This document shows positions 1-64,000 of a stretch of 64,000 nucleotides of DNA, piece after piece. The notes beneath the pieces are model-generated. The model saw only the letters and a list, made by a program, of their open reading frames with translations, was not told where the DNA came from and searched no databases. The DNA comes from Dehalococcoidia bacterium (GTDB lineage Bacteria; Chloroflexota; Dehalococcoidia; GIF9; AB-539-J10). The DNA is taken from the NCBI GenBank assembly GCA_046538235.1, contig JBKHJG010000001.1, forward strand, positions 60,581 through 124,580. Direction: 5' to 3'. Position 1 is the first letter of the stretch; every line of letters starts with the position of its first letter. Made by a program: the position numbers and the translations under genes.

Positions 1-857
1 TCTCCGGCGATGTAGCTGCCGGTCTAACGATCATCCATGACCTTGATAGCGATGGTGTGGACCTCCGTCAGTTCAACCTGGGGCTTGTGGAGTATCTTCG
101 AGGATTGCTGCTGGCCAAGTCGCGCTGCAGAGAGGCCCTGGACGTTACCGGCGAAGACCTGGCCGAGATGGAAAGCCTGGCCGGCAATGTCCCGCTGGAC
201 TATCTGGTCAAGGCGGTCAAGTCCTTCTCGGGCATAGATTTCCGTAGCGACAATTACTCAACGCTGCCGCTGGAACTGGCCCTGCTGAGCTGCGCCCTCT
301 CTGCGCCTGTCAGTCAAGGCCAGGAGGGGCTGCCCGCCGCCAGCGCCCCCGAGGCGGCGAGGCCCCCTGAGACAGAGGGGCCGCCCGACAGTGCGAAGGT
401 TGAGATTTCCGCGGTAGCCAGTCCCGGCAATGTGGGTATTGAGGATCCCGTGGCAGCCAATCGCGAGAGCGCGGGGGCTGAGATCCCGAGCACAGATGCT
501 CCTCGGAACATCGATTACCTCCGCGGCCGCTGGAGGGAGTTCATCCGCTCTTTGCGAGGTGAAGGCTCCAGTGGCAACCTGGATGCCTTCTTGCGTAGCG
601 CCTGCGACCCCATAGACCTTGAGGATGATACATTGGTGCTGGGCTTTTATTATTCCTTCCACAAGGAGAAAATCGAAGACGCCAAATACCGGCATCTGGT
701 GGAGAAGAAGCTCAAGGAGGTCTTTGGCCAGCCTTATAAGATAAGGTGCGTTATGGTTGATTCCAAGGGGGCGGTTCCCTGCCAGGCCGAGACACAGAAC
801 CCGGTGGTCAAGGCTGCCCTGGAAATGGGAGCCAGGATTAGCGAGGAGGAGTCATAG
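1..857 (+). CDS. dnaX: DNA polymerase III subunit gamma/tau, C-terminal part (5' end lies outside the window; frame open from nt 3)
   Basis: The ORF runs off the left edge. Low-complexity Ala/Pro-rich linker and C-terminal domain. Canonical dnaX-ybaB-recR synteny immediately downstream. Confidence 0.55.
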   Translation, partial: SGDVAAGLTIIHDLDSDGVDLRQFNLGLVEYLRGLLLAKSRCREALDVTGEDLAEMESLAGNVPLDYLVKAVKSFSGIDFRSDNYSTLPLELALLSCALSAPVSQGQEGLPAASAPEAARPPETEGPPDSAKVEISAVASPGNVGIEDPVAANRESAGAEIPSTDAPRNIDYLRGRWREFIRSLRGEGSSGNLDAFLRSACDPIDLEDDTLVLGFYYSFHKEKIEDAKYRHLVEKKLKEVFGQPYKIRCVMVDSKGAVPCQAETQNPVVKAALEMGARISEEES

Positions 858-887
858 TCCTGGCCAAAACCCTGGAAAAGGAGGCAG

Positions 888-1193
888 ATGGACAAATCGA
901 TATTGCGTCAAGCCCAGCAGCTTCAGGCGAAGCTGGCCAAAGCCCAGGAAGAGCTGGGCAGTCTTACGGTGGAAGCAACCAGCGGAGGTGGTGCCGTAAA
1001 AGTGGTAGTTGACGGTCACCAGAAGGTGCACTCCGTGGATATATCCCCGGAGGTGTCGGAGGCTGGCGATGTTGAGTTGCTGCAAGACCTGGTCATGACT
1101 GCTATCAACGAGGCCATTGCCAAGTCGCAGGAGCTTGTTAACAAGCGTCTCAGCAGCCTGACCGGTGGTCTCGACATACCGGGGTTGCCGTAG
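888..1193 (+). CDS. ybaB: YbaB/EbfC nucleoid-associated protein
   Basis: 101 aa with typical YbaB motifs (QAQQLQAKL...VDISPEV...DVELLQDLV). Sits between dnaX and recR. Confidence 0.9.
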   Translation: MDKSILRQAQQLQAKLAKAQEELGSLTVEATSGGGAVKVVVDGHQKVHSVDISPEVSEAGDVELLQDLVMTAINEAIAKSQELVNKRLSSLTGGLDIPGLP

Positions 1194-1333
1194 CGAAGTG
1201 CCTGGAGACCCACCCGGCGTCAGCCGGGACTCGAGCCGGACGCAACGCTTGGGAAGTACTCCCCAAACTGCCGGCCGCGCCTGGAATGACGATAAGCTGA
1301 CAGGGACGACAACAAGGAGAAGAGCCAGGGAAA

Positions 1334-1933
1334 ATGAGGTTTGTTGCTGAGCCTATAGCCAGACTGGTCGAGGAATTCGGCAAGCTGCCCGGCATTGGAC
1401 CAAAGAGCGCCCAGAGGCTCACACATCATGTTCTGCGCAGCTCCGATGAAGAAGCAAGGTCTTTAGCGGAGGCCATTCTAGCGCTCAAGGAGAAGATAAA
1501 GCTGTGTTCCATTTGCTTCAACACTACCGACTGTGATCCCTGCCGCATCTGCCAGGATATGGGGCGTGACCATTCCAGAATATGTGTCGTTGAGAAACCT
1601 TCTGACATCCTGCCCCTGGAACATACGGGGAAATACAACGGTGTTTACCACGTGCTACACGGGACCATCAGCCCGGCGCAGGGCATAGGCCCCGATGACC
1701 TGAAGATAAACGAGCTTCTGGCCCGCCTTCAAAACGGCTCCGTAACAGAGGTGATTATAGCAACCAACCCCAACGTAGAGAGCGAAACCGTGGCTATGTA
1801 TCTGCAACGCATCATCAAGCCCTTCAATATACACGTGACACGCCTGGCGCGCGGCCTGCCCTTTGGGGCTGAGCTGGAATATGCAGACGACCTAACCTTG
1901 GGACAGGCACTGGAAAACAGGCGCGAGTTCTGA
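1334..1933 (+). CDS. recR: recombination protein RecR
   Basis: HhH motif (LPGIGPKSAQRL), C4 zinc finger (CSICFNTTDCDPCRIC) and Toprim region. Confidence 0.92.
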   Translation: MRFVAEPIARLVEEFGKLPGIGPKSAQRLTHHVLRSSDEEARSLAEAILALKEKIKLCSICFNTTDCDPCRICQDMGRDHSRICVVEKPSDILPLEHTGKYNGVYHVLHGTISPAQGIGPDDLKINELLARLQNGSVTEVIIATNPNVESETVAMYLQRIIKPFNIHVTRLARGLPFGAELEYADDLTLGQALENRREF

Positions 1934-1999
1934 CAGGGCTGTACACAACCGCCCCTCTGGGATAGCGGAGGGCTCGGGCAGCGGCGCTTTGCTTAGGCG

Positions 2000-2818
2000 T
2001 TGCTGACACCAAGGGAGACAGACTACGTGATAGAGCTAAGACAGATCGATGACGCCTTAACTCGGTATGTGCGGCCGCAGACGTTTGCACTGGCAATCCG
2101 CATGTGCGGGCCGGAGGAGGAAACTCCCAAGAGGGCTAAGATACCCCGCCGAGACCTGGGAGTAGACATTTCGTTATGTCATGCAGTCAGTATGGCACGG
2201 CGATACGGCTGGGTTATCGCGGTTGACAGGTCTCAGACCTGCTACATTGCTGGCATAAGCCTGGGGTTCCTGCCCCTGGTGGCGGACGTTGTTGACGGCA
2301 GCTTCCAGGCGTCGCTTGGACTGTGGGGAATGAACAAAGAGCAGGCAGCGGCAGCTATTGCGGGCATCCCCAAATTCGAATACGGCAAGTACAGGAACGT
2401 GCTGATTGCTCCTCTACACAGGGCTGCCTTTGAACCGCACGTCATCCTGGTCTACGGTAACCCGGCCCAGATATGGGTGCTTCTAGCAGGCTATCTGAGT
2501 GGAACGGGTAAGACCGGACTGGACACGACACTGGCCACAGGGGCCAGCTGTACGGCTCTTATCACCCGAGCCGTCATAGAAGACGAATGCCAGTTCGCTC
2601 TCATAGGCGTTGGCGAGCGTTTGATTCCTCATACTCAGGACCACGACTGTGCCCTGTCGATACCGGCCAGCAAGATCGAGAAGGCGATTCAGGGCCTGCA
2701 GGCGGGTCATAGCATCGGTGTTTTCAGGTACCCGATTCCTGCATTCCTGAGGTACAGCTCACAGCACCCACCAGGGTATGAGGAAATGAGGAGTCACCTG
2801 CTGGATGCAGAATCGTAG
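2000..2818 (+). CDS. hypothetical protein, possibly DUF169/COG2043-like
   Basis: 272-aa ORF with coding-like composition. Co-directional with and 135 nt upstream of the AbfD homolog. The family assignment is from memory only. Confidence 0.35.
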   Translation: MLTPRETDYVIELRQIDDALTRYVRPQTFALAIRMCGPEEETPKRAKIPRRDLGVDISLCHAVSMARRYGWVIAVDRSQTCYIAGISLGFLPLVADVVDGSFQASLGLWGMNKEQAAAAIAGIPKFEYGKYRNVLIAPLHRAAFEPHVILVYGNPAQIWVLLAGYLSGTGKTGLDTTLATGASCTALITRAVIEDECQFALIGVGERLIPHTQDHDCALSIPASKIEKAIQGLQAGHSIGVFRYPIPAFLRYSSQHPPGYEEMRSHLLDAES

Positions 2819-2953
2819 GAATTCATGCCGCGACCAGTGGCCCCCCGGGGCACGAAGGCGGACACTGGGCCCCTGGTGAATCGAACGCGAGCATGATATA
2901 CTATGCGCTGACTTAGCTTCCAGAAGCCGGAACATGATCCATCCGGCTATCGA

Positions 2954-4468
2954 TTGAGCAAGGAGGAAAACATGAGAACGAAAGAGCAGTACATACAGGG
3001 CCTGGCCAAGATGAGACGAAACGTCTACTTCAATGGCGAGTTGCTCGATCGCACAGATGAGTTGCAGATGGACTGTATAGATACCATCGGCACGACGTTC
3101 GACGAAGCCGCCAAGCCCGAAAACCAGGATCTGTGTACGGCCATCTCCCATCTCACAGGCGAGCGCATCAGCCGCTTCACCCATATTCACCAGAACACCG
3201 ACGATCTGCACAAGAAGCAGGACATGACCCGCATGCTCTGTCAGAAGGTCGCTGGATGCATCCAGCGATGCATGGGCATTGACGCCACCAACGCCATATA
3301 CAACGTATCCTACGAGGCAGACAAGATGAATGAAGGTGCCACCCAGTACCACGAGAACTTCAAGAAGTGGCTTGCGCGCTTCCAGAAGGAAGACCTGGTA
3401 GGCTGTTGCGCGCAGACGGACGTCAAGGGAGATAGGATACTAAGGCCTGCTGACCAGCCTGACCCCGATGCTTACGTACGGATCAAGGAGAGGCGCAGTG
3501 ATGGCATCATAGTCAGCGGCTGCAAGCTGAACATCTCCGAGGCCTCGGTTGCCGACGAGGTCCTGGTGGTGCCGACACGAGCGTTGCGTCCCGAGGACAA
3601 GGACTACGCCGTTGCCTTCGCTGTGCCTGGCGACTGGGAGGGACTGAAGCAGGTGGTTACGATCCATAACCTCAGGTCCAGAGAACACTTCCAGCGCGGC
3701 TTCCGGGCTGGCGCCACAGATTCCTACATGATATTCGATGATTGCTTCGTGCCCTGGGAAAGGGTCTTCCTCGCCGGCGAGTGGCAACACGGAGGCGTAC
3801 TCGCTCTCCTGTTCGCCCTGTTTCACCGCCATTCCTATTCTGGCTGCAAACCTGCCATTGGCGACATCATCTTGGGGAGCGCGGCGCTTGCCGCCGAGGT
3901 TAACAACATACACAAGACACCCCTGGTCCGGCAGAAGCTGGCCGAGATCATCCTCACCACCGAACTGGGGTATGCGGCGGGATACACAGCCTCCGACCTG
4001 GGCAAGCCGGAGGTCTACATACCGGGCCTCGGATTCGTGCCCTATGGCCCCGGCTCTTACATACCGAATTCGATCTACTGCAACGTGGGCCGTTGCCTGA
4101 CCGGCGAGGCCGTCTACCGCGAAGCGGAGATGCTCTGCGATATCGCCGGCGGGGTGGTAGCTACATTCCCCTATGAGCAGGATTTCCTCAACCCCGAGAC
4201 CCGGGACTTGCTCCTCAAATACACCAAGCGCAATCCCAACATGCCTGTCGAAGATCAAGCACAACTCTGGCGTTACCTGGGCGATGTGCTGTGCTCAGCA
4301 GCCGGAGGCATTCACAATATCGGCAGCTACCACGGCGGCGGCTCACCCATCATGGAACAGATCGCCATCACCACCCAGTATGACATCGAGTCCCGGAAAA
4401 AGCTGGTCCGCTATATTGCCGGCATGAGCGACGGCGACCCTGATGCGCTGAGCAAAAAGAGGACCTGA
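2954..4468 (+). CDS. 4-hydroxybutyryl-CoA dehydratase / vinylacetyl-CoA delta-isomerase family protein (AbfD/HpaB superfamily)
   Basis: Collinear similarity to Clostridium aminobutyricum AbfD (EQYIQGL..VYFNGE; RFTHIHQNTDDLHKKQDM..CQKVAGCIQRC; HRHSYSGCKPAIGDIILGSAALAAE). The Cys/His positions that ligate the [4Fe-4S] cluster are conserved. Confidence 0.8.
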   Translation: MSKEENMRTKEQYIQGLAKMRRNVYFNGELLDRTDELQMDCIDTIGTTFDEAAKPENQDLCTAISHLTGERISRFTHIHQNTDDLHKKQDMTRMLCQKVAGCIQRCMGIDATNAIYNVSYEADKMNEGATQYHENFKKWLARFQKEDLVGCCAQTDVKGDRILRPADQPDPDAYVRIKERRSDGIIVSGCKLNISEASVADEVLVVPTRALRPEDKDYAVAFAVPGDWEGLKQVVTIHNLRSREHFQRGFRAGATDSYMIFDDCFVPWERVFLAGEWQHGGVLALLFALFHRHSYSGCKPAIGDIILGSAALAAEVNNIHKTPLVRQKLAEIILTTELGYAAGYTASDLGKPEVYIPGLGFVPYGPGSYIPNSIYCNVGRCLTGEAVYREAEMLCDIAGGVVATFPYEQDFLNPETRDLLLKYTKRNPNMPVEDQAQLWRYLGDVLCSAAGGIHNIGSYHGGGSPIMEQIAITTQYDIESRKKLVRYIAGMSDGDPDALSKKRT

Positions 4469-4560
4469 GGCGGGCAGCTCCTGCCCTGCCCCCCGGTCAC
4501 AGTGACGCACATCATCAGCGGCCCAGGCGGTTGCCTCTGAATTGCAGGTCAGCCATCGGC

Positions 4561-5673
4561 TCAGGACCCCTTCAGCCGGTGGGACACCCGCTCCTCCGTT
4601 ATCCCCAGTGCGGCAGCGATCTCCTTCTCCCCCAGGCCCGCATCCTTGAGCTTGAATACTTCTCGTGTTTGCCTTGCCTTGTCTTTCTTTCTGCTGGCTG
4701 TTTCCTTCAGGTCAAGGATGTATTCTATCTCCCTCGTCTGTACAAGCTCTTTCTCTGCCAAGCCGGCAAAGACCTTTTCCCCTTCTTCGGTGCGGACTAT
4801 CACCGTTGACCACCCTTCGGCGGAGCCGCCGCTGCCGACAGCGATGTCGGCCATCTCAGCGGCAAAATCCTGACAGACCAGGCAGTGCCTGGGGACGCAG
4901 TTCTTAACGTCGGTTATGGGCAAGGACAGCTTCTCTCCCTCAACATATATATCGAACTCATCCGATATATCGATCTTGGCAGCCCTGCCGATGTCCAACC
5001 CCTTTGCCCTTAGCGTCTCGGCCAGGCACGCATATTCATAGTTCTCCCGACAGAACAGCCCTATCGTCAGCTTCACGGATGATGCCAGCGGCAGGCCCTT
5101 GTATTGAAGATATCTTACCGATTGTATATGGCAGGGAGAACCGACAACACAGACCTTGCCCAGCCCGAGGTCAACAACGGCGGTCCGCAGCTCCTTCAGC
5201 AGCGGCACCGCGCCGTACTTGGTGCCAGCCGACCGGACAATGTCGTCCCTGGTCCCGGCGATACAGGCCGCCGGCGCCCGGCCCTCATTGCCGACCACCA
5301 GTGCCCCGTCGATGATGCCACTATCCAGAGCATACAGGAGCAGGGACGTCACTATTCCGCCATCCTGACAGACCTTCGCGACCTCGGTGTCCCGCGTCCT
5401 CGCCGCCGTTACGCTCCTGTGCAGTCCTATGCTCTCCCTCTTTCCCCATCCCATAATGCTGCTCTCTATGACCTTCATTAGGTCATGCCTGTGCATATAG
5501 CAGGCTTCGTAACAGGTACTGCAACCCACGCAGTCGATGGTGCGCTTGGGTCGCTTGGGCCTACTGTCAATGAACTTGATATGGGAACTGGGACAGGCGA
5601 GGATACATGCACCGCATCGAGTGCATTCTCCTGTATCTATTATCTGAGCCTCTAGGTCCTCATAGCCGGGCAT
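4561..5673 (-). CDS. FrhB/FdhB/FpoF-family flavoprotein (coenzyme F420 hydrogenase/dehydrogenase beta-subunit family) with N-terminal 2x[4Fe-4S] ferredoxin domain and a C-terminal HTH-like tail
   Basis: Two CxxCxxCxxxCP-type cluster motifs at the N-terminus. FrhB_FdhB N/C domain signatures (GGIVTSLLLYAL; VVGSPCHIQS). The last ~45 aa resemble a helix-turn-helix (GEKEIAAALGITEERVSHRL). Confidence 0.65.
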   Translation of the reverse strand: MPGYEDLEAQIIDTGECTRCGACILACPSSHIKFIDSRPKRPKRTIDCVGCSTCYEACYMHRHDLMKVIESSIMGWGKRESIGLHRSVTAARTRDTEVAKVCQDGGIVTSLLLYALDSGIIDGALVVGNEGRAPAACIAGTRDDIVRSAGTKYGAVPLLKELRTAVVDLGLGKVCVVGSPCHIQSVRYLQYKGLPLASSVKLTIGLFCRENYEYACLAETLRAKGLDIGRAAKIDISDEFDIYVEGEKLSLPITDVKNCVPRHCLVCQDFAAEMADIAVGSGGSAEGWSTVIVRTEEGEKVFAGLAEKELVQTREIEYILDLKETASRKKDKARQTREVFKLKDAGLGEKEIAAALGITEERVSHRLKGS

Positions 5674-5760
5674 ATTTCTCCGCTCCCGGTGTTACTATGG
5701 AACGACAGACTAAGACGAGGCAGATGCAGATGCCGCAGTACACAACGGAGGCAATCCGCC

Positions 5761-7449
5761 TCACTTCAGTTGCCCGCTGGCCTTCATCTTGCCTATCTCC
5801 TCCTCCCTCAACTGCCGCTTGAAAAGCTTGTCTGTTACGGTCAAAGGCAGCTCCTCGCGGAACTCAACGAACTTGGGCACGGCGTAAGGCGGCAGCTTAG
5901 CCCTGCAATGGCTGATTATCTCCTCGGCAGTTGTTTTCCCTTCATATTCAGGCCTCAGGCTGATGAACGCCTTTATCCGATCACTGCCCGGGCGCTCAAC
6001 GTCGGGTATTCCAATCGCCACGGCATCCGCAACGGCCGGATGCTCGTACAGCACATCATCAACCAACCTCGTATAGACTTTGAGCCCTGAGACGTTCGCC
6101 ATGTCTTTGATGCGATCCGTAATGTAGAAGTAGCCATCATCGTCCATGGTCACCACATCACCCGTGGGCAGCCAGCCATCAACCAGGCCCTTGCCGGCCT
6201 GAGGCCAGTAACCTAACATAACCTGCGGGCCGCGAACCCAGAGTTCGCCTTCCTTCCCCGGGGCAGCCTCTTGACCGGTGTCCAGGTCCACTATCCTGAC
6301 CTCTGTATCCGGGGTCGGCACTCCTATGGAACCGAGCTTTTCGGCAGGCATGAAGCCGATGAGCTTTGAGAATGCCGAGAGGTTGATATGTGTACCTCCG
6401 CTTGTCTCCGACAGCCCGTATGCCTCGGTGATAGGCATGCCGGTCTGCTGCTTAAACCTTTGGGCAATCTCCACCGCCAGCGCTGAGGCACCAGACATGA
6501 ACATGGTGTTTATCCTGCCCAACCCCCTGGTGGCCAACCTGGAATATTGAGTCGGCACACAGGAGCAGAGAAAAGGTCGGTGTCTGGTCAGCATTTCGTA
6601 CAGCATATCGACATCTCTGGGGTCCGGGATCAAGTACATCTTAAGCCCCCAGTGGACGGCAAAGTGCATCATCATATGACCGTACTGATGGAACAGTGCC
6701 ACGGGCATCATTATGGAGGTCTTCCCCCTGACTCCCACCTTGAGGGGTTCCATATACCAGGCAACATGCGTCAGCGCCACGGACCGGTTGTAATGGGTCA
6801 GCATCACGCCTTTGGGCAGCCCGGTGGCACCACCGGTAAAGGGCAGCACAGCCAGGTCCTTCATCGGGTCAATATCAACATCAGGTGGATCGGGGTCATG
6901 GCCCTCGATGAGATCGCGAAACAGGAGGGCGCCGGGCGGCCGTTCCTCCGCTGGCCCTTCCGGGGAGTAATCCGTAAGCGAGGTGACTATCACGTTCTTG
7001 ACTCGCGTCTTGTCCTTTATCGAGTTCACCGCCTCCAGCGACACCTCCGTGCAGACAACCGTTTCCGCCCCGGAGTCACCAATCTCGTACACTAGATCAG
7101 CCGCCTTATGGAGTACGCTGCAGGGGACATGGACGGCCCCCGCCTTCAGTATTCCGAAATCGCCAATGATGAACTGGGGGCAGGTCGGCAGGATGGTGGC
7201 CACTTTGTCTCCTTTGTTGACGCCCAACCCGGCGAGCGCGGTGGCAAATCTATCGGCCTCCTGTTTCAGTTCTGTATAGCTCATCTCGCGTCCCAGATAG
7301 GAGCAGGCGGCCTTACCGGGGAACTCGGCCGCCGCAGCATCGAGAAGGCTGTCAATAGGTATCTTTGGATAAGGCTCTTTGCTCTGCGCAAGCTTGTATG
7401 GCCCCAACTTGTATTGCTTGAGCCAGGGTTTTTCGGCTACTGAAACCAT
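5761..7449 (-). CDS. AMP-forming acyl-CoA synthetase (ANL superfamily)
   Basis: AMP-binding motifs (LPFTGGATGLPKGVMLTH; YGLSETSG; TGDVVTMDDDGYFYITDRIKD). Directly downstream of AOR (3-nt gap). Confidence 0.88.
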   Translation of the reverse strand: MVSVAEKPWLKQYKLGPYKLAQSKEPYPKIPIDSLLDAAAAEFPGKAACSYLGREMSYTELKQEADRFATALAGLGVNKGDKVATILPTCPQFIIGDFGILKAGAVHVPCSVLHKAADLVYEIGDSGAETVVCTEVSLEAVNSIKDKTRVKNVIVTSLTDYSPEGPAEERPPGALLFRDLIEGHDPDPPDVDIDPMKDLAVLPFTGGATGLPKGVMLTHYNRSVALTHVAWYMEPLKVGVRGKTSIMMPVALFHQYGHMMMHFAVHWGLKMYLIPDPRDVDMLYEMLTRHRPFLCSCVPTQYSRLATRGLGRINTMFMSGASALAVEIAQRFKQQTGMPITEAYGLSETSGGTHINLSAFSKLIGFMPAEKLGSIGVPTPDTEVRIVDLDTGQEAAPGKEGELWVRGPQVMLGYWPQAGKGLVDGWLPTGDVVTMDDDGYFYITDRIKDMANVSGLKVYTRLVDDVLYEHPAVADAVAIGIPDVERPGSDRIKAFISLRPEYEGKTTAEEIISHCRAKLPPYAVPKFVEFREELPLTVTDKLFKRQLREEEIGKMKASGQLK

Positions 7450-7452
7450 ATC

Positions 7453-9315
7453 TCACCCCTGTATACTGCTGATTATATAGTCGAGTCCCAGTGCCCTGAG
7501 CTTCTCGGCAGTGGGCTTGCCGGTCGTCTTGTCCCAGCCGCGGAACCCATAATAAGCGTCCAGCATCTGGTCGAGCTTTTCCACCTTATGTCCCTCGGCG
7601 GGCCCCTCGGGTAATGGCTCCTCGAGCAGTCTCTTAGGAAGCGTATCATCGGCCCGGGTCAGGCCCTCTCTGACATTGAAGGCTCTGGCCAGGTTGTAGA
7701 CCCTCTCCCCGACTTTCCTGAAATCGCCGACACCGAACTCCCAGCCCGTGCAGTTCGCTATCATGCCGGCCCAGTCCTCAGTAGCCAATGCCATGCCCAT
7801 GAACTTACATGTGCCCACACAATCGAAGACGGTCAGCGCGTCCTCCAGGTCCTTCACCACCTTGGCCTCGGCAGGGTTCTCCACCAGCGCATCCTCAATC
7901 TTGCTCTCCTCAACACAGAGGAAAGGAATATCTATGAAGGCCGGTCCCTCAATGTAGGCTGTGATATGGTCACCGCCCCTGTTGGCCGTGGCAAAGGCCA
8001 GCCCGCATATCTTGGCCGCCCTGGGGTCATAGGCCGGTAGTTCCAGGCCCTTAACATTCATGGCAAAGGTCTCGGCGCCCTTGTCCAGCCTGGCAGCCAT
8101 TCTCTTCGTGCCTTCAGCCAGCAGGTCGCCAATGCCTTCCCTCCTGGCTATCTTGTGTATGAGCGCAATGACGACATCGGCATCCCCGAATTCCAGTTCC
8201 AGCCCATCCGTATCAGCCTTGGTCAATATCCCTTTCTCATAGCATTCTATGGCAAAGGCTATCGTGCTGCCGGCGGAAATCACATCCAGCCCATAGTCAT
8301 CGCACAGGTTGTGGGCCAGGGTGATCGCCTCGAGATTCTCCAGCCCGCACATGGCACCGAAGGCGCCGACCGTCTCAAACTCCGGCCCCTCACCCTTACA
8401 GGCGTAGGGACCGCTCTTAACCACACTCACCCGGCAACAGCTGATGGGACAGGCATAGCAGTGCTTTCTATCCACCAGGAGCGTGCTCTCCAGCGCGATT
8501 CCGCTCACTTTGTCTATGTCCGGAAAGACCCCGGTCTGCCAATTCCTGGTAGGGAACCCTCCCCTGACGTTTATCAAATCGGCAACCATGGCCGTCCCAT
8601 AGGTCTCGAAGGTGATCTTCAGCATGCTTTCATTGACCAGATCATAGTTCCGTCTGGAGATTTCGCTGAAGGCATCGTTGTTGGCTGTTCTGATCTCCTG
8701 TGTCCCCCGGGCAACCACCGCCTTCAGCCGTTTCGATCCCATCACCATGCCCACGCCGCATCTCCCGGCAGCCCGGTGTACATCATTGACGATACCGGCA
8801 TACCTCACCAGATTTTCGCCTGCTATGCCTATAGCGGCAACGTTGCAGTCATCGCCCACTTCTTCCTTGATGAGCTTATCCGTCTCGCTGACTCCTTTGC
8901 CCCAGAGATGCCCGGCATCCCTCAGTTCAGCCATACCGTCGTCTATAACCAGGTAGACCGGCTTCGGCGATATGCCCTTGAAGATAACCCCGTCAAATCC
9001 GGAGTTCTTGAGATAGACTCCCCAACTGCCGCCAGAGTTGGCCTCTCCCCACAAACCGGTTAATGGTGACTTGGTAACTACGCAATACCGCCCGGCGCTC
9101 GGCGATTCCGTGCCGGTCAGGGGACCGGTCATGAAGATGAGTTCGTTGTCGGGGCCGAGCGGGTCGGCGCCCTCGGCCACCTCGTCGAAAAGATACTTGG
9201 TGGCCAGCCCGCTGCCGCCCAGAAACATCCTGCAATCCTCTTCATTCAGGTTCTCCTCTGATACCTTGCCATCGGTCAAATCAACCCTCAGGACCTTTCC
9301 CATATAGCCGAACAT
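7453..9315 (-). CDS. aldehyde:ferredoxin oxidoreductase (tungsten/molybdopterin AOR family)
   Basis: AOR N-terminal domain (GKVLRVDLT...FLGGSGL) and full-length family similarity. The start is probably the internal Met (MFGYMGKVLRVDLT); the ORF track extends it to 9342. Confidence 0.9.
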   Translation of the reverse strand: MFGYMGKVLRVDLTDGKVSEENLNEEDCRMFLGGSGLATKYLFDEVAEGADPLGPDNELIFMTGPLTGTESPSAGRYCVVTKSPLTGLWGEANSGGSWGVYLKNSGFDGVIFKGISPKPVYLVIDDGMAELRDAGHLWGKGVSETDKLIKEEVGDDCNVAAIGIAGENLVRYAGIVNDVHRAAGRCGVGMVMGSKRLKAVVARGTQEIRTANNDAFSEISRRNYDLVNESMLKITFETYGTAMVADLINVRGGFPTRNWQTGVFPDIDKVSGIALESTLLVDRKHCYACPISCCRVSVVKSGPYACKGEGPEFETVGAFGAMCGLENLEAITLAHNLCDDYGLDVISAGSTIAFAIECYEKGILTKADTDGLELEFGDADVVIALIHKIARREGIGDLLAEGTKRMAARLDKGAETFAMNVKGLELPAYDPRAAKICGLAFATANRGGDHITAYIEGPAFIDIPFLCVEESKIEDALVENPAEAKVVKDLEDALTVFDCVGTCKFMGMALATEDWAGMIANCTGWEFGVGDFRKVGERVYNLARAFNVREGLTRADDTLPKRLLEEPLPEGPAEGHKVEKLDQMLDAYYGFRGWDKTTGKPTAEKLRALGLDYIISSIQG

Positions 9316-9363
9316 TCTGCTCCTCCTTCTATCTTCTGGCATGAGCCAGCCAATCGGTCTCCA

Positions 9364-9627
9364 TCATTCCTCAAACTGCCCACTGATGGCATCAAACCGC
9401 CGCACACTATGGATTGTCTCAAACGGCGTTTGTGTCAGGCGGAGAACGCGCCTCAGGACCTTCTCGTCCGGCGCCTCCCATTCACAGAAGTGCCTGCTCG
9501 CTACGAAATCGCAGTAACTGCATTTCCAGGAGACACCTTTAGGCATGAAGCTCGGCGCAGCCTTGGCCCGTGCCATCAACTCCTCCTCAGTGAATGGTGC
9601 CTTGTGAACAACCATGAAGCGTGCCAT
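9364..9627 (-). CDS. small DUF4242-like protein
   Basis: 87 aa beginning MARFMVVHKAP with a ...FCEWEAPD pattern as in DUF4242. Sits between the ADH and AOR genes on the same strand. Confidence 0.45.
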   Translation of the reverse strand: MARFMVVHKAPFTEEELMARAKAAPSFMPKGVSWKCSYCDFVASRHFCEWEAPDEKVLRRVLRLTQTPFETIHSVRRFDAISGQFEE

Positions 9628-9688
9628 CTTTGCCTCCTAATGATCCCTCCCGCAGTCTGTGGAAATCGCCGGGGCCGCCCCAGCAAAG

Positions 9689-10855
9689 CTAGAAATCTAT
9701 ACTCTTTCCTTCGTAGGTGTAGCTGAAGAATCTGTCTGTTTCCGCAACATCAGGTATTCTGGGGGAGACAATCAACGAGCCGTCGGCCATGAGGTTGTCT
9801 ATCAGCTTCTCCATGGCCTTGTTGAAGCCGTCCAATGGAATGCCGGTCTCTCTGATACTCAACGGTTGGTTGATAGTGTGGGCCAGTCCCCTGATAGCCT
9901 CAGCCAGCGCCGCTGCCGCCGTCTTGCCCCGGGGTATCTCCAGATTGATAGCGTACGCGATCTCTGCCCATAGTTCTTCGCGGGCCTCACCGATGAATTC
10001 GATGGTATAGGGCAGAAACAGCCCAACTGCTCTGCCGTGGGGTACATGAAATACGGCGCCGAGCGAATGCCCTGCAGCGTGGGCCATGCTTGAGAGAGCA
10101 TTGATGAAGCCGATACCTGCCATGCAGGCCGCATTATGCATCTTTTCACGGGCTTCCATGTCGCCGCCATCCCTCACCGCTCTGGGCAGGTATCGGAAAA
10201 CAAGCTGTATCGCTTTGATACAGAAACCGTCTGAGAAGTCGTTCTTCCAATCGCAGGTATATCCCTCGACTGCGTGAGTTAGCGCATCCATTCCCGTGTC
10301 TGCCGTGATGTGAGGAGGCATGGCCCGGGCCAGTTCCGGATCCACGATGGCAATATCAGGGACGATCTCACGGTTGATAAGGCTCAGCTTTCTCTGGTCG
10401 CCCGGGTCGGTAAGCACCACCGCGAAAGTTGCCTCGGCGCCCGTGCCCGAGGTTGTGGCCACGCAGACAAGCCTGCACTTGCAGCCCAGGCCCAGGTCCG
10501 AGAGAAATGGGTTTATCTCCTCCGCCCTCATGTCCGGCCTTTCATATTGTACCCTCATGGCCTTGGCTGCATCCATGACCGAACCCCCACCCACAGCAAC
10601 AACCACATCGGGCCGATACTGGTTCATCAGAGCCACACCCTTGTCTACCGTATCCAGTGAAGGGTCGGGCTCAACGGCATCAAAGACAGCGGCTTGAATT
10701 CCGGCCCGGGCCAGATGCTCCTTGACCCTGTCAACAAAGCCCAGCTTCACAATGTTTTTATCTGTAACTATGAGTGCCGACTGGCCCTTAAGTTCAGACA
10801 GATGGCTGAGCGCGTCCTCGCCGAATACCACCTGCGGAGCAACAAAATACCACAT
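9689..10855 (-). CDS. iron-containing alcohol dehydrogenase (Fe-ADH family)
   Basis: GGGSVMDAAK NAD motif and Fe-binding His motifs. 388 aa. Confidence 0.9.
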   Translation of the reverse strand: MWYFVAPQVVFGEDALSHLSELKGQSALIVTDKNIVKLGFVDRVKEHLARAGIQAAVFDAVEPDPSLDTVDKGVALMNQYRPDVVVAVGGGSVMDAAKAMRVQYERPDMRAEEINPFLSDLGLGCKCRLVCVATTSGTGAEATFAVVLTDPGDQRKLSLINREIVPDIAIVDPELARAMPPHITADTGMDALTHAVEGYTCDWKNDFSDGFCIKAIQLVFRYLPRAVRDGGDMEAREKMHNAACMAGIGFINALSSMAHAAGHSLGAVFHVPHGRAVGLFLPYTIEFIGEAREELWAEIAYAINLEIPRGKTAAAALAEAIRGLAHTINQPLSIRETGIPLDGFNKAMEKLIDNLMADGSLIVSPRIPDVAETDRFFSYTYEGKSIDF

Positions 10856-10943
10856 GGCTAGCTAACGCCCCTCCCCACTGGACTATTCTCCGTGTTTTAT
10901 ATCAGTCAAATACCGACCTGAAAGCGGTCCGAACTCCCACCCT

Positions 10944-11354
10944 CTAGTCAGGGAACACCGCATCAACCGTGCTCAGGCAGTTCGTAAACTCGAGCGCCGC
11001 CCTGGGCATCCTCATGATCTGCCCCATGTTTCCCTTCACCTTCAGCTTACCCGTCATCATTGCCTTAACGGGGTCAAGCTTCTTCTCCAGCAGCTGTTTC
11101 ATAACCGTATACGGCCCGGAGATCCTGTACTGGGGCGACTTCTCCGTCTCATCCTTGATGGCCGAGGCAGAGCGGCATTCGCCGTGCCAGAGATCGAAAT
11201 AGCCGATGATCCTGTGCTTGAACGACGCATCCGGCTCAATAATCACGTACATGTCCCCCTCCCAGTTCTTGGCCACCTCCTTGTAGGTCTGACTGTTGTT
11301 TAGCTCCTGCATTGCTGCATCAGCCCATTCCTGGGTTCCAATCGTTAATGCCAT
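10944..11354 (-). CDS. SCP2 sterol-carrier-like domain protein
   Basis: C-terminal MTGKLKVKGNMGQIMR motif typical of SCP2. Likely start at the internal Met (MALTIG); the ORF track extends it to 11402. Confidence 0.6.
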   Translation of the reverse strand: MALTIGTQEWADAAMQELNNSQTYKEVAKNWEGDMYVIIEPDASFKHRIIGYFDLWHGECRSASAIKDETEKSPQYRISGPYTVMKQLLEKKLDPVKAMMTGKLKVKGNMGQIMRMPRAALEFTNCLSTVDAVFPD

Positions 11355-11529
11355 AGTCGCACCTCCCGAATCCGTACTAGGATACGGCCTATTATACACC
11401 ACATTTTCAGCCGGAAATCAAACACTTCCCATTCGCTCCTGGCATACACGGGCGAGCTTCGGTCATCGCAAGTCATAGTTCTTCTCGCGTCCCGGAAATC
11501 GTATGCGTTCGGCGGCTTCACACAAAGAG

Positions 11530-11558
11530 GGGGCCGGGGCTCAAGAGCCCCGGCCCTC
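11530..11558 (-). terminator. GC-rich hairpin downstream of the acylase gene (gggccggggctc-aaga-gagccccggccc)
   Basis: 12-bp perfect stem located 55-80 nt past the acylase stop. No strong U-tract follows. Confidence 0.35.
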
Positions 11559-11611
11559 AATGCTAGCTCCTGCCGACACGGTCAATAGGCAATGCCGGCA
11601 AGGGGGCAGTT

Positions 11612-14392
11612 CTAGTCAGCGAAGAAGTCTCTTTCCCAGGTCGCGACCGCTTCCACTGACACGCGGCTAAGATGCATGGGCTTGTACGTCCAGCTCGCAT
11701 ACAGCAATACCTGGTCATAAGCGTGCGGGCTGGGAGTTGGCGTGGGCGTTTTGCCATCCACTATCTTGAGCTCCATGAACCCGCTCTGCCCGGGCGGAAT
11801 GACGTTCTTGCCCTGCGGCAACGGCGTCGATAGCTCGGCGATCTGGTTATAGGTACCACGGTTCATGGCCGGGTGGCTGAACACGTCGGTCGGCAGGGCT
11901 CCCAGTTTGTCATACTTCTGCATACGCACCGGGGTCAGCCAGGTCGACATGTCCTCGCCGTATTCAACCTTCAGGTCAGCAATCGCCTCTTTCAACGCAT
12001 CCATAATCAGCGCATCCAGTGCCTCGCCAGTCGGGTAGCCAGGATAGTTGAGGGACCCATCAGCCCTGAACACGCGGACCAGCAGGCTGGGATAACCCTT
12101 GACCTGTCCGATCATATCTGCCGGCAGAATCCCGTCAAACACCATGGGGACGACCTTGTCGTACCAGGCATTGAAGATGGTCAGACCGGCATGATCGTAA
12201 GTAGGATTCTCATCGTCAGGCCACTTGGGTGGTACAAAATCGACATAACTGACAGGAAGAGGGGTTGCTGTAGCCCAGGCTCCGAGGTGCTCCAGGGCTG
12301 CTACAACCTCCGGGTCACTGGTCTCTCCCACATAAGCCGTGGCCGCGGTTATCAGATCCCCCGCAAAGTTCATTCCTGCGGTATTGTGGTATCCGGCAAC
12401 CTGATTAATCGTGTTCAGATGGGCGGGCGTGAGGTCTCCACCGGCGGCCAATGCGGTCACAGTATCCAGCAGTATCTGCACACGGTGACCGTCGCCCCAG
12501 TGGAAGTCACTCTCTGCAAATGGCCAGCCAGCAATTGGTTTGTTGTTCCAATTGGTGAGCCAACCCTGCTCAGGATTGATCGACCTGGGCATCTCCTCAG
12601 GCCCGGTGACGCGCACCCATTCCTGTGTTCCGTCGCCCATCAAGGGCGTCCTGGGATCGGCACCCTCCGGCTTCACCGGGAAGCGCCCGGCATGCCAGTA
12701 GCCGATGTTGCCTTCGGTATCTGCCCACAAGAAGTTGTGGTTAGGCCAGATCATCTCCACCGCCGCCTCAAACTCGTCGACGTTGGTGGCCTCCTGGAAA
12801 AGTTCCCAGCCCTGCTCGCCCGCGATCTCATTTCTGTAGAAGGGGGTGTGCAGGGTGAAGGCCGTGCCTGCGTCTACGTCCACCTCGACGATGGGCCCAT
12901 AATGCGAGCGATAGAACGTCTCCGTTACCGGCTCAGCCAGCCCGCGAACCACGAACGTCTCGGTCCTGACCTCCATGTCACGCCACTCACCCTCATACAG
13001 GTACTGAGTCGGGTTCTCGGGGTTCAGTACCAGTACACGGATGTCCATAACATCGGAGGCACCGGTGGTTGACGTCCAGGCCCCATATTCACTGACGCCG
13101 ATCAAGATGAACGGACCTGCCGACGGGAATGCCATGCCCACGGCGTTTATGCCGTCGCCATGCAGACCTATCTCCATGACAATCTGCGGAACCGAGTAGC
13201 CCATCTGGGGTCCTCCCAGTAGCAGGGCATTCCCGGTGGCCGATAGTTCAGGCCTGACGGGTAGGGCATTGCTTCCCAGTTTCCGCGGTATGCCCAGCGA
13301 CTGAAGCAGCTCATCCTGCGCCGCCCGGGACTCCGCGTATTCCACAAAGAGCTCCTCCACGCCGTCCGGCAAATCCACCAGAGAAACGGTGGTGGCGGCA
13401 GCTTCCCCGAAAACCTGGTCGGGTATCGTAACCGGTGCTCCGGCATCTTCGAGTGGGAAGAGGTCGCTCCATACCGCCCCTCCTAGCGCCTCTCCGTGCA
13501 CTGCCTGTAGGCCAAGCAAAGCAGTGTACATGTCGCCTTCGTTGCCACCCGTACCACCAAACCTCCAACCCATTAGCACCGTAACGGCAACTACATCCGA
13601 CACGGTGAACTCCTCGAGTTCGCCAATCAGCTTGTTCGCCACATATTCAATAGGCATGAGAGACGGATCGAGCAGCGCTTCATAGATGTAAAGGTTTATG
13701 CCATCTACATAGGCTTCAATCATGGGCTTGAGGTGCCGGTAGCCCGCGCCGGGATCCCAGTCGTCATACATCTCCTGTAGCTCCGCCTGGTTGTACCACA
13801 ATGCCCTCAGTTCCTTGTCCTGAGCCAGATAGTCCGGGCCCAGAAGTTCGGCAAGGCGGCCGGAAGCGGTTCTGCGCAGGACATCCGCCTGCCACAGCCT
13901 GTCCTGGGCCATGGCATAGCCAGCTCCAAAGGCCAAGTCCTCTCGCGTGTCGGCGAAGACGTGGGGAACTCCGTAGTCGTCTCTGATGATGGTAAGCAAG
14001 GGCTGCGGAGGTGGGGTGGCTGGGAATTCAGCGATTACCACATCCGATCCGGCAGCATTGCTTACCGATGCTGCACCGGCTACCTCAAAGAAGTTCGCCG
14101 GCACGCCAATGAAGGTGTAGCCTTCTTTGGCTGTCAATATGATGGTGGCCGTGTATGCTGTGTCTGCCTCAAACAGATCATGGTCGGGGTCCCAGGCCAC
14201 GGTTCCTGTGTACTGCTCCGTTGGGGTAATCGTGGTCACCGGCGTTTCACCTGTTGCCGGTGGGGTTACCCCAGAGATCTCCTCAATGTCAATTGTCTGC
14301 AGCTCGCCATCGCCGTCACTGGGTTGACAGCCAGCCACAACCAGTCCCATCACAAGCAGGGACACCAAGATAAGGTAAGTGATTCTTTTCAA
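11612..14392 (-). CDS. penicillin amidase (S45 Ntn-hydrolase) family lipoprotein with an extra ~110-aa N-terminal module; TTG start
   Basis: Lipobox (LVVAGC). Penicillin acylase alpha-subunit motifs (IIRDDYGVPHVFADT..GYAMAQDRLWQ) and beta-subunit N-terminal nucleophile context (GSNALP). 926 aa. Confidence 0.85.
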   Translation of the reverse strand: MKRITYLILVSLLVMGLVVAGCQPSDGDGELQTIDIEEISGVTPPATGETPVTTITPTEQYTGTVAWDPDHDLFEADTAYTATIILTAKEGYTFIGVPANFFEVAGAASVSNAAGSDVVIAEFPATPPPQPLLTIIRDDYGVPHVFADTREDLAFGAGYAMAQDRLWQADVLRRTASGRLAELLGPDYLAQDKELRALWYNQAELQEMYDDWDPGAGYRHLKPMIEAYVDGINLYIYEALLDPSLMPIEYVANKLIGELEEFTVSDVVAVTVLMGWRFGGTGGNEGDMYTALLGLQAVHGEALGGAVWSDLFPLEDAGAPVTIPDQVFGEAAATTVSLVDLPDGVEELFVEYAESRAAQDELLQSLGIPRKLGSNALPVRPELSATGNALLLGGPQMGYSVPQIVMEIGLHGDGINAVGMAFPSAGPFILIGVSEYGAWTSTTGASDVMDIRVLVLNPENPTQYLYEGEWRDMEVRTETFVVRGLAEPVTETFYRSHYGPIVEVDVDAGTAFTLHTPFYRNEIAGEQGWELFQEATNVDEFEAAVEMIWPNHNFLWADTEGNIGYWHAGRFPVKPEGADPRTPLMGDGTQEWVRVTGPEEMPRSINPEQGWLTNWNNKPIAGWPFAESDFHWGDGHRVQILLDTVTALAAGGDLTPAHLNTINQVAGYHNTAGMNFAGDLITAATAYVGETSDPEVVAALEHLGAWATATPLPVSYVDFVPPKWPDDENPTYDHAGLTIFNAWYDKVVPMVFDGILPADMIGQVKGYPSLLVRVFRADGSLNYPGYPTGEALDALIMDALKEAIADLKVEYGEDMSTWLTPVRMQKYDKLGALPTDVFSHPAMNRGTYNQIAELSTPLPQGKNVIPPGQSGFMELKIVDGKTPTPTPSPHAYDQVLLYASWTYKPMHLSRVSVEAVATWERDFFAD

Positions 14393-14535
14393 CCTTTAGC
14401 CTCCTTCTTGTTCTTTTGGTTATTCCGATTTCCTGGCAGTTAGGCTTTGGGCGCCGGAAGGATCCAGTCGACCACTAGTTGCCTCCGGCGACCGTTCCTT
14501 CATGCAGTACCCCGATAGATCCACCTCCTTTCTCT
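14000..14535 (-). repeat. copy 1 of a dispersed inverted duplication (leader + RBS + TTG start + signal peptide + N-terminal domain); partner at 55743-56285
   Basis: Near-identical RBS/start context (aatcgga..aaggaggc.aaaggTTGAAAAGA). ~130 aa of collinear protein identity and ~140 nt of upstream nucleotide similarity to the partner copy. Confidence 0.8.
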
Positions 14536-14754
14536 CCGGCCTCGGTCAATGCCGAGTCACAGGTTGCCCGTTTCGCCAACTTACCAGGCGATTCATGCGG
14601 AATTCGGGAAAGAACAGGGGCAAAAGAGCAGACGTTGCTGTGACCGCAATGAGGGAGCCGAAACCACGTTGATATGCGCTCGGCTGAATCTGACGTAAAC
14701 CGAAGGACTCCCCTGACGTACACACTTGACCACCGACCTAGCGTAGGCCCTTCC

Positions 14755-14785
14755 ATTATACCCCTCTTGACCAGTGAATTGTCAA
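14755..14785 (-). promoter_or_regulatory. sigma70-like promoter TTGACA-N18-TATAAT on the minus strand, ~355 nt upstream of the acylase start
   Basis: Consensus -35 and -10 hexamers read on the minus strand (plus-strand tgtcaa at 14780-14785, attata at 14755-14760). Confidence 0.5.
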
Positions 14786-14927
14786 CAGCTACCAGCTTCG
14801 ACCATGCGTGTGATCCCAGTCAGCTGCCGCTCATGCATCGAGGGGGAAGATGACCAGCGCAGAGCAGTCAGATATTCGGTGTGCACCACGAAATGCCGAA
14901 TGCCTTCTTGTAGTTGATACTGCAGTA

Positions 14928-17356
14928 TCAGGCCATCCCTACCGGGTCGACATCCACAGTCCATCCTCCCGGAAGATTGAGCCGCGACAGGATTGAGACC
15001 GGTTCAGAGCCGCGGAGGAGGAGTTGCCAGCGGTACTTGCCCCTGGTCCTGAAGGCAAATGCGGGGACGGGGCCAATCAGGCTAAGGTCGGACATGCCCT
15101 CTCCGGCCATCTCGTCAAGAACCACATGATACACCCGCTCTACCTCGCTGCGACACAGCTTCTCGTTGGTATGGCTGTAGACCAGCCGGACCAGGCGGCT
15201 GAATGGTGGATAGTTGTATTGCCGTCGGAAATCTATCTCTTTGTGGTAGAAGCCAAGATAATCATGCCGGGCAGCAGCTTCAATAATGTAGTTATCGGGG
15301 GAGTAAGTCTGGATGATAACCTTCCCTGCCTTGATACCACGGCCGGCCCTGCCCGCCACCTGGCACAGAAGCTGAAAGGTGCGCTCACCGCTCCGGAAAT
15401 CCGGAAGGTTAAGGCCGGTATCGGCGTTGATTATCCCGGCCAGTGTCACCTGAGGCAGATCCAGTCCTTTGGCTATCATCTGAGTACCGATAAGAACATC
15501 TGCCTTGTGGTCACGGAAATCGCTGAGCAACTCCTCATGAGTATACCTCCTGGTAATCACATCTCTGTCCCAGCGAAGCAATCTTGCTCCGGGAAAGAAA
15601 TGGCCCATCTCCTCCTCCACCCTCTGCGTACCGATACCCAGAAACCTGAGATCGCTCCGAGAACACTGCGGACAGGTCCGGGCCACCGGAATGGAGTAGC
15701 GGCAGCGATGACAAGAGAGCCTTTTCTCCGCCGAATGGTAGGTAAGGGCTATAGAGCAGCGCGGGCAGCGAAAGACAAAGCCGCAATTGCGACACCGGAC
15801 AAAGGTAGCTGTGCCGCGGCGGTTAAGAAAGAGGATTACCTGCTCTCCGTGCGCCAGGGCCTCCTTTATGGCAGCCAACAGGGCACGGCTAAACAGGCTT
15901 GTGTTCCCAGCCTTGAGTTCTTCCCGCAAATCCGCTATGCCCACCTCAGGAAGAGCCGTATAACCACGGGCGGTGATCCTTTCCCTCAACTCCACAAGAT
16001 GGTATTCCCCCTGCTGTGCCTTATGAAAGCTCCCAATATCAGGAGTAGCGCTACCCAGAATGACAACCGCATCGTTGAGTTGGCCCAACTTGATGGCTGT
16101 GTCCCGCGCATGGTAGCGAGGGGATTTGTCCTCCTGCTTGTAAGTCCACTCATGCTCTTCATCGATGATGATAAGACCAAGGTCGGGCAAGGGACTGAAC
16201 AAGGCGCTCCTCGGTCCGATTACGACATCGCAGTTTCCCTCAGCTATCCATTGCCATTCGTCGAACTGCTCTCCCGGAGAGAGGCGGCTGTGCAGTACTG
16301 CCACACGCCCGGGGAAGCGACTGGCAAACCTCTCCACCGTCTGCTGAGTCAGAGCGATTTCCGGAATCAGGCAGATGCCTCGCTTCCCGGCAGCCATGAC
16401 GAGGGCCAGTGCCTGCAGGTAAACCTCGGTCTTGCCGCTGCCGGTTACGCCCAAGAGAAGAAAGACCGGGGCTTTGCCGCCTTGTCCCTTCTCGCCCATA
16501 ATGGCACCCCGGAGCGATACCCAGACAGCCTGTTGGGAAGGAGTGAGAACCGGAGATGACGGGGTTGTGAGGCTGAGGTGGGACAGAGGGTCGCGCCTTA
16601 TCCTGAGCCCTTCCACTGAGACCAGCCCGCGACTCTCGAGTGCCCTGATGCTGGCGAGGGAGCAGCCGAGGCGGTCCCGCAGTTCCCGAGTTGAAACAGG
16701 CTCAGTCTGCCGTTCCAGGAACCTGAGGAGCTCCAACTGCTTATAGGCCCGTGACCCGACGAGGCGAGCCTCCTCCTCCTCGATCACCTGGCTATCAGCC
16801 GTCAGCCTGACAGCAGCAACTGTCTTGGGCCTGGCCTTCGCTGGCTCCGGTTCCAGCGTCCTCGTGATCAGCTGGCGGTCCAGCAGTTGATCGGTGATTC
16901 GCCTGGCTTTTCTTTGACCAATTGCCTTCTCCAGCTCAGCCAGGCTTGTCTTTTTTTTTCTATCATGTGGAGGACCTGTCTTTGCTCCGGAGTCAGAGGC
17001 GATTCCACTGCCAAATCCGCCGCCTGGAAGTAAGCGATTGTCCGTCTCTCAAACCCCGGAGGGGTCATCAAAGACAGCGCATCGAAAAGGGGAGCATAGT
17101 ATCGCTCGCTCATCCACTGAGCAAGCTCCACCTGAAGGTGGGAAAGTAGAGGAGCGTCAGCGACAATGCCGGCTATCTCCCTGGGTTCGGCAACCGATGG
17201 CTCCTCTGATAAGCAGAGGACGATCCCCTGAATGACCCTGGCGCCAAAAGGCACCCATACGGCCTGCCCAACGCTGATACTGAGACCGGGCGGTACGGCG
17301 TAACAGAAAGTTGAGCGACTCCCGGGCGAATTGACTGCCACCTCCGCGTATTTCAT
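14928..17356 (-). CDS. priA: primosomal protein N' (PriA helicase), interrupted by a frameshift at an A9 run (16951-16959); N-terminal ORF 16868-17356 and helicase ORF 14928-16787
   Basis: The N-terminal 3'-DNA-binding domain ([11 protein letters not shown]...VWVPFGAR) is in one frame. Walker A (GVTGSGKTEVY), DEEH and Cys-rich zinc motifs are in the next frame. The helicase frame stays open upstream through the poly-A run and encodes winged-helix-like sequence. One extra A would fuse the two ORFs into a ~809-aa protein. Confidence 0.85.
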
Positions 17357-17742
17357 CCAGAAGCCTGTTCCTCTTCTTGAGGCTTGACTTGCCCCATCGC
17401 CTTCTCCCGCCTCTCCTTAAGTCGAGCCCGCTTGGCGCTGAGCCTACGCATATGATAAAGCCTGGCCCGGCGCACATGTCCATGCCTTAGCACCTCCAGG
17501 TTCTGTACGGAAGGGGACTGGAAAGGGAAGGTCCGTTCCACTCCAATGCCATGCGACACGCGCCTCACCGTGAAGTTGCCTCCATCAACTCCCTTCCTGA
17601 TCCTGATGACCATTCCCTGGAAGTGCTGCAGTCTCTCCTTGTCCCCTTCCACGGTCTTGAGACTGACCTTGACCGTATCACCGGGGGAAACCTGGGGAAT
17701 ATTGGGGTTCATCCTAGGCTTAACGAATTCTCTAACATCCAT
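17353..17742 (-). CDS. rplS: 50S ribosomal protein L19
   Basis: Strong similarity to bacterial L19 ([27 protein letters not shown]...GIGVERTF). Confidence 0.92.
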
Positions 17743-18449
17743 TTCCTTTCCTCATCGCAGAGATTAGCGTTCTTCAGGAGCTCCGGGCGTCGTTCGGCCG
17801 TTCGCAAGATAGACTGGCGACGCCGCCACTGAGCGATCTCGCCGTGATTTCCCGAGAGTAGAACCGGGGGTACTGACCAACCCCGGTAGACCTGGGGCCT
17901 GGTGTACTGGGGATATTCCAAAAGCCCATCGCTGTGAGAGTCGCTGCCTGCAGAGTCCTCCGACCCGAGCACTCCCGGTATGACCCTAACTATAGCGTCC
18001 ACCACCACCATAGCTGCTGGTTCCCCTCCGCTGAGCACGTAGTCCCCGATGCTGATTGCATCGGTAGCCAAATGCTCACATACCCTCTCATCCACGCCTT
18101 CGTAGTGGCCGCAAATCAACATAAGGTGCCGGTGGAGGGACAGTTCCTCAGCCACAGACTGAGAGAAAGGCCGGCCCTGAGGGGTTAGCAATATGATAGT
18201 CATCTCTCCTGCGCCAAGCTGCTCTTTTACGGCTTCTGCTGCCTCAAAGATAGGCTCGGGCCTCAGAACCATGCCTGGCCCGCCCCCATAAGGATAATCA
18301 TCCACAGCATGATGCCTGTCATGCGCATAGTCGCGAATATCGTGGATAGCGATATCCACCAGCCCCCTATCTCTGGCACGCCTGATCATGCTCTGATCAA
18401 GCGGAGCGATAAGCATTTCAGGGAAGAGACATAGAATATCGATGCGCAT
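17709..18449 (-). CDS. trmD: tRNA (guanine37-N1)-methyltransferase
   Basis: TrmD motifs ([12 protein letters not shown]...[12 protein letters not shown]). Start likely the internal Met; the ORF track extends it to 18464. trmD-rplS order is conserved. Confidence 0.9.
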
Positions 18450-18481
18450 AGATTCTGTCGCCAAGCCCTTTCAAAGTGCAT

Positions 18482-18510
18482 ATCTTACCACGCACGCTTC
18501 GACAAGACAA
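18482..18510 (-). promoter_or_regulatory. candidate minus-strand promoter TTGTCT-N17-TAAGAT for trmD-rplS-priA
   Basis: Hexamers read on the minus strand just upstream of the trmD start. Divergent from the mraZ promoter. Confidence 0.3.
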
Positions 18511-18632
18511 AGTCTCTTGGCCTTCCCCCTGCCCTTGCGGCGAAGTGGATCTATCAGGCACCTCGGGCCGGGCCGGTTTTCAGTCGCCTCTACGAAAATC
18601 GACGGAAAATTCGCAAAAGGCGCTCCAAGGTA

Positions 18633-18660
18633 TTGACAAAACAGAAATAAGGTTTATAAT
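18633..18660 (+). promoter_or_regulatory. sigma70-consensus promoter TTGACA-N16-TATAAT for the mraZ operon
   Basis: Perfect -35 (18633-18638) and -10 (18655-18660) hexamers, ~100 nt upstream of mraZ. Confidence 0.55.
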
Positions 18661-18666
18661 ACAATT

Positions 18667-18744
18667 GTGGGGAGAAATGGGGAGAAGGGGTGAACCAGGC
18701 AATGTTGTGTACGGTAGGTTGGGGTAGATTGGGGTAGTTTGGAG
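18667..18744 (+). promoter_or_regulatory. G-rich direct repeats (GTGGGG / ATGGGG / AAGGGG...TTGGGGTAGA TTGGGGTAGT TTGGAG) between promoter and mraZ start: candidate MraZ operator
   Basis: Tandem ~10-bp-spaced TGGGG-type repeats. MraZ is known to bind direct GTGGG-type repeats in its own promoter region. Confidence 0.35.
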
Positions 18745-18763
18745 TTAACTGAGGCAAATCAAG

Positions 18764-19186
18764 ATGTTTTTTGGTGAGCACGCATATAAGGTCGATGAGA
18801 AGGGAAGAGTGCCTCTGCCGCCTAAATTCAGGCGGGAGATGAAAGAGGGCGTGATTCTGGCCAGAGGGATTGAGAAATGCATCACCGTCTACCCGATAGC
18901 AGAGTGGAAAAGGCTGTCCGAAAGTTTGGCTGCCAAGGCAGTAAGCAAGGCTGACCTGCGGAAGCTGAATCGCGCCATCTTCGGATCTGCCTTCAGTGCC
19001 TCGTTCGACGGACAGGGGAGGATAACACTGCTGCACCCCTTACGCGAGTACGCCAAGATTGGAGATACAGCAATTGTTGTCGGTGCCAACAACTGTGTTG
19101 AGCTGTGGAGCGAAGATGAGTGGAAGGCCGAGAGAACATCGGCTGAAGAGCAGGCATCGCAGATAATTGAGAGCTTGGGAGAATAA
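18764..19186 (+). CDS. mraZ: transcriptional regulator MraZ
   Basis: Duplicated SpoVT/AbrB-like MraZ motifs (GRVPLPPKFR; DGQGRITL). 140 aa. Confidence 0.9.
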   Translation: MFFGEHAYKVDEKGRVPLPPKFRREMKEGVILARGIEKCITVYPIAEWKRLSESLAAKAVSKADLRKLNRAIFGSAFSASFDGQGRITLLHPLREYAKIGDTAIVVGANNCVELWSEDEWKAERTSAEEQASQIIESLGE

Positions 19187-20128
19187 TTGATGACCCTCAT
19201 GACGTCTCTGCCCGTCCACGTACCTGTTCTGGTTGACGAAGTGATGGAGGGGCTCCGGGCTGAGCCAGGAGGGCGCTTCGTTGACTGCACCGTCGGCCCC
19301 GGGGGACACGCGGCGGCCATACTGGAAAGAATCACGCCTTCGGGAAAGCTTCTGGGCATCGATGCTGATCCTGAAGCTATCAGAAGCAGCCAGCACAGGC
19401 TCAGCAATTATGACCCGGCAGTTATTCTGGTCAACGACAGCTTTGCCAACCTTGAGGCCATTTGCGAAAGATACCATTTTCATCCAGTTGATGGTATTCT
19501 TTTCGACCTCGGTGTTTCATCTCTGCAACTGGATACAGCCGAACGAGGCTTCAGTTTCCAACTCGATGCGCCTCTGAACATGAGGTTCGATCCCGGTCAA
19601 GGGCTGACTGCATCAGACATCGTAAACAGCTTCACTGAGCAGGAATTGGCGCGGCTGATACACAATTACGGAGAAGAGCGCCACAGCCGCCGGATCGCGC
19701 GGCAGATCGTACAGAACCGGCCTATCTCTAGCACGGTGGAGCTTGCCCGCCTGATAGAACATGTCTCAGGAGGCAGGCGCTCCAGGATTCACCCTGCCAC
19801 AAGAACCTTCATGGCACTTCGCATCGCGACCAATAATGAACTACAGAATCTGGAGCTGGCTCTCAGACAAACCATCAACCTCCTTCGCCCCGGGGGAAGA
19901 CTGGCAGTTGTCAGCTATCATTCCCTGGAAGATCGCATAGTCAAGCAATTCCTGCGCAACGCAGCCAGCAATTGCCTATGCCCCCCGGGAACAATAATCT
20001 GTCGCTGTGGGCATGTGCCCACCCTCAAACTCATTTCACGGAAGGTCATTAAACCTACCTCGTTGGAGATAGAATCCAACCCACGCAGCCGTAGCGCCAA
20101 ACTAAGGATCGCTGAGCGACTCAACTAG
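19187..20128 (+). CDS. rsmH: 16S rRNA (cytosine1402-N4)-methyltransferase RsmH
   Basis: HVPVL...DCTVGPGGH SAM-binding motif and full-length RsmH similarity. Confidence 0.92.
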   Translation: MMTLMTSLPVHVPVLVDEVMEGLRAEPGGRFVDCTVGPGGHAAAILERITPSGKLLGIDADPEAIRSSQHRLSNYDPAVILVNDSFANLEAICERYHFHPVDGILFDLGVSSLQLDTAERGFSFQLDAPLNMRFDPGQGLTASDIVNSFTEQELARLIHNYGEERHSRRIARQIVQNRPISSTVELARLIEHVSGGRRSRIHPATRTFMALRIATNNELQNLELALRQTINLLRPGGRLAVVSYHSLEDRIVKQFLRNAASNCLCPPGTIICRCGHVPTLKLISRKVIKPTSLEIESNPRSRSAKLRIAERLN

Positions 20129-20152
20129 GCAGTATCTTCAGCAACAAAGGAG

Positions 20153-21376
20153 GTGAAAATGGCGAAAAAGATCATATCAGCTATTGATGTTGGCACGACC
20201 AAAGTAGCCACCATCGTGGCCAATGTCAAAGCCGAAGACGACATCGAGGTTCTAGGAGTGGGAGTCGTTCCGTCTCGCGGCCTGCACAAAGGCATAGTAG
20301 TCAATATGGATGAAGCCAGACAGTCCATTGCCGCGTCGTTGAAAGAAGCTCAAAGAATCAGTGGCATACGTATAGATTCTGCCTATGTTGGGGTTACCGG
20401 CAGGCACATAAGCAGCCTGAACAACCGGGGAGTAGTAGCTATCCCCCGGGACGATCGACTGGTGCGCACCCAGGACCTGAAACGGGTGTTATCTGTGGCT
20501 CGTAGCATAACGGTCTCTGAGGGAAAGAAGGTGTTGCACGCCATTCCGCGCTCCTATGCGCTGGACGGACAGGAGGGAGTGCAGCAGCCAGTGGGCATGC
20601 ATGGCTCGAGGTTAGACGTAGAGACTCATATCGTCACTGCTTCAGTGACCTCGATCCAGAACCTGGCCAAATGCGTTCGCAGCATCGGCGTTGACGTGGA
20701 GGACCTCATCCTGGAGCCCCTGGCCAGCGGAGAAGCAGCGCTAACTCCGGAGGAAAGAGAATCGGGCGTCATCATGGCCGACATCGGAGGGGGCACCACC
20801 GATATAGCGGTATTCAAGAACGGCAGCATTTACCACACGGCCATCCTTCCGGTGGCCGGCTACCAGGTAACGAGCGACATCTCCATAGGCCTGGGACTGC
20901 CTTTCAATATTGCCGAGAAGATGAAGAAGAGGTACGGCAACGTCGAACCGACTGCGGATATGGATCAGACTGCGCAAGTAGGCATCGAGAACGGCCATAG
21001 CGCTTCCTACAAAGACCTCTGCAGCATTATCCGGGCTCGAATGGAGGAACTGCTGCAACTCGTACTACTCGAGATGCCGACCAGCGATTATCACACGCTG
21101 GCGCCCTGTGGCTTGGTGCTTACGGGAGGCACATCCAACCTGGCCGGGCTCGACGACCTAGGACAGTCGATGCTGCACATTCCGGTGCGCAAGGGCCGGC
21201 CCATGAGTAGCGGCCTGTACGGCATCTCAGATATTCTGCACGACCCGTCTTACGCTACCACCCTGGGGCTGATCCTGTGGCAGGTGCGGGGCAAAGAGGG
21301 ATCAACTTTCAAGGAAACGAGAGCTGGCGCATGGCGCAGTCTCATGACACTCATGAGAAGGCTGTTCCGCGCCTGA
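20153..21376 (+). CDS. ftsA: cell division protein FtsA
   Basis: Actin-like ATPase motifs (IDVGTTKV; ADIGGGTTDIAVF). Immediately upstream of ftsZ. Confidence 0.92.
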   Translation: MKMAKKIISAIDVGTTKVATIVANVKAEDDIEVLGVGVVPSRGLHKGIVVNMDEARQSIAASLKEAQRISGIRIDSAYVGVTGRHISSLNNRGVVAIPRDDRLVRTQDLKRVLSVARSITVSEGKKVLHAIPRSYALDGQEGVQQPVGMHGSRLDVETHIVTASVTSIQNLAKCVRSIGVDVEDLILEPLASGEAALTPEERESGVIMADIGGGTTDIAVFKNGSIYHTAILPVAGYQVTSDISIGLGLPFNIAEKMKKRYGNVEPTADMDQTAQVGIENGHSASYKDLCSIIRARMEELLQLVLLEMPTSDYHTLAPCGLVLTGGTSNLAGLDDLGQSMLHIPVRKGRPMSSGLYGISDILHDPSYATTLGLILWQVRGKEGSTFKETRAGAWRSLMTLMRRLFRA

Positions 21377-21395
21377 TTTGTGAAAGGAGGTTAGA

Positions 21396-22526
<1,131 letters not shown>

Positions 22527-22540
22527 ACCTAAACCTCATT

Positions 22541-22576
22541 AGGGTAAAGGGGTAGCGGTAGCTACCCCTTTACCCT
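22541..22576 (+). terminator. 16-bp perfect hairpin (agggtaaaggggtagc-ggta-gctacccctttaccct) 15 nt after the ftsZ stop
   Basis: Perfect inverted repeat with no U-tract. Likely a transcript-end or RNA-stability element for the division operon. Confidence 0.5.
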
Positions 22577-22683
22577 ATGACGCCCCAGCAGCCTTTCGTC
22601 CCATGAGGCTCCTTGCGGGCTCACGTTCGTTAAGTCTTGTTCTTGCCACCCAGGAGTGGGCAGTAATCATCCCCCGGCAAAAC

Positions 22684-22712
22684 TTGCATTCTTCTCTCAA
22701 TTATGGGATAAT
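22684..22712 (+). promoter_or_regulatory. pyr operon promoter TTGCAT-N17-GATAAT
   Basis: Near-consensus hexamers ~120 nt upstream of pyrR. Confidence 0.5.
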
Positions 22713-22733
22713 CTCAGAAGATACCTTTAAATC

Positions 22734-22747
22734 AGTCCCGTGAGGCT
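22734..22747 (+). promoter_or_regulatory. PyrR binding loop (AGUCCCGUGAGGCU) in the pyr leader
   Basis: Matches the PyrR RNA-recognition consensus ARUCCNGNGAGGYU at every position. Confidence 0.6.
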
Positions 22748-22789
22748 GGTAAGGGGCGTTATGCTACAACACAGCGTAATAGGAACACC

Positions 22790-22830
22790 GACTCGAACCT
22801 CTTGCCAGTTTGCAGGCAGGAGGTTTTTTA
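22790..22830 (+). terminator. pyr attenuator: hairpin (cctcttgcc...ggcaggagg) followed by TTTTTT, immediately 5' of the pyrR GTG start and sequestering the RBS
   Basis: Stem plus U-tract between the PyrR box and the start codon, the classic PyrR-dependent attenuation arrangement. Confidence 0.45.
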
Positions 22831-23409
22831 GTGCCTGAAAAGGTTCTCCTCACTCCAAGGGAGATAGAGCGGGCCCTGGCCCGTATTGCTCACGAGATCG
22901 TAGAAAGGAACAAGGGCGCGGAAGGGGTTGTGCTGGTAGGGATGCGAACCCGCGGAGTACCTCTAGCCTGGCGGGTAGCCGGGATAATTGAGAGCTTTGA
23001 AAGAACGCGTGTCCCGGTGGGTACTCTGGATATCGGTCTGTATCGCGATGACATCTCCCCTACGGAGTCAGAACCGGCCAGCCAGAGCTACACTGAGATC
23101 CCCACGGCTATCACCGATAGGCCGGTAGTCCTGGTGGACGATGTTCTCTATACGGGAAGGAGCATCCGGGCTGCTATGGACGCCCTTATGGACCTGGGGC
23201 GTCCCAGCTCTGTTCAGTTGGCTGTACTGATTGATCGCGGTCATCGCGAGTTACCCATCCGCGCCGATTACGTTGGCAAGAATATACCCAGCGCCAAGGG
23301 CGAGCAGATACAGGTCCAGCTGGCGGAGACTGATGGCGTAGACCGGGTGATAATCGCCAGTCCGGCCGGGGGAAACTACGCGCTGGAAACTAAGGAGGGC
23401 GTCTCGTGA
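22831..23409 (+). CDS. pyrR: bifunctional pyrimidine operon regulator / uracil phosphoribosyltransferase PyrR
   Basis: PRTase motif ([20 protein letters not shown]) and typical PyrR N-terminus. GTG start at 22831; the ORF track extends it to 22810. Confidence 0.9.
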
Positions 23410-24806
23410 ATCTGGCAAATAGGAATCTGGTTTCAATTGACGATCTATCCAACGGCGAAATCGAAGCGCTCTTTTCCGTGGCAGATGACATGGCAGACTC
23501 TATTTATGAGCAGTCCAGTCTATGCCGGGGCAAGATCATGGCCAGCCTGTTCTTTGAACCCAGTACCAGGACCAGGCTATCCTTCGAAGCTGCGATGCTC
23601 AGGCTTGGGGGCCGCGTCATAAGCGCTGTGGACGTTGGAGCTACTTCTCTAGCCAAGGGCGAAAGCGTTGCCGATATGGCGAAGGTGGTTGGCAGCTATG
23701 CGGATATAATAGTTATCAGGCACCCTTGGGAAGGAGCGGCCAGGGTGGTGGCCGATTATGCCGGCGTCCCCGTGATAAACGCCGGTGACGGTAGCCACGA
23801 GCATCCCACCCAGACCCTATGCGACCTCTACACCATAAAAAAAGAGAGACAGACGGTCAGGGGACTAAAGATCGCGCTGTGGGGGGACTTGAGACACGGG
23901 CGGACAGTACATTCACTGATCTATGCCCTGGCCCGTTTCGGTGCTACCATCCTCTTCTGTCCGGGACCTAGCCTGGAGATGCCGGACCACGTGCTGAGGA
24001 GACTTACTACCGAGTACAAGGGCGAACTCAAGATGTGCCGAGACCTGAGCGAGGAGCTTGCAAAGGGCCCTTTCCCGGTCGATGCCGTATACATAACCCC
24101 CAGCAGTCCACACCAGCTGGCCATGCTGCCCGACATAAGCGTCGGAGTGGAGTTGAAGGCGGGGGTCGACGCACTCTATGTCACACGACTCCAAAAGGAA
24201 AGAGAGGCCACTGCTAGAGATGGACAGGATGGGAAGAAAGGCTACCCGGTGGTGGATAGGAAGCTGCTTAAAGGCAAGGGATTCCAGAAGACACTTGTCA
24301 TGCATCCACTGCCCCGCGTTGACGAACTGGCCTACGACGTGGACGCCGACCCCAGGAGCATGTACTTCAAGCAGGCAGCCTATGGAGTGCCCGTCAGAAT
24401 GGCGCTCATAGCCCTCTTGTCGGGAGGCCGGGAGGTCACAATTCGTGAGGAGAATGGTTGGTCCAACGGCAAGCCCGATTATCCAATCTATGAGCGAGAT
24501 TCAGGGGTCAGATGCCCCAATGCAAACTGCGTTTCAAATCAGGAGACAGAGGTAAGGTACATACGCCCCAAGTTCGAAATAGTAAGTCGCATGCCCTTGA
24601 CGCTGCGGTGCATCTATTGTGAGCATGAGGTCCATCCTCCTTATGTCGCCAGTTCAGAGTGGCACCAGGGGAAGCTGGAGAACAAGAAATACCACAGCGC
24701 CAGTAGCCGGTTTGCCCGCAAGATAAGCCCGGAGAACCTCATCATTTTCGCCTCCGAGGAGGACGCCCGGGCACAGCAGTTCAAGCCCAGCACTTATATC
24801 AGATAG
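23406..24806 (+). CDS. pyrB: aspartate carbamoyltransferase catalytic chain fused to a C-terminal PyrI-type zinc domain
   Basis: ATCase motifs (STRTR; HPTQ; HPLP) within ~330 aa. These are followed, after a linker, by [10 protein letters not shown]...LRCIYCEHE, which matches the zinc domain of the regulatory subunit PyrI, and then a ~60-aa tail. 466 aa total. Confidence 0.85.
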
Positions 24807-26173
24807 TGAAGAAGAGGAAGGATATCTTTCTGCTCGTCCACGGCGGCCGCATAATTGATCCCGGCCAGGGCATGGATGAGGCCGGTGACGTGCTCATTGC
24901 CGGGGGCAGGATTGTGCAGGCAGGGGGCAGTATCGTTGCCAGCCAGGCAGAGGAACTCGATGCCAGGGGACTGATTGTCTGCCCCGGCTTTGTAGACCTC
25001 CACTGTCATCTGCGGGAGCCCGGCCTTGAGGATAAGGAGACAGTCTCTACAGGGACGAAAGCGGCCGCCAGAGGCGGATTCACCACGGTCTGCTGCATGG
25101 CAAATACGGATCCCCCGCTGGATACTCCGGAAGCCGTGGCCTGGCTGAAGCAGCAGGCGACCAAAGATGGCCTCATTGGCGTTCTCCCCATAGGCTGCAT
25201 TAGCAGAGGCAGAAGAGGCGTTAACTTGACCAACATGGCTGAGCTGGCGGAAGCGGGGGTGGTCGCTTTCAGCGATGACGGCGACCCCGTAGCAAGCTCG
25301 TACCTGATGCGTCGCGCCATGGAGTGTAGCCGTGACCTGGGCCTGCCGATCATTGACCATTGTGAGGACAAGGCACTAAGCACCGGTGGAATCATGAACG
25401 AAGGGCAACTGTCTGCTGAACTGGGACTGCCTGGTATTCCTGCTGCCGCCGAAGAGGTTATGATAGCCCGCGACCTGATCCTGGCCAAGTTGACCAGTTC
25501 CAGAGTTCACATTGCTCATGTCAGCAGCAAGGGCTCCGTGGAGCTTATTCGCCGTGCCAAAGAAGACGGGATTCCGGTAACCGCCGAGGTCACGCCCCAT
25601 CACCTTACGCTAACCGAGAAGAGGGTCGCTGGAGGGCCACCCAACAGGCCCTTCGATAGCAATGCCAAGGTGAACCCGCCGCTGCGCACCGAAGCAGACG
25701 TCGAGGCCTTAATCAAGGGCCTTAAGGACGGAGTAATCGATGCCATCGCCACCGACCATGCCCCGCATACCGCGGCAGACAAGGACCGTGAGCCGGAGCT
25801 GGCGGCTTCTGGCATCAGCGGCTTTGATACAGCTTTCGGCTGTCTTATGGGCCCGGTGCACCGTGGAGAGATAAGCCTCGCCCAGCTCATCTCTAAGTTG
25901 ACCTGTGAGCCGGCGAGAGTAATCGGTAGGGGCGGTGAACTGGGCACGCTGAAGGTCGGCGCCCCGGCTAATGTCGTGGTGGTTGACCCCGACCGCGAAT
26001 GGACAGTTGATAGCCGCAGTTTCGCCTCCAAAGGCAAGAACACTCCTTACCATGGCTGCCGGTTCAAGGGCAAGGTAATGGCCACAATAGCAAACGGCAG
26101 GCTAGTTCACGTAGACGACTCGCTGTCCTGTTGTCCCGTCTCTCATGACCGTACAGCGCGCGGGCGAGGGTGA
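24806..26173 (+). CDS. pyrC: dihydroorotase
   Basis: Metal-binding HCH motif (VDLHCHLREPG) and amidohydrolase fold. The GTG start overlaps the pyrB stop. Confidence 0.9.
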   Translation: MKKRKDIFLLVHGGRIIDPGQGMDEAGDVLIAGGRIVQAGGSIVASQAEELDARGLIVCPGFVDLHCHLREPGLEDKETVSTGTKAAARGGFTTVCCMANTDPPLDTPEAVAWLKQQATKDGLIGVLPIGCISRGRRGVNLTNMAELAEAGVVAFSDDGDPVASSYLMRRAMECSRDLGLPIIDHCEDKALSTGGIMNEGQLSAELGLPGIPAAAEEVMIARDLILAKLTSSRVHIAHVSSKGSVELIRRAKEDGIPVTAEVTPHHLTLTEKRVAGGPPNRPFDSNAKVNPPLRTEADVEALIKGLKDGVIDAIATDHAPHTAADKDREPELAASGISGFDTAFGCLMGPVHRGEISLAQLISKLTCEPARVIGRGGELGTLKVGAPANVVVVDPDREWTVDSRSFASKGKNTPYHGCRFKGKVMATIANGRLVHVDDSLSCCPVSHDRTARGRG

Positions 26174-26186
26174 TGTAAGGCGCCCT

Positions 26187-27317
26187 ATGGCTAGAAAAGC
26201 GATCTTAGTCCTCGAAGATGGCTCGGTCTACGAAGGGTGGTCCTTCGGTGCCACGACCACCGCCTACGGCGAGGTGGTGTTCGACACTGGCATGACGGGT
26301 TACCAGGAAATGCTCACCGACCCATCCTTCGCCGGCCAGATTCTCGTCCCTACCTATCCGCTAATCGGCAACTACGGCGTCAACGAGTCCGATTCTCAGT
26401 CCGCTCAGATTCAGGTCAAGGCGCTGGCTGTCCGGGAGCATTGCTCCCAGCCCAGCCACATTCAATCCGCTCAGTCGCTACCCGAGTTCCTTTTGGCACA
26501 TGACATCCCTGGCATCAGCGGCATAGATACGCGGGCTGTGGTCCGCCGCTTGAGGTGGGAGGGAGCCATGATGGGACTGGTCACCTCAGAAATGACCGTT
26601 GAGCAGGCATTAGCAGAGGTAAGAACCTTACCTGGATATGATATTACCGATTTGGTTCGTCAGGTGAGCACCGACAAGCCATATGAGTGGCAACTCAGTA
26701 AGGGCGATGGCCAACCAGCGTCATTGCGAGCCCCGATGGAATTGGGACAAAGCAGTCTCAGCATTATAGTCATTGATCTAGGCTTGAAATACGACATGCT
26801 CCGCATCCTGACCCGCCTTGGCTGCCGGGCAGTTGCCGTCCCCTGCACTGCCTCCGCAGAAGAGATCCTGGCGCTGGGTCCCCAGGGCATCATCCTCTCT
26901 CCCGGCCCCGGCAACCCCGACCTCCTTGCTGACATCACCACAACAGTCACCAGGCTCATCGGTAGGAAGCCAGTAATGGGTATCTGCCTCGGACACCAGC
27001 TTATAGGCAAAGCTCTGGGGGCCAGGACCTTCAAGCTCAAGTTTGGGCATCGCGGCGGCAATCACCCGGTGCGTGACCTGGCTACCGGCAGGGTCTACAT
27101 CACATCCCAGAACCACGGTTACGCCATAGACGCCGACACTGTAGGCGGCGGGCTGGAGGTGAGCCACACCAACTTGAACGACGGCACGGTTGAGGGCTTG
27201 CGGCACAGGGACCTGCCTATTCTGGCCATCCAATACCACTGCGAGGCCTCGCCCGGCCCGCTGGATAGTATATATGTATTTGACGCATTCCTGGAGATGG
27301 CGCGAAAGGTGCAGTAA
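26187..27317 (+). CDS. carA: carbamoyl-phosphate synthase small (glutaminase) subunit
   Basis: CarA N-terminal domain plus a class-I glutamine amidotransferase catalytic triad region (GICLGHQL). Start at the internal Met (MARKAILV). Confidence 0.92.
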   Translation: MARKAILVLEDGSVYEGWSFGATTTAYGEVVFDTGMTGYQEMLTDPSFAGQILVPTYPLIGNYGVNESDSQSAQIQVKALAVREHCSQPSHIQSAQSLPEFLLAHDIPGISGIDTRAVVRRLRWEGAMMGLVTSEMTVEQALAEVRTLPGYDITDLVRQVSTDKPYEWQLSKGDGQPASLRAPMELGQSSLSIIVIDLGLKYDMLRILTRLGCRAVAVPCTASAEEILALGPQGIILSPGPGNPDLLADITTTVTRLIGRKPVMGICLGHQLIGKALGARTFKLKFGHRGGNHPVRDLATGRVYITSQNHGYAIDADTVGGGLEVSHTNLNDGTVEGLRHRDLPILAIQYHCEASPGPLDSIYVFDAFLEMARKVQ

Positions 27318-27329
27318 GACGGGCAAGTC

Positions 27330-30300
27330 ATGTCACAAGTCTCCAAGGTCTTAGTCATCGGCTCGGGGCCGATAGTCATCGGACAGGCGGCGGAGTTCGA
27401 CTATTCCGGCACTCAGGCCTGCCGCGCTCTACGTGAGGAGGGCGTGAACACGGTCCTAGTGAACTCCAACCCGGCAACCATCATGACCGACGAGGGCATC
27501 GCCGATATCGTGTATATCGAGCCGCTGACCGTGGAGGTCCTGGCCCGCATAATCGACAGGGAACGGCCCGATGGCCTATTGGCCACCCTAGGGGGACAAA
27601 CAGGGCTTAACCTGGCGGTGGAGCTGGCCGATGGCGGGATGCTCGACACCTACGATGTGCAGTCCCTGGGCACGCCCATAGACACAATCAAGAAGGCTGA
27701 GGAGAGGTCCCTGTTCAAGCAACTCCTTGTTGATATTGGCGAGCCTGTGCCGGCCAGCGCCACCGTGAAATCGGTTGAGGAGGCCGCGAAACTGGCAGAC
27801 TCCATTGGTCTGCCCCTTATTGTCCGTCCGTCTTACACCCTGGGTGGCAGCGGCGGCGGCATCGCCCGCACTGTGAAAGAACTTGAGGAGATTGTGGGCA
27901 GCGGCCTGGAATCCAGCATGACCCGTGAAGTCCTGGTCGAGCAGTGTATTTCAGGGTGGAAAGAGATCGAATACGAAGTCATGCGGGATGGTGCCGACAA
28001 CTGCATCGCCGTCTGCTGTATGGAGAACATCGATCCCATGGGAATACATACCGGGGACAGCATAGTGGTAGCTCCCAGCCAGACGCTCACGGACAGGGAA
28101 TACCAGATGCTCAGGTCGGCCAGCCTGAAGATCATACGAGCACTGAAAATTGAGGGCGGCTGCAACATACAGTTCGCCCTGCCGCCGAGCCCGGTAGTGG
28201 CCGAGCAATGGACCGCCTGCCGAAAGCAGATTTCGGACCGCGCCTATTACGTAATCGAGGTCAACCCGCGCGTCAGCCGCAGTTCGGCCCTGGCCAGCAA
28301 GGCCGCCGGCTATCCCATTGCCCGAGTAGCTGCCAAGATAGCCATAGGCAGGAGGCTTGATGAAATATCGAACAAGGTCACAGGCAGGACGTCGGCATGT
28401 TTCGAACCAGCCCTGGACTACTGCGTAGTCAAAATTCCCAGGTGGCCCTTTGACAAGTTCGCCCTGGGCGACCGAGGAATTGGCAGTCAGATGAAGGCCA
28501 CCGGTGAGGTGATGGCCATCGACAGGTGTTTTGAGGCTGCCCTGCAGAAGGCAGTGCGGTCGCTGGAATCCGGCAAACACACCCTGCTCTGGGAGGATCC
28601 CTGCTGGAGCAAAGGGGAAGGGCTCAGCCTCTACCCCCTCCATCCTAACGACCTAAGGCTATGGGCGATCATGGCCGCGCTGCGGAGGCAGACTACCTGT
28701 GAAGAGCTATCGCGGACCACCGGAATAGACCCCTGGTTCATCCACAAGCTCAAGAACATCGTGGACATGGAGCGGAGGCTGCTTGCCGAATCCCTGGACC
28801 CCGGGCTCCTGCTGGAAGCAAAGAGACTGGGCTTTTCAGATGCGCAGGTGGGCACCCTGGCCGACCGACTGCCCGACCAGATAAGGCAACTCCGTCATGA
28901 GTGGGGCCTTCGGCCGGCGTACAAAATGGTGGATACCTCCGCTTCAGAATATCAGGCCGAGAGCCCCTATTTCTACAGTACCTACGAGAAAGAGAATGAA
29001 GCTGAGCCGTTGAATGATGGCAAAGCTGTGGTCATCGGCAGCGGACCTATACGCATCGGACAGGGAATTGAGTTTGACTATTGCTGCGTCCATGCAGCCT
29101 GGGCCCTCAGGGAGGCAGGTTTGAGAAGCATCCTGGTCAACTCCAATCCCGAGACGGTTTCCACCGACTTCGACACGAGCGACCGTCTCTACTTCGAACC
29201 ACTGGATGAGGAGCACGTCCGGGATATTCTGGAGAATGAGCGCAACGACGGTCCGCCGCCATCCATCGTTCAGTTCGGCGGGCAAACACCGATTAACCTG
29301 GTCGGGCTCTTAGCACGCAACAACCTGCCGATACTTGGCTCAAGTGCTGAGACTACGGATATAGCCGAAGATCGCCGCCGTTTCGAGGATTTCCTGGACA
29401 GATTGGGCATCCCCCAGCCTCCCGGCGCCGGGGTGACTTCGCTGGAGGAGGCGCTGGACATAGCCGGGGTCCTAGGCTTCCCCGTACTGGTGCGCCCCAG
29501 CTATGTACTGGGCGGCAGAGCCATGGAGATTGTACACAACGAAGGCGAGTTAATCCGTTACCTGACGCTGGCTCTGGAGATGGACAAGCAGCATCCTGTG
29601 CTCATTGACAAGTACCTGCAAGGGAAAGAAATCGAGGTCGACGCCATTTGCGACGGAAAAGATGTGCTCATCCCGGGCGTGATGGAACACATTGAACGGG
29701 CCGGTGTCCATAGCGGCGATTCTATAGCCGTGTACCCCGGCGTGGATCTGGCCAGCACTGAAGTAGATACTATAGCAGGTTATGTCACCAGGATCGGACT
29801 GGCACTCCAGGTCAGCGGCCTGCTCAACATACAGATGGTGATCATACGCGAGGATGATAGCTCCTCCGTATATGTGCTGGAGGTGAATCCTCGAGCCAGT
29901 CGGACGGTGCCCTTCATATCTAAGGTGACTGGTATACCCATGATCAAGATTGCCACCAAGGTAATGGCCGGAATCGGCCTGGGCGAACAAGGCTATGCCG
30001 GCGGCCTATGGAGAGGACAACAAAAGGTCGTTGGCGTGAAAGCTCCTGTCTTCTCCATGTCAAAACTGAGCGGTGTGGACGGCTACCTGGGTCCCGAGAT
30101 GAAGTCCACGGGCGAGGTGATGGGCATCGATTATGGCTTCGAGGCGGCTATGATCAAAGCGCTCCTGGCTGCCGGACTGATGCTCCCTCAGGGGGGCAGG
30201 CTGCTGCTCAGTATCGCCGATAGGGACAAACCCGAATCGCTGCCTCTGATAAGGCAATTGCACGCCCTTCACCACGAGCTATATGCCACTGAAGGCACTG

Positions 30301-30635
30301 CAATCATGATTGAGTCTATGGGGCTGCCGGTAAAGATGGTGACCAAGAAGCTGAATGAGGGGCATCCTAATGTCGTTGATGTCATACGAGACCACTCTGT
30401 GAACGGGGTAATCAACACCATCACCGGTGGACGTGTCCAGCTGCAGGACGGGTTCGCTATCAGACGTGCCGCCGTAGAAAGAAGGATACCCTGCTTCACG
30501 TCGCTGGATACCGCGCGCGTAGCAATAGGAGCGCTGGCAAACGGCAGTCGGCTCTTCAACGTCCAACCACTCAGTGATTATTTTAAAGGCAAAGATGCCA
30601 ATGCAAAAGACATGGCTACGGAGCAAAGGCTGTAG
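27330..30635 (+). CDS. carB: carbamoyl-phosphate synthase large subunit
   Basis: 1101 aa with duplicated ATP-grasp halves, an oligomerisation domain and an MGS-like domain. Confidence 0.97.
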
Positions 30636-30698
30636 ACAGGCACCAAGCGGACTGCGGGTACACCAGGTCTCGACCTGCCAGCCTGACTCTCGATACCT

Positions 30699-31568
30699 GT
30701 GTCCCGGTCCTGTGTAGGTCCTAGTATGGAACAGTCGTTGTGCACCATCACCCGTAATCTGGAGGTCATGCCCGGCACACACATCATGTGGGTTGAAGCA
30801 CCGTACATAGCCTGTTCGGCCCGGCCGGGGCAGTTCATCACAGCACGTTGCGCAGGCTTCACGTTGCGTCGCCCCCTCGGCGTTCACCAGGTTTCACGGC
30901 CGAAGATTGCCCTTCTTTTCAGAATAGCAGGCAAAGGCACCCTCTGGCTATCCCGGCGAGGAGCCGGTGAGGAAATAGATGTTCTTGGCCCTCTGGGCAA
31001 CGGATTCACCATTGCCCCCGCCGATCCGGGCCGCTCCAGACGGTTGCTGCTGGTGGCCGGAGGAATCGGCATTGCCCCGCTCATTTGCCTGATGCAGCAT
31101 GCTTCATCACAGCACGAGATAACGCTGCTTCAGGGGGCGAGCACTGCTGCTCAGCTCTATCCCTGGGCTAACCCGGGCACAGGCCCTTCCCATGCTGCCG
31201 GGAAGCAGACCGGACTTGCCGCTCTGCCGGCAGGAGTTCAACTCATTAGTGTCACAGAGGACGGCAGCTCGGGCCATAGAGGCCTGGTCACTCATATAGT
31301 GCCCGAATTCCTCGACTGGGCTGACCAGGTATTTGCCTGCGGGCCGTTACAGATGTATGAAGCCATGGCAGGGCTGAGCCATCACTGCAGCTCCGCCCAG
31401 CAGGCCAAGCTCAAGGGCTGTCAGGTCTCATTGGAGGTGAGGATGGGGTGCGGTTTCGGAGCCTGCTACGGCTGCACCATAAATACCAGGAAAGGCCTGA
31501 AGACGGTATGTCGTGATGGCCCTATATTTGAGCTGGACGATATCATATGGCAGGAGGTAAGGCTATGA
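30699..31568 (+). CDS. pyrK: dihydroorotate dehydrogenase electron-transfer subunit (FAD/NAD-binding, 2Fe-2S)
   Basis: Ferredoxin-reductase-like fold and a C-terminal cluster motif (CGFGACYGC...C). Confidence 0.8.
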   Translation: MSRSCVGPSMEQSLCTITRNLEVMPGTHIMWVEAPYIACSARPGQFITARCAGFTLRRPLGVHQVSRPKIALLFRIAGKGTLWLSRRGAGEEIDVLGPLGNGFTIAPADPGRSRRLLLVAGGIGIAPLICLMQHASSQHEITLLQGASTAAQLYPWANPGTGPSHAAGKQTGLAALPAGVQLISVTEDGSSGHRGLVTHIVPEFLDWADQVFACGPLQMYEAMAGLSHHCSSAQQAKLKGCQVSLEVRMGCGFGACYGCTINTRKGLKTVCRDGPIFELDDIIWQEVRL

Positions 31569-31984
31569 CTGTGATCACCAGAGACATCACCCTTCAATCC
31601 AAAGGCAATTGCGATCTTATCGATATCACCCCTCAGGTAGCCGATGATGTAGAAAGGTCCGGGGTCAGCAGTGGAATAGTAACCCTGTTCGTGGTCGGCT
31701 CAACGGCGGCGGTAACCACCATAGAATATGAGCCGAATCTGCTCTCCGACTTCGAGAACATGTGGGACAGGGTGGCACCACGCAATATTCCGTACAAACA
31801 CGACAGTACCTGGGGCGACGGGAACGGCCATTCTCATGTCCGTGCCTCGATGCTCGGCGCTTCGCTGGTGATACCTTTTGAGGATAAGAAGCTAACGCTG
31901 GGCACCTGGCAGCAGATTATCCTCGTGGACTTCGACAATCGTCCCAGGTCCCGCCGGATTGCCATTCAGATACTGGGCGAATAA
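31547..31984 (+). CDS. yjbQ: YjbQ/UPF0047 family protein (secondary thiamine-phosphate synthase family)
   Basis: Conserved UPF0047 pattern (ITxxV...TTIEYEPNLLSD...GTWQQIILVDFD). Confidence 0.7.
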   Translation: MAGGKAMTVITRDITLQSKGNCDLIDITPQVADDVERSGVSSGIVTLFVVGSTAAVTTIEYEPNLLSDFENMWDRVAPRNIPYKHDSTWGDGNGHSHVRASMLGASLVIPFEDKKLTLGTWQQIILVDFDNRPRSRRIAIQILGE

Positions 31985-32051
31985 GCAAAAAGAGGCAGTC
32001 TGAATGCTACGACAAGTGACTCTAAGAGTGCTAGGCGCAGGTCAGGCAGGA

Positions 32052-32648
32052 CTAACCGGCGGACGAGACCGGTCCATGCAGTCTCAGGAGCTCGGCCCGC
32101 GAGAGCCAGACCGCCTTAACGTCCAAGGGGCTATCGAAGGTGGAATGTCTCCTCAGCCAGGGGATGTGGTGCGCCTGCATCAGGGCGCTGATGTGGAGTT
32201 GGGCCAGCTTTATCCTCAGGCTGTCCGGCAGGTCGATGACCTGGAATCCCAGCCGGCCAGCGTGACCATGAAAGGCGGTCCAGCCGTACACTGCAACGAG
32301 GCCGCCGTGTTTGCCGTCTGCCACTTCTGCGGCGAGCAGGCGCAGGCCGTCCCTGAAGTAGTAAATGAGGCCCCGCGGGAAGCCTCTGCCTGACTCCGGG
32401 CCGGACCTCAGCCCCTCGGCAATCCAGGCGTTGTTCAAGTGCAGCTTAATGACGCGGTCGCCGGGCCGAACCTCACAACCATCCTCCAGCCTTACAGGGC
32501 GACCCTTGTGACGTCTCAGTTCAATGGAGATAATGCTGTTCTCATTAAGCGGGCGGATACCGAGCACTCTTGTGTAGCCCCTGTTTATGATGGGCAGTAT
32601 GCCTCCTATGACAGCCCTAAGCAGGAGATCTGACATACAACACCCCAA
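32052..32648 (-). CDS. hypothetical protein
   Basis: 198-aa ORF co-directional with and 37 nt downstream of the PaaK-like gene. No family recognised. Confidence 0.4.
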   Translation of the reverse strand: MGCCMSDLLLRAVIGGILPIINRGYTRVLGIRPLNENSIISIELRRHKGRPVRLEDGCEVRPGDRVIKLHLNNAWIAEGLRSGPESGRGFPRGLIYYFRDGLRLLAAEVADGKHGGLVAVYGWTAFHGHAGRLGFQVIDLPDSLRIKLAQLHISALMQAHHIPWLRRHSTFDSPLDVKAVWLSRAELLRLHGPVSSAG

Positions 32649-32685
32649 GAGTTCATCTCAGTTGCCTGGTCCAATGATATCCGGG

Positions 32686-34074
32686 CTACGGTGGCGGCTG
32701 ATCTACGTTGGAGACGATGTTCTTCCACTTCCCCATATGACGGGAGCGGTCTTCAAGGGTGGTCACCAGTTCCACACGGATACTCGGGCACTCGACGCCC
32801 AGAGCGTGCAACTTCTGCGCCAGTCGTTCCCTGACGCTACGGGCTGTTTCTCCGTTACCTTGTTCGAACATGAGCCGCAGGCAGACGCCGTCCGGCTCGT
32901 GGGCCACCTGGTACTGCCGGATGTCAGCGACGCTCTCCAGCACATCCCAGAAATGGACGGGATGAACGGCAACCCGTCTTCCCCCCCGACCTTGAAGGTA
33001 AAGGACGTCGTCATTCCTCCCGTTGATGGTCAAAATGCGACGGAACGGCTGGCCACAAGGGCAGGGCTCGGGGGCGAGCACCATCATGTCGGATATCTCG
33101 TAGCGTATGATGGGTTGGGTGAAGCCGAACAGACTGGTGAACAAGATCTTGTGTCCCAGAGTCCCATCAGGCACAGGTCGGTTGTCCTCATCCACCACCT
33201 CGACAACGCCCAGGTCTTCGAAGATGTGCATCCCCTGGCCGGGATTGCACTCCATAGCGCGTAGTCCCTCCTGGGTGCCGTAGATGTCGAAGATGGAGCT
33301 TTGCCAGGCAGCCTGTAGCTGTTTCCTCAGTTCTCCGGGCAGCGGTTCGCCGCCACCAGCGATAATGGAGGGACTGATACGCAGATGCCCCTGAATCTGT
33401 TCAGCCACAAGCAGCCCCAGCATGGAGGGAAAACCGCGAAGCATGTAGGGCTGTAGCGAATTCAGGCGCTGGACGATCTCTTCCACGGGCGCGGTAGCCG
33501 GTAGCACGTGATAGCTATAAAGGCCGATATCCATGCTCAGGGGGAGTCGGTAACTATCGTGCAGGGGGCTGGGAGAACCAATGGTGACGATCGTGGGGCG
33601 TCTCAGCGAGAAGGGAACCACTCCCATCATGGCGGCAATCCTCATGCTGGCTGCCTGCTGAATGCTCCACTCCTTTCTGCTGAAAACTACCACCGTCCTG
33701 TGCCCGGAGCTACCCGCCGTTGTCAGCACACGATACTCGTCCAGGTAATACTCGTCCCCCGAAACGTGGGCCATATGCTCCTGCAGCTGAGACAGACGCA
33801 AGCGGGGATCAGTGACGATCTCATCGAAGTGCATCATGTAGGTCTTCTTGTCCATTACAGGTAAGTCCTGGAGACTATAGGGTTGAGTCATGCGCAGCGT
33901 GTTACATAGTTCGCGGTAGAAGGGGGAACGCTGAGTTGCCCAATCAAGGAGCTTAGCCAGCTGGCGCTGCTGCAACTCCTCTAGCTTGGCGCGGGGCCAG
34001 CACTCATGTCTGATTAGAGCTTGGCGATAGGCGATGGCTCGGGCCAGGTCTCCTAAGCGACGCAGATTGTCCAT
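32686..34074 (-). CDS. phenylacetate-CoA ligase / coenzyme F390 synthetase-like adenylate-forming enzyme (PaaK/CapK family)
   Basis: PaaK-type motif TTAGSSG in place of the canonical TSGTTG. 462 aa with the family's N- and C-terminal domains. Confidence 0.6.
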   Translation of the reverse strand: MDNLRRLGDLARAIAYRQALIRHECWPRAKLEELQQRQLAKLLDWATQRSPFYRELCNTLRMTQPYSLQDLPVMDKKTYMMHFDEIVTDPRLRLSQLQEHMAHVSGDEYYLDEYRVLTTAGSSGHRTVVVFSRKEWSIQQAASMRIAAMMGVVPFSLRRPTIVTIGSPSPLHDSYRLPLSMDIGLYSYHVLPATAPVEEIVQRLNSLQPYMLRGFPSMLGLLVAEQIQGHLRISPSIIAGGGEPLPGELRKQLQAAWQSSIFDIYGTQEGLRAMECNPGQGMHIFEDLGVVEVVDEDNRPVPDGTLGHKILFTSLFGFTQPIIRYEISDMMVLAPEPCPCGQPFRRILTINGRNDDVLYLQGRGGRRVAVHPVHFWDVLESVADIRQYQVAHEPDGVCLRLMFEQGNGETARSVRERLAQKLHALGVECPSIRVELVTTLEDRSRHMGKWKNIVSNVDQPPP

Positions 34075-34212
34075 TGGTCTCCTTTAGCACTACCATAGCA
34101 TTACCTTCGGGAGCTCACGTTTCCTCCTCGTCCGCTAGGCGTTCAATTTCCCCCAAGCAATCTTGAGTTGCCGCTGATACCTCGTTTTACGAGGTATTTG
34201 GCATTATAGACT

Positions 34213-34241
34213 GGCCCGTATTTATTGTCAACCGTGCCGGC
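34213..34241 (-). promoter_or_regulatory. sigma70-consensus promoter TTGACA-N17-TATAAT (minus strand) for the PaaK-like operon
   Basis: Perfect hexamers read on the minus strand. An 8-bp stem hairpin (atacctcg-tttta-cgaggtat) lies at the predicted transcript 5' end. Confidence 0.5.
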
Positions 34242-34411
34242 TCTTGCTCCCGGAAGCACCACTACCGGGACAGCCGGTCATCGCATGAGGCCCGCGGTGA
34301 AGGCATCACGTCACGCCGAGCGCGAATGTATTGCGGATGCTTGGGCCAGAAAGAGCTGTGGGGTAGCAGGGAAGTTCTGCGTGAACAGCGGATTGCCAAT
34401 CCCTGCTGAGC

Positions 34412-35290
34412 CTAGCCCTCTTTCTCTGGTGGACCAGGCAAGGGATTGCCGAAATACACCTTCGTGTGGGGCCAGGGTATTTCGATCCCCTCAGCATCAA
34501 AGGCTTTCTTGAGGCGAAGCCTCAACTCTCCCATCACCGCCCACTGCTGCATGGGCTTAACATCTCCTATGATCTTGATGTCTATTCCGGAGCTGCCCAG
34601 GCTATTGACCCTCAGGACCTGAGGAGGAGTCTTGATCATCTGACGCCAGTTCTCGTCCTCGGCGAGTTTCTGTCCCACGCTGTTTATCACGCTTATGGCG
34701 TGGTCGAGGTCAGTGCCATATCCTACCGAGATATCGAGATTGACCCTGGCAAAGTGCCTGGTGAAATTGCTGGCTACCCTGATCTCGCCGTTGGGCACGT
34801 GGTGGACTATTCCATCGAGGTCGCGCAGCACGGTCTTTCTCAGACCCACCTCCTCCACGAGGCCCGATATATCGGCTACCCTGACTACGTCACCCACCCG
34901 GTACTGGTTTTCCAGGATGATAAAGATGCCGGCGATAAGGTCTCTTATCAAGTACTGCGCCCCAAACCCCACGGCTACGCCGGCGATGCCGAAGCCGGCC
35001 AAGACCGGCGCAATGGGTACGCCGACCTCGTCCAGGATCATCATTATGGCGACCAAGACGATGAATATCCGCCCAGCTCCCTTGAAGATAGAGAGAAGTG
35101 TCTTGGCCCTCTTCTCCATCCCCTCCTTGCTTTCCTTATACTTGGTCCGGGCTACGGCGCTGCCCACAAGAGGCGGGAGCAGTCTGTTCAGGCCGAACCA
35201 GAGTATGGCTCCCACTATGACTATGACGACGATGCGGATGCCGTGGTCAATCAACCAGGCGTTCACAGTGGCCCAACTCAGTTCCGACAT
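34412..35290 (-). CDS. small-conductance mechanosensitive channel (MscS family)
   Basis: Three-TM N-terminus and the conserved MscS beta-domain (RVGDVVRV...G..V..I.LR). Confidence 0.88.
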   Translation of the reverse strand: MSELSWATVNAWLIDHGIRIVVIVIVGAILWFGLNRLLPPLVGSAVARTKYKESKEGMEKRAKTLLSIFKGAGRIFIVLVAIMMILDEVGVPIAPVLAGFGIAGVAVGFGAQYLIRDLIAGIFIILENQYRVGDVVRVADISGLVEEVGLRKTVLRDLDGIVHHVPNGEIRVASNFTRHFARVNLDISVGYGTDLDHAISVINSVGQKLAEDENWRQMIKTPPQVLRVNSLGSSGIDIKIIGDVKPMQQWAVMGELRLRLKKAFDAEGIEIPWPHTKVYFGNPLPGPPEKEG

Positions 35291-35449
35291 ATGTTACGTC
35301 CCCCGCGACACGGTCTGTGCATGGGTTGACTGCACACCATTTTAGACCTAATCAAGCCCCTTGTACAGCTACACCCGTGTTGCGGTGGATAAACATCACT
35401 CAATGTCCGCTCCTCGCTGTCCGTTCCTGTTGCACCTTTGCTGCAGGAT

Positions 35450-35478
35450 TTGTTGCTTTTCACGGCTTGCTCTATAAT
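35450..35478 (+). promoter_or_regulatory. candidate promoter TTGTTG-N17-TATAAT for the nfeD-stomatin operon
   Basis: Located 20 nt upstream of the nfeD start. Confidence 0.4.
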
Positions 35479-35498
35479 GGGCTAGAGGCAGCTACCAG

Positions 35499-36812
35499 AT
35501 GCTCAGACTTGCGCTCAGACTCTTTTTCCTTGCTCTGCTTGTGCTGGCCGTGGTTGCCGGCCTGGCAGGCAGTATGATTGCTGTCGCCAGCCCTACCACC
35601 GTGGAGATCCTTCGCGTAGAGGGCGTCATTGTGCCCGTGGTAGCAGACTATATCGATAGAGGTATCACGGAGGCCGAGAGGAACGGCGCCACCGCCTGCA
35701 TAATTGAGCTGAACACCCCGGGCGGGCTTCTCGACTCAACCGCGAGAATAGTCGAGAGAATCCTGGGTGCTGACGTGCCCGTTGTGGTCTACGTTTCACC
35801 TGTAGGTGCCTGGGCTGCCTCGGCAGGAACCTTCATTACACTGGCCGGACATATAGCGGCTATGACGCCGGGCACGACCATGGGCGCTGCCCATCCTGTA
35901 TCTGGTGGAGGGGAGGAGCTACCGGAAGACCAGATGAAGAAAATAGTGGAGTTTTCGGCCAAGTGGATGGAGACCATAGCTGAAGAGCGTGGACGCAACA
36001 TAGAAGAAGCGAGGCTGGCAGTAACGGAGAGTAAGTCGTTCAGGGATACTGAAGCTCTGGCATACAATCTGATCGACCTGCGGGCGGCGGACCTGGATGA
36101 CCTGATCGAACAGATCAACGGCTGGAAGGTCACGGTCGACGGCAACGAGGTTACCATCGATACCACGGACTATATTGAGAACAGAAACGAGATGAACAGC
36201 GTTGAGAAATTCCTGCACGTCATCAGCGACCCCAACATAGCCTACATCCTCTTTACTCTGGCTACCGTGGGTCTGGTGGTGGAGATTTCGAACCCGGGGC
36301 TGATCTTCCCCGGGGTGGCTGGCGGCATCAGCTTGTTTCTGGCGTTCTACTCCCTGGGCGTGCTCGGGGCTTACTGGGGCGGACTGGCACTCATGCTGCT
36401 TGCCGTGGTCCTCTTCATCGCCGAGTATTTCACCGAGAGTTTCGGGCTATTGACAGCCGGAGGGGTGGCCGCCCTGGTCATAGGCTCCTTGATACTGTTC
36501 AGCCACAGCCCGGGAATAGAGGTACATAGAGGCTTGATTGCCGGTGTAACCGTCGGCATCGCGGCCTTCGCCATCTTCGTCGTCGGAGCCATCGTGCGCG
36601 GGCAGAGGCGACCCAAGGCCACCGGAGCCGAGGGAATGATCGGGAAGATGGCCATAGCAAAGACGCCGCTTGATCCTACGGGCACGGTCCTAGCCCAGGG
36701 AGAGCTATGGTCGGCCGCGACTGAGGGCGACAGGGTACTGCCGGGCGAACAGGTAACAATATCCAGAGTGGAGGGACTGCAACTATGGGTATCAAAGAGA
36801 CCAACAAAGTAG
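35499..36812 (+). CDS. NfeD-long membrane serine protease (ClpP-class) with C-terminal OB-fold domain
   Basis: Signal/TM segment, ClpP-like protease domain (GGLLDST...SAG), multi-TM region and a C-terminal NfeD OB domain. Confidence 0.8.
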   Translation: MLRLALRLFFLALLVLAVVAGLAGSMIAVASPTTVEILRVEGVIVPVVADYIDRGITEAERNGATACIIELNTPGGLLDSTARIVERILGADVPVVVYVSPVGAWAASAGTFITLAGHIAAMTPGTTMGAAHPVSGGGEELPEDQMKKIVEFSAKWMETIAEERGRNIEEARLAVTESKSFRDTEALAYNLIDLRAADLDDLIEQINGWKVTVDGNEVTIDTTDYIENRNEMNSVEKFLHVISDPNIAYILFTLATVGLVVEISNPGLIFPGVAGGISLFLAFYSLGVLGAYWGGLALMLLAVVLFIAEYFTESFGLLTAGGVAALVIGSLILFSHSPGIEVHRGLIAGVTVGIAAFAIFVVGAIVRGQRRPKATGAEGMIGKMAIAKTPLDPTGTVLAQGELWSAATEGDRVLPGEQVTISRVEGLQLWVSKRPTK

Positions 36813-36825
36813 GAGCGCGGCACAT

Positions 36826-37152
36826 ATGCACGTATCCGTGCCAGGTGTCCACATGACTGGCCCGATTATCCTCAGCATCGTCCTGGTCGTCGCCTTCATC
36901 GTTATCGCCGTCTATGCCATCATAAAGGGCCAAAGGCGGAAGATCTCAGCCGGCGTGGAGGAAATGATAGGTAAGGAAGGCGTGGTGCGTGCGGCGCTCA
37001 ATCCCAAGGGCACCGTCCTGGCCGAGGGTGAGTTATGGACAGCCATAGCCGAGGATAGTACAATAGAGGTCGGAGAGGAAGTGCTAATAACCAAGGTCGA
37101 GGGACTCAAACTGCGGGTGACAAGAAAACCTAAGGAAAAGGAGGCAGCATGA
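36826..37152 (+). CDS. NfeD-short (TM + OB-fold domain)
   Basis: ~55% identical to the C-terminal ~75 aa of the preceding NfeD-long (GQRRKISAGVEEMIGKEGVVRAALNPKGTVLAEGELW). It precedes the stomatin gene. Confidence 0.7.
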   Translation: MHVSVPGVHMTGPIILSIVLVVAFIVIAVYAIIKGQRRKISAGVEEMIGKEGVVRAALNPKGTVLAEGELWTAIAEDSTIEVGEEVLITKVEGLKLRVTRKPKEKEAA

Positions 37153-37916
37153 ACGTTTTCATCTATTTCCTCATCGCGGTAGTAGTAGTAATACTCCTAT
37201 CGGCGGCTATCAAGATCGTTCGAGAGTATGAAAGGGGCGGCGTTTTTCGTCTGGGAAGGTTCGTAGGCCTCAGAGGACCGGGCCTGGTCCTGATAATACC
37301 CTTTATCGAGAATATACGGAAAGTGGACCTTCGTGTCATAACCATGGACGTTCCCCAGCAGGAATGCATCACCGTGGACAATGTCACCGTGCGGGTTGAT
37401 GCGGTGATCTACTTCCGGGTGGTTGAAGCCTCAGATGCTATCCTCAAGGTGCTGGACTATGTCAAGGCAACCTCGCTGCTGGCCGCTACCACTCTGAGAA
37501 ACGTTGTGGGCCAGTCTACGCTGGACGAGCTATTAGGCCAGCGGGACAGGCTCAACGAAAAGATACAATCTGTGGTTGACGAAGGCACCAATCCCTGGGG
37601 CATAAAGGTGAGCATGGTGGAGGTCAAGGACGTACAACTGCCGCAGGCGATGCAACGGGCCATGGCAGCCCAGGCTGAGGCTGAGCGAGAGAGAAGAGCC
37701 AAGGTCGTCCACGCCGAGGGTGAATACCAGGCGGCGGAGAAGCTGGTCGAGGCTGCCCGGGTGATCTCCAGTCAGCCGGCAGCACTACAGCTCCGCTATT
37801 TGCAGACGCTGTCGGGCATTGCTACAGAGAGAAGCAACGTCATCCTGTTTCCCCTGCCGCTGGACATACTGGCGCCCTTCCTGAGCAAGGGCGGCGAGTC
37901 ACAGAAGAGCAAGTAG
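37149..37916 (+). CDS. SPFH/band-7 (stomatin-like) protein
   Basis: N-terminal TM segment, SPFH domain and a C-terminal coiled-coil (AQAEAERERRAKVV). Confidence 0.9.
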   Translation: MNVFIYFLIAVVVVILLSAAIKIVREYERGGVFRLGRFVGLRGPGLVLIIPFIENIRKVDLRVITMDVPQQECITVDNVTVRVDAVIYFRVVEASDAILKVLDYVKATSLLAATTLRNVVGQSTLDELLGQRDRLNEKIQSVVDEGTNPWGIKVSMVEVKDVQLPQAMQRAMAAQAEAERERRAKVVHAEGEYQAAEKLVEAARVISSQPAALQLRYLQTLSGIATERSNVILFPLPLDILAPFLSKGGESQKSK

Positions 37917-38240
37917 CCTGATGTAGGGCGTTTCAAGGCCAAATTGCAGGAGCATTGGGCAGAGACCTGCGGATTCCGCATGGTTCCAGGCCTGGGCGGA
38001 TCTGTGGACATCGTGCCAGGCCATGCACAGGGCTGAGGCTGCCAGCTCTGCTGAGGAGGATGCACCTCAATCTGCCGGGAGCCGTCAACTATTGATGCGG
38101 CGGGAGAATGACCAGACGGCAGTCAGTGCCCAGCAGGGTCGGGAACAACACTCGGTGGCTGCCGGTCCGTTTCGATCCCGAGCTACCACTCCGACGTAGC
38201 GGGCCCCGCCCGACGGCTTTCCTTCGCTCAGGAGGCAACT

Positions 38241-39896
38241 ATGGCTAGCAAGAGCAAGCAAGAATGGCGTGAGACCACACTGGCTTCCACTGTGAAGCGC
38301 GCTGCCGAGCGGGAAGAGAGATTTGAGACCAGCTCCGGCCTGGAAATAGATACTGTCTATACGCCGGAGGACCTGGGGAATTTTGACTACGCTCGGGACT
38401 CAGGTTACCCCGGAGAATACCCCTTTAGCAGGGGTGTCCAGGCCAATATGTACCGGGGCAGACTGTGGACCATACGGCAGTACGCTGGCTTCGGTACCGC
38501 TGAGGAGACCAACCGCAGGTATCGCTATCTCCTGGAGCAAGGACAGACGGGGCTGAGCGTGGCCTTCGATCTGCCCACACAGATCGGCTATGACTCCGAC
38601 CACCCCCTTGCCAGGGGCGAGGTAGGCAAGGTTGGCGTGGCTATTGACAGCCTACGGGATATGGAGATCCTCTTTGAAGGCATACCTCTGGACAAAGTAA
38701 GTACATCGATGACCATAAATGCCACTGCCCCGGCTCTCCTTGCCATGTACATCGCCCTGGGCAGGAAACAGGGAGTTGAGTCCGCCAGGTTAAGCGGCAC
38801 CGTCCAGAACGACATACTTAAGGAGTATATTGCCCGGGGCACCTACATATTCCCGCCCCGTCCATCCATGAGATTGACCACAGATATATTCGGTTATTGC
38901 GCCGAGCAGATATCCCGCTGGAACACCATCAGTATCAGCGGTTACCACATACGGGAGGCGGGGTCGACTGCGGCTCAGGAAATCGGGTTCACCCTGGCCA
39001 ACGGCATTGCCTATGTTCAGGCAGCCATAGACGCGGGGCTTGCCGTGGATACGTTCGCTCCCAGACTGTCTTTCTTCTTCAATAGCCATGTCAACTTCTT
39101 CGAGGAGATTGCCAAGTTCAGGGCAGCGCGACGTTTATGGGCCAAGATCATGAGAGAGAGATTTGGTGCCGGAGATAGGCGTTCGTGGACGCTTCGCTTC
39201 CACACTCAAACTGCCGGCTGCAGCCTTACAGCACAGCAACCACATAACAACATCGTGCGCACTGCCTTACAGGCCCTGGCCGCCACCCTGGGAGGTACTC
39301 AGTCGCTACACACCAACTCCTTCGACGAGGCTTACGCTCCCCCTTCCGAAGAAGCGGTGACCATAGCTGTGCGGACCCAGCAGATATTAGGCTACGAGAG
39401 TGGCATCGGTGACGTAGTCGATCCTGTGGGAGGCTCCTATTACGTAGAACATCTGACCAACAGCCTGGAAAAGGAAGCGGGAGAGCTTATCAGCAGAATC
39501 GACGACCTGGGTGGCGCGGTGGCTGCCATAGAGCAGGGATATCAACAGAAGGAGATCCAGGACTCCTCCTACCGGTACCAGAAGGACATTGAAAGCGGCA
39601 AGCATACTGTGGTGGGTGTAAACAGATTCGTATCCCCGTACCCGAAAATAGCTGGCCTGCTGCGGGTTAAGCCGGAAGTGGAGGCGAGGCAGAAGGAGAG
39701 GACTGCCCAAGTCAGGAAAGAGAGGGGCAACGGTTATGTCTTCCAGGCGCTTAAGCGCCTGGAAGATGCCGCCCGGAGCAGGGACAACACCATGCCCGCC
39801 TTTCTTGAATGCGCCGAAGCCTACGCCACTCTGGGCGAGATATGTGACGTGCTGCGGAAGGTGTTTGCCACTCAAAAGGAGTTTCTGGTTTTCTGA
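38241..39896 (+). CDS. methylmalonyl-CoA mutase, large catalytic (substrate-binding) subunit
   Basis: High similarity to the MCM TIM-barrel domain ([26 protein letters not shown]). The Tyr in NMYRGRLW is characteristic of MCM rather than isobutyryl-CoA mutase. Confidence 0.9.
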
Positions 39897-39940
39897 GCGA
39901 CGTAGTTCAAGGGTATGTTGTAACTAGCACAGGAGGCAAA

Positions 39941-40363
39941 ATGGCCAACAGGATCGACCACATCGGCATTCTGGTTAGCAATCTCGATGAAGCGGTAAAG
40001 CTCTATCAAGACTGTTTTGACGTTGAGATTGAGAAGGTTGCAACGATTTCAAAGCAGGGAGTGAAGGCAGCCGTCCTTTCCCTGGCCCAGGGCGCCAAGC
40101 TGGAACTACTGGAACCACTGCCGGGCAGCAATATGGCCAGAGTCCTGGAGAAACGAGGAGAAGGCCTTCATCACATAACACTTGAGGTCGATGACGTAGA
40201 TAAAGAGCTCGGCCGTCTGTCCCAGCGGGTGGAGTTGATAGATAAGAAATCGCGTCCCGGCCTGGAGGGGATGGTGGCTTTCCTCCACCCCAAGTCGCTC
40301 AGAGGAGTGCTTGTTGAACTCTGCCAGAAAACGCAGGGGGCGCCGGGACATGACCAAACATAG
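39941..40363 (+). CDS. methylmalonyl-CoA epimerase (VOC/glyoxalase family)
   Basis: IDHIGILV...HHITLEV metal-binding pattern. Located between the two MCM subunits. Confidence 0.85.
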
Positions 40364-40751
40364 GACCCGCATTCTACTGGCCAAGCCGGGTCTGGACGGG
40401 CACGACAGGGGTGCCAAAGTGGTGGCCAGGGCTCTACGGGATGCCGGCCTGGAGGTCATCTACACCGGCATCCGGCAGACTCCTGAGATGATTGTGGAGG
40501 CCGCTGTTCAGGAGGATGTCGATATTGTGGGGCTCAGCATACTGTCGGGGGCGCATCTGGAACTCTTCCCGCCGGTAATAGAAGGCCTGAAGCAGAGAGG
40601 AAGAGGAGATGCAGTGGTTATCGCGGGCGGCATAATACCCGAAGATGATATTCCGGCCCTACAGGAGATGGGTGTAAGAGCTGTCTTTGGGCCGGGCACC
40701 TCGACAGAGGACATCGTCAGCTTCATACAGAAGGAAGTGGCCCCCAAATAG
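40350..40751 (+). CDS. methylmalonyl-CoA mutase small subunit (B12-binding domain)
   Basis: DxHxxG cobalamin-binding motif ([10 protein letters not shown]). Start at the internal ATG ([11 protein letters not shown]); the ORF track extends it to 40311. Confidence 0.88.
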
Positions 40752-40760
40752 AAAGGCCCG

Positions 40761-41705
40761 TCAGGGCTCGCGTTGAGCGACACCGACAAGCTCGGTGATA
40801 TCCTCCACTCCGTTGTCCAGCATGAAACGTTCCAGCCCCTCAAGTATGGTGAGGCAGATGCCGGGATCAGTCAGGTTGGCAGTGCCTATCTGTACGGCAG
40901 TAGCCCCGGCCATGATGAATTCCAGAGCATCCTCGGCGCAGGCAATCCCGCCACAGCCTATCACCGGAACGCTGACCGTGCCGGCTACTTCGAACACCAT
41001 GTGAAGAGCCACAGGCTTAATCATGGAGCCGGAAAGCCCGCCCCCAATATTCCCCAGGCAGGGCCTTCTGTGGATTATGTCAATTGCCATTCCCTTCAGC
41101 GTATTGATGAGCGATATGGCATCGGCTCCGGCCCCTTCCACGGCCAGAGCGATTTCCTTAATGTCAGTCACATTGGGACTCAGCTTGACGAGGACGGGTA
41201 AGCTGGTGGCGGACCTGACGGCCGATGTCACGCCCGCGGCAAGCTCGGGATCGACGCCGAATTCCATACCTCCTGCCGAGACATTGGGACAGCTGATATT
41301 CAACTCAATGGCACTGACGCCGGGCACGCCGTCCAGTCTGCTCGCCACAGCCACATATTCATCAATTGTCTCCCCCGCTACATTGACAATGACGGGAACC
41401 TGCCAGGTGGTCCACAGAGGCGCTTTCTCCCTGATCAGCGCATCGACACCAACATTCTCCAGGCCCACCGAGTTCAGCAGCCCACCGGCACTCTCCGCCA
41501 GCCGAGGCTGAACATTGCCCGCTCTGGGCATAAGGGTGGTTCCTTTGCAGACAATGGCGCCCAGCTTCTGGATGTCGGCGATTTCGCCGTACTCCTGGCC
41601 GTAGCCGGCTATGCCGGCAGCTATCATCACGGGATTGGCCAGCGTCAGCCCTTGAGGATGCCGGGGGGCCAACTGGACACGAAGGTTGGCCAGGCTAGTC
41701 ATCAA
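40761..41705 (-). CDS. pyrD: dihydroorotate dehydrogenase catalytic subunit (class 1B type)
   Basis: FMN-binding TIM-barrel motifs (NISCPN; VIGCGGI). 314 aa. Confidence 0.8.
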   Translation of the reverse strand: MMTSLANLRVQLAPRHPQGLTLANPVMIAAGIAGYGQEYGEIADIQKLGAIVCKGTTLMPRAGNVQPRLAESAGGLLNSVGLENVGVDALIREKAPLWTTWQVPVIVNVAGETIDEYVAVASRLDGVPGVSAIELNISCPNVSAGGMEFGVDPELAAGVTSAVRSATSLPVLVKLSPNVTDIKEIALAVEGAGADAISLINTLKGMAIDIIHRRPCLGNIGGGLSGSMIKPVALHMVFEVAGTVSVPVIGCGGIACAEDALEFIMAGATAVQIGTANLTDPGICLTILEGLERFMLDNGVEDITELVGVAQREP

Positions 41706-41818
41706 CTAAGACTTTAGCACCGCGGGGGACAAAAGGAAAGGCGCCGGCAGCAACTGTACTCGATTCACGGGACCGGTCCGGTCAGGGCCTGCTATTCAGA
41801 ACGCCAACAACCACAACC

Positions 41819-42592
41819 CTACGCCAGCAAGCCCCTGGCTATCTGGGCGGCCTTTCTACCGGAGAGAAGCATGCCACCGAAAATCGGTCCCATCCTCGGA
41901 GAACCAAGTACGGCGTTGGCCGTCATGCCGGCCACCACCAGCCCGGGAAAGACCTCCCTGGTGTTCTCCAGGATTTCTCCTTCCCCCCGTTCAGCCCACA
42001 TGGGCTTCTCACCCAGCACATCGCCCGTCCTGGTCTTGAGCCTCTGACCCATCCTCCGCACCACGATACCGCAGACTTCAGCATCGTGTCCGGTGGCATC
42101 CACAACCACCTTGCACCTGACGGTCAGAGGATCCACATGAAGTCTAGACCAGGAAACGGCGCTCCAATTAAGCACCAGCCCGGTTATCCTGTCATCCTCC
42201 CTGATCATCACATCTTCCACGCTGATGAGGTTGAAGATCCTGGCCCCTGCCCTTATGGCGTCCAGGCAGATGGCCGAGACCGCCTCCAGAGAATCAGCAA
42301 CATAGTATCCCTTTTGATGCTCCCTCGTTGAAACGGCGAACTCATCCAGGATCCGTTTCCCCTCCTCCTGAAGAACTATGCGGCTGAACATCATCCCTCC
42401 ACCGGGCATGCCACCCCCAACACGGAGCTGCCTCTCAAATACCACCGTCTTGATTCCATCCCTCGCCAGGTAGTATGCGGCAACAAGCCCTGATGGCCCC
42501 GCCCCTGCGATGGCAACATCCACCTCCATGGCCTCCATGAAATCCCTAGTGTAGCTTTCGACGATGGCACGGGAAATAACGACTTCATCCAT
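41819..42592 (-). CDS. thi4: thiazole synthase Thi4 (archaeal/eukaryotic type ADP-thiazole synthase)
   Basis: GAGPSGL dinucleotide-binding motif and Thi4 family similarity throughout. Confidence 0.85.
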   Translation of the reverse strand: MDEVVISRAIVESYTRDFMEAMEVDVAIAGAGPSGLVAAYYLARDGIKTVVFERQLRVGGGMPGGGMMFSRIVLQEEGKRILDEFAVSTREHQKGYYVADSLEAVSAICLDAIRAGARIFNLISVEDVMIREDDRITGLVLNWSAVSWSRLHVDPLTVRCKVVVDATGHDAEVCGIVVRRMGQRLKTRTGDVLGEKPMWAERGEGEILENTREVFPGLVVAGMTANAVLGSPRMGPIFGGMLLSGRKAAQIARGLLA

Positions 42593-42657
42593 CTCTTGGT
42601 TAGCCTCCCTCCGCTTGCTCCAGCGGCAGCTTTGAACGCGTGCCAGCTAGTATATTA

Positions 42658-42981
42658 CTATCGGCATGCAATGTCCAACCACTTGAGATAGTCTTCACTG
42701 CCGGCAGCTATGGGCAGGGCGATGATCTCGGGCACCTCATAACTGTGTGTTCTCTTCACCAGTTCCACCACGTCGGGAAACAGCGATCCGTTGGTCTTGA
42801 CTATCAGGAGGCTCTCGCGAGCTGAGTCGAGCCTGCCCTCCCACCGGAAGAGCGAATCCACCCCGGGCACTATGTTGACGCAGGCGGCCTTCCTTTCAGT
42901 GACCAGTAACTCCGCGATTCTGTGAGCTTCTTCCTCGCCACTGGTGGTGATGAGGACAACTATCCTGTCTTCCTCTTTCAT
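42658..42981 (-). CDS. cutA: divalent-cation tolerance protein CutA
   Basis: Typical 107-aa CutA1 fold sequence. Confidence 0.85.
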   Translation of the reverse strand: MKEEDRIVVLITTSGEEEAHRIAELLVTERKAACVNIVPGVDSLFRWEGRLDSARESLLIVKTNGSLFPDVVELVKRTHSYEVPEIIALPIAAGSEDYLKWLDIACR

Positions 42982-43901
42982 CGTTTCGGGTCTATCCCGA
43001 GCATCCTGTCCACCGCTGCCCTTGCGGCAGCCCGGATCTTCTCGGCAACCTTGACCTCAGGGCTCATCTCCTGCAAAGCCAGTAGGACCTTCTCCAGGGT
43101 AATCAGCTTCATATTGGGGCAGATTGCCTGCTCGGAAACAGGGATAAACCTCTTGCCGGGATTCTCCTTATTGAGCCTGTGCACCATGCCGATCTCCGTC
43201 CCCACAATCATCTCCCTGACGTCTTCCCTGTGGGCATATCTACACATCCCGCCGGTGCTGAGAACCTCATCGGCAAGGGCGATGACCTCCGGCCTGCACT
43301 CAGGATGAACAACCAGCCTGGCCTGGGGATATTCCTGCCGTAACGAGCTTATCTTGTCAGGCGTTATCCGGACATGGGTCGGGCAGAAGCCGGGCCACAG
43401 TATCATGTTCCTGCCAGTCTTGCTGGCGACATAGTGCCCCAGATACTGGTCGGGGACAAACAATATCTCCTCAGCATGCAGGCTCTCCACGACGGCAACC
43501 GCATTGGCGGAGGTGCAACATACATCTGATTCGGCCTTGACATCGGCCGAGGAATTAACGTAGCAGACGACTGTCGCCTGCGGGTGCTCATTCTTCCTGT
43601 CCCGCAATTGCTCGGCCGTAATCATATTGGCCATAGGACAGCCGGCATTCACATCGGGAAGCAAGACCACCTTGTCCGGACAGAGGATAGAGGCTGTTTC
43701 CGCCATGAAATGCACCCCGCAGAACACGATCACGCTGGCATCGGTCTGAGCAGCCTTCTGGCTCAATTCCAGGGAATCACCGACGAAGTCGGCTATGTCC
43801 TGGACCTCGCCCAACTGGTAGTTATGGGCAAGGATGACCGCGCCTCTTCTTCCCCTCAGGTCCAGTATTGCCCGTATCAGTTCAGCGTCTCTATTTCCCA
43901 T
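42978..43901 (-). CDS. nadA: quinolinate synthase
   Basis: NadA motifs (ILAHNYQ; conserved Cys ligands for the [4Fe-4S] cluster). Confidence 0.92.
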   Translation of the reverse strand: MGNRDAELIRAILDLRGRRGAVILAHNYQLGEVQDIADFVGDSLELSQKAAQTDASVIVFCGVHFMAETASILCPDKVVLLPDVNAGCPMANMITAEQLRDRKNEHPQATVVCYVNSSADVKAESDVCCTSANAVAVVESLHAEEILFVPDQYLGHYVASKTGRNMILWPGFCPTHVRITPDKISSLRQEYPQARLVVHPECRPEVIALADEVLSTGGMCRYAHREDVREMIVGTEIGMVHRLNKENPGKRFIPVSEQAICPNMKLITLEKVLLALQEMSPEVKVAEKIRAAARAAVDRMLGIDPKR

Positions 43902-44745
43902 CCCTGATTATCCTCCAGTCATGAGTGTAGACATTCATCCTCCGGCCCCTGACGAAGCCGACCAGCGTCACGCCCAAATCAGCAGCCAGCTTGAGCCCCA
44001 GGCTGGTGGGGGCCGACTTAGATATAACTACCGGGACATTCCTTCGGGCTACCTTGACCATCATATCCGAAGAGACCCTGCCGCTGGTGACAACTATGCG
44101 GTCGGCGGTTGCTATGTCATTCAAGATACATTGGCCCAGGATTTTGTCGAGGGCGTTATGCCTGCCTATGTCTTCATCAAATACGAGAACATCCTTCACA
44201 TCGCAGAGGCCGGCACTGTGAACACCGCCGGTTTCCCTGTACAACTGAGAGCGCTGCTGGAATCGCTTCACCAGCGTCAGGATATCAGGTGCTGCTACTG
44301 TAACCCGGGACTCGACCTTCGCCTTACCCTGAACGTCAGCTGCACCATAGAAAGAGGGCCCCCTCCCACATCCTGAAGTGATAACCCTCTTGAATAAGCC
44401 GTCGCCGGCAAAGTCAGTATCGGTTTCAGCCTCTATGCGAACCACCCCTCTCCGGTCATCGACCATTATCTTGTGGATCTCATCCTTGCTCCTGAGGAAT
44501 CCCGCAGAGAACAGAAACCCCACTGCCAGATACTTCAGATTGGCAGGAGAACACAACAAGGTTACAATCTCCCGGTCGTTCAAGATAATCGTAACAGGAA
44601 ATTCGCCGGCCACCGCATCTTCTACCCAACTGGCGGCTTTCCCGGAAAGTCTGAGAGCAGAGACCTTCACTGTCGCATTATCCATTCTCTCCCACCCTGA
44701 CCGGGTCTCCGGCTCTAACAGGTCCACCGCGCAGCACCCTGGCAA
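43891..44745 (-). CDS. fdhD: formate dehydrogenase accessory sulfurtransferase FdhD
   Basis: FdhD cytidine-deaminase-like fold with a catalytic Cys loop (TSGCGRG). Confidence 0.9.
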   Translation of the reverse strand: MPGCCAVDLLEPETRSGWERMDNATVKVSALRLSGKAASWVEDAVAGEFPVTIILNDREIVTLLCSPANLKYLAVGFLFSAGFLRSKDEIHKIMVDDRRGVVRIEAETDTDFAGDGLFKRVITSGCGRGPSFYGAADVQGKAKVESRVTVAAPDILTLVKRFQQRSQLYRETGGVHSAGLCDVKDVLVFDEDIGRHNALDKILGQCILNDIATADRIVVTSGRVSSDMMVKVARRNVPVVISKSAPTSLGLKLAADLGVTLVGFVRGRRMNVYTHDWRIIRDGK

Positions 44746-45121
44746 ATATCCCCTCCTTAGGCATGATGCACCTGCCTATCTGCTTGTAAATAGCGCATCC
44801 GGCGTGGCACTTCTTTCCAATCTGGGTAACCTCAAGGACAATGTCATCTCCGATGTATATCTCCGTGCCCACGGGCAGCGAGGCGAGTTCCACTCCCCGT
44901 GTGGTGAGGTTCTCTGCGAAATCGCCAGGCCCGACCTCAAAGCCCAGCTCTCTTATCTTGTCGATGCTCTCCGCCGCCAACAAACTCACCTGCCGATGGG
45001 TACAGCAATCAGCGTGGGCATCACCTTCAAGGCCGCAGTTCTCCTTAAGGATGCCTTCGGCCACCGGCCTCTTGGTCGTACCCTTCTGTTCGCTCTTACA
45101 GACCGCAATTATCGTGGCCAT
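44678..45121 (-). CDS. MOSC domain-containing protein
   Basis: MOSC beta-barrel motifs with a conserved Cys (KKCHAGCAIY). Start likely the internal Met (MATIIAV); the ORF track extends it to 45259. Confidence 0.65.
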   Translation of the reverse strand: MATIIAVCKSEQKGTTKRPVAEGILKENCGLEGDAHADCCTHRQVSLLAAESIDKIRELGFEVGPGDFAENLTTRGVELASLPVGTEIYIGDDIVLEVTQIGKKCHAGCAIYKQIGRCIMPKEGIFARVLRGGPVRAGDPVRVGENG

Positions 45122-45144
45122 CGAGCCATATTCTACCTTACTTG

Positions 45145-46140
45145 CTATATCAACGAAAAACAGTAGCCCAGAGCCAGAGACATGACACACACGACCACCA
45201 GGTAGATGGCCAGGATCCTGCCGCCGAATTCTTTTCTCAAGACCAGGATAGTTCCCCAACTGGTGATGGGCCCCACCAATAGCAGCACCATTCCCGCACC
45301 GATGCTCATTCCCTGTGACACAAAGGCGTGGACCAGAGGAACACTGGCTGTGGAGCAGATATACATGATCAGGCCGAAACCGAGGCTGAACAGATACCCC
45401 AGCCCCCCGCCGAGATGGACACCGACGAACTCTCCCACGGGGGCCACCGCCGCCACCAGAGCTGCCAGTGCCAGGCCCAGCAGCAACTCGGGCCCGATGT
45501 CCCTCACCATATCCACAAAGGCATATCTCAAGGCATGCTTCAGCCGGTGAGCAACGTTGCGAACCCCTGCCATGTATTCCTCCGGGCTATCTTCAAAGGC
45601 CCTCTGGCAGTGAGGACAGCAGAAGTAATATGTGTTCCCGTGGTATTCGGTCCGTGGCGCTTCCCCCACCTCCACATTCATTCCACAGACCGGGTCGACA
45701 GCCCGCTCTGCCAGGGAGCCCGGGACTATCGCTTTGCCCTCAACCTTGTTTCCAACTAGACCCACAGCTATACCCATGGCTATCACAGCAAAGAATATAA
45801 ATGCGGTGAACTGCGGCCCCAGCAGGCCATAGGTGACCAGAAGGGCAGCGATGGAGGTCGCCGGTGTCGCAACCAGGAAGGCCAGCACCGGTCCCAATCG
45901 CGCCCCCTTCTGGCGCAGGCTCAGGCCCACCGGAAGGGAGCCCAGACAGCAGATGGGAAGGATGGTCCCCACCAGGGTGGAGTAAAGGATCGGCCTGACA
46001 CCCCCTCCGCCGAGACGTCTCTCCACCCACCGTGAGGGCACAAACTCGTGGACCAGTCCGCTGAGGAGAAATCCTATTGTAAGGAAAGGTAGTACCTCAA
46101 CAAGATAGCCCCTGAATACTAGGAGGTACTGGACGATCAA
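45145..46140 (-). CDS. ArsP/COG0701-family permease with an inserted TRASH/YHS metal-binding domain
   Basis: Two TM bundles with a PxCC(x)xS motif (ILPICCLGSLP). The central cytoplasmic loop contains CGMNV...YYFCCPHCQRAF, which is TRASH/YHS-like. Confidence 0.55.
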   Translation of the reverse strand: MIVQYLLVFRGYLVEVLPFLTIGFLLSGLVHEFVPSRWVERRLGGGGVRPILYSTLVGTILPICCLGSLPVGLSLRQKGARLGPVLAFLVATPATSIAALLVTYGLLGPQFTAFIFFAVIAMGIAVGLVGNKVEGKAIVPGSLAERAVDPVCGMNVEVGEAPRTEYHGNTYYFCCPHCQRAFEDSPEEYMAGVRNVAHRLKHALRYAFVDMVRDIGPELLLGLALAALVAAVAPVGEFVGVHLGGGLGYLFSLGFGLIMYICSTASVPLVHAFVSQGMSIGAGMVLLLVGPITSWGTILVLRKEFGGRILAIYLVVVCVMSLALGYCFSLI

Positions 46141-46232
46141 CTATCTCCTCCTGATTCCGGGCCTCGTCAACCGGCCACGTATGGCGCTCCGGTTCTCGGG
46201 TCCGGCAGCCGGATACACTGCAGCCCGGGCTC

Positions 46233-46790
46233 CTAGCGCCCGAGAAACTCCCTCACCTTTTCTTCGCTTTCCCCGAGGTTGATACCGATGAACTCAATCC
46301 CGCCGGCCTTCTCCTCGAAAGCTGCCTGAAGATAGGGCATCTGCATAACACAATAACGGCATCCCAGCGTCCAGAAATTGAGCAGGACCCACTGATCTCT
46401 CAAATCGCTCAGTGTCACCGGCTGACCGCCCACGGTGGCGAGGGTGAAATCAGGCGCCATGTGCCCGGTCTCAGGGGCTACCCCGGGCAGCGCAGACGTG
46501 GCTTCGCTCGCAGTTACTTCATCCAACCACTCGAGCACGTGTTCCTTGCTTCTGAAGGCGCCTGGCCATATGCCACGGATAATCCCGTTTTCGTCGATGA
46601 GCAACGTAGCTGGAACGAACCTTATATTGTAGGCCGGCCCTACCTTGTTGTCTGTATCCAGAGCTATGGTGAAGGTTATCTCTGCTGCCGGAGACTTCGC
46701 ACACCCCGGGGCATACCAGCTTAGCACCATGACGGCAACTACGATCACTACCACCCCTACCGTTATCTGCATTGCTCTTCTTATGCGCAT
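46233..46790 (-). CDS. TlpA/ResA-like thiol:disulfide oxidoreductase with an apparently circularly permuted thioredoxin fold
   Basis: N-terminal TM segment, then FVPATLLIDENGIIRG (normally the C-terminal half of TlpA). This is followed by APDFTL...WTLGCRYC...IGINLGESEEKV (normally the N-terminal half including the CxxC active site). Start at the internal Met, downstream of ccdA; the longer ORF 46233-47204 overlaps ccdA out of frame. Confidence 0.6.
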   Translation of the reverse strand: MRIRRAMQITVGVVVIVVAVMVLSWYAPGCAKSPAAEITFTIALDTDNKVGPAYNIRFVPATLLIDENGIIRGIWPGAFRSKEHVLEWLDEVTASEATSALPGVAPETGHMAPDFTLATVGGQPVTLSDLRDQWVLLNFWTLGCRYCVMQMPYLQAAFEEKAGGIEFIGINLGESEEKVREFLGR

Positions 46791-46804
46791 AACACTTTTC
46801 ACCT

Positions 46805-47488
46805 TTAAGAGAGTAAATCGACTAGACGCTCCAGATAGCCGGTGAACACCACGACGCCCACCGCTATGAGCAGTACGGCACTCACGATGGAGATCGTGTT
46901 TGAGCGGCGGTTCAGCCAGGTGATAACCGGCCCTGCTGAGCCCATGGCCAGCGCGATGCCGATGAAGGGCACGCCCAGCCCCAGAGAATAGGCAAGAAGC
47001 AGGTAGGCCCCCTGCCAGGCGGTCTGACCGCTTGAGGCCAGGGCCAGGATGCCGGCCAGCACAGGACCCACGCAGGGCGTCCACCCTAGGGCAAAGGCGG
47101 CGCCCAGCCCGGTGGAGCGCGCATATCCTGAGCCCTGGCCAAACGAACTCTTTAGGCGCATCTGGTAGTTGAGCCAGGGTATCTTGCGCGAGGCAAGCAA
47201 CCACACTCCGAACAGAACCAGCAGGCCACCGGCTATCTTGTAAAGCAGGTTGACGGGAATCGCGGCGCCGATCAGTCCCGCCGAAGCTCCCAGGCCGGCA
47301 AACACGAGCGCGAAACCTGCCACAAAACTGAGCGAGTGAAACACGATGCGCCGGCGACTGACTTCCCCCATCAACGAGGAAGCACCACTCAGGTTGACCA
47401 CATATACCAGGGCCAGAGGCAACACGCAGGGGGAGAGAAAGGAAAGCACCCCGGCGACAAAAGCAATGCCTACAGATACTTCATACAT
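46805..47488 (-). CDS. ccdA: cytochrome c-type biogenesis / thiol-disulfide transporter CcdA (DsbD-like)
   Basis: Six TM segments with the two conserved Cys motifs (LSPCVLP; GWTPCVGP). Confidence 0.85.
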   Translation of the reverse strand: MYEVSVGIAFVAGVLSFLSPCVLPLALVYVVNLSGASSLMGEVSRRRIVFHSLSFVAGFALVFAGLGASAGLIGAAIPVNLLYKIAGGLLVLFGVWLLASRKIPWLNYQMRLKSSFGQGSGYARSTGLGAAFALGWTPCVGPVLAGILALASSGQTAWQGAYLLLAYSLGLGVPFIGIALAMGSAGPVITWLNRRSNTISIVSAVLLIAVGVVVFTGYLERLVDLLS

Positions 47489-47544
47489 GGATAATCATAG
47501 GCCACTACGCTGCTGACGTCATGGAGTCTCCTGAGTTGTGCGAT

Positions 47545-47928
47545 TCAGTCGATCTCCTTCAGCAGCTCTATGACCTTCTCTTTTATGATGGCGAGCGTCC
47601 GGCGGTAAGTATCTATTTCCCCGCCACATGGATCGGCAATATCCCAGTCTATCCTCCTGGCCCCCGGAATGAGAGGACATTCAACTTCGCAGCCCATACT
47701 GACTGCTATGTCGATAGGTTCCCCGTCCTGGATGGCCTTGGGCTTCCCATGCCAGATGATGCCCTCCTCCCTTAGGACTTCCAGTGCCTTCGGCTCCACC
47801 TGTGAGGCCGGGTTCGTCCCCATGCTCATGAACTCCAGATCGGGGCTCTTGCTCAGTTTCTTGGCCAGCGCCTCCGCCATCTGGCTTCTACATGAGTTCC
47901 CAACGCATATAAAGGCGATCTTCTTCAC
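47545..47928 (-). CDS. arsC: arsenate reductase, thioredoxin-coupled LMW-PTP type (ArsC)
   Basis: P-loop CVGNSCRSQMAEA and downstream Cys pair (GCEVECP) as in Bacillus-type ArsC. Confidence 0.7.
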   Translation of the reverse strand: MKKIAFICVGNSCRSQMAEALAKKLSKSPDLEFMSMGTNPASQVEPKALEVLREEGIIWHGKPKAIQDGEPIDIAVSMGCEVECPLIPGARRIDWDIADPCGGEIDTYRRTLAIIKEKVIELLKEID

Positions 47929-48061
47929 TTTGCGGTCAAGGTCTTCTCAGCTTCTCTGCCGCAGCCAGGATCTTTTTTCGTCCCGGCCGTCGGCGGTCGT
48001 ATACGAACCGCCCGGGGAGATCTGCCACGCACCGCCATAACCTCCTGGCTCAGTGTGGCAG

Positions 48062-49228
48062 TCATCTCCGGCCCTTCAATAGGGGCGACATCTCTCTCAA
48101 CCTGGCCACAACCCGGGACAGAACCTCCAGGACCCTCTCGACATCTTGCTCGCTGTTTTCCCGCCCCAGGCTGAACCTCAGCGATCCATGGGCCTGCTCC
48201 GGCGAAAGGCCCATCGCCAGAAGAGCATGAGAAGGTTCAAGACTTGCTGAGCTACAGGCTGAACCGGTAGAGGCAGAGATACCGTCCAGATCAAGGTTCA
48301 GGAGCAAGGATTCCCCTTCCACAAAACCAACGCTGACATTGATATTGTTGGGCAGCCTTGTGGTGGGATGCCCGTTCAAACGAATGTGGTCCATCCTTTC
48401 CAGGATACCTTTAATCAGCCTGTCCCGAAGACCGCGCAAGCGCGCCCCTTCCTCGGCCATATCCTGCTGAGCAAGCTCCACCGCTTTGCCAAAGCCCACG
48501 ATGCCGGGGACATTCTCTGTCCCGGCTCTGCGCCTGTTCTCCTGCTCCCCTCCCTGCATTAGAGGCACCAGAACGGTGCCCTTCCTGACATACAACGCCC
48601 CCACTCCCTTGGGCCCATATAACTTGTGCGCCGACATTGATAGCAGGTCTACCTTGAGCTCACACACGTCCACCGGAATATGTCCCACGGTCTGGACGGC
48701 ATCGCTGTGAAAACAGACGCCGGCCTGTTCAGCAATTCTGCCTATTTCTGCAACGGGCTCTATGGTGCCCACTTCATTGCTGGCATGCATGACCGATATG
48801 AGGATGGTCTTATCGGTGATAGCCTTGCTTACATCGTGAGGGTCAACCAGCCCGTACTCATCAACGGGTAGGTAGGTTATCTCGAATCCCCGCTTCTCCA
48901 GGAACCTGGCCGACTCCAGCACGGCGTGGTGTTCAATGGGCGTGGTGATGATGTGATTGCCCTTATGCCCTCTGGCATAGGCAACGCCCTTCAGCGCAGC
49001 GTTGTCCGCCTCCGTTCCCCCACCTGTGAAGACGATCTCCTCGCTCCGGGCGCCGATGAGCTTTGCCACCCTCATCCTTGCCTCCTCCACCGCCGCTCTT
49101 GCCTCCTGGCCATAGGAATGAATGCTTGAAGGATTGCCAAAAGCATCGCTGAAATAGGGAAGCATAGCCTTCACCACCTCAGGATGTGTCGGGGTAGTAG
49201 CGGCATGGTCCAGATATATTCTACTCAT
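48062..49228 (-). CDS. iscS: cysteine desulfurase (NifS/IscS family)
   Basis: PLP-lysine motif ([10 protein letters not shown]) and active-site Cys loop (SSGSAC). Start at the internal Met ([13 protein letters not shown]); the ORF track extends it to 49345. Confidence 0.9.
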
Positions 49229-49354
49229 ATCCTGCCTTTGTGCCTGCAAAGCAGGGCCTGCAACGGGCCCAACGTCTCCGCGACCAGCCAGTATAGCACG
49301 GTTGCTGCCCGGGTCCCCAAGCCCAGTCTGTGAATTTCCTATCAAGTATCTTTC

Positions 49355-52105
49355 CTAGCCTTGGGAGCCATGGCCCCGGGGCGCTTCTTTCAGATATTTG
49401 CCGGGCTCTTGATCGAAGGCCTTCTTGCAGCCCAGGGCGCAGAAGTAGTAGGTCTGGCCTCCATAGTCCGATGTTGCGGCTGCCTTCTTCCTATCGACCT
49501 GCATGCCACAAACGGGGTCTTTCGCCAACCTGCCACTGCTTTTCTGTTCTTGAGTGGCACCGCCTCCACCAAGCACAAAACGCCTAAGCCTTCCTGCCAT
49601 CTCGTTCACCTCCTTTACCGTCTTTATCCCTTGCAAGCGTGCACGACCGGCCCGCGTCCCCGACTGGTGCCAGCCGGGCTCAACCTTGGTCTTCTTCAGG
49701 CGCAGGGAATTGGTGACTACATTGAGAGAGCTTGCGGTCATGGCCGCCATCCCGACCATGGGGTGTAGCAGTCCCATCACCGCCAAAGGAATGGCCAGCC
49801 CGTTGTATACCCAGGCGAAGAAGTAGTTCTGCTTGATTTTCCTGAAGGTAGCCCGAGAGAGATTTATCGCGGTAACGACAGCGCTCAGCTCTCCGCTCAC
49901 CAGAGTAATGTCGGACGATTCAATGGCGATGTCGGTCCCGGTCCCTATCGCTATACCCACGTTGGCCTGGGTCAGGGCGGGAGCATCATTGATGCCATCG
50001 CCCACCATAGCCACCATCCCCACCTGTTCCTGCAGGCGCCGGATCTCGGCTACCTTGTCCTGGGGCAGGACCTCAGCCAGCACACGGGTGATTCCCACCT
50101 TTCTGGCAATGGCAGCCGCGGTCCTCTGGTTGTCGCCGCTCATTATCGCCGTCTCCAGCCCCATCTCCTTCAATTCGGCTATGGCCCGTGCTGAATCGTT
50201 CTTCAGGGTATCCGCCACGGCAATGATACCTGCTATCCTGCCATCAACCGCTATCAGCATCGCGGTCTTGGCTTCATTCTCCAGTTCAGCAAGCCTCTTC
50301 TCAAGCCTACTGAAGCTTATCTGCGATTCCATCATCAGTCTCTGGTTTCCCACCAGGACCCGTTTGCCATCCACCTTGCCCCTTATTCCTCTGCCAGTGA
50401 CGGCTTCGAGCCCCTCCACATTCGTGAGATGAAGTCCCCGCTCCCTGGCTTCTGAGACAATGGCCCGGCCCAGCGGATGCTCCGAGCCCTGCTCCAGCCC
50501 TGCGGCAAGGAAGAGGACCTCCTTCTCCTCAAACTCGCTGTCGGTGACGATCTCGGTAACCCCCGGCCTACCTCTGGTGATCGTCCCCGTCTTGTCAAAG
50601 ACAATGGTGTGCACCTCATTCATAGTCTGAAGGGCCTCTCCCCGGCGAAACAGGATCCCTCTCTCAGCACCCATACCGCTGCCCACCATCAATGCTGTGG
50701 GCGTGCCCAGGCCCAGAGCGCAGGGGCAGCTTATGACCAGCACGGCGATGGCGGCAAGAATGGCCAGCGTAACGGCCCCCAGGTCAGGGTTTACCCAGGG
50801 AAGAAACGAGGCGCCCCAGGTGATGATTCTCATGAAGAAGCCGGGAAAGACCAGCCAGCTGACACCGGTCAGCAGCGCAATCCCCAACACCGCGGGCACC
50901 ATGTAGCTGGTTACCCTGTCGGCGAACTCCTGAATGGGGACCTTGGATCCCTGGCACTCTTCGACCAGCTTGACCACCTGAGATAAGAAGGTATCCCTGC
51001 CTATCTTGGTCGCCTCTATCTTGAGCAGGCCCTGCTGATTTATGGTGGCACCGATGACGTTATCCCCTGCTTGCTTGTTCACCGGCATTGACTCGCCGGT
51101 GGCCATAGACTCGTCGACGGTACTTTGCCCTTCTACTATCGCTCCATCGGTGGGGATCTTCTCGCCCGGCCTGACGACCATGATATCTCCCACCCTGACC
51201 TCCTCAATGTCTATCTCCTTCTCTCCGCCATCCACCAGGATGCGGGCGGTCCTGGCCCCCAGTTGCAGCAACTTCTTGATCGCCTGAGATGCCCGACCTT
51301 TGGCCCTGATTTCCAGGAATCTGCCCAGCAGGTGGAAGGAGACAATACCCATGGCCATCTCGATGAAGCTCGGCCCGCCCCAGATGAGTGCGCCTATGCC
51401 CATGAAATATGGTGGCACCGAACCGAGAGAGATGAGAACATCCATATTGGCCCGGCCGTGGCGTATCGCCCTCCAGGAGGCCTGATGAGTGGGCCAGCCG
51501 GCCACGAACACCACCGGAAAACCAAGCAGGGCGATGATCAGCATATACCCGGGAATGGGGACAATCATGGATAGAATCATCAGGGTCCAGCCCACGCCGG
51601 ACGGAATGATGGCAAAGACAAACCGCCTCTTCGCCATCTGAACCTTGAGTACATCCCGGTCAACCTTGTCCTCTTCTTGCTCACCTGCCACTGAATAGCC
51701 GGCCGACTCCACGGCCCGCTTGAAATCGGTCATACTGGCCTCGCCCCTCAAGTAGGCAACAGTCGCCTTTTCACTGGCTAGATTGACGTTAGCCGATATT
51801 ACCCCCGGCACCCCGGCCAGTGCTTTCTCAACATTGGCCACACAGGAGGCGCAAGTCATGCCGCCCACCCTGAAGGTCGTTTTCTCCAGTCCCACACCAT
51901 ATCCGGCGTCGGAGACGGCATCAACCACCTTCCTGATATCTACCCGGCCCGGGTCGTATTCCACAGACACGCTTTCGCTGGCGACGTTGACACTGACCCG
52001 CAATATTCCGGATAGCCCGGCCAGCCCGTTCTCGATGACGGCGGCGCAGGAGGCACAGGTCATACCCGTGACCGGGAGGGTTATTTTCCTGGTTCCCTTA
52101 GACAT
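49355..52105 (-). CDS. copA: copper-translocating P1B-type ATPase with two N-terminal HMA domains and a C-terminal TRASH/YHS domain
   Basis: Two GMTCASC motifs, TM CPC motif (SCPCALG), DKTGT phosphorylation site, and C-terminal CGMQV...[12 protein letters not shown]. Confidence 0.93.
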
Positions 52106-52154
52106 CTCCTCTCACCCTTCCTGGTGGAGACCACCTGGTGTAGCTTCCTTTGGA

Positions 52155-53309
52155 TCAGGCCATTGCCTGCGCTACCGCGATTGCCTGCTCCAGGTCCTCA
52201 ATCAAGTCATCAATGTTCTCCAGGCCTACGGATAGCCGGATGAGTTCATCCGTAATCCCTACCCTCTCTCTGTATTCCTTCGGCACTGAGGCATGGCTCG
52301 TGGTGGCCGACTGCCCTGCCAGCGAAGCCAGGCCGCCCAGTGATTCTGCCAGAGAGAAGACCTTGAGATTGCGCAGAAAGGCGTTGACACTCTCGACTCC
52401 ACCTTTCAGTTCCAAAGATACCACTCCACCGAAGCCTGTCATCTGTTTCTCGGCGATCTCGTATCCAGCATGGGACTTAAGCCCGGGATAGAACACCCGC
52501 CTTACCGCAGGGTGCTCCTGGAGATAGTTGGCTACGGCCATGGCATTCTCCTGATGCCCCTTCATCCTCACCGGCAGGGTCTCAATCCCCCGAAGCACCA
52601 ACCAGCAATCAAACGGCGAGGCACCTGTTCCCATAGCGCCGAGCAGAGATTGTATCCTCTCAGCCAGCTCACTATCGCCAGTCACCACAGCACCCCCGAT
52701 GACGTCGCAGTGTCCGTTAAGATACTTGCTGGTGGAGTGGAATACAACGTCAACTCCATATTCAATCGGCCTCAAGAAATAGGGCGTGGCAAAGGTGTTA
52801 TCTGCTACCGTGAGCAGCTTATGCCGCCGGGCAATATCAACCACCATTTCGAGGTCAATCACGTTGAGCAGCGGATTGGACAGGGTCTCCAGCCACAGCA
52901 TTCTGGTATTGGGTCTTATCGCCTCCTCGATCCTCTGCTTGTTGTCCATTCTGACAAAGGTGAATTCCAGCCCAAAGGCCTTCATTACACTCTGGAACAA
53001 TGTGTAGGTTCCCCCATACATATCGTCAAGCGAGATCACGTGGTCCCCTGTTTTCAGCAGATGCATGATGGTCGTCTCAGCGGCCATCCCGCTGGCAAAA
53101 GCAAACCCTGCCTTCCCTCCCTCGAGCTGGGCAACGGTGTCCTCGAGAACCCTCCTTGTCGGGTTTGCCAGGCGCGAGTAGTCCCAACCCCTCGTCTTCC
53201 CCACGTCCTCAAAGACGAAGGTCGCGCTCTGGTAGATAGGCACAGAAATAGCGCCGGTTGCGCTATCCGGCCTATCTCCGCCATGAATAGCTATGGTTTC
53301 AAATCTCAT
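52155..53309 (-). CDS. PLP-dependent cystathionine gamma-synthase/beta-lyase / methionine gamma-lyase family enzyme
   Basis: Cys/Met-metabolism PLP fold with Schiff-base motif (STSKYLNGH). Start at the internal Met (MRFETIAIHGG). Confidence 0.85.
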   Translation of the reverse strand: MRFETIAIHGGDRPDSATGAISVPIYQSATFVFEDVGKTRGWDYSRLANPTRRVLEDTVAQLEGGKAGFAFASGMAAETTIMHLLKTGDHVISLDDMYGGTYTLFQSVMKAFGLEFTFVRMDNKQRIEEAIRPNTRMLWLETLSNPLLNVIDLEMVVDIARRHKLLTVADNTFATPYFLRPIEYGVDVVFHSTSKYLNGHCDVIGGAVVTGDSELAERIQSLLGAMGTGASPFDCWLVLRGIETLPVRMKGHQENAMAVANYLQEHPAVRRVFYPGLKSHAGYEIAEKQMTGFGGVVSLELKGGVESVNAFLRNLKVFSLAESLGGLASLAGQSATTSHASVPKEYRERVGITDELIRLSVGLENIDDLIEDLEQAIAVAQAMA

Positions 53310-53349
53310 ATTCGCCCTCCTCGACTGAATACCGCTTTCGCATACCGGT

Positions 53350-53766
53350 TCATACTTTGCTCCTTTGTCGGTCAACAAGGTCCTGCAAGGTCGCCGAATC
53401 CAGTACCCGGTTCATCGCGTCGCTCATCTCCATCCAGATGTCACGGCTGGCGCATAGCGCAGAGCGATGGCATAGCGATGGATCTTGGATACACGCCGCG
53501 GGCGCGATGGACCCTTCAAGCACCCTTACTACCTCACTGAGCATGATGTCGGAAGGAGACCTGCACAGCGAGACACCGCCCCCAGCCCCCCGAGCGCTCC
53601 TCACCAGCCCGGCGGCTATGACAGGCTTAATTAAATGCTCCAGATAGGGCAGCGAGATCTCCTGCCTTTGCGCAATATCCTTCAGCGGGACCAGCCCCTC
53701 ACCTTGATGAAGGGCCAGGTCCAGGAGTGCCCTCAGGCCATATCTTCCCCTCGTAGAGAGCTTCAT
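53350..53766 (-). CDS. Rrf2-family transcriptional regulator (IscR/CymR-like, three-Cys cluster motif)
   Basis: N-terminal wHTH (MKLSTRGRYGLRALLDLA) and Cys triad (CIQDPSLCHRSALC). Confidence 0.88.
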   Translation of the reverse strand: MKLSTRGRYGLRALLDLALHQGEGLVPLKDIAQRQEISLPYLEHLIKPVIAAGLVRSARGAGGGVSLCRSPSDIMLSEVVRVLEGSIAPAACIQDPSLCHRSALCASRDIWMEMSDAMNRVLDSATLQDLVDRQRSKV

Positions 53767-53783
53767 CGGACCGTCCCTCAATT

Positions 53784-53814
53784 GTTGACTAGAATTGTCA
53801 ACTTACCATATCAT
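53784..53814 (+). promoter_or_regulatory. inverted repeat GTTGAC-N7-GTCAAC overlapping a +strand TTGACT-N17-TATCAT promoter (cysS), immediately upstream of the divergent Rrf2 gene
   Basis: Palindrome at 53784-53802. -35 at 53786-53791 and -10 at 53809-53814. Candidate Rrf2 operator in a shared divergent control region. Confidence 0.35.
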
Positions 53815-53919
53815 AACCGCTGGGAAAGGTTCGGTCAAGTTTTGAAAAAGCACCCGAACTGAGATATGATTCGCTGAACGGGCTGAAACTGCTGCCCACC
53901 ATCCTGCAAGGCGACTGAG

Positions 53920-55287
53920 ATGAAGGTATTCAACACCCTGTCCGGACAGAAGCAGGAATTCGAGCCCGGCAACGACGTGGTGACCATGTACGTCTGCGGC
54001 ATCACAGCCTATGACGAAAGCCATATCGGGCACGCCATGAGCTATATGGTCTTCGATGTAGTCAGGCGCTATCTGGAGTTCAGCGGTTACAGCGTTAAGC
54101 ACGTGCAGAACTTCACGGACATAGAGGACAAGATCATAGAGCGCGCCAACCAACTGCAGGTTCCGCCTTCGGAGCTGACGGATAAGTACATTGCCAGGTA
54201 TTTTGCCGACATGGATGCATTGAATATCCAGCGTGCCCACGCCTACCCCAAGGCAACCGAGGAAGTACCCACAATAATCGAGATGATCCAGGGCCTTCTT
54301 GCCAAAGGCTACGCCTACGAGTCTCAGGGTAGCGTGTACTTCCGCGTCAGGAGTTTCCCCGGTTACGGCAAACTGAGCCGCCGCAACCTGGCCGATATGG
54401 TCTCCCAGGAATGCAGCTATGCGGAACGGAAGGAATACCCGCTGGACTTCGCCCTATGGAAGGCATACAAGCCCGGCGAGCCTTTCTGGGACAGCCCGTG
54501 GGGTCGGGGCAGGCCGGGGTGGCACATAGAGTGCAGCGCCATGGCGCTCAAGTACCTCGGCGAACGCATAGACATCCATGGCGGCGGACAGGACCTCGTG
54601 TTCCCCCATCATGAGAACGAGATAGCGCAGTCAGAGGCCTTCACCGGGCAAGTACCTTTTGCCCGATACTGGCTGCATAACGGCTTGCTCCAGCTGGATA
54701 AGGTAAAGATGAGTAAGTCCACCGGCAATCTGGTGAGCGTCAGGGACGTGCTGAGCCGCTTCTCCTCCGACGCCGTTCGGCTCTTTGTGCTCAGCTCACA
54801 CTACCGGAGCCCACTCACATACAGCGAACAGGCGCTGGAAGCAACTGAGAGGGGCGCAGAAGGCCTGCGCCGGGCACTGGCCCAGGGAACGGATGACGGC
54901 CGTGGACAAGCCACCCTCAACGCGGCGCCGTTTGAGCAGAGATTTGTCGAGGCGATGGATGACGACTTCAACACGCCCCGGGCGATAGCAGCACTGTTCG
55001 AACTGACCCGGGAGATAAACCGCAGCGCCGAGCAAGGCGCGGATGTGAGTGAGGCTCAGCAAACCCTGCTCAAGCTGGCAGGCACTCTAGGCCTTACTTT
55101 GAAGGAGAGGTCTCAGGTTCCACACGATGCCGAGGCCTTTGTCAGCCTGCTAGTCTCGGTCAGAGACGACCTGCGGCGGAACCAGCAATGGCAGCTGGCC
55201 GATAAGATCAGGAGTGGACTGAGCAACGCAGGAGTAACCCTTGAGGACAGTCCTCAAGGTACAAGATGGACATATAGGAGGCCGTAA
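53920..55287 (+). CDS. cysS: cysteine--tRNA ligase
   Basis: HIGH (HIGHAMSY) and KMSKS motifs, zinc-binding Cys residues. 455 aa. Confidence 0.95.
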
Positions 55288-55472
55288 CCGGGAGCGGCGG
55301 AGCGTTGCATTCAAGCGGGCGTTGCCGCCCGGGAGAAGCCCTGCTTCCGCCACGCCCAGGATGCTTGAGAGCGATCACGCAGGGCCCTATCTTTAACAGA
55401 ATCTTAACATTTCCATGCTACCATTCAATTGCCAAAGGGGAAAACGACAGACGTGAGGGATCGCAGTCATCG

Positions 55473-55499
55473 TTGACAAACACCCGAAGCCGATATACC
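55473..55499 (+). promoter_or_regulatory. candidate promoter TTGACA-N15-TATACC ~390 nt upstream of the SBP gene
   Basis: Good -35 hexamer, weak -10 and short spacer. Positionally analogous to the strong promoter of the paralogous leader at 14755-14785. Confidence 0.3.
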
Positions 55500-55742
55500 A
55501 TAAGAAAGGCGACCGAAGCGGCAAAAGGTAAGGTTGCGCGTGACCTGGCGACAGTTGCAGTGATGCCGAGATTCGGAGATGGTCGAGATTTCCAGTTTTC
55601 AGCAGCTTCTTGGTCTCCCTTTGCTTTGCTTGTTAGGGCGGACAGCAAGGTAGACAGAGCACTGACGATGTAGTTGCCCCATGTCTGGACAGTGAAGACC
55701 TGGCGGATCAGGCAACTACATCGTAGCGGGAGACGAGAGCAT

Positions 55743-56285
55743 GAAAGGAGGTGGTTCTATCGGTATATGGCATGAAGGGTGAGCTGCTGGAGGCAACTGG
55801 TGGTCGACCGGTTTCTTCCGGCACTAAAAGCGCCAAGGGTTTGCTCCGGTAGAATCGGAGCAACGACAGAAAACAAAAAGGAGGCCAAAGGTTGAAAAGA
55901 GTTCTTTACCTGATCATAGCTACTCTGCTGGTCATGGGGCTGGTGCTGGCTGGCTGTCCTAGCAACGGCAACGGCGGAGATACAACAGTCACCACCAAAG
56001 CAATACAGGGAGTAACCCCACCGGCAACCGGCGACAGCCCGGTGACCGCAATCACAGAAACGGCTCAGTTCACGGGGACCGTGTCCTGGAGTCCTGCTCA
56101 TGATCCGTTTGAGGCCAGTACGGAGTACACGGCCACCATCGAGCTCACGGCCAAGACAGGATACACCTTCGACGGCGTGTCGGCGAACTTCTTCACAGTA
56201 TCCGGAGCAACTGCGACCAACCCGGCCGACTCCGGCGTGGTAACCGCGGTATTCCCGGAGACGGCGGCCGCGCCCGCCCCTAAGA
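55743..56285 (+). repeat. copy 2 of the dispersed inverted duplication (leader + RBS + TTG start + signal peptide + N-terminal domain); partner at 14000-14535
   Basis: See copy 1. Extended nucleotide similarity runs from the gaaaggaggtgg motif through the first ~390 nt of coding sequence. Confidence 0.8.
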
Positions 56286-57793
56286 TCACGTTCGCAGTCA
56301 CCGGCCCGATGACATTCATCCAGGGCCTGGATCACTGGGCGGGTGCCGAAATGGCCCGTGACGAGATCAACGCAGCCGGCGGTGTCGACGTCGGCGGGGT
56401 CCGGCATGACATCGCCCTAAGAAAGGTGGAGACCAATGAGATCCTGGATGTGAGCGGTGTCTCCGGCACAACTGCCCTGACGGCAGTAATAGACGAGGTG
56501 GACTTCGTCGTCGGCGGTTTCCGAACAGAATCCGTCCAGGTCTATCGAGAGGCGGCCATGGACGCCCAGAAGCTGATGATGAACTGCGGTGCAGCTACAG
56601 CAGCACTGCAGGGCTCGGTACTCGCAGATTATGGCAGATACAAGTACTGGTTCAAGGCCACCCCCTACAATGAGGTCTTCCTGGTCACCAGCTGCCTCAG
56701 GTATTCCGCCACGGTCAACTCGGTCTTGAGGGCGACGCTGGCCGGCGCCCGCAACGCAAATTCCATACCGGGACCCGGCGGAGAGGACTGGACGGCTGAC
56801 GACATCGAGCCGCTCAGGTTCGCCATCCTCATGGAGAATGCGGAGTGGTGTAACCCCATGGAGCCGTACGTTTTGGGGGTTCTGCCGGCTAAGGGCATGG
56901 AACATGTCGGCACATTTAAGTGCGAGAGTGCAGCAACCGACCTCGAGGCCCAGCTGACGGCAATCAGTGCACAGAATCCCCACGTCATCTTCACCATAAT
57001 CTCCGGACCGCCCGGCAAAGCCTATGGGTCGCAGCAACCCATCTATGCACCGAACGTGTTCTCGATCGGCATCAACGTGGAGGCCCAGGACATAAACTAC
57101 CACGATGACACCGGGGCGTCCTATCACATCACCCTGGACACCTGGCCCGACGGCTGCGCCGTCACTCCCAACACCGTAGACTGGTTCAACTCTTTCGTGG
57201 CCAAGACGGGAAGGTATCCGGCCTATACGGCTGCTACCTATGATGCTATTTACGCCATCATTGACGGTGTAGAGGCGGTGTCGGCGGCCAACGGATGGGA
57301 TACTATCGACGATGTGGTAAGCCCTGCCAACATCGATGCCCTGATTCAGTACATCGAAACGACACCCCGTGAGGGCGTGGGTGCCAACACAGCTTATTAT
57401 CCCATACCCGAGGTCGATGTGGGTGGTGGCGTATATGCGCTGAGCGAGGAGCAGGTGCTGGCACTCTATCCTCATGTGCAGGACCTCATAGACAACGGCG
57501 TCTACACCTATAGCCCGGCGGACTGGACGACCTTAGGCGGGCATATCCCCCACGACACCGTGTACGGTCCCGGCTATCAGACCGGCACCGCTGTCCAGTG
57601 GCAGGAGATCGGAGGAACGTGGAAGAAGGTGGCCGTCTGGCCTCTGCTGTTCACGGACCCCGCCACCCCCTACTGGCAGCTCTACGCCGCCGGAGCAGTT
57701 GACCTATACGGGAACTGGAACTTCCAGTACGATGGCACGCAGTCGCTGGTGGTGCCCACCGAGTGGATAACGGCCTGGATAAGCCCGCCCTAA
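55892..57793 (+). CDS. ABC transporter substrate-binding lipoprotein (Leu/Ile/Val-binding, LivK-like type-I PBP) with an extra ~110-aa N-terminal module; TTG start
   Basis: Lipobox (LVLAGC). A shared N-module is followed by a type-I periplasmic binding fold. Adjacent livH and livM, and convergent livG and livF. Confidence 0.8.
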   Translation: MKRVLYLIIATLLVMGLVLAGCPSNGNGGDTTVTTKAIQGVTPPATGDSPVTAITETAQFTGTVSWSPAHDPFEASTEYTATIELTAKTGYTFDGVSANFFTVSGATATNPADSGVVTAVFPETAAAPAPKITFAVTGPMTFIQGLDHWAGAEMARDEINAAGGVDVGGVRHDIALRKVETNEILDVSGVSGTTALTAVIDEVDFVVGGFRTESVQVYREAAMDAQKLMMNCGAATAALQGSVLADYGRYKYWFKATPYNEVFLVTSCLRYSATVNSVLRATLAGARNANSIPGPGGEDWTADDIEPLRFAILMENAEWCNPMEPYVLGVLPAKGMEHVGTFKCESAATDLEAQLTAISAQNPHVIFTIISGPPGKAYGSQQPIYAPNVFSIGINVEAQDINYHDDTGASYHITLDTWPDGCAVTPNTVDWFNSFVAKTGRYPAYTAATYDAIYAIIDGVEAVSAANGWDTIDDVVSPANIDALIQYIETTPREGVGANTAYYPIPEVDVGGGVYALSEEQVLALYPHVQDLIDNGVYTYSPADWTTLGGHIPHDTVYGPGYQTGTAVQWQEIGGTWKKVAVWPLLFTDPATPYWQLYAAGAVDLYGNWNFQYDGTQSLVVPTEWITAWISPP

Positions 57794-57842
57794 GCCCAGG
57801 CACAACTGCAGGACAAAGACGCTGCTCTTTGTTAGAGATGAC

Positions 57843-57880
57843 GGTGACCCCGGGGCGCCCCGGGGTCACCGCTTTTCTTG
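57843..57880 (+). terminator. intrinsic terminator: perfect 13-bp stem (ggtgaccccgggg-cg-ccccggggtcacc) followed by a T-rich tract
   Basis: Lies 50 nt after the SBP stop. GC-rich stem followed by gcttttcttg. Confidence 0.6.
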
Positions 57881-58112
57881 ATCGCTACTCGATCAGTGTC
57901 CGACACCACCTCCTGCCTTGGCGGCCAGACCCACCATCGTCGCTTGAGGTTCCAAACAGGCTGTGCAATCTCACTCCCAGTTTGGCAGACAGGATTGCGC
58001 CGAAGCTCTTGCTGGACGGAGGCGACGGGTTGCCCGCCCCGACGGATCCAGGCTCAGAGGGCGGCAGGGCCACCCGAACTGCAGTGAAAATCCGAGGCAT
58101 GAGGCAAACCGC

Positions 58113-58142
58113 TTGACAAGCTGAGACGGGCTGAGATATAGT
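58113..58142 (+). promoter_or_regulatory. candidate promoter TTGACA-N18-TATAGT for livHM, followed by a structured ~140-nt leader
   Basis: Hexamers at 58113-58118 and 58137-58142. The leader contains hairpins (ggcgggg-tttat-ccccgcc; ggtgacaaa...tttgtcacc). Confidence 0.4.
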
Positions 58143-58282
58143 ATCCGACAATTGCCCGGAACGTGAACGGCTTCTGATATGCGCAGAATCCAAGGGACGC
58201 TCATAGCTGGACACGGTAGTGGCGGGGTTTATCCCCGCCTCATTTCGAGTGGTGACAAACTCCACTGCCAGGACTTCCCGTT

Positions 58283-59197
58283 TTGTCACCGCGAGAGTCC
58301 CGCCCGCTCCACCACTACGATGCCATGATCGCCTCAATCATAATCAGGACGCTGACCCGGGGAGGGCTATATGCCCTCCTGGCGTCCGGCATGTCTCTCA
58401 TCTTCGGTGTGGCCCACATAGTCAACCTGGCGCACACGGCGTTTTTCATGGTGGCGGCCTACGGCATGTGGTTCCTCATGCGTGAACTGGGCTGGGGCGC
58501 CATCGAGTCGGCGGTGGTTACGATTCCGGTTGTCACCCTTCTGGGCGTACTGGTCTACCGCCTTCTCATCGACCGGGTGCGGCAGCATGCACAGGTAGTA
58601 TTGTTGATCACCGTAGCACTGGCCATGGTCCTTCAGGAGGTTCTGCTCCTGCAGTTCGGCTCGCACTACCGGACAGCTCCTCCTCTTATCGGAGGAAGCC
58701 ACAGTATATTTGGAGCCGTGGTCACCAACCAGCACCTACTGATACTGGGGGCTGTGGCGGTGATCATGATCGTCATGTGGCTCGTCCTGTCCAGGACCAA
58801 GCTGGGCATTTCCATCAGGGCGACGGCGCAGGACGCCGAGATCGCCAATCTGATGGGCATAAGCATCCCCAGGACGCTTATGCTGACCATGGGAATAGGC
58901 ACAGCCCTGGCAGCAGTGGCCGGCGTTCTGACGGCGCCGGTGTGGGTGTTTCATCCCCATATATGGATGTCTCCCCTCACTATGGTCCTGGCCATTGTTA
59001 TCTTGGGGGGGCTGGGCAGCATCAAGGGGAGCGTCATCGGGGCTTTCATCATGGGCCTGGTCGAGACCCTGGTCATATTCCTGCTGCCCCAACAGGGCTA
59101 CATGAGGATGGCGTTCGCCCTGCTGGCCATGGTCGTAGTGCTGGCGGTCAGGCCGGAGGGGTTGTTCGGCACAGTGTTCGAAGAGGAGAGGCTGTAA
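58283..59197 (+). CDS. livH: branched-chain amino acid ABC transporter permease
   Basis: LivH-type multi-TM permease with the family's conserved cytoplasmic loop. The true start may be the internal Met (MIASIII). Confidence 0.88.
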   Translation: MSPRESRPLHHYDAMIASIIIRTLTRGGLYALLASGMSLIFGVAHIVNLAHTAFFMVAAYGMWFLMRELGWGAIESAVVTIPVVTLLGVLVYRLLIDRVRQHAQVVLLITVALAMVLQEVLLLQFGSHYRTAPPLIGGSHSIFGAVVTNQHLLILGAVAVIMIVMWLVLSRTKLGISIRATAQDAEIANLMGISIPRTLMLTMGIGTALAAVAGVLTAPVWVFHPHIWMSPLTMVLAIVILGGLGSIKGSVIGAFIMGLVETLVIFLLPQQGYMRMAFALLAMVVVLAVRPEGLFGTVFEEERL

Positions 59198-59198
59198 C

Positions 59199-60242
59199 TT
59201 GTTCAAACGGCTGTTCCAGGACTTCCGATGGGGCGTCGTGCCCGTGCCCGGCCGGTTGCTGGCCTTCATATTCTTCATTTTTCTCTCTATCTTCCCTCTA
59301 GCCTTCAGAGGTAACTATCCGCTGCTTATACTCACGCTGGCCAGTATATACGCCATTTATGCCGTTAGCTGGGACCTGCTCTCAGGCTACACCGGACAGG
59401 TGAATTTCGGCCACGCCCTATTCTTCGGCGTCGGCGCCTACGGCTCGGCACTGCTGTATAAATATGCCGGCTGGCCACCGGGAGTAACAATCCCCATCGG
59501 CGCTATTGGTGCCGCCGGGATCGGGGTGGCCCTATGCCTCCCCGCCCTCAGGCTGAGGGGACCCTACCTGTCGCTGTTTACCATGGCCCTGCCCCTCCTC
59601 CTGACAGAGGTGGTGCGTGCCTTCCCCGAGGTCACCGGCGGCTACGTGGGCATAAGGGACCTGCCCCGGCTTGTTGATTCCAGAATGGGGGAATATTATG
59701 TATGCCTGCTGGTGATGCTTGTGTCGGTGCTGATAATGTGGAAGTTGAGCGACGCCGGCAGCAAATACGTGAGGACCGGCCTGATCTTCCATGCCATTAG
59801 GGAAGATGAGATTGCCGCGCGTGCCGCGGGGATAAACACAGTACGATACAAGATACTGGCCTTTGCCATCGGCGGCTTCTTCGGCGGGATTGCCGGCGGC
59901 CTGTTTGGCCACATTTTGAGAAGTGTCGGCCTGGGGGTTTTCGCCATGACCATGTCCTTCCAGGCCATAATATGGGTGGTGTTCGGGGGCATCGTGAGCA
60001 TCTACGGCCCTGTGGTGGGCGTCTTCATACTCCACCCTCTGGTGGAGCTTCTGCAGGGCACGCCTATTGTTGATTACCGCTACCTCATCATGGCCAGCCT
60101 GGTGATCCTGATATTGCTTTTCATGCCGGAAGGCATTGCCGTGCGGATACGCGATAAGCTCGAGGAGCAATGCCCGCGCTGCAAGGTGAACAACGCTGCC
60201 TGGCGGCGGGATTGCCGGGCCTGCGGGGCCTCTTTACGCTAG
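59199..60242 (+). CDS. livM: branched-chain amino acid ABC transporter permease with a C-terminal CxxC...CxxC zinc-ribbon-like tail
   Basis: LivM-type permease. The C-terminal 25 aa read CPRCKVNNAAWRRDCRACG. Confidence 0.85.
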   Translation: MFKRLFQDFRWGVVPVPGRLLAFIFFIFLSIFPLAFRGNYPLLILTLASIYAIYAVSWDLLSGYTGQVNFGHALFFGVGAYGSALLYKYAGWPPGVTIPIGAIGAAGIGVALCLPALRLRGPYLSLFTMALPLLLTEVVRAFPEVTGGYVGIRDLPRLVDSRMGEYYVCLLVMLVSVLIMWKLSDAGSKYVRTGLIFHAIREDEIAARAAGINTVRYKILAFAIGGFFGGIAGGLFGHILRSVGLGVFAMTMSFQAIIWVVFGGIVSIYGPVVGVFILHPLVELLQGTPIVDYRYLIMASLVILILLFMPEGIAVRIRDKLEEQCPRCKVNNAAWRRDCRACGASLR

Positions 60243-60273
60243 CCGGCAGCAGCCACCGCTTGCCGACACCCCC

Positions 60274-61053
60274 TCAAAGTCCCAGATATGTGGTCCTGAT
60301 AGTCTCGTCGGCCAGCAAGTCCTGAGCGGTACCCTGGGCTATGATGTGGCCCCTGGACATGACATAGTTTCTCTTGGAGAGGTCGAAGGCAAAGCTGATA
60401 TCCTGTTCAGCCAGCAGTATAGTCACTCCCAGCTCGCGGTAAATCTCCTCCACCCGCTTGAACAGCTCGTCTTTTATCTTCGGGGCCAGTCCGCTGGATG
60501 GCTCATCAACCAACATGAGCTTGGGCCGGCGCATCAGCGAGCGGCCGACAGCCAGCATCTGCCGCTCACCACCTGACAGCGTCCCGGCCAGCTGCTTCTG
60601 CCTCTCCTTCAGCCTGGGAAATAGCTCATAGACCCTGGCCAGGCTCTCATTCACCTCCTGCCTGTCCTTACAAAGGTAGGCTCCCGCCAGCAGGTTATCT
60701 CTGACCGTCATTTCGGGGAAAGGCCGTCCCATCTGCGGGCACAGCTGGATACCTTTCTTAGCGATTTCAGGTGCCGGCAGCCTGTCGATCCTTTCCCCCT
60801 CGAACTCCACGCTGCCATCAAAGGTCACATCTTCCATCTTGGTGCCCTTGAGAATCTCCCTGTCCCAGTTTATCAAGCCGGCGATAGCGCGGAGCAAGGT
60901 GGTCTTGCCAGCGCCATTCGGCCCAACCAGCCCCACCAGCTCACCCTTTTCCACCCTCAGGCTGGCTCCGTCCAGAACGGTAGCCGTATCATAGCGCACA
61001 ACTACATCCTTGGCTTCAAGCAATGAGCACCTCCTTGCCGGTATAGGCTTCAA
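60274..61053 (-). CDS. livF: branched-chain amino acid ABC transporter ATP-binding protein
   Basis: Walker A (GPNGAGKTT), ABC signature (LSGGERQ) and Walker B. Confidence 0.9.
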   Translation of the reverse strand: MKPIPARRCSLLEAKDVVVRYDTATVLDGASLRVEKGELVGLVGPNGAGKTTLLRAIAGLINWDREILKGTKMEDVTFDGSVEFEGERIDRLPAPEIAKKGIQLCPQMGRPFPEMTVRDNLLAGAYLCKDRQEVNESLARVYELFPRLKERQKQLAGTLSGGERQMLAVGRSLMRRPKLMLVDEPSSGLAPKIKDELFKRVEEIYRELGVTILLAEQDISFAFDLSKRNYVMSRGHIIAQGTAQDLLADETIRTTYLGL

Positions 61054-61786
61054 TTACCACCGGGTTCCTGACTATCTCCTGCGGCGTACCCTGGGCGACT
61101 ATCTGCCCGAAATTGAGGACGATCACCCGGTCAACGATCTTCATGAGCTCACTCAGCTTGTGCTCGATAATGAGCATAGCCGGCCCTTCACTATGAAGCC
61201 GGCCGAACCGGCCTCCCTTGTGCAACCTCTTCATGGACTTGGCGACCAGCTCCGTTTCAGCTGGATTAAGTCCCCCGAACGGTTCATCGAGGATGAGGAG
61301 CTCCGGCTCGGTGACGATGGCCCGCGCTACCTCCAGCCGCTTCAGGTCTCCGTGAGATAAGGTGGAAGCTGGCTCGAGGGCCCGGTCGGCAATGCCCACA
61401 AACTCAAGGGCGTCCATCGCTTTGACCGGGACAGATTTGACCCACTCACCCCTCCTGCTGACACGGGGGCAGTAGCAGCCGACCATAACGTTGGCGATAA
61501 TGGGCAGGCGACGGAATGGCTTGACGACCTGGAAGGTCCCCACCACGCCTTTCTGGACGACGCTCCAGGGACGCGACCCGGTCATCTCTTCGCCCTTGAA
61601 CCGGACGTGCCCGGACTCAGGCCTCAGTATGCCCATAATGCACCGCACCAGGGTGGTCTTCCCTGAACCATTGGGGCCAATTAGCCCTACCATCTCGTCC
61701 CGCTCTATAGCAAAGCTGACGTCGTTGACAGCTACCAGCCCGCCGAAGCGCTTGGTCAGGTTTTCCACTTCAAAGAATGGGGCCAT
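61016..61786 (-). CDS. livG: branched-chain amino acid ABC transporter ATP-binding protein
   Basis: Walker A (GPNGSGKTT), signature LSHGDLKRLE and Walker B. The start abuts the upstream acyl-CoA synthetase stop. Confidence 0.9.
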   Translation of the reverse strand: MAPFFEVENLTKRFGGLVAVNDVSFAIERDEMVGLIGPNGSGKTTLVRCIMGILRPESGHVRFKGEEMTGSRPWSVVQKGVVGTFQVVKPFRRLPIIANVMVGCYCPRVSRRGEWVKSVPVKAMDALEFVGIADRALEPASTLSHGDLKRLEVARAIVTEPELLILDEPFGGLNPAETELVAKSMKRLHKGGRFGRLHSEGPAMLIIEHKLSELMKIVDRVIVLNFGQIVAQGTPQEIVRNPVVIEAYTGKEVLIA

Positions 61787-61787
61787 G

Positions 61788-63503
61788 CTACACCTCCTCC
61801 TCTCTCAGTTCGCGGCGGGATACTTTGCCGATGTCGGTCTTGGGTACCTCGCCCCGGAACTCGATTATCTTGGGTACCATGTAGCCGGCAAGTTTTCCGG
61901 CGCAGTACTTGGTGATTTCCTCCTCCGATACTCTACCTCTGGCCTCCGACTCAAGAACGACGATGGCCTTGACCCTCTCGCCGACTTCGGGGTCGGGGAC
62001 GCCGATGACACCGGCCTCCTTGACCTGCGGATGAGAAGTGATAACCTCCTCTACCTCCCGGGCAAATACCTGGAGGCCCTTGTATTTGATCATGTCCTTC
62101 TTCCTATCGTAGAAGTAGAAATAGCCCTCTTCATCCATTCTGGCCAGGTCACCGGTACGCAGCCATGTTTCGCCATCGATCTCCACAAACACTTCCTTGG
62201 TTGCTTCCGGCCTGCCCCAGTATCCTTTGACCACATTCGGTCCTCTGAATATGAGTTCGCCTACCTCGCCGATGGGCAGAAATCTGGTGCCTTCCGGCTC
62301 CACTATGGCCCCGAGGGTGCCGGGCATCGGTACGCCGAAGGAACCGATCTTGGCCCTGCCGTAGGGACTGACGATGCCTACTGAAGTGGTCTCGGTCATC
62401 CCCCAGCCCTCGTGAATTCTGGCCCCCGTCCTCTTCTCCCAGCCCCGAGCCGTGTCCTCAAGCAGGGCGTCGGCCCCCGAGATGAGGACCTTGATCCGTT
62501 TCCAGTTCACTCTGTTGGTCTTTTCATACTCCCTCAGATATTCATACAGGGCGGGAACACTATAGAAAATAGTTGCCTTGTGGTTTCCTATGACGTCCAG
62601 AATATCATCGGGGTTAGGAGTCGTAAGCAGCACCAGCGTGTAGCCCTCGTTTAACCCGCCGAGCATAACCACTGCCTGACCATAGATGTGGTAGAAGGGC
62701 AGGTAGGCAACCACCACTTCCTTGCCCTCCTGGACGGTGTCGCCCCAGAACTTGCTGGCCAGTTGCCGGGCGGCGGCGAAATTGTAATGGGTGATCATGG
62801 CGCCCTTGGGCTGACCGGTAGTACCTCCGGTGTAAGGAAGGGTCACCAGGTCTTCCTTGAGGTCGAACTCAATCTGGGGTGGATTCGGGGGATACTTCTT
62901 GACCAGGTCCTGGAAGCTGTAGACTCCCTCTTTCTGGTATATCTCCACGGGCGGGGCAGCCATCTTCTGGTATACAGCGCGCAGCACGCTGCTGCCCAGA
63001 AACTTCTTCAGTCCGGGCAGGTACTCGGTGATGGAGCTCAGGATAACGGCCTCCAGCTTGACTCCGCTCTTCTCCACGTTATCATAGAGGATGTCCTGGC
63101 AGATCATCATCTTTGCCCCGCTGTCCTCCAGCTGGTACTTGATCTCGGGACTAACATAGACAGGGCTGATGGCGGTTATGGTAGCCCCGGCCTTCAAGGC
63201 TCCCATGTAGGCTATTATGAACTGAGGTGAATTGAGGAGCAGTATGCCCACCCTGTCTCCCTTCCTCAGCCCCAGGTCATGCAGGGCAGCAGCAAATCTG
63301 TCAGCCTGGTCCCTCAGTTCGCGGTAGCTCATCTTCCTGCCGTAGAACACTACGGCGGTCTTGTCCTTCCATCTCTCCGTGTTCTCATTGAAGGTGTCGA
63401 CCACAGACTTATTCTCAACCTCGACATCCGGCGGCACACCTTCGGCATACCATTTCGTCCATGGCCTGGCTTCATATAGGGCTTTGTTATCGTCCTGGGT
63501 CAT
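61788..63503 (-). CDS. AMP-forming acyl-CoA synthetase (paralog of 5761-7449)
   Basis: AMP-binding motifs (LPYTGGTTGQPKGAMITH; TGDLARMDEEGYFYFYDRKKD). ~40% identity to the other ligase. Confidence 0.88.
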   Translation of the reverse strand: MTQDDNKALYEARPWTKWYAEGVPPDVEVENKSVVDTFNENTERWKDKTAVVFYGRKMSYRELRDQADRFAAALHDLGLRKGDRVGILLLNSPQFIIAYMGALKAGATITAISPVYVSPEIKYQLEDSGAKMMICQDILYDNVEKSGVKLEAVILSSITEYLPGLKKFLGSSVLRAVYQKMAAPPVEIYQKEGVYSFQDLVKKYPPNPPQIEFDLKEDLVTLPYTGGTTGQPKGAMITHYNFAAARQLASKFWGDTVQEGKEVVVAYLPFYHIYGQAVVMLGGLNEGYTLVLLTTPNPDDILDVIGNHKATIFYSVPALYEYLREYEKTNRVNWKRIKVLISGADALLEDTARGWEKRTGARIHEGWGMTETTSVGIVSPYGRAKIGSFGVPMPGTLGAIVEPEGTRFLPIGEVGELIFRGPNVVKGYWGRPEATKEVFVEIDGETWLRTGDLARMDEEGYFYFYDRKKDMIKYKGLQVFAREVEEVITSHPQVKEAGVIGVPDPEVGERVKAIVVLESEARGRVSEEEITKYCAGKLAGYMVPKIIEFRGEVPKTDIGKVSRRELREEEV

Positions 63504-63603
63504 CGTGCTACCTCCATTTCATTCTGGAATGTGCGCACCGCTGCGCGGACAGGCGTTGGGGCGGTCTCTCCGAGACTGGGGCACATCTTAGACCACCTTG
63601 GTC

Positions 63604-63660
63604 GTGCTGTCAAGCACGCCTTGACAGCACGGCAGGCGTGATATAACATAGTCGGCTGGC
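63604..63660 (+). promoter_or_regulatory. 12-bp perfect palindrome (cgtgctgtcaag-cacgc-cttgacagcacg) overlapping a TTGACA -35 box in the divergent ligase/thiolase intergenic region
   Basis: Palindrome at 63604-63632. TTGACA ... TATAAC hexamers downstream. Candidate operator for an unseen acyl-CoA-responsive regulator. Confidence 0.35.
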
Positions 63661-63717
63661 CTGCACTCCGGAGCCGCACATAGAATGGATACAACTTGAC
63701 GAAAGGAGATTAGTTGC

Positions 63718-64000
63718 ATGGAAGACGCGGTTATTGTCAGCTATCTGAGGACGCCCTTTTCCCGGGCAAGGCCCAGGGAGCCAGAGCGGGACGCATTCAA
63801 TAGCATAAGAATGGACGACATGGCAGCCAGGCTCATCCAGGAGATGATAAAGCAGACCGGCATAAATCCCGAGGAAATAGGCGATGTGCTCACGGGGACG
63901 GCCATGCCGGTGCTCGAGCAGTGGCTCTATGGCGGAAAGTCCATCAACTTCCTGGCCAAGCTGCCGTTCAGTGTGGCAGCCCAAGGGATTGACCGCCAGT
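63718..64000 (+). CDS. thiolase-family acetyl-CoA C-acyltransferase, N-terminal fragment (continues past the window end)
   Basis: ATG at 63718 preceded by aaaggagat. VIVSYLRTPFSRA matches the thiolase N-terminal consensus. The ORF is open to the window edge. Confidence 0.55.
   Translation, partial: MEDAVIVSYLRTPFSRARPREPERDAFNSIRMDDMAARLIQEMIKQTGINPEEIGDVLTGTAMPVLEQWLYGGKSINFLAKLPFSVAAQGIDRQ

What the first reader, a model, noticed from the sequence alone, without database searches (positions are those of the whole stretch)
23406..24806. Aspartate carbamoyltransferase catalytic chain fused to the zinc domain of its regulatory subunit
The pyrB ORF continues ~135 aa beyond the normal ATCase C-terminus. 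This extension contains a clear PyrI-type zinc domain ([41 protein letters not shown]). It lacks the PyrI allosteric (nucleotide-binding) domain, and no separate pyrI follows; pyrC starts at the stop. In E. coli the PyrI zinc domain is the contact surface with PyrB. A covalent PyrB-Zn-domain fusion suggests a structural or assembly role without CTP/ATP allostery. This is consistent with regulation of the operon instead by PyrR attenuation.
Basis: partly seen in the sequence, partly recalled or inferred. Interest (0 to 1): 0.5.

Follow-up and report, generated by a model that had tools for sequence, protein, structure and literature searches.

The report
ATCase fused to PyrI zinc domain
This aspartate carbamoyltransferase carries, in one polypeptide, the zinc domain of its usual regulatory partner plus a small cysteine-less "sunset"/Ada-like end domain but no nucleotide-sensing domain, and the design is conserved across many uncultured Chloroflexota but apparently never studied.

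Summary
ORF 23406-24806 (+) encodes a 466-aa protein. It has an intact ATCase catalytic chain (aa 1-340), a ~20-aa linker and a PyrI-type zinc domain (aa ~361-410, Pfam PyrI_C 43-46 bits, four invariant Cys). It has no PyrI allosteric domain. pyrC starts at the stop codon, and a PyrR attenuator lies upstream.

It is not a frameshift artefact. The same uninterrupted reading frame occurs in 43 Dehalococcoidia species genomes and in more than 200 protein clusters. Relatives down to about 45% identity come from Anaerolineales and SAR202.

The last ~55 aa form a third domain, homologous to the "sunset" domain and the Ada N-terminal zinc domain but without their Cys ligands. A ~48-aa insertion in the aspartate domain always accompanies the tail.

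Both tail domains are under purifying selection.

Most likely mechanism (inferred): the tethered zinc domain docks on the catalytic chain as in class-B holoenzymes and acts as a built-in clamp without nucleotide allostery, while control is exerted by PyrR. The role of the sunset-like domain is unknown; it may bridge trimers or contact dihydroorotase.

A catalytically dead sister family that keeps the tail and is coupled to an intact DHOase gene hints at the second option. I found no description in the literature I could search.

The parts
22720..22832 (+). PyrR-binding attenuator: binding loop plus a terminator hairpin and U-run, upstream of pyrR
   Evidence: Rfam RF00515 scores 54.6 bits against a gathering score of 54, with a full-length match. 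The sequence is shown.
22810..23409 (+). pyrR. The mechanical ORF starts at TTG 22810, but the real start is probably GTG 22831, after the terminator.
   Evidence: Pfam gives Pribosyltran at 3e-21 and a UPRTase hit. The SD-like GGAGG at 22819-22823 lies in the 3' arm of the terminator. The stop overlaps the pyrB start.
23406..24806 (+). The whole fused gene: PyrB catalytic chain, linker, PyrI zinc domain and sunset-like domain (466 aa)
   Evidence: It is conserved in frame in 43 species.
23421..23840 (+). Carbamoyl-phosphate-binding domain (aa 6-145) with the STRTR, RHP-EGAAR and HPTQ motifs
   Evidence: Pfam OTCace_N at 4.8e-48. The motifs are tabulated.
23841..24425 (+). Aspartate-binding domain and C-terminal helix (aa 146-340) with the GRTVHS, TRLQKER and HPLPR motifs
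   Evidence: Pfam OTCace. It aligns to 2rgw and 1ml4 up to aa 338-340.
24018..24161 (+). Family-specific insertion in the aspartate domain (aa ~205-252), containing '[13 protein letters not shown]', a near copy of the following strand '[13 protein letters not shown]'
   Evidence: The alignment to PDB ATCases has a gap here: query 201-250 corresponds to chain 200-215. The insertion is present in 9 of the 10 diverse full-length members aligned and degenerate in P0145. pN/pS is 0.34.
24426..24485 (+). Linker (aa 341-360), poorly conserved
   Evidence: Mean identity is 0.47 and pN/pS is 0.49 among 43 species. pLDDT is low.
24486..24635 (+). PyrI-type zinc domain (aa ~361-410), with Cys370, Cys375, Cys402 and Cys405
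24636..24803 (+). Sunset/Ada-N-like C-terminal domain without Cys ligands (aa ~411-466)
24806..26173 (+). pyrC (long, type-I-like dihydroorotase). Its start codon overlaps the stop of the fused gene.
   Evidence: Pfam gives Amidohydro_1 and DHOase. It lies immediately downstream in every locus that extends that far.
26145..30635 (+). carA and carB (carbamoyl-phosphate synthetase), the rest of the operon core
   Evidence: The ORFs are listed. The order pyrR-pyrB*-pyrC-carA-carB is conserved in the loci. pyrK follows at 30699-31568.

Best explanation
The gene encodes an active aspartate carbamoyltransferase of the archaeal/class-B lineage that has its regulatory partner's zinc domain built in.

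Proposed mechanism:
- The catalytic chains form the usual trimer.
- Each chain's tethered Cys4 zinc domain docks, through the ~20-residue linker, on the carbamoyl-phosphate domain surface that PyrI occupies in class-B holoenzymes.
- There it acts as a permanent clamp that stabilises the trimer and tunes its kinetics.
- The nucleotide-binding, dimerising allosteric domain is absent, so the enzyme is not regulated by CTP, UTP or ATP in the E. coli manner.
- Pathway control is instead transcriptional, through PyrR and its attenuator.
- The zinc domain is followed by a small sunset/Ada-N-like domain that has lost its metal ligands. It is predicted to form a compact unit with the zinc domain and most probably serves as a protein-protein contact module.

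Shown: the domain composition, intact catalytic motifs, the conserved Cys4 site, family-wide conservation, purifying selection and the PyrR element.

Inferred: docking of the zinc domain, absence of nucleotide allostery, and any role of the third domain.
For: - Domain calls: OTCace_N, OTCace and PyrI_C are above their cut-offs, and no PyrI allosteric domain is found.
- Lineage: the catalytic part is closest to PyrI-partnered ATCases. M. jannaschii 2rgw scores 5e-79, P. abyssi 1ml4 7e-77, and Moritella and E. coli 1e-68 to 1e-63. The PyrI-less B. subtilis type scores 1e-38 and Aquifex 6e-25.
- Catalysis: all catalytic motifs are intact (STRTR, KGE, RHP, HPTQ, GRTVHS, TRxQxER, HPLPR), and the 'HPxEGAAR' segment is kept.
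- Zinc site: the four Cys are invariant in 51 tails that share as little as 21-30% identity. The Asn of C-x-N-x-x-C and the Tyr of C-x-Y-C are at least 90% conserved.
- Fold: the tail model (pLDDT 78.9, pTM 0.68) matches PyrI zinc domains and the Ada N-domain.
- Selection: pN/pS is 0.23 (Zn) and 0.21 (sunset-like), against 0.13-0.19 for the catalytic domains and 0.49 for the linker.
- Conservation: the frame is continuous in 43 species and the operon order is conserved.
- Regulation: a PyrR gene and an RF00515 attenuator are present.
- From memory, not checked here: an isolated ~70-aa zinc fragment of E. coli PyrI binds catalytic trimers, changes their kinetics and raises their thermal stability (Markby, Zhou & Schachman, PNAS 1991; Peterson et al., Protein Sci 1994).
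- Precedent: a PyrB C-terminus fused to PyrI still gives a working enzyme in Thermotoga maritima (Chen et al. 1998, cited as ref. 6 of PMC4581275).
Against: - No structural evidence of docking was obtained. The full-length AlphaFold model was poor (mean pLDDT 51), and no multimer prediction or coordinates were available.
- Absence of a free PyrI was shown only for the 64-kb window and ~10-kb loci, not for whole genomes.
- The explanation gives no specific job to the well-conserved third domain or to the co-occurring insertion in the aspartate domain.
- Retention of the tail in a catalytically dead sister family suggests the tail does more than stabilise an enzyme.
Confidence: 0.55

Rival explanations
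1. The tail, especially the sunset-like domain and perhaps the insertion, is a docking module for dihydroorotase. The enzyme would then form an ATCase-DHOase complex like the class-A dodecamers of Aquifex or Pseudomonas, with the zinc plus sunset unit as the connector.
For: - pyrC start overlaps the stop of the fused gene, which suggests translational coupling.
- pyrC is immediately downstream in all 43 loci that extend that far, and in an Anaerolineales-type relative.
- PyrC is of the long type-I kind (455 aa).
- A catalytically dead sister family has lost STRTR, HPTQ, TRxQxER and HPLPR but keeps the Cys4 domain and the C-terminal domain. Its gene overlaps the start of an intact-looking DHOase, away from other pyr genes (L044, L045). 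This fits a scaffold or activator role for the PyrB-like protein towards DHOase.
- From memory: Aquifex DHOase is active only in complex with ATCase.
Against: - pyrB-pyrC adjacency is common in Bacillus-type pyr operons and is not specific evidence.
- Known ATCase-DHOase complexes need no zinc or sunset domain.
- There is no interaction data or model.
- P0171 lacks the sunset-like domain altogether.
Confidence: 0.2
2. The sunset-like domain replaces the PyrI allosteric domain functionally. It would dimerise to bridge two trimers (c6), or bind a small-molecule effector, giving a new kind of allosteric ATCase.
For: - It sits on the zinc domain as the allosteric domain does in PyrI, although on the opposite (C-terminal) side.
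- It is as constrained as the zinc domain, with pN/pS 0.21.
- A clade-specific loop 'SS[ED]WH[EQ]GKLENKKYH' is almost invariant in the Dehalococcoidia clade, with W419 and H420 invariant in 41 sequences.
Against: - Across the wider family only fold-core positions are conserved (F448, A454, G458), and the W-H loop is missing in many members.
- No nucleotide-binding motif is present.
- One family member lacks the domain.
- No oligomer model is available.
Confidence: 0.15
3. The sunset/Ada-like domain binds nucleic acid, giving the enzyme a moonlighting role on RNA or DNA.
For: - Its relatives are found on DNA- or RNA-associated proteins: the Ada N-domain, micrococcal-nuclease fusions (P0154, P0157, P0200, P0232), and NCBIfam 'sunset domain variants' of ribosomal proteins L17, L4, L20 and S2.
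- The domain is rich in Lys and Arg (sequence).
Against: - Three of the four metal ligands are lost: S434, S462 and I465 replace the Cys residues.
- PyrR already provides RNA-level control.
- The function of sunset domains is itself undocumented.
Confidence: 0.07
4. The extension is an assembly or frameshift artefact, or a decaying remnant of a former pyrBI fusion with no function.
For: None beyond the unusual length. The linker is poorly conserved.
Against: - The same frame occurs in 43 independently assembled species genomes and in more than 200 clusters from several sources.
- The Cys4 site is invariant down to 21-30% tail identity.
- Both tail domains are under purifying selection.
Confidence: 0.02

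Closest known systems
Class-B ATCase holoenzyme (E. coli, Moritella and archaeal PyrB6-PyrI6)
   Same: The catalytic chain belongs to this lineage (best PDB hits). The regulatory-chain zinc domain has the C-x4-C...C-x2-C site, and both sequence and predicted fold match PyrI chains.
   Different: The zinc domain is covalently fused to the catalytic chain. The nucleotide-binding, dimerising allosteric domain is absent. There is an extra C-terminal sunset-like domain and an insertion in the aspartate domain. No pyrI gene follows pyrB.
Fused PyrB-PyrI of Thermotoga maritima type (NCBIfam NF009916 / PRK13376, 'bifunctional catalytic/regulatory subunit')
   Same: The C-terminus of PyrB continues into regulatory-chain sequence in one polypeptide. 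The Thermotoga enzyme is cited as ref. 6 in PMC4581275.
   Different: The Thermotoga type keeps the whole PyrI, including the allosteric domain, and is allosteric. Here only the zinc domain is kept. The window protein scores 104.7 bits against a cut-off of 800 for NF009916, and the match covers only the N-terminal catalytic part.
Engineered complex of the E. coli catalytic trimer with the isolated ~70-aa zinc fragment of PyrI (Markby, Zhou & Schachman 1991; Peterson et al. 1994; recalled from memory, papers not held)
   Same: Catalytic chains plus the zinc domain without the allosteric domain. This is the laboratory analogue of what nature has fused here.
   Different: The laboratory complex is non-covalent and artificial. 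It has no sunset-like domain and no insertion. Its reported properties (altered kinetics, higher thermal stability) have not been tested for this protein.
Class-A ATCase-DHOase complexes (Aquifex aeolicus; Pseudomonas with an inactive DHOase-like subunit)
   Same: pyrB and pyrC are adjacent and overlapping. The sister family pairs a dead PyrB-like protein with an intact DHOase, a mirror image of Pseudomonas.
   Different: The catalytic chain here is not of the class-A lineage: Aquifex 3d6n scores only 6e-25. Class-A enzymes have no zinc domain. A complex is not shown here.
Sunset domain (NCBIfam NF051437) and Ada N-terminal zinc-binding domain (Pfam PF02805; PDB 1adn, 1u8b)
   Different: Three of the four metal ligands seen in the Cys-bearing sunset repeats (H, C, C, C) and in Ada (C4) are replaced. 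The window sequence is below the curated cut-offs of both models. The biochemical role of sunset domains is not documented in the searchable literature.

Membership tests
Aspartate carbamoyltransferase catalytic chain (TIGR00670 / Pfam OTCace_N + OTCace) | Score above the curated cut-offs of the family models | tested here: met
   TIGR00670 scores 314.1 bits against 236.95, NF002032 284.4 against 263, OTCace_N 163.5 against 29.9 and OTCace 77.7 against 29.4.
Aspartate carbamoyltransferase catalytic chain (TIGR00670 / Pfam OTCace_N + OTCace) | Catalytic and substrate-binding motifs STRTR, KGE, RHP, HPTQ, GRTVHS, TRxQxER and HPLPR | tested here: met
   All are present in the window protein and in 10 diverse active-type relatives. 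Enzyme activity itself is not testable here.
PyrI zinc domain (Pfam PF02748 PyrI_C) | HMM score above the gathering threshold | tested here: met
   43.1 bits in the whole protein and 46.1 bits in the tail alone, against 23.4.
PyrI zinc domain (Pfam PF02748 PyrI_C) | Four Cys ligands, C-x4-C ... C-x2-C | tested here: met
   C370, C375, C402 and C405 are invariant in 43 species and in 51 diverse tails. Zinc occupancy is not testable here.
PyrI zinc domain (Pfam PF02748 PyrI_C) | Fold of the regulatory-chain zinc domain | tested here: met
PyrI zinc domain (Pfam PF02748 PyrI_C) | Binds the catalytic chain at the C-R interface | not testable with these tools
   The full-length model was unusable (pLDDT 51), and there is no multimer modelling. 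The only indirect support is the class-B-type catalytic chain and the conserved Asn and Tyr next to the Cys knuckles.
Complete ATCase regulatory chain PyrI (TIGR00240; Pfam PyrI + PyrI_C) | N-terminal nucleotide-binding allosteric domain | tested here: not met
   There is no PyrI N-domain hit at E<=1. TIGR00240 scores 33-36 bits against a cut-off of 148.55 and matches only model positions 102-143. Only ~20-27 aa separate the PyrB end from the zinc domain.
Bifunctional PyrB/PyrI fusion (NCBIfam NF009916, Thermotoga type) | Score above the curated cut-off; full PyrI moiety present | tested here: not met
   104.7 bits against a cut-off of 800, and the match is restricted to aa 3-202.
Sunset domain (NCBIfam NF051437) | HMM score above the curated cut-off | tested here: inconclusive
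   The window C-terminus scores 12-16 bits against 27. Nevertheless 28 of 30 family C-termini match at E<=1 (best 2.3e-7), and profile-profile comparison with sunset repeats gives 99.1% probability, E 1.4e-18.
Sunset domain (NCBIfam NF051437) | H/C...C-x2-C metal ligands, as seen in the Cys-bearing repeats used as reference | tested here: not met
   H430 is kept, while S434, S462 and I465 replace the three Cys. No Cys is conserved in the 30-member alignment. I could not see whether the NCBIfam model itself expects these Cys.
Ada N-terminal zinc-binding domain (Pfam PF02805) | HMM score above the threshold and four Cys ligands | tested here: not met
PyrR-attenuated pyr operon (Rfam RF00515 + PyrR) | PyrR-binding RNA element at or above the gathering score upstream of the pyr genes, with a pyrR gene present | tested here: met
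   RF00515 at 22720-22832 scores 54.6 bits against 54, which is marginal but full length with a terminator and a U-run. PyrR matches Pribosyltran and UPRTase.

The most novel reading that the evidence does not exclude
These proteins define a fourth architectural class of prokaryotic ATCase. In it a covalently attached zinc-domain-plus-sunset module, together with the co-evolved insertion in the aspartate domain, replaces the PyrI dimer as the element that organises higher-order assembly, either trimer-trimer or ATCase-DHOase. In the sister lineage the scaffold has outlived catalysis and survives as a pseudo-ATCase partner of dihydroorotase.
Probability: 0.25. Interest if true: 0.7.

Novelty: new variant of a known kind. 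Interest (0 to 1): 0.5.

Why it matters
ATCase is the textbook allosteric enzyme. Its known prokaryotic forms are bare trimers, PyrI-bridged dodecamers (with separate or fully fused chains) and DHOase-bridged dodecamers.

A widespread natural form that keeps only the contact (zinc) domain of the regulatory chain, drops the nucleotide sensor and adds an unrelated small domain is a natural experiment. It tests what the zinc domain does on its own (stability, kinetic tuning, assembly), and it shows how allosteric regulation can be lost in favour of transcriptional control by PyrR.

It also gives a concrete, abundant case for studying the uncharacterised sunset domain. It points to a pseudo-ATCase/DHOase pair that mirrors the Pseudomonas ATCase/pseudo-DHOase pair.

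On the practical side, current annotation calls these proteins plain 'aspartate carbamoyltransferase (catalytic subunit)' or 'hypothetical protein'.

Tried and rejected
- **Frameshift or stop artefact.** Rejected by in-frame conservation in 43 species and more than 200 clusters.
- **Stand-alone mini-PyrI genes (zinc plus sunset, ~110-180 aa) in the representative search.** Rejected. These sequences begin inside the last PyrB helix ([10 protein letters not shown]...) and are N-terminally cut fragments of fused genes.
- **Full-length AlphaFold model, to see whether the zinc domain docks.** Unusable. Mean pLDDT is 51 and the catalytic part is below 50, because the available alignment was shallow at 63-95% identity.
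- **A second homologue search with a diverse profile, to gain alignment depth.** It returned mostly the same abundant clade.
- **Foldseek against afdb50.** The library was not available.
- **Literature.** Searches for 'zinc domain' with 'fused', for 'sunset domain', for pyrB/pyrI/Chloroflexi and for the zinc-binding polypeptide found no description of this architecture. One search (PyrI_C/PF02748) was swamped by 'Pyricularia'. PMC287071 is not held.
- **Separate pyrI.** This does not cover whole genomes.
- **Internal start that would make a separate zinc protein.** There is no Met or conserved start in the linker.
- **Taxonomic names.** Look-ups for the closest free PyrI and for the dead family gave almost nothing.
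Full report
**1. The observation**

The ORF 23406-24806 (+) exists as described. It is 466 aa long and starts at a GTG that overlaps the stop of the upstream pyrR ORF. Its TAG stop (24804-24806) shares its last base with the GTG start of the next gene at 24806.

Pfam places OTCace_N on aa 6-145 (163.5 bits), OTCace on the second half (77.7 bits, split in two stretches) and PyrI_C on aa 368-409. PyrI_C scores 43.1 bits in the whole protein and 46.1 bits in the tail alone, against a gathering score of 23.4. No PyrI allosteric-domain family appears even at E<=1.

NCBIfam agrees. The pyrB equivalog TIGR00670 scores 314 bits against a cut-off of 237. The complete regulatory chain TIGR00240 reaches only 33-36 bits against 148.55 and matches only model positions 102-143. 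The model for full PyrB/PyrI fusions (NF009916) reaches 104.7 bits against a cut-off of 800.

Against solved structures, the tail matches PyrI chains only over their zinc domain, with 2yww at E 2.4e-6. The catalytic part aligns to archaeal ATCases up to aa 338-340. The extension is thus 126 aa rather than ~135.

**2. Not an artefact**

A scan of one genome per species with peptides from the tail found 43 loci. All are Dehalococcoidia, Dehalococcoidales or Chloroflexota MAGs.

In 42 of them a single in-frame tblastn segment covers aa 1 to ~465 of the window protein at 62-82% identity, and the ORFs are 463-480 aa. The 43rd, L026, is cut by the contig end.

Two protein searches list more than 200 clusters of 465-475 aa from JGI, ENA, NCBI and Logan, all with the three Pfam domains. 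Where named, they are called 'aspartate carbamoyltransferase (catalytic subunit)'.

**3.

The 55 aa after the C-x2-C motif are strongly conserved: 'Y[VI]ASS[ED]WH[EQ][12 protein letters not shown]...RKIKPENLIIF.SE.EA.A.GFKPS.Y'.

- An exhaustive search of 1.84 billion representatives with the tail (aa 345-466) gave 120 hits. The full-length ones are 420-492-aa PyrB fusions in which the zinc domain and this C-terminal segment occur together.
- The short hits begin inside the last PyrB helix and are truncated fragments, not separate genes.
- The same search also hit proteins with tandem repeats of a small Cys-containing module, several fused to micrococcal nuclease (P0150, P0154, P0157, P0200, P0232).
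- Profile-profile comparison of 30 fused-family C-termini with nine such repeats gives 99.1% probability, E 1.4e-18.
- NCBIfam calls this module the 'sunset domain'. 28 of the 30 C-termini match NF051437 at E<=1 (best 2.3e-7), although the window's own copy scores only 16.3 bits against a cut-off of 27.
- NCBIfam also has 'sunset domain variant' models for ribosomal proteins L17, L4, L20 and S2 and for ArfC, so this is a recurrent C-terminal add-on.
- The same profile hits the N-terminal zinc domain of Ada in the PDB (1adn, 1eyf, 1wpk, 1u8b and 1zgw at E 7e-4 to 2e-3). Pfam Ada_Zn_binding is weakly hit by 23 of 30 members.
- The reference repeats have an invariant H...C...C-x2-C pattern. The window protein keeps only the His (H430) and has S434, S462 and I465 at the Cys positions. 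No Cys is conserved across the fused family.
- I found no paper on the sunset domain.

**4. Structure prediction**

The full-length model was poor (mean pLDDT 51), because the alignment that could be supplied was shallow.

The tail is therefore a PyrI zinc domain followed by a metal-ligand-less Ada-N/sunset fold.

**5. A co-occurring insertion**

Relative to solved ATCases, aa ~201-250 correspond to only ~15 residues. The extra segment contains '[13 protein letters not shown]', a near copy of the following active-site strand '[13 protein letters not shown]'.

Of the ten diverse full-length members (45-63% identity), nine share the motif 'DAxYVTPxxPHQ ... DAxYVTRxQKER' together with the tail. 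In P0145 the motif is degenerate. Its role is unexplained. It may be part of the surface that receives the tail.

**6. Constraint**

Among the 43 species, pN/pS is as follows:

| Segment | pN/pS |
|---|---|
| CP domain | 0.13 |
| Aspartate domain | 0.17-0.19 |
| Insertion | 0.34 |
| Linker | 0.49 |
| Zinc domain | 0.23 |
| Sunset-like domain | 0.21 |

Synonymous sites are near saturation (pS ~0.65), so only the ranking is meaningful.

The four Cys are invariant in 51 tails whose identity to the window falls to 21-30%. The Asn in C-x-N-x-x-C, the Tyr in C-x-Y-C, and F448, A454 and G458 are at least 90% conserved or invariant. A decaying remnant is excluded.

**7. Context and regulation**

- The order pyrR-pyrB*-pyrC-carA-carB is conserved in every locus that extends far enough, and also in a 62%-identical Anaerolineales-type relative. 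pyrK follows carB.
- Rfam finds a full-length PyrR-binding element at 22720-22832 (54.6 bits against a gathering score of 54). Its terminator hairpin and U-run end just before a GTG at 22831, which is the more likely pyrR start. The SD-like GGAGG lies in the 3' arm of the terminator.
- No PyrI allosteric domain is encoded in the window or in the 43 loci. This says nothing about the rest of the genomes.

**8. Spread**

Named members of the wider family come from Dehalococcoidia, the SAR202 cluster, Anaerolineales and unclassified Chloroflexota. One member, P0171 (425 aa), has the insertion and the zinc domain but ends right after C-x2-C, without the sunset-like domain.

**9. A dead sister family**

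Four representatives (P0190, P0237, P0181, P0208) have lost STRTR, HPTQ, TRxQxER and HPLPR. They keep the Cys4 motif and the C-terminal domain.

A search with P0190 found 28 further clusters of 301-453 aa. Their precomputed Pfam domains are OTCace_N, with PyrI_C on record for about half of them (one has PyrI_C alone), and none has OTCace. One is named as a Planctomycetota MAG.

On two long contigs the gene overlaps the start of a dihydroorotase gene by 4 nt. That DHOase keeps the H-x-H, Asp, His, His and Asp metal-site residues. The pair lies away from other pyr genes (L044, L045).

This is the mirror image of the Pseudomonas pairing of an active ATCase with an inactive DHOase-like subunit. 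It suggests that the PyrB-like scaffold with its tail has a role towards DHOase that is independent of catalysis.

**10. Mechanism**

Shown:
- The catalytic chain belongs to the PyrI-partnered lineage. The best PDB hits are M. jannaschii, P. abyssi, Moritella and E. coli, far ahead of the B. subtilis and Aquifex types.
- All catalytic motifs are intact.
- A conserved Cys4 PyrI-type domain is tethered by a variable ~20-aa linker, with no allosteric domain.
- PyrR control is present.

Inferred:
- The zinc domain docks on the catalytic chain as in class-B holoenzymes and acts as a built-in clamp.
- Nucleotide allostery is absent.

The inference rests partly on precedents I recall but could not read here. 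An isolated zinc fragment of E. coli PyrI binds catalytic trimers, alters their kinetics and raises their thermal stability (Markby et al. 1991; Peterson et al. 1994). It also rests on the Thermotoga fused PyrBI enzyme (ref. 6 of PMC4581275).

The third domain has no assigned function. The candidates are a contact with DHOase, bridging of two trimers or effector binding, and nucleic-acid binding. None could be tested with the available tools.

**11. Novelty and score**

The review of the transcarbamylase family lists only separate or fully fused regulatory chains (PMC4581275). My searches found no description of a PyrB fused to the zinc domain alone, nor of a sunset domain on ATCase.

The architecture is visible in precomputed Pfam annotations, but it is annotated as a plain catalytic subunit. 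I rate it a new variant of a known kind, of moderate interest (0.5). It would surprise an ATCase specialist and is directly testable, but its components are known domains and the functional consequences are still inferred.

Noticed in passing
window 24018-24161 (aa ~205-252 of the fused protein): There is a ~48-aa insertion in the aspartate-binding domain, absent from solved ATCases. It contains '[13 protein letters not shown]', a near duplicate of the next strand '[13 protein letters not shown]'. It accompanies the zinc tail in 9 of the 10 diverse members aligned and is degenerate in P0145. Its function is unknown.
   Followed up: partly
L044 8001-9326 with 9323-10654; L045 8001-9356 with 9353-10690; proteins P0190, P0237, P0181, P0208, P0311-P0337: This is a catalytically dead PyrB-like family. 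STRTR, HPTQ, TRxQxER and HPLPR are lost, while the Cys4 zinc domain and the C-terminal domain are kept. Its gene overlaps the start of an intact-looking dihydroorotase gene, away from other pyr genes. One member is named as Planctomycetota. It may be a pseudo-ATCase partner of DHOase.
   Followed up: partly
window 22810-22835: The mechanical pyrR ORF starts at TTG 22810, inside the terminator hairpin of the PyrR attenuator. GTG 22831 is the more likely start, preceded by GGAGG (22819-22823) in the 3' arm of the hairpin. The same hairpin could then block both transcription and ribosome binding.
   Followed up: partly
window 22541-22576: A perfect 16-bp hairpin (AGGGTAAAGGGGTAGC-GGTA-GCTACCCCTTTACCCT) lies 15 nt after the ftsZ stop and has no U-run. 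It showed up as a spurious mir-641 hit. It may be a terminator or an RNA-stability element.
   Followed up: no
protein P0171 (425 aa, metagenome): This family member has the aspartate-domain insertion and the zinc domain but ends right after the C-x2-C motif. It shows that the sunset-like domain is dispensable in at least one lineage.
   Followed up: no
protein P0339 (648 aa, metagenome): This protein carries Pribosyltran + OTCace_N + OTCace domains and looks like a PyrR-PyrB fusion.
   Followed up: no
NCBIfam NF051437, NF051448-51, NF051433; proteins P0150, P0154, P0157, P0200, P0220, P0232: The 'sunset domain' recurs as a C-terminal add-on on ribosomal proteins L17, L4, L20 and S2, on ArfC, on micrococcal nucleases and on membrane-anchored proteins, sometimes in tandem. 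It is a distant relative of the Ada N-terminal zinc domain. No paper on it was found.
   Followed up: partly
window 26145-26173: The pyrC ORF and the carA ORF as listed overlap by 29 nt. The carA start is probably the later Met (MARKAILVLEDG..., about 26187).
   Followed up: no
window 19187-22526: The division and cell-wall genes rsmH-ftsA-ftsZ lie directly upstream of the pyr operon. This linkage is kept in the closest ~15 species loci.
   Followed up: no

Follow-up and report, generated by a model that had tools for sequence, protein, structure and literature searches.

The open reading frame (ORF) at positions 46233-46790 (minus strand) of the window, the 64-kb stretch of DNA that was analysed as a whole, encodes a circularly permuted TlpA/ResA-like thiol-disulfide oxidoreductase of 185 amino acids. 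Its domain represents a genuine circular permutation of the TlpA/ResA fold, whose new termini are located in the alpha2/beta5 loop. The protein is very probably a membrane-anchored, outward-facing oxidoreductase of the TlpA/ResA/DsbE type that is supplied with electrons by CcdA and whose permuted domain is derived from a duplication. TlpA and ResA are textbook thioredoxin-fold enzymes, and few circular permutants that have close orthologs of canonical order are known from nature.

Gene and encoded protein

The ORF comprises 185 codons, from the ATG at 46790 to a TAG stop codon at 46233-46235. Like all features of this locus described below, it lies on the minus strand. The translation reads MRIRRAMQITVGVVVIVVAVMVLSWYAPGCAKSPAAEITFTIALDTDNKVGPAYNIRFVPATLLIDENGIIRGIWPGAFRSKEHVLEWLDEVTASEATSALPGVAPETGHMAPDFTLATVGGQPVTLSDLRDQWVLLNFWTLGCRYCVMQMPYLQAAFEEKAGGIEFIGINLGESEEKVREFLGR. 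The ccdA gene (DsbD_TM family, 46805-47488; Pfam PF02683, E=7.9e-15) is located directly upstream. Its stop codon (46805-46807) is separated from the ORF by a 14-nt spacer, in which direct reading of the sequence revealed an SD-like AGGTGA (46799-46804), 8 nt 5' of the ATG. A scan for terminators and promoters, uninformative overall, gave no terminator-like site between ccdA and the ORF, and no RNA was found in an Rfam scan of 44000-49500. The two genes are probably co-transcribed.

The protein starts with the positively charged MRIRR, which precedes an N-terminal membrane anchor (residues 4-26, 46713-46781) that is helical in the AlphaFold2 (AF2) model and oriented N-in. Residues 27-38 form a flexible tether with a pLDDT below 50. 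A lipobox at PGC, with Cys at residue 30, was considered and rejected, since this Cys varies within the family. The tether leads into the equivalent of the canonical C-terminal half (cis-Pro half, residues 38-94, 46509-46679), as delimited by phmmer against ResA and by the AF2 elements. It comprises beta5 (FTIAL), a short helix, the cis-Pro strand, a further beta strand and the last helix. Pro60 (codon at 46611-46613) aligns with the L-P-T of ResA, is the counterpart of the thioredoxin-fold cis-proline and is invariant in 46/46 family members. A linker (residues 95-110, 46461-46508; delimited by comparison with the canonical protein P0047) runs from the old C-terminus to the old N-terminus; it measures about 16-20 aa, in agreement with the ~20 aa of the first-pass annotation. 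The equivalent of the canonical N-terminal half (CxxC half, residues 111-185, 46236-46460) comprises a beta hairpin, beta3, the CxxC helix, beta4 and helix alpha2. Its active site, previously read as CRYC, was confirmed from the translation as C144-R-Y-C147 (46350-46361), and both Cys are invariant in the family. The Trp that usually stands before the first Cys (WCxxC) is a Gly in the window protein (FWTLGCRYC).

Order of the domain halves

The best matches among PDB sequences are chains of B. subtilis ResA (phmmer, E=2.8e-17), where query residues 109-183 correspond to ResA 3-78 (49 bits) and query residues 38-79 to ResA 83-124 (15.7 bits). In Pfam, AhpC-TSA (E=3.4e-22) and Redoxin (E=7.4e-18) pass their gathering scores, both placing residues 109-185 on the first ~80 profile positions, and Thioredoxin_2 covers residues 33-86 with its positions 53-101 (of 104). 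The coordinate order in phmmer and Pfam bears out the first-pass annotation, in which a C-terminal-type half was described in front of the CxxC half: in these domain alignments, the halves stand in swapped and not in canonical order. The new termini had been placed at KVREFL and ITFTIAL, and the chain indeed ends (...EKVREFLGR) precisely at the point where canonical proteins run on into ...ITFTIALD.

The window protein is thus homologous to the TlpA/ResA reductases, but it departs from the collinear arrangement on which the family models are built. With the NCBIfam ResA model NF002854, it reaches 87.2 bits versus a cutoff of 170, and a whole-domain collinear match failed. Canonical P0047 is matched collinearly over 2-174, yet its 101.9 bits are likewise under the cutoff. 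The generic annotation of the permuted proteins follows from this behavior, because the family HMMs match them, in contrast to ResA, in two reversed pieces. P0001, which is identical to the window protein, is named 'redoxin domain-containing protein [Dehalococcoidia bacterium]' at NCBI, and the public labels of the family are 'redoxin domain-containing', 'peroxiredoxin' and 'hypothetical'. Architecture-aware searches are needed to find permuted variants.

Conservation of the permuted family

The permuted family is genuine, though narrow. Among 5.8 billion proteins searched, 46 protein clusters show the permuted architecture, with 52-100% identity at full-length coverage; the permutation proposed by the first-pass annotation therefore recurs in related genomes. 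Their sources are assemblies of JGI, ENA and Logan as well as NCBI MAGs that bear the name Dehalococcoidia, with contigs of up to 323 kb. The members are about 175-206 aa long, and the cis-Pro motif is found near residue 59 and the CxxC near residue 144 in all 46 clusters. C144, C147, P60 and 22 further positions are invariant, and a motif FW..C..C...P.LQ is conserved. The dipeptide between the two Cys is variable, with 17 different pairs in the permuted clade versus CPAC in the nearest canonical relatives. CRYC, which had been singled out as unusual, is present, but it is one among many dipeptide variants of the permuted clade.

Pairwise dN/dS was estimated for 15 gene sequences and amounts to 0.24 for the mature domain overall; the values by region are 0.19 (CxxC half), 0.33 (cis-Pro half) and 0.35 (linker). 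When 1.84 billion representatives at 50% identity were searched with the family profile, one full-length representative (P0022) and one fragment were found. A scan of genome contigs with the family alignment, which picks up generic TlpA patterns, gave canonical order in all 80 loci among the matches listed and is uninformative on the spread of the permuted form.

Predicted structure

AF2 modelling with the family alignment gave a best model with a mean pLDDT of 84 and a pTM of 0.74, in which the domain blocks reach 85-96. The mean pLDDT exceeds 70 in two of the five models and is 53-63 in the other three. The cis-Pro half consists of E41-45, H50-53, E61-65, E70-76 and H82-94, which correspond to E124-128, H132-136, E144-148, E153-159 and H165-180 of canonical P0047, modelled alike with a pLDDT of 90. 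The CxxC half consists of E116-119, H127-130, E134-140, H145-161, E165-172 and H176-183, with the CxxC at the start of H145-161. In the P0047 model, the order is hairpin, beta strand, CxxC helix, beta strand and helix, followed by beta strand, helix, two beta strands and helix. At the level of secondary-structure elements, the window model contains all those of ResA, in permuted order. From AF2 confidence and the order of secondary-structure elements, native packing of both halves is predicted: they would form the ordinary fold, with the CxxC beside the cis-Pro loop.

A PDB search matched an engineered circularly permuted DsbA (1un2) over 96 aa and gave no natural permuted TlpA-like chain. The DsbA variant is artificial and has a solved structure, whereas the window case is natural, conserved and belongs to the TlpA family. 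Circular permutations are known within the thioredoxin-like fold, between distant families (PMC3091736). In the literature covered, mostly non-subscription papers, circular permutation was not found linked with TlpA, ResA, CcmG or DsbE, so that an earlier report is possible.

Genomic context and canonical orthologs

A gene for CcdA lies directly upstream of the permuted tlpA gene in the window, in L001/L002 (P0030), L087 (P0046), L088 (P0014) and L089 (P0028). Of 14 metagenome loci, 12 have this arrangement, and upstream sequence is missing from two. The spacing is 11-16 nt across loci. The adjacency to ccdA reported for the window is hence kept in all loci whose upstream sequence is long enough. 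In the majority of relatives, the surrounding region encodes a Cu-type P-ATPase, NifS, a LMW phosphatase/ArsC-like protein, a 4Fe-4S protein, CcdA and TlpA, followed 3' of TlpA by NifU, MnmA, a methyltransferase, an ArsP_1/YHS permease, MOSC, FdhD and NadA. Exceptions are L088, which has other neighbours outside the ccdA-tlpA pair, and the window, which is devoid of the Fer4 gene and of the NifU-MnmA-methyltransferase block.

Canonical proteins occupy the same position in other genomes. P0047 (L003) and P0054 (L006) are encoded in the same NifS-(LMWPc)-Fer4-CcdA-[TlpA]-NifU-MnmA-methyltransferase slot and share 50-67% identity per half with the window protein. By shared slot and identity per half, the permuted and canonical genes can therefore be regarded as positional orthologs. 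They have the locus and the type of signal anchor in common; the canonical proteins differ in that the N-half is followed by the C-half and that their CxxC is CPAC. A matched canonical/permuted pair from one locus can serve as a probe of how connectivity and tether affect folding, redox potential and the hand-off from CcdA.

Function and comparison with known systems

The best sequence and structure matches of the window protein are ResA of B. subtilis, TlpA of Bradyrhizobium and DsbE/CcmG. It shares with ResA, TlpA and DsbE an N-terminal anchor, a CxxC at a helix start, a cis-Pro loop and a ccdA neighbour. A central alpha/beta insert and an N-terminal beta hairpin may be present as well. In contrast to these proteins, its halves are swapped and the anchor enters the domain at beta5 instead of at the hairpin. 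The chain is arranged as anchor, tether, cis-Pro half, a linker of ~16 aa composed of the old C-terminal tail and the old N-terminal lead, and CxxC half. CcdA would take up reducing equivalents from thioredoxin in the cytoplasm and pass them through the membrane to C144/C147, and the permuted TlpA would then reduce disulfides of one or more extracytoplasmic client proteins. ResA, TlpA and StoA with CcdA are the known systems behind this proposed electron route. Homology and synteny suggest both the redox activity and the partnership with CcdA.

Other than in ResA systems, neither ResB/ResC (CcsBA) nor a c-type cytochrome gene is encoded in the 64-kb window, where no ORF of at least 100 aa contains a CcsA WWD motif or a CxxCH motif. 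The protein is therefore not classed as a cytochrome c maturation ResA, a role that it probably does not have. The assignment to TlpA/ResA made by the first-pass annotation stands as regards the fold family but not in the sense of ResA in cytochrome c maturation. Many genes of the locus relate to copper and metals (P-ATPase, YHS domains, CutA1) or to the trafficking of sulfur. This setting would be compatible with a TlpA-like protein that maintains metal-binding cysteines in the reduced state, although this is speculation.

Two alternatives concern the intact protein itself. Its job may have changed, such that it acts as a thiol oxidase or isomerase, or in metal (copper) handling, and not as a CcdA-dependent reductase. 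The variable CxxC dipeptide, set against the CPAC of the nearest canonical relatives, and the replacement by Gly of the Trp in front of the first Cys may point to changed redox properties; the Cu-type P-ATPase, the YHS-domain proteins and CutA1 at the locus as well as the different point at which the membrane tether joins the domain also fit such a change. However, adjacency to ccdA is strictly retained, the cis-Pro, both Cys and the FW..C..C...P.LQ motif are conserved, and canonical orthologs occupy the same slot, all of which makes a changed job unlikely. Somewhat less probable still is a domain-swapped dimer or oligomer, built by pairing the cis-Pro half of one chain with the CxxC half of a second. 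Domain swapping can occur in circular permutants as well as in duplication intermediates, and three of the five AF2 models are of low confidence. The best AF2 monomer is nevertheless compact and confident over both halves and the linker (85-96), and the linker is constant in length within the family and partly constrained (dN/dS 0.35). The preferred reading thus remains a CcdA-dependent reductase whose two halves would pack within one chain.

Probable origin by duplication and truncation

The comparison with P0047 relates the permuted chain to the canonical one at three points. The family linker ...TSSEAxxPLxG-VAPxVGH equals the P0047 C-terminal tail ...TSSGTTPPEG, which matches its first part, joined to the P0047 N-terminal lead VAPRIGH. 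The signal anchor is common to P0047 and the permuted proteins. In the alpha2/beta5 loop, the canonical ...EHIT|ADIAFT... junction is the point at which the new N- and C-ends come together.

Further loci were collected by a DNA-pattern scan of metagenomes, and the 3' flanks of all loci were examined. In L098, the gene for a P0041-like protein ends with ...HIAGDE; directly past the stop codon, the sequence continues with S-A-I-A-L-D... and further on with ...ATCAGATACCTTCCCACCACC (I-R-Y-L-P-T-T). The flank matches a DNA profile of the cis-Pro half (nhmmer, E=2.8e-12, 36.6 bits), with profile positions 17-109 on flank positions 8-96, which is the register expected of an in-frame second copy. Shorter and more decayed copies of the cis-Pro half follow the stop codon in L087 and L088, with local alignment scores of 17.5 and 17.0 versus a shuffle null of 7.4 +/- 1.3 (reached by 0 of 2000 shuffles). 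In L088, the TAG at which other members end is bypassed through an additional G in GAGGGGG, and two tRNA genes truncate the remnant.

In the window, alignment of the 3' intergenic flank (46141-46232) to the C-half consensus is not significant, as 92 of 2000 shuffles match or beat it; the flank may be a far-decayed remnant of the second C-half. For the main-clade 3' flanks, there was no nhmmer match to the C-half after one iteration, and individual shuffle tests for such remnants were not significant. The consensus of these flanks aligns, in the register that is expected, with the start of the cis-Pro half (22 of 29 nt agree), and in a free search this alignment is not significant (453 of 5000 shuffles score as well).

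Outside the family, P0197 (193 aa, WCPPC) and P0220 (189 aa, RCPPC) were detected in the family profile search as single-domain proteins with a collinear full-length match. Each is the sole permuted member among many canonical relatives, to which it is 76-88% identical over the CxxC half. Both genes directly follow a ccdA-like gene, and both are cut at the alpha2/beta5 loop. Across the stop codon of the P0197 gene (L104), the sequence reads ...EEVLQFIQ-stop-GGYSWAFVLDS..IPVPTSFFIDREGIIQAVNIGAMTKR; past GGYSWAFVLDS there is a frameshift, then ...GDVTANYKVTTIPVPTSFFIDREGIIQAVNIGAMTKRTM. This pseudo-half is a nearly intact second cis-Pro half that is disabled by the stop, the frameshift and small indels, and residues 49-192 of canonical P0276 are collinear across the L104 stop codon (E=7e-63). 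P0220 has clean ends, and no remnant was found in its flank. P0197 and P0220 are each represented on one short contig, so that mis-assembly is possible in these two cases. Nevertheless, the in-frame fusion to the anchor and the lesions in the pseudo-half argue that they are real, independent permutations.

Remnants of a second C-half past the stop codon in L098, L087, L088 and also in L104 thus support the tandem duplication with subsequent truncations that had been suggested for the window gene. The permutation-by-duplication model predicts partly duplicated intermediates (PMC3320104), and the remnants in L098, L087 and L088 correspond to this prediction. According to the proposed scheme, a duplication would have placed a second cis-Pro half after the CxxC half, the CxxC half originally at the N-terminus would have been lost or never duplicated, and a stop codon or frameshift at the alpha2/beta5 loop would have cut off the second cis-Pro half. 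The window case differs from the model in that the anchor stayed at the N-terminus, so that an internal deletion or insertion is needed instead of a new start codon. Origin by duplication and truncation is evident in the relatives, and we infer it for the window gene. The pseudo-halves past the stop codon, in three family loci and one independent case, are direct genomic evidence for this route.

Duplicated precursors are common in nature, as dozens of tandem multi-TlpA-domain proteins are found among the top matches. In the two-domain proteins P0048, P0050, P0052, P0121 and P0127, the linker motif VAPEIG resembles the permuted linker, and the window protein is collinear with tandem TlpA from the C-half of domain 1 into the N-half of domain 2 (41% identity, 77% of the query). 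They differ by full double domains, another gene context and a greater distance, and are analogues of the intermediate but not the ancestor.

Two explanations would deprive the permuted ORF of biological meaning. Collapsed or mis-joined tandem tlpA copies could have produced an ORF that does not exist in the organism, since a mis-join across a tandem repeat would yield the permuted order, and P0197 and P0220, the two independent cases, each come from one cluster on a short contig. Within the family, however, identical junctions recur in 46 clusters from NCBI MAGs, JGI, ENA and Logan, divergence extends down to 52% identity with a dN/dS of 0.24 that indicates purifying selection, and the signal anchor is fused in frame. 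A decayed, frameshifted remnant past the stop codon is likewise not expected from a mis-join. On these sequence grounds, mis-assembly appears effectively refuted for the family, and its probability is close to nil. Alternatively, the ORF could be a decaying leftover of a rearrangement without function, as pseudogene fragments adjoin related genes. This is hardly more credible: the ORF is intact in 46 clusters, dN/dS is 0.19-0.35 across all parts of the domain and the catalytic residues are invariant; stops and frameshifts are, by contrast, seen in the adjacent remnants. The main value of the protein lies in protein evolution and in structure-function work on the thioredoxin fold.

Phylogeny and direction of change

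The permuted sequences and five canonical ones (P0047, P0051, P0053, P0054 and P0055) form a clade in 193 of 200 neighbour-joining (NJ) bootstraps, and the permuted sequences alone are monophyletic in 1 of 200. Trees of the whole domain, and equally those of each half, are resolved too weakly to distinguish a single origin from reversion. The 3' flank of P0047 is homologous to the main-clade permuted flank from a shared GAGGGGTAG onward (nhmmer, E=2.8e-14), and the main-clade flank is in turn homologous to the L088 remnant (nhmmer, E=5.8e-4). In view of the trees, the flank homologies and the neighbouring genes, the canonical forms of this clade are possibly secondary. They may be reversions, or a C-N-C intermediate may have been resolved in another way; an exchange of alleles between lineages is a further possibility.

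A tentative scenario, which we consider possible but not the probable course of events, is that the chain order at the tlpA locus has switched more than once, by way of a cis-Pro/CxxC/cis-Pro intermediate able to fold either way, and that genes of the P0047 type are secondary instead of ancestral. If true, the family would, together with P0197 and P0220, mark the alpha2/beta5 loop of TlpA as a natural hotspot for topology change and would be a rare case in which all stages of a permutation by duplication can be read from genomes. The neighbouring genes do not divide canonical from permuted genomes: the closest pair of CcdA proteins is that of L001 (permuted) and L003 (canonical) with 83%, and the CcdA of L087 (permuted) is generally the most distant.

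3' flanks of permuted and canonical genes

The last two codons, the stop codon and >120 nt of 3' flank of the gene for P0047, a positional ortholog with the canonical order (CxxC half before cis-Pro half), are common to the permuted main-clade genes (nhmmer E=2.8e-14). For this comparison, the 3' flank at L003 6556-6690 (P0047) was set against that at L001 6556-6690, a permuted family locus. The cis-Pro half remnant in L088, another permuted family locus (P0014), is related to the same flank. Because this flank is common to permuted genes and related to the remnant, the sequences suggest that the canonical order in the P0047 lineage could be secondary. The L088 remnant is truncated by tRNA-Arg(cct) and tRNA-Ala(cgc), which directly abut it on the opposite strand (L088 6605-6768). 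The wider gene context of L088 is unlike that of the other relatives.

Permuted and multiplied TlpA domains outside the family

P0197 is an independent and apparently recent permuted TlpA (L104, contig JAZHBU014388882.1). Behind its gene lies an almost complete pseudogene copy of the cis-Pro half (L104 1512-1672), inactivated by a stop codon, by a frameshift and by small indels; the ccdA gene upstream is apparently frameshifted too. P0220 represents a third independent permutation of TlpA, with its chain opened in the same loop, and is encoded directly 3' of a ccdA-like gene (L105 255-824, JGI 3300001533 contig MLSed_10153473). No remnant of a second half was found beside it and its ends are clean, the sole source being one 971-nt contig.

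The Chloroflexi-type contig L004 carries a cluster (L004 2455-6900) that encodes, besides a thioredoxin and CcdA, one single TlpA, an fn3/Redoxin fusion of 541 aa and the tandem double-TlpA protein P0052. Its make-up shows that TlpA domains are locally expanded there.

Active site and genomic context in the window

In the motif FWTLGCRYC of the window protein (46350-46370, minus strand), Gly replaces the usual Trp before the first active-site Cys. Most members in the family alignment have TTWC. In the permuted clade, 17 variants of the inter-Cys dipeptide occur, in contrast to CPAC in the nearest canonical relatives.

The conserved neighborhood (window 42658-52105) mixes metal and sulfur-trafficking functions and encodes a Cu-type P-ATPase (49355-52105), NifS, an LMW phosphatase/ArsC-like protein, CcdA, TlpA, an ArsP/YHS permease, MOSC, FdhD, NadA and CutA1. 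The ArsP_1-family permease (45145-46140, minus strand), with an internal YHS/TRASH metal-binding domain at residues ~148-192, adjoins the ccdA-tlpA pair in relatives as well. Two elements present in relatives are absent from the window: the 4Fe-4S gene that precedes ccdA and the NifU-MnmA-methyltransferase block that follows tlpA.
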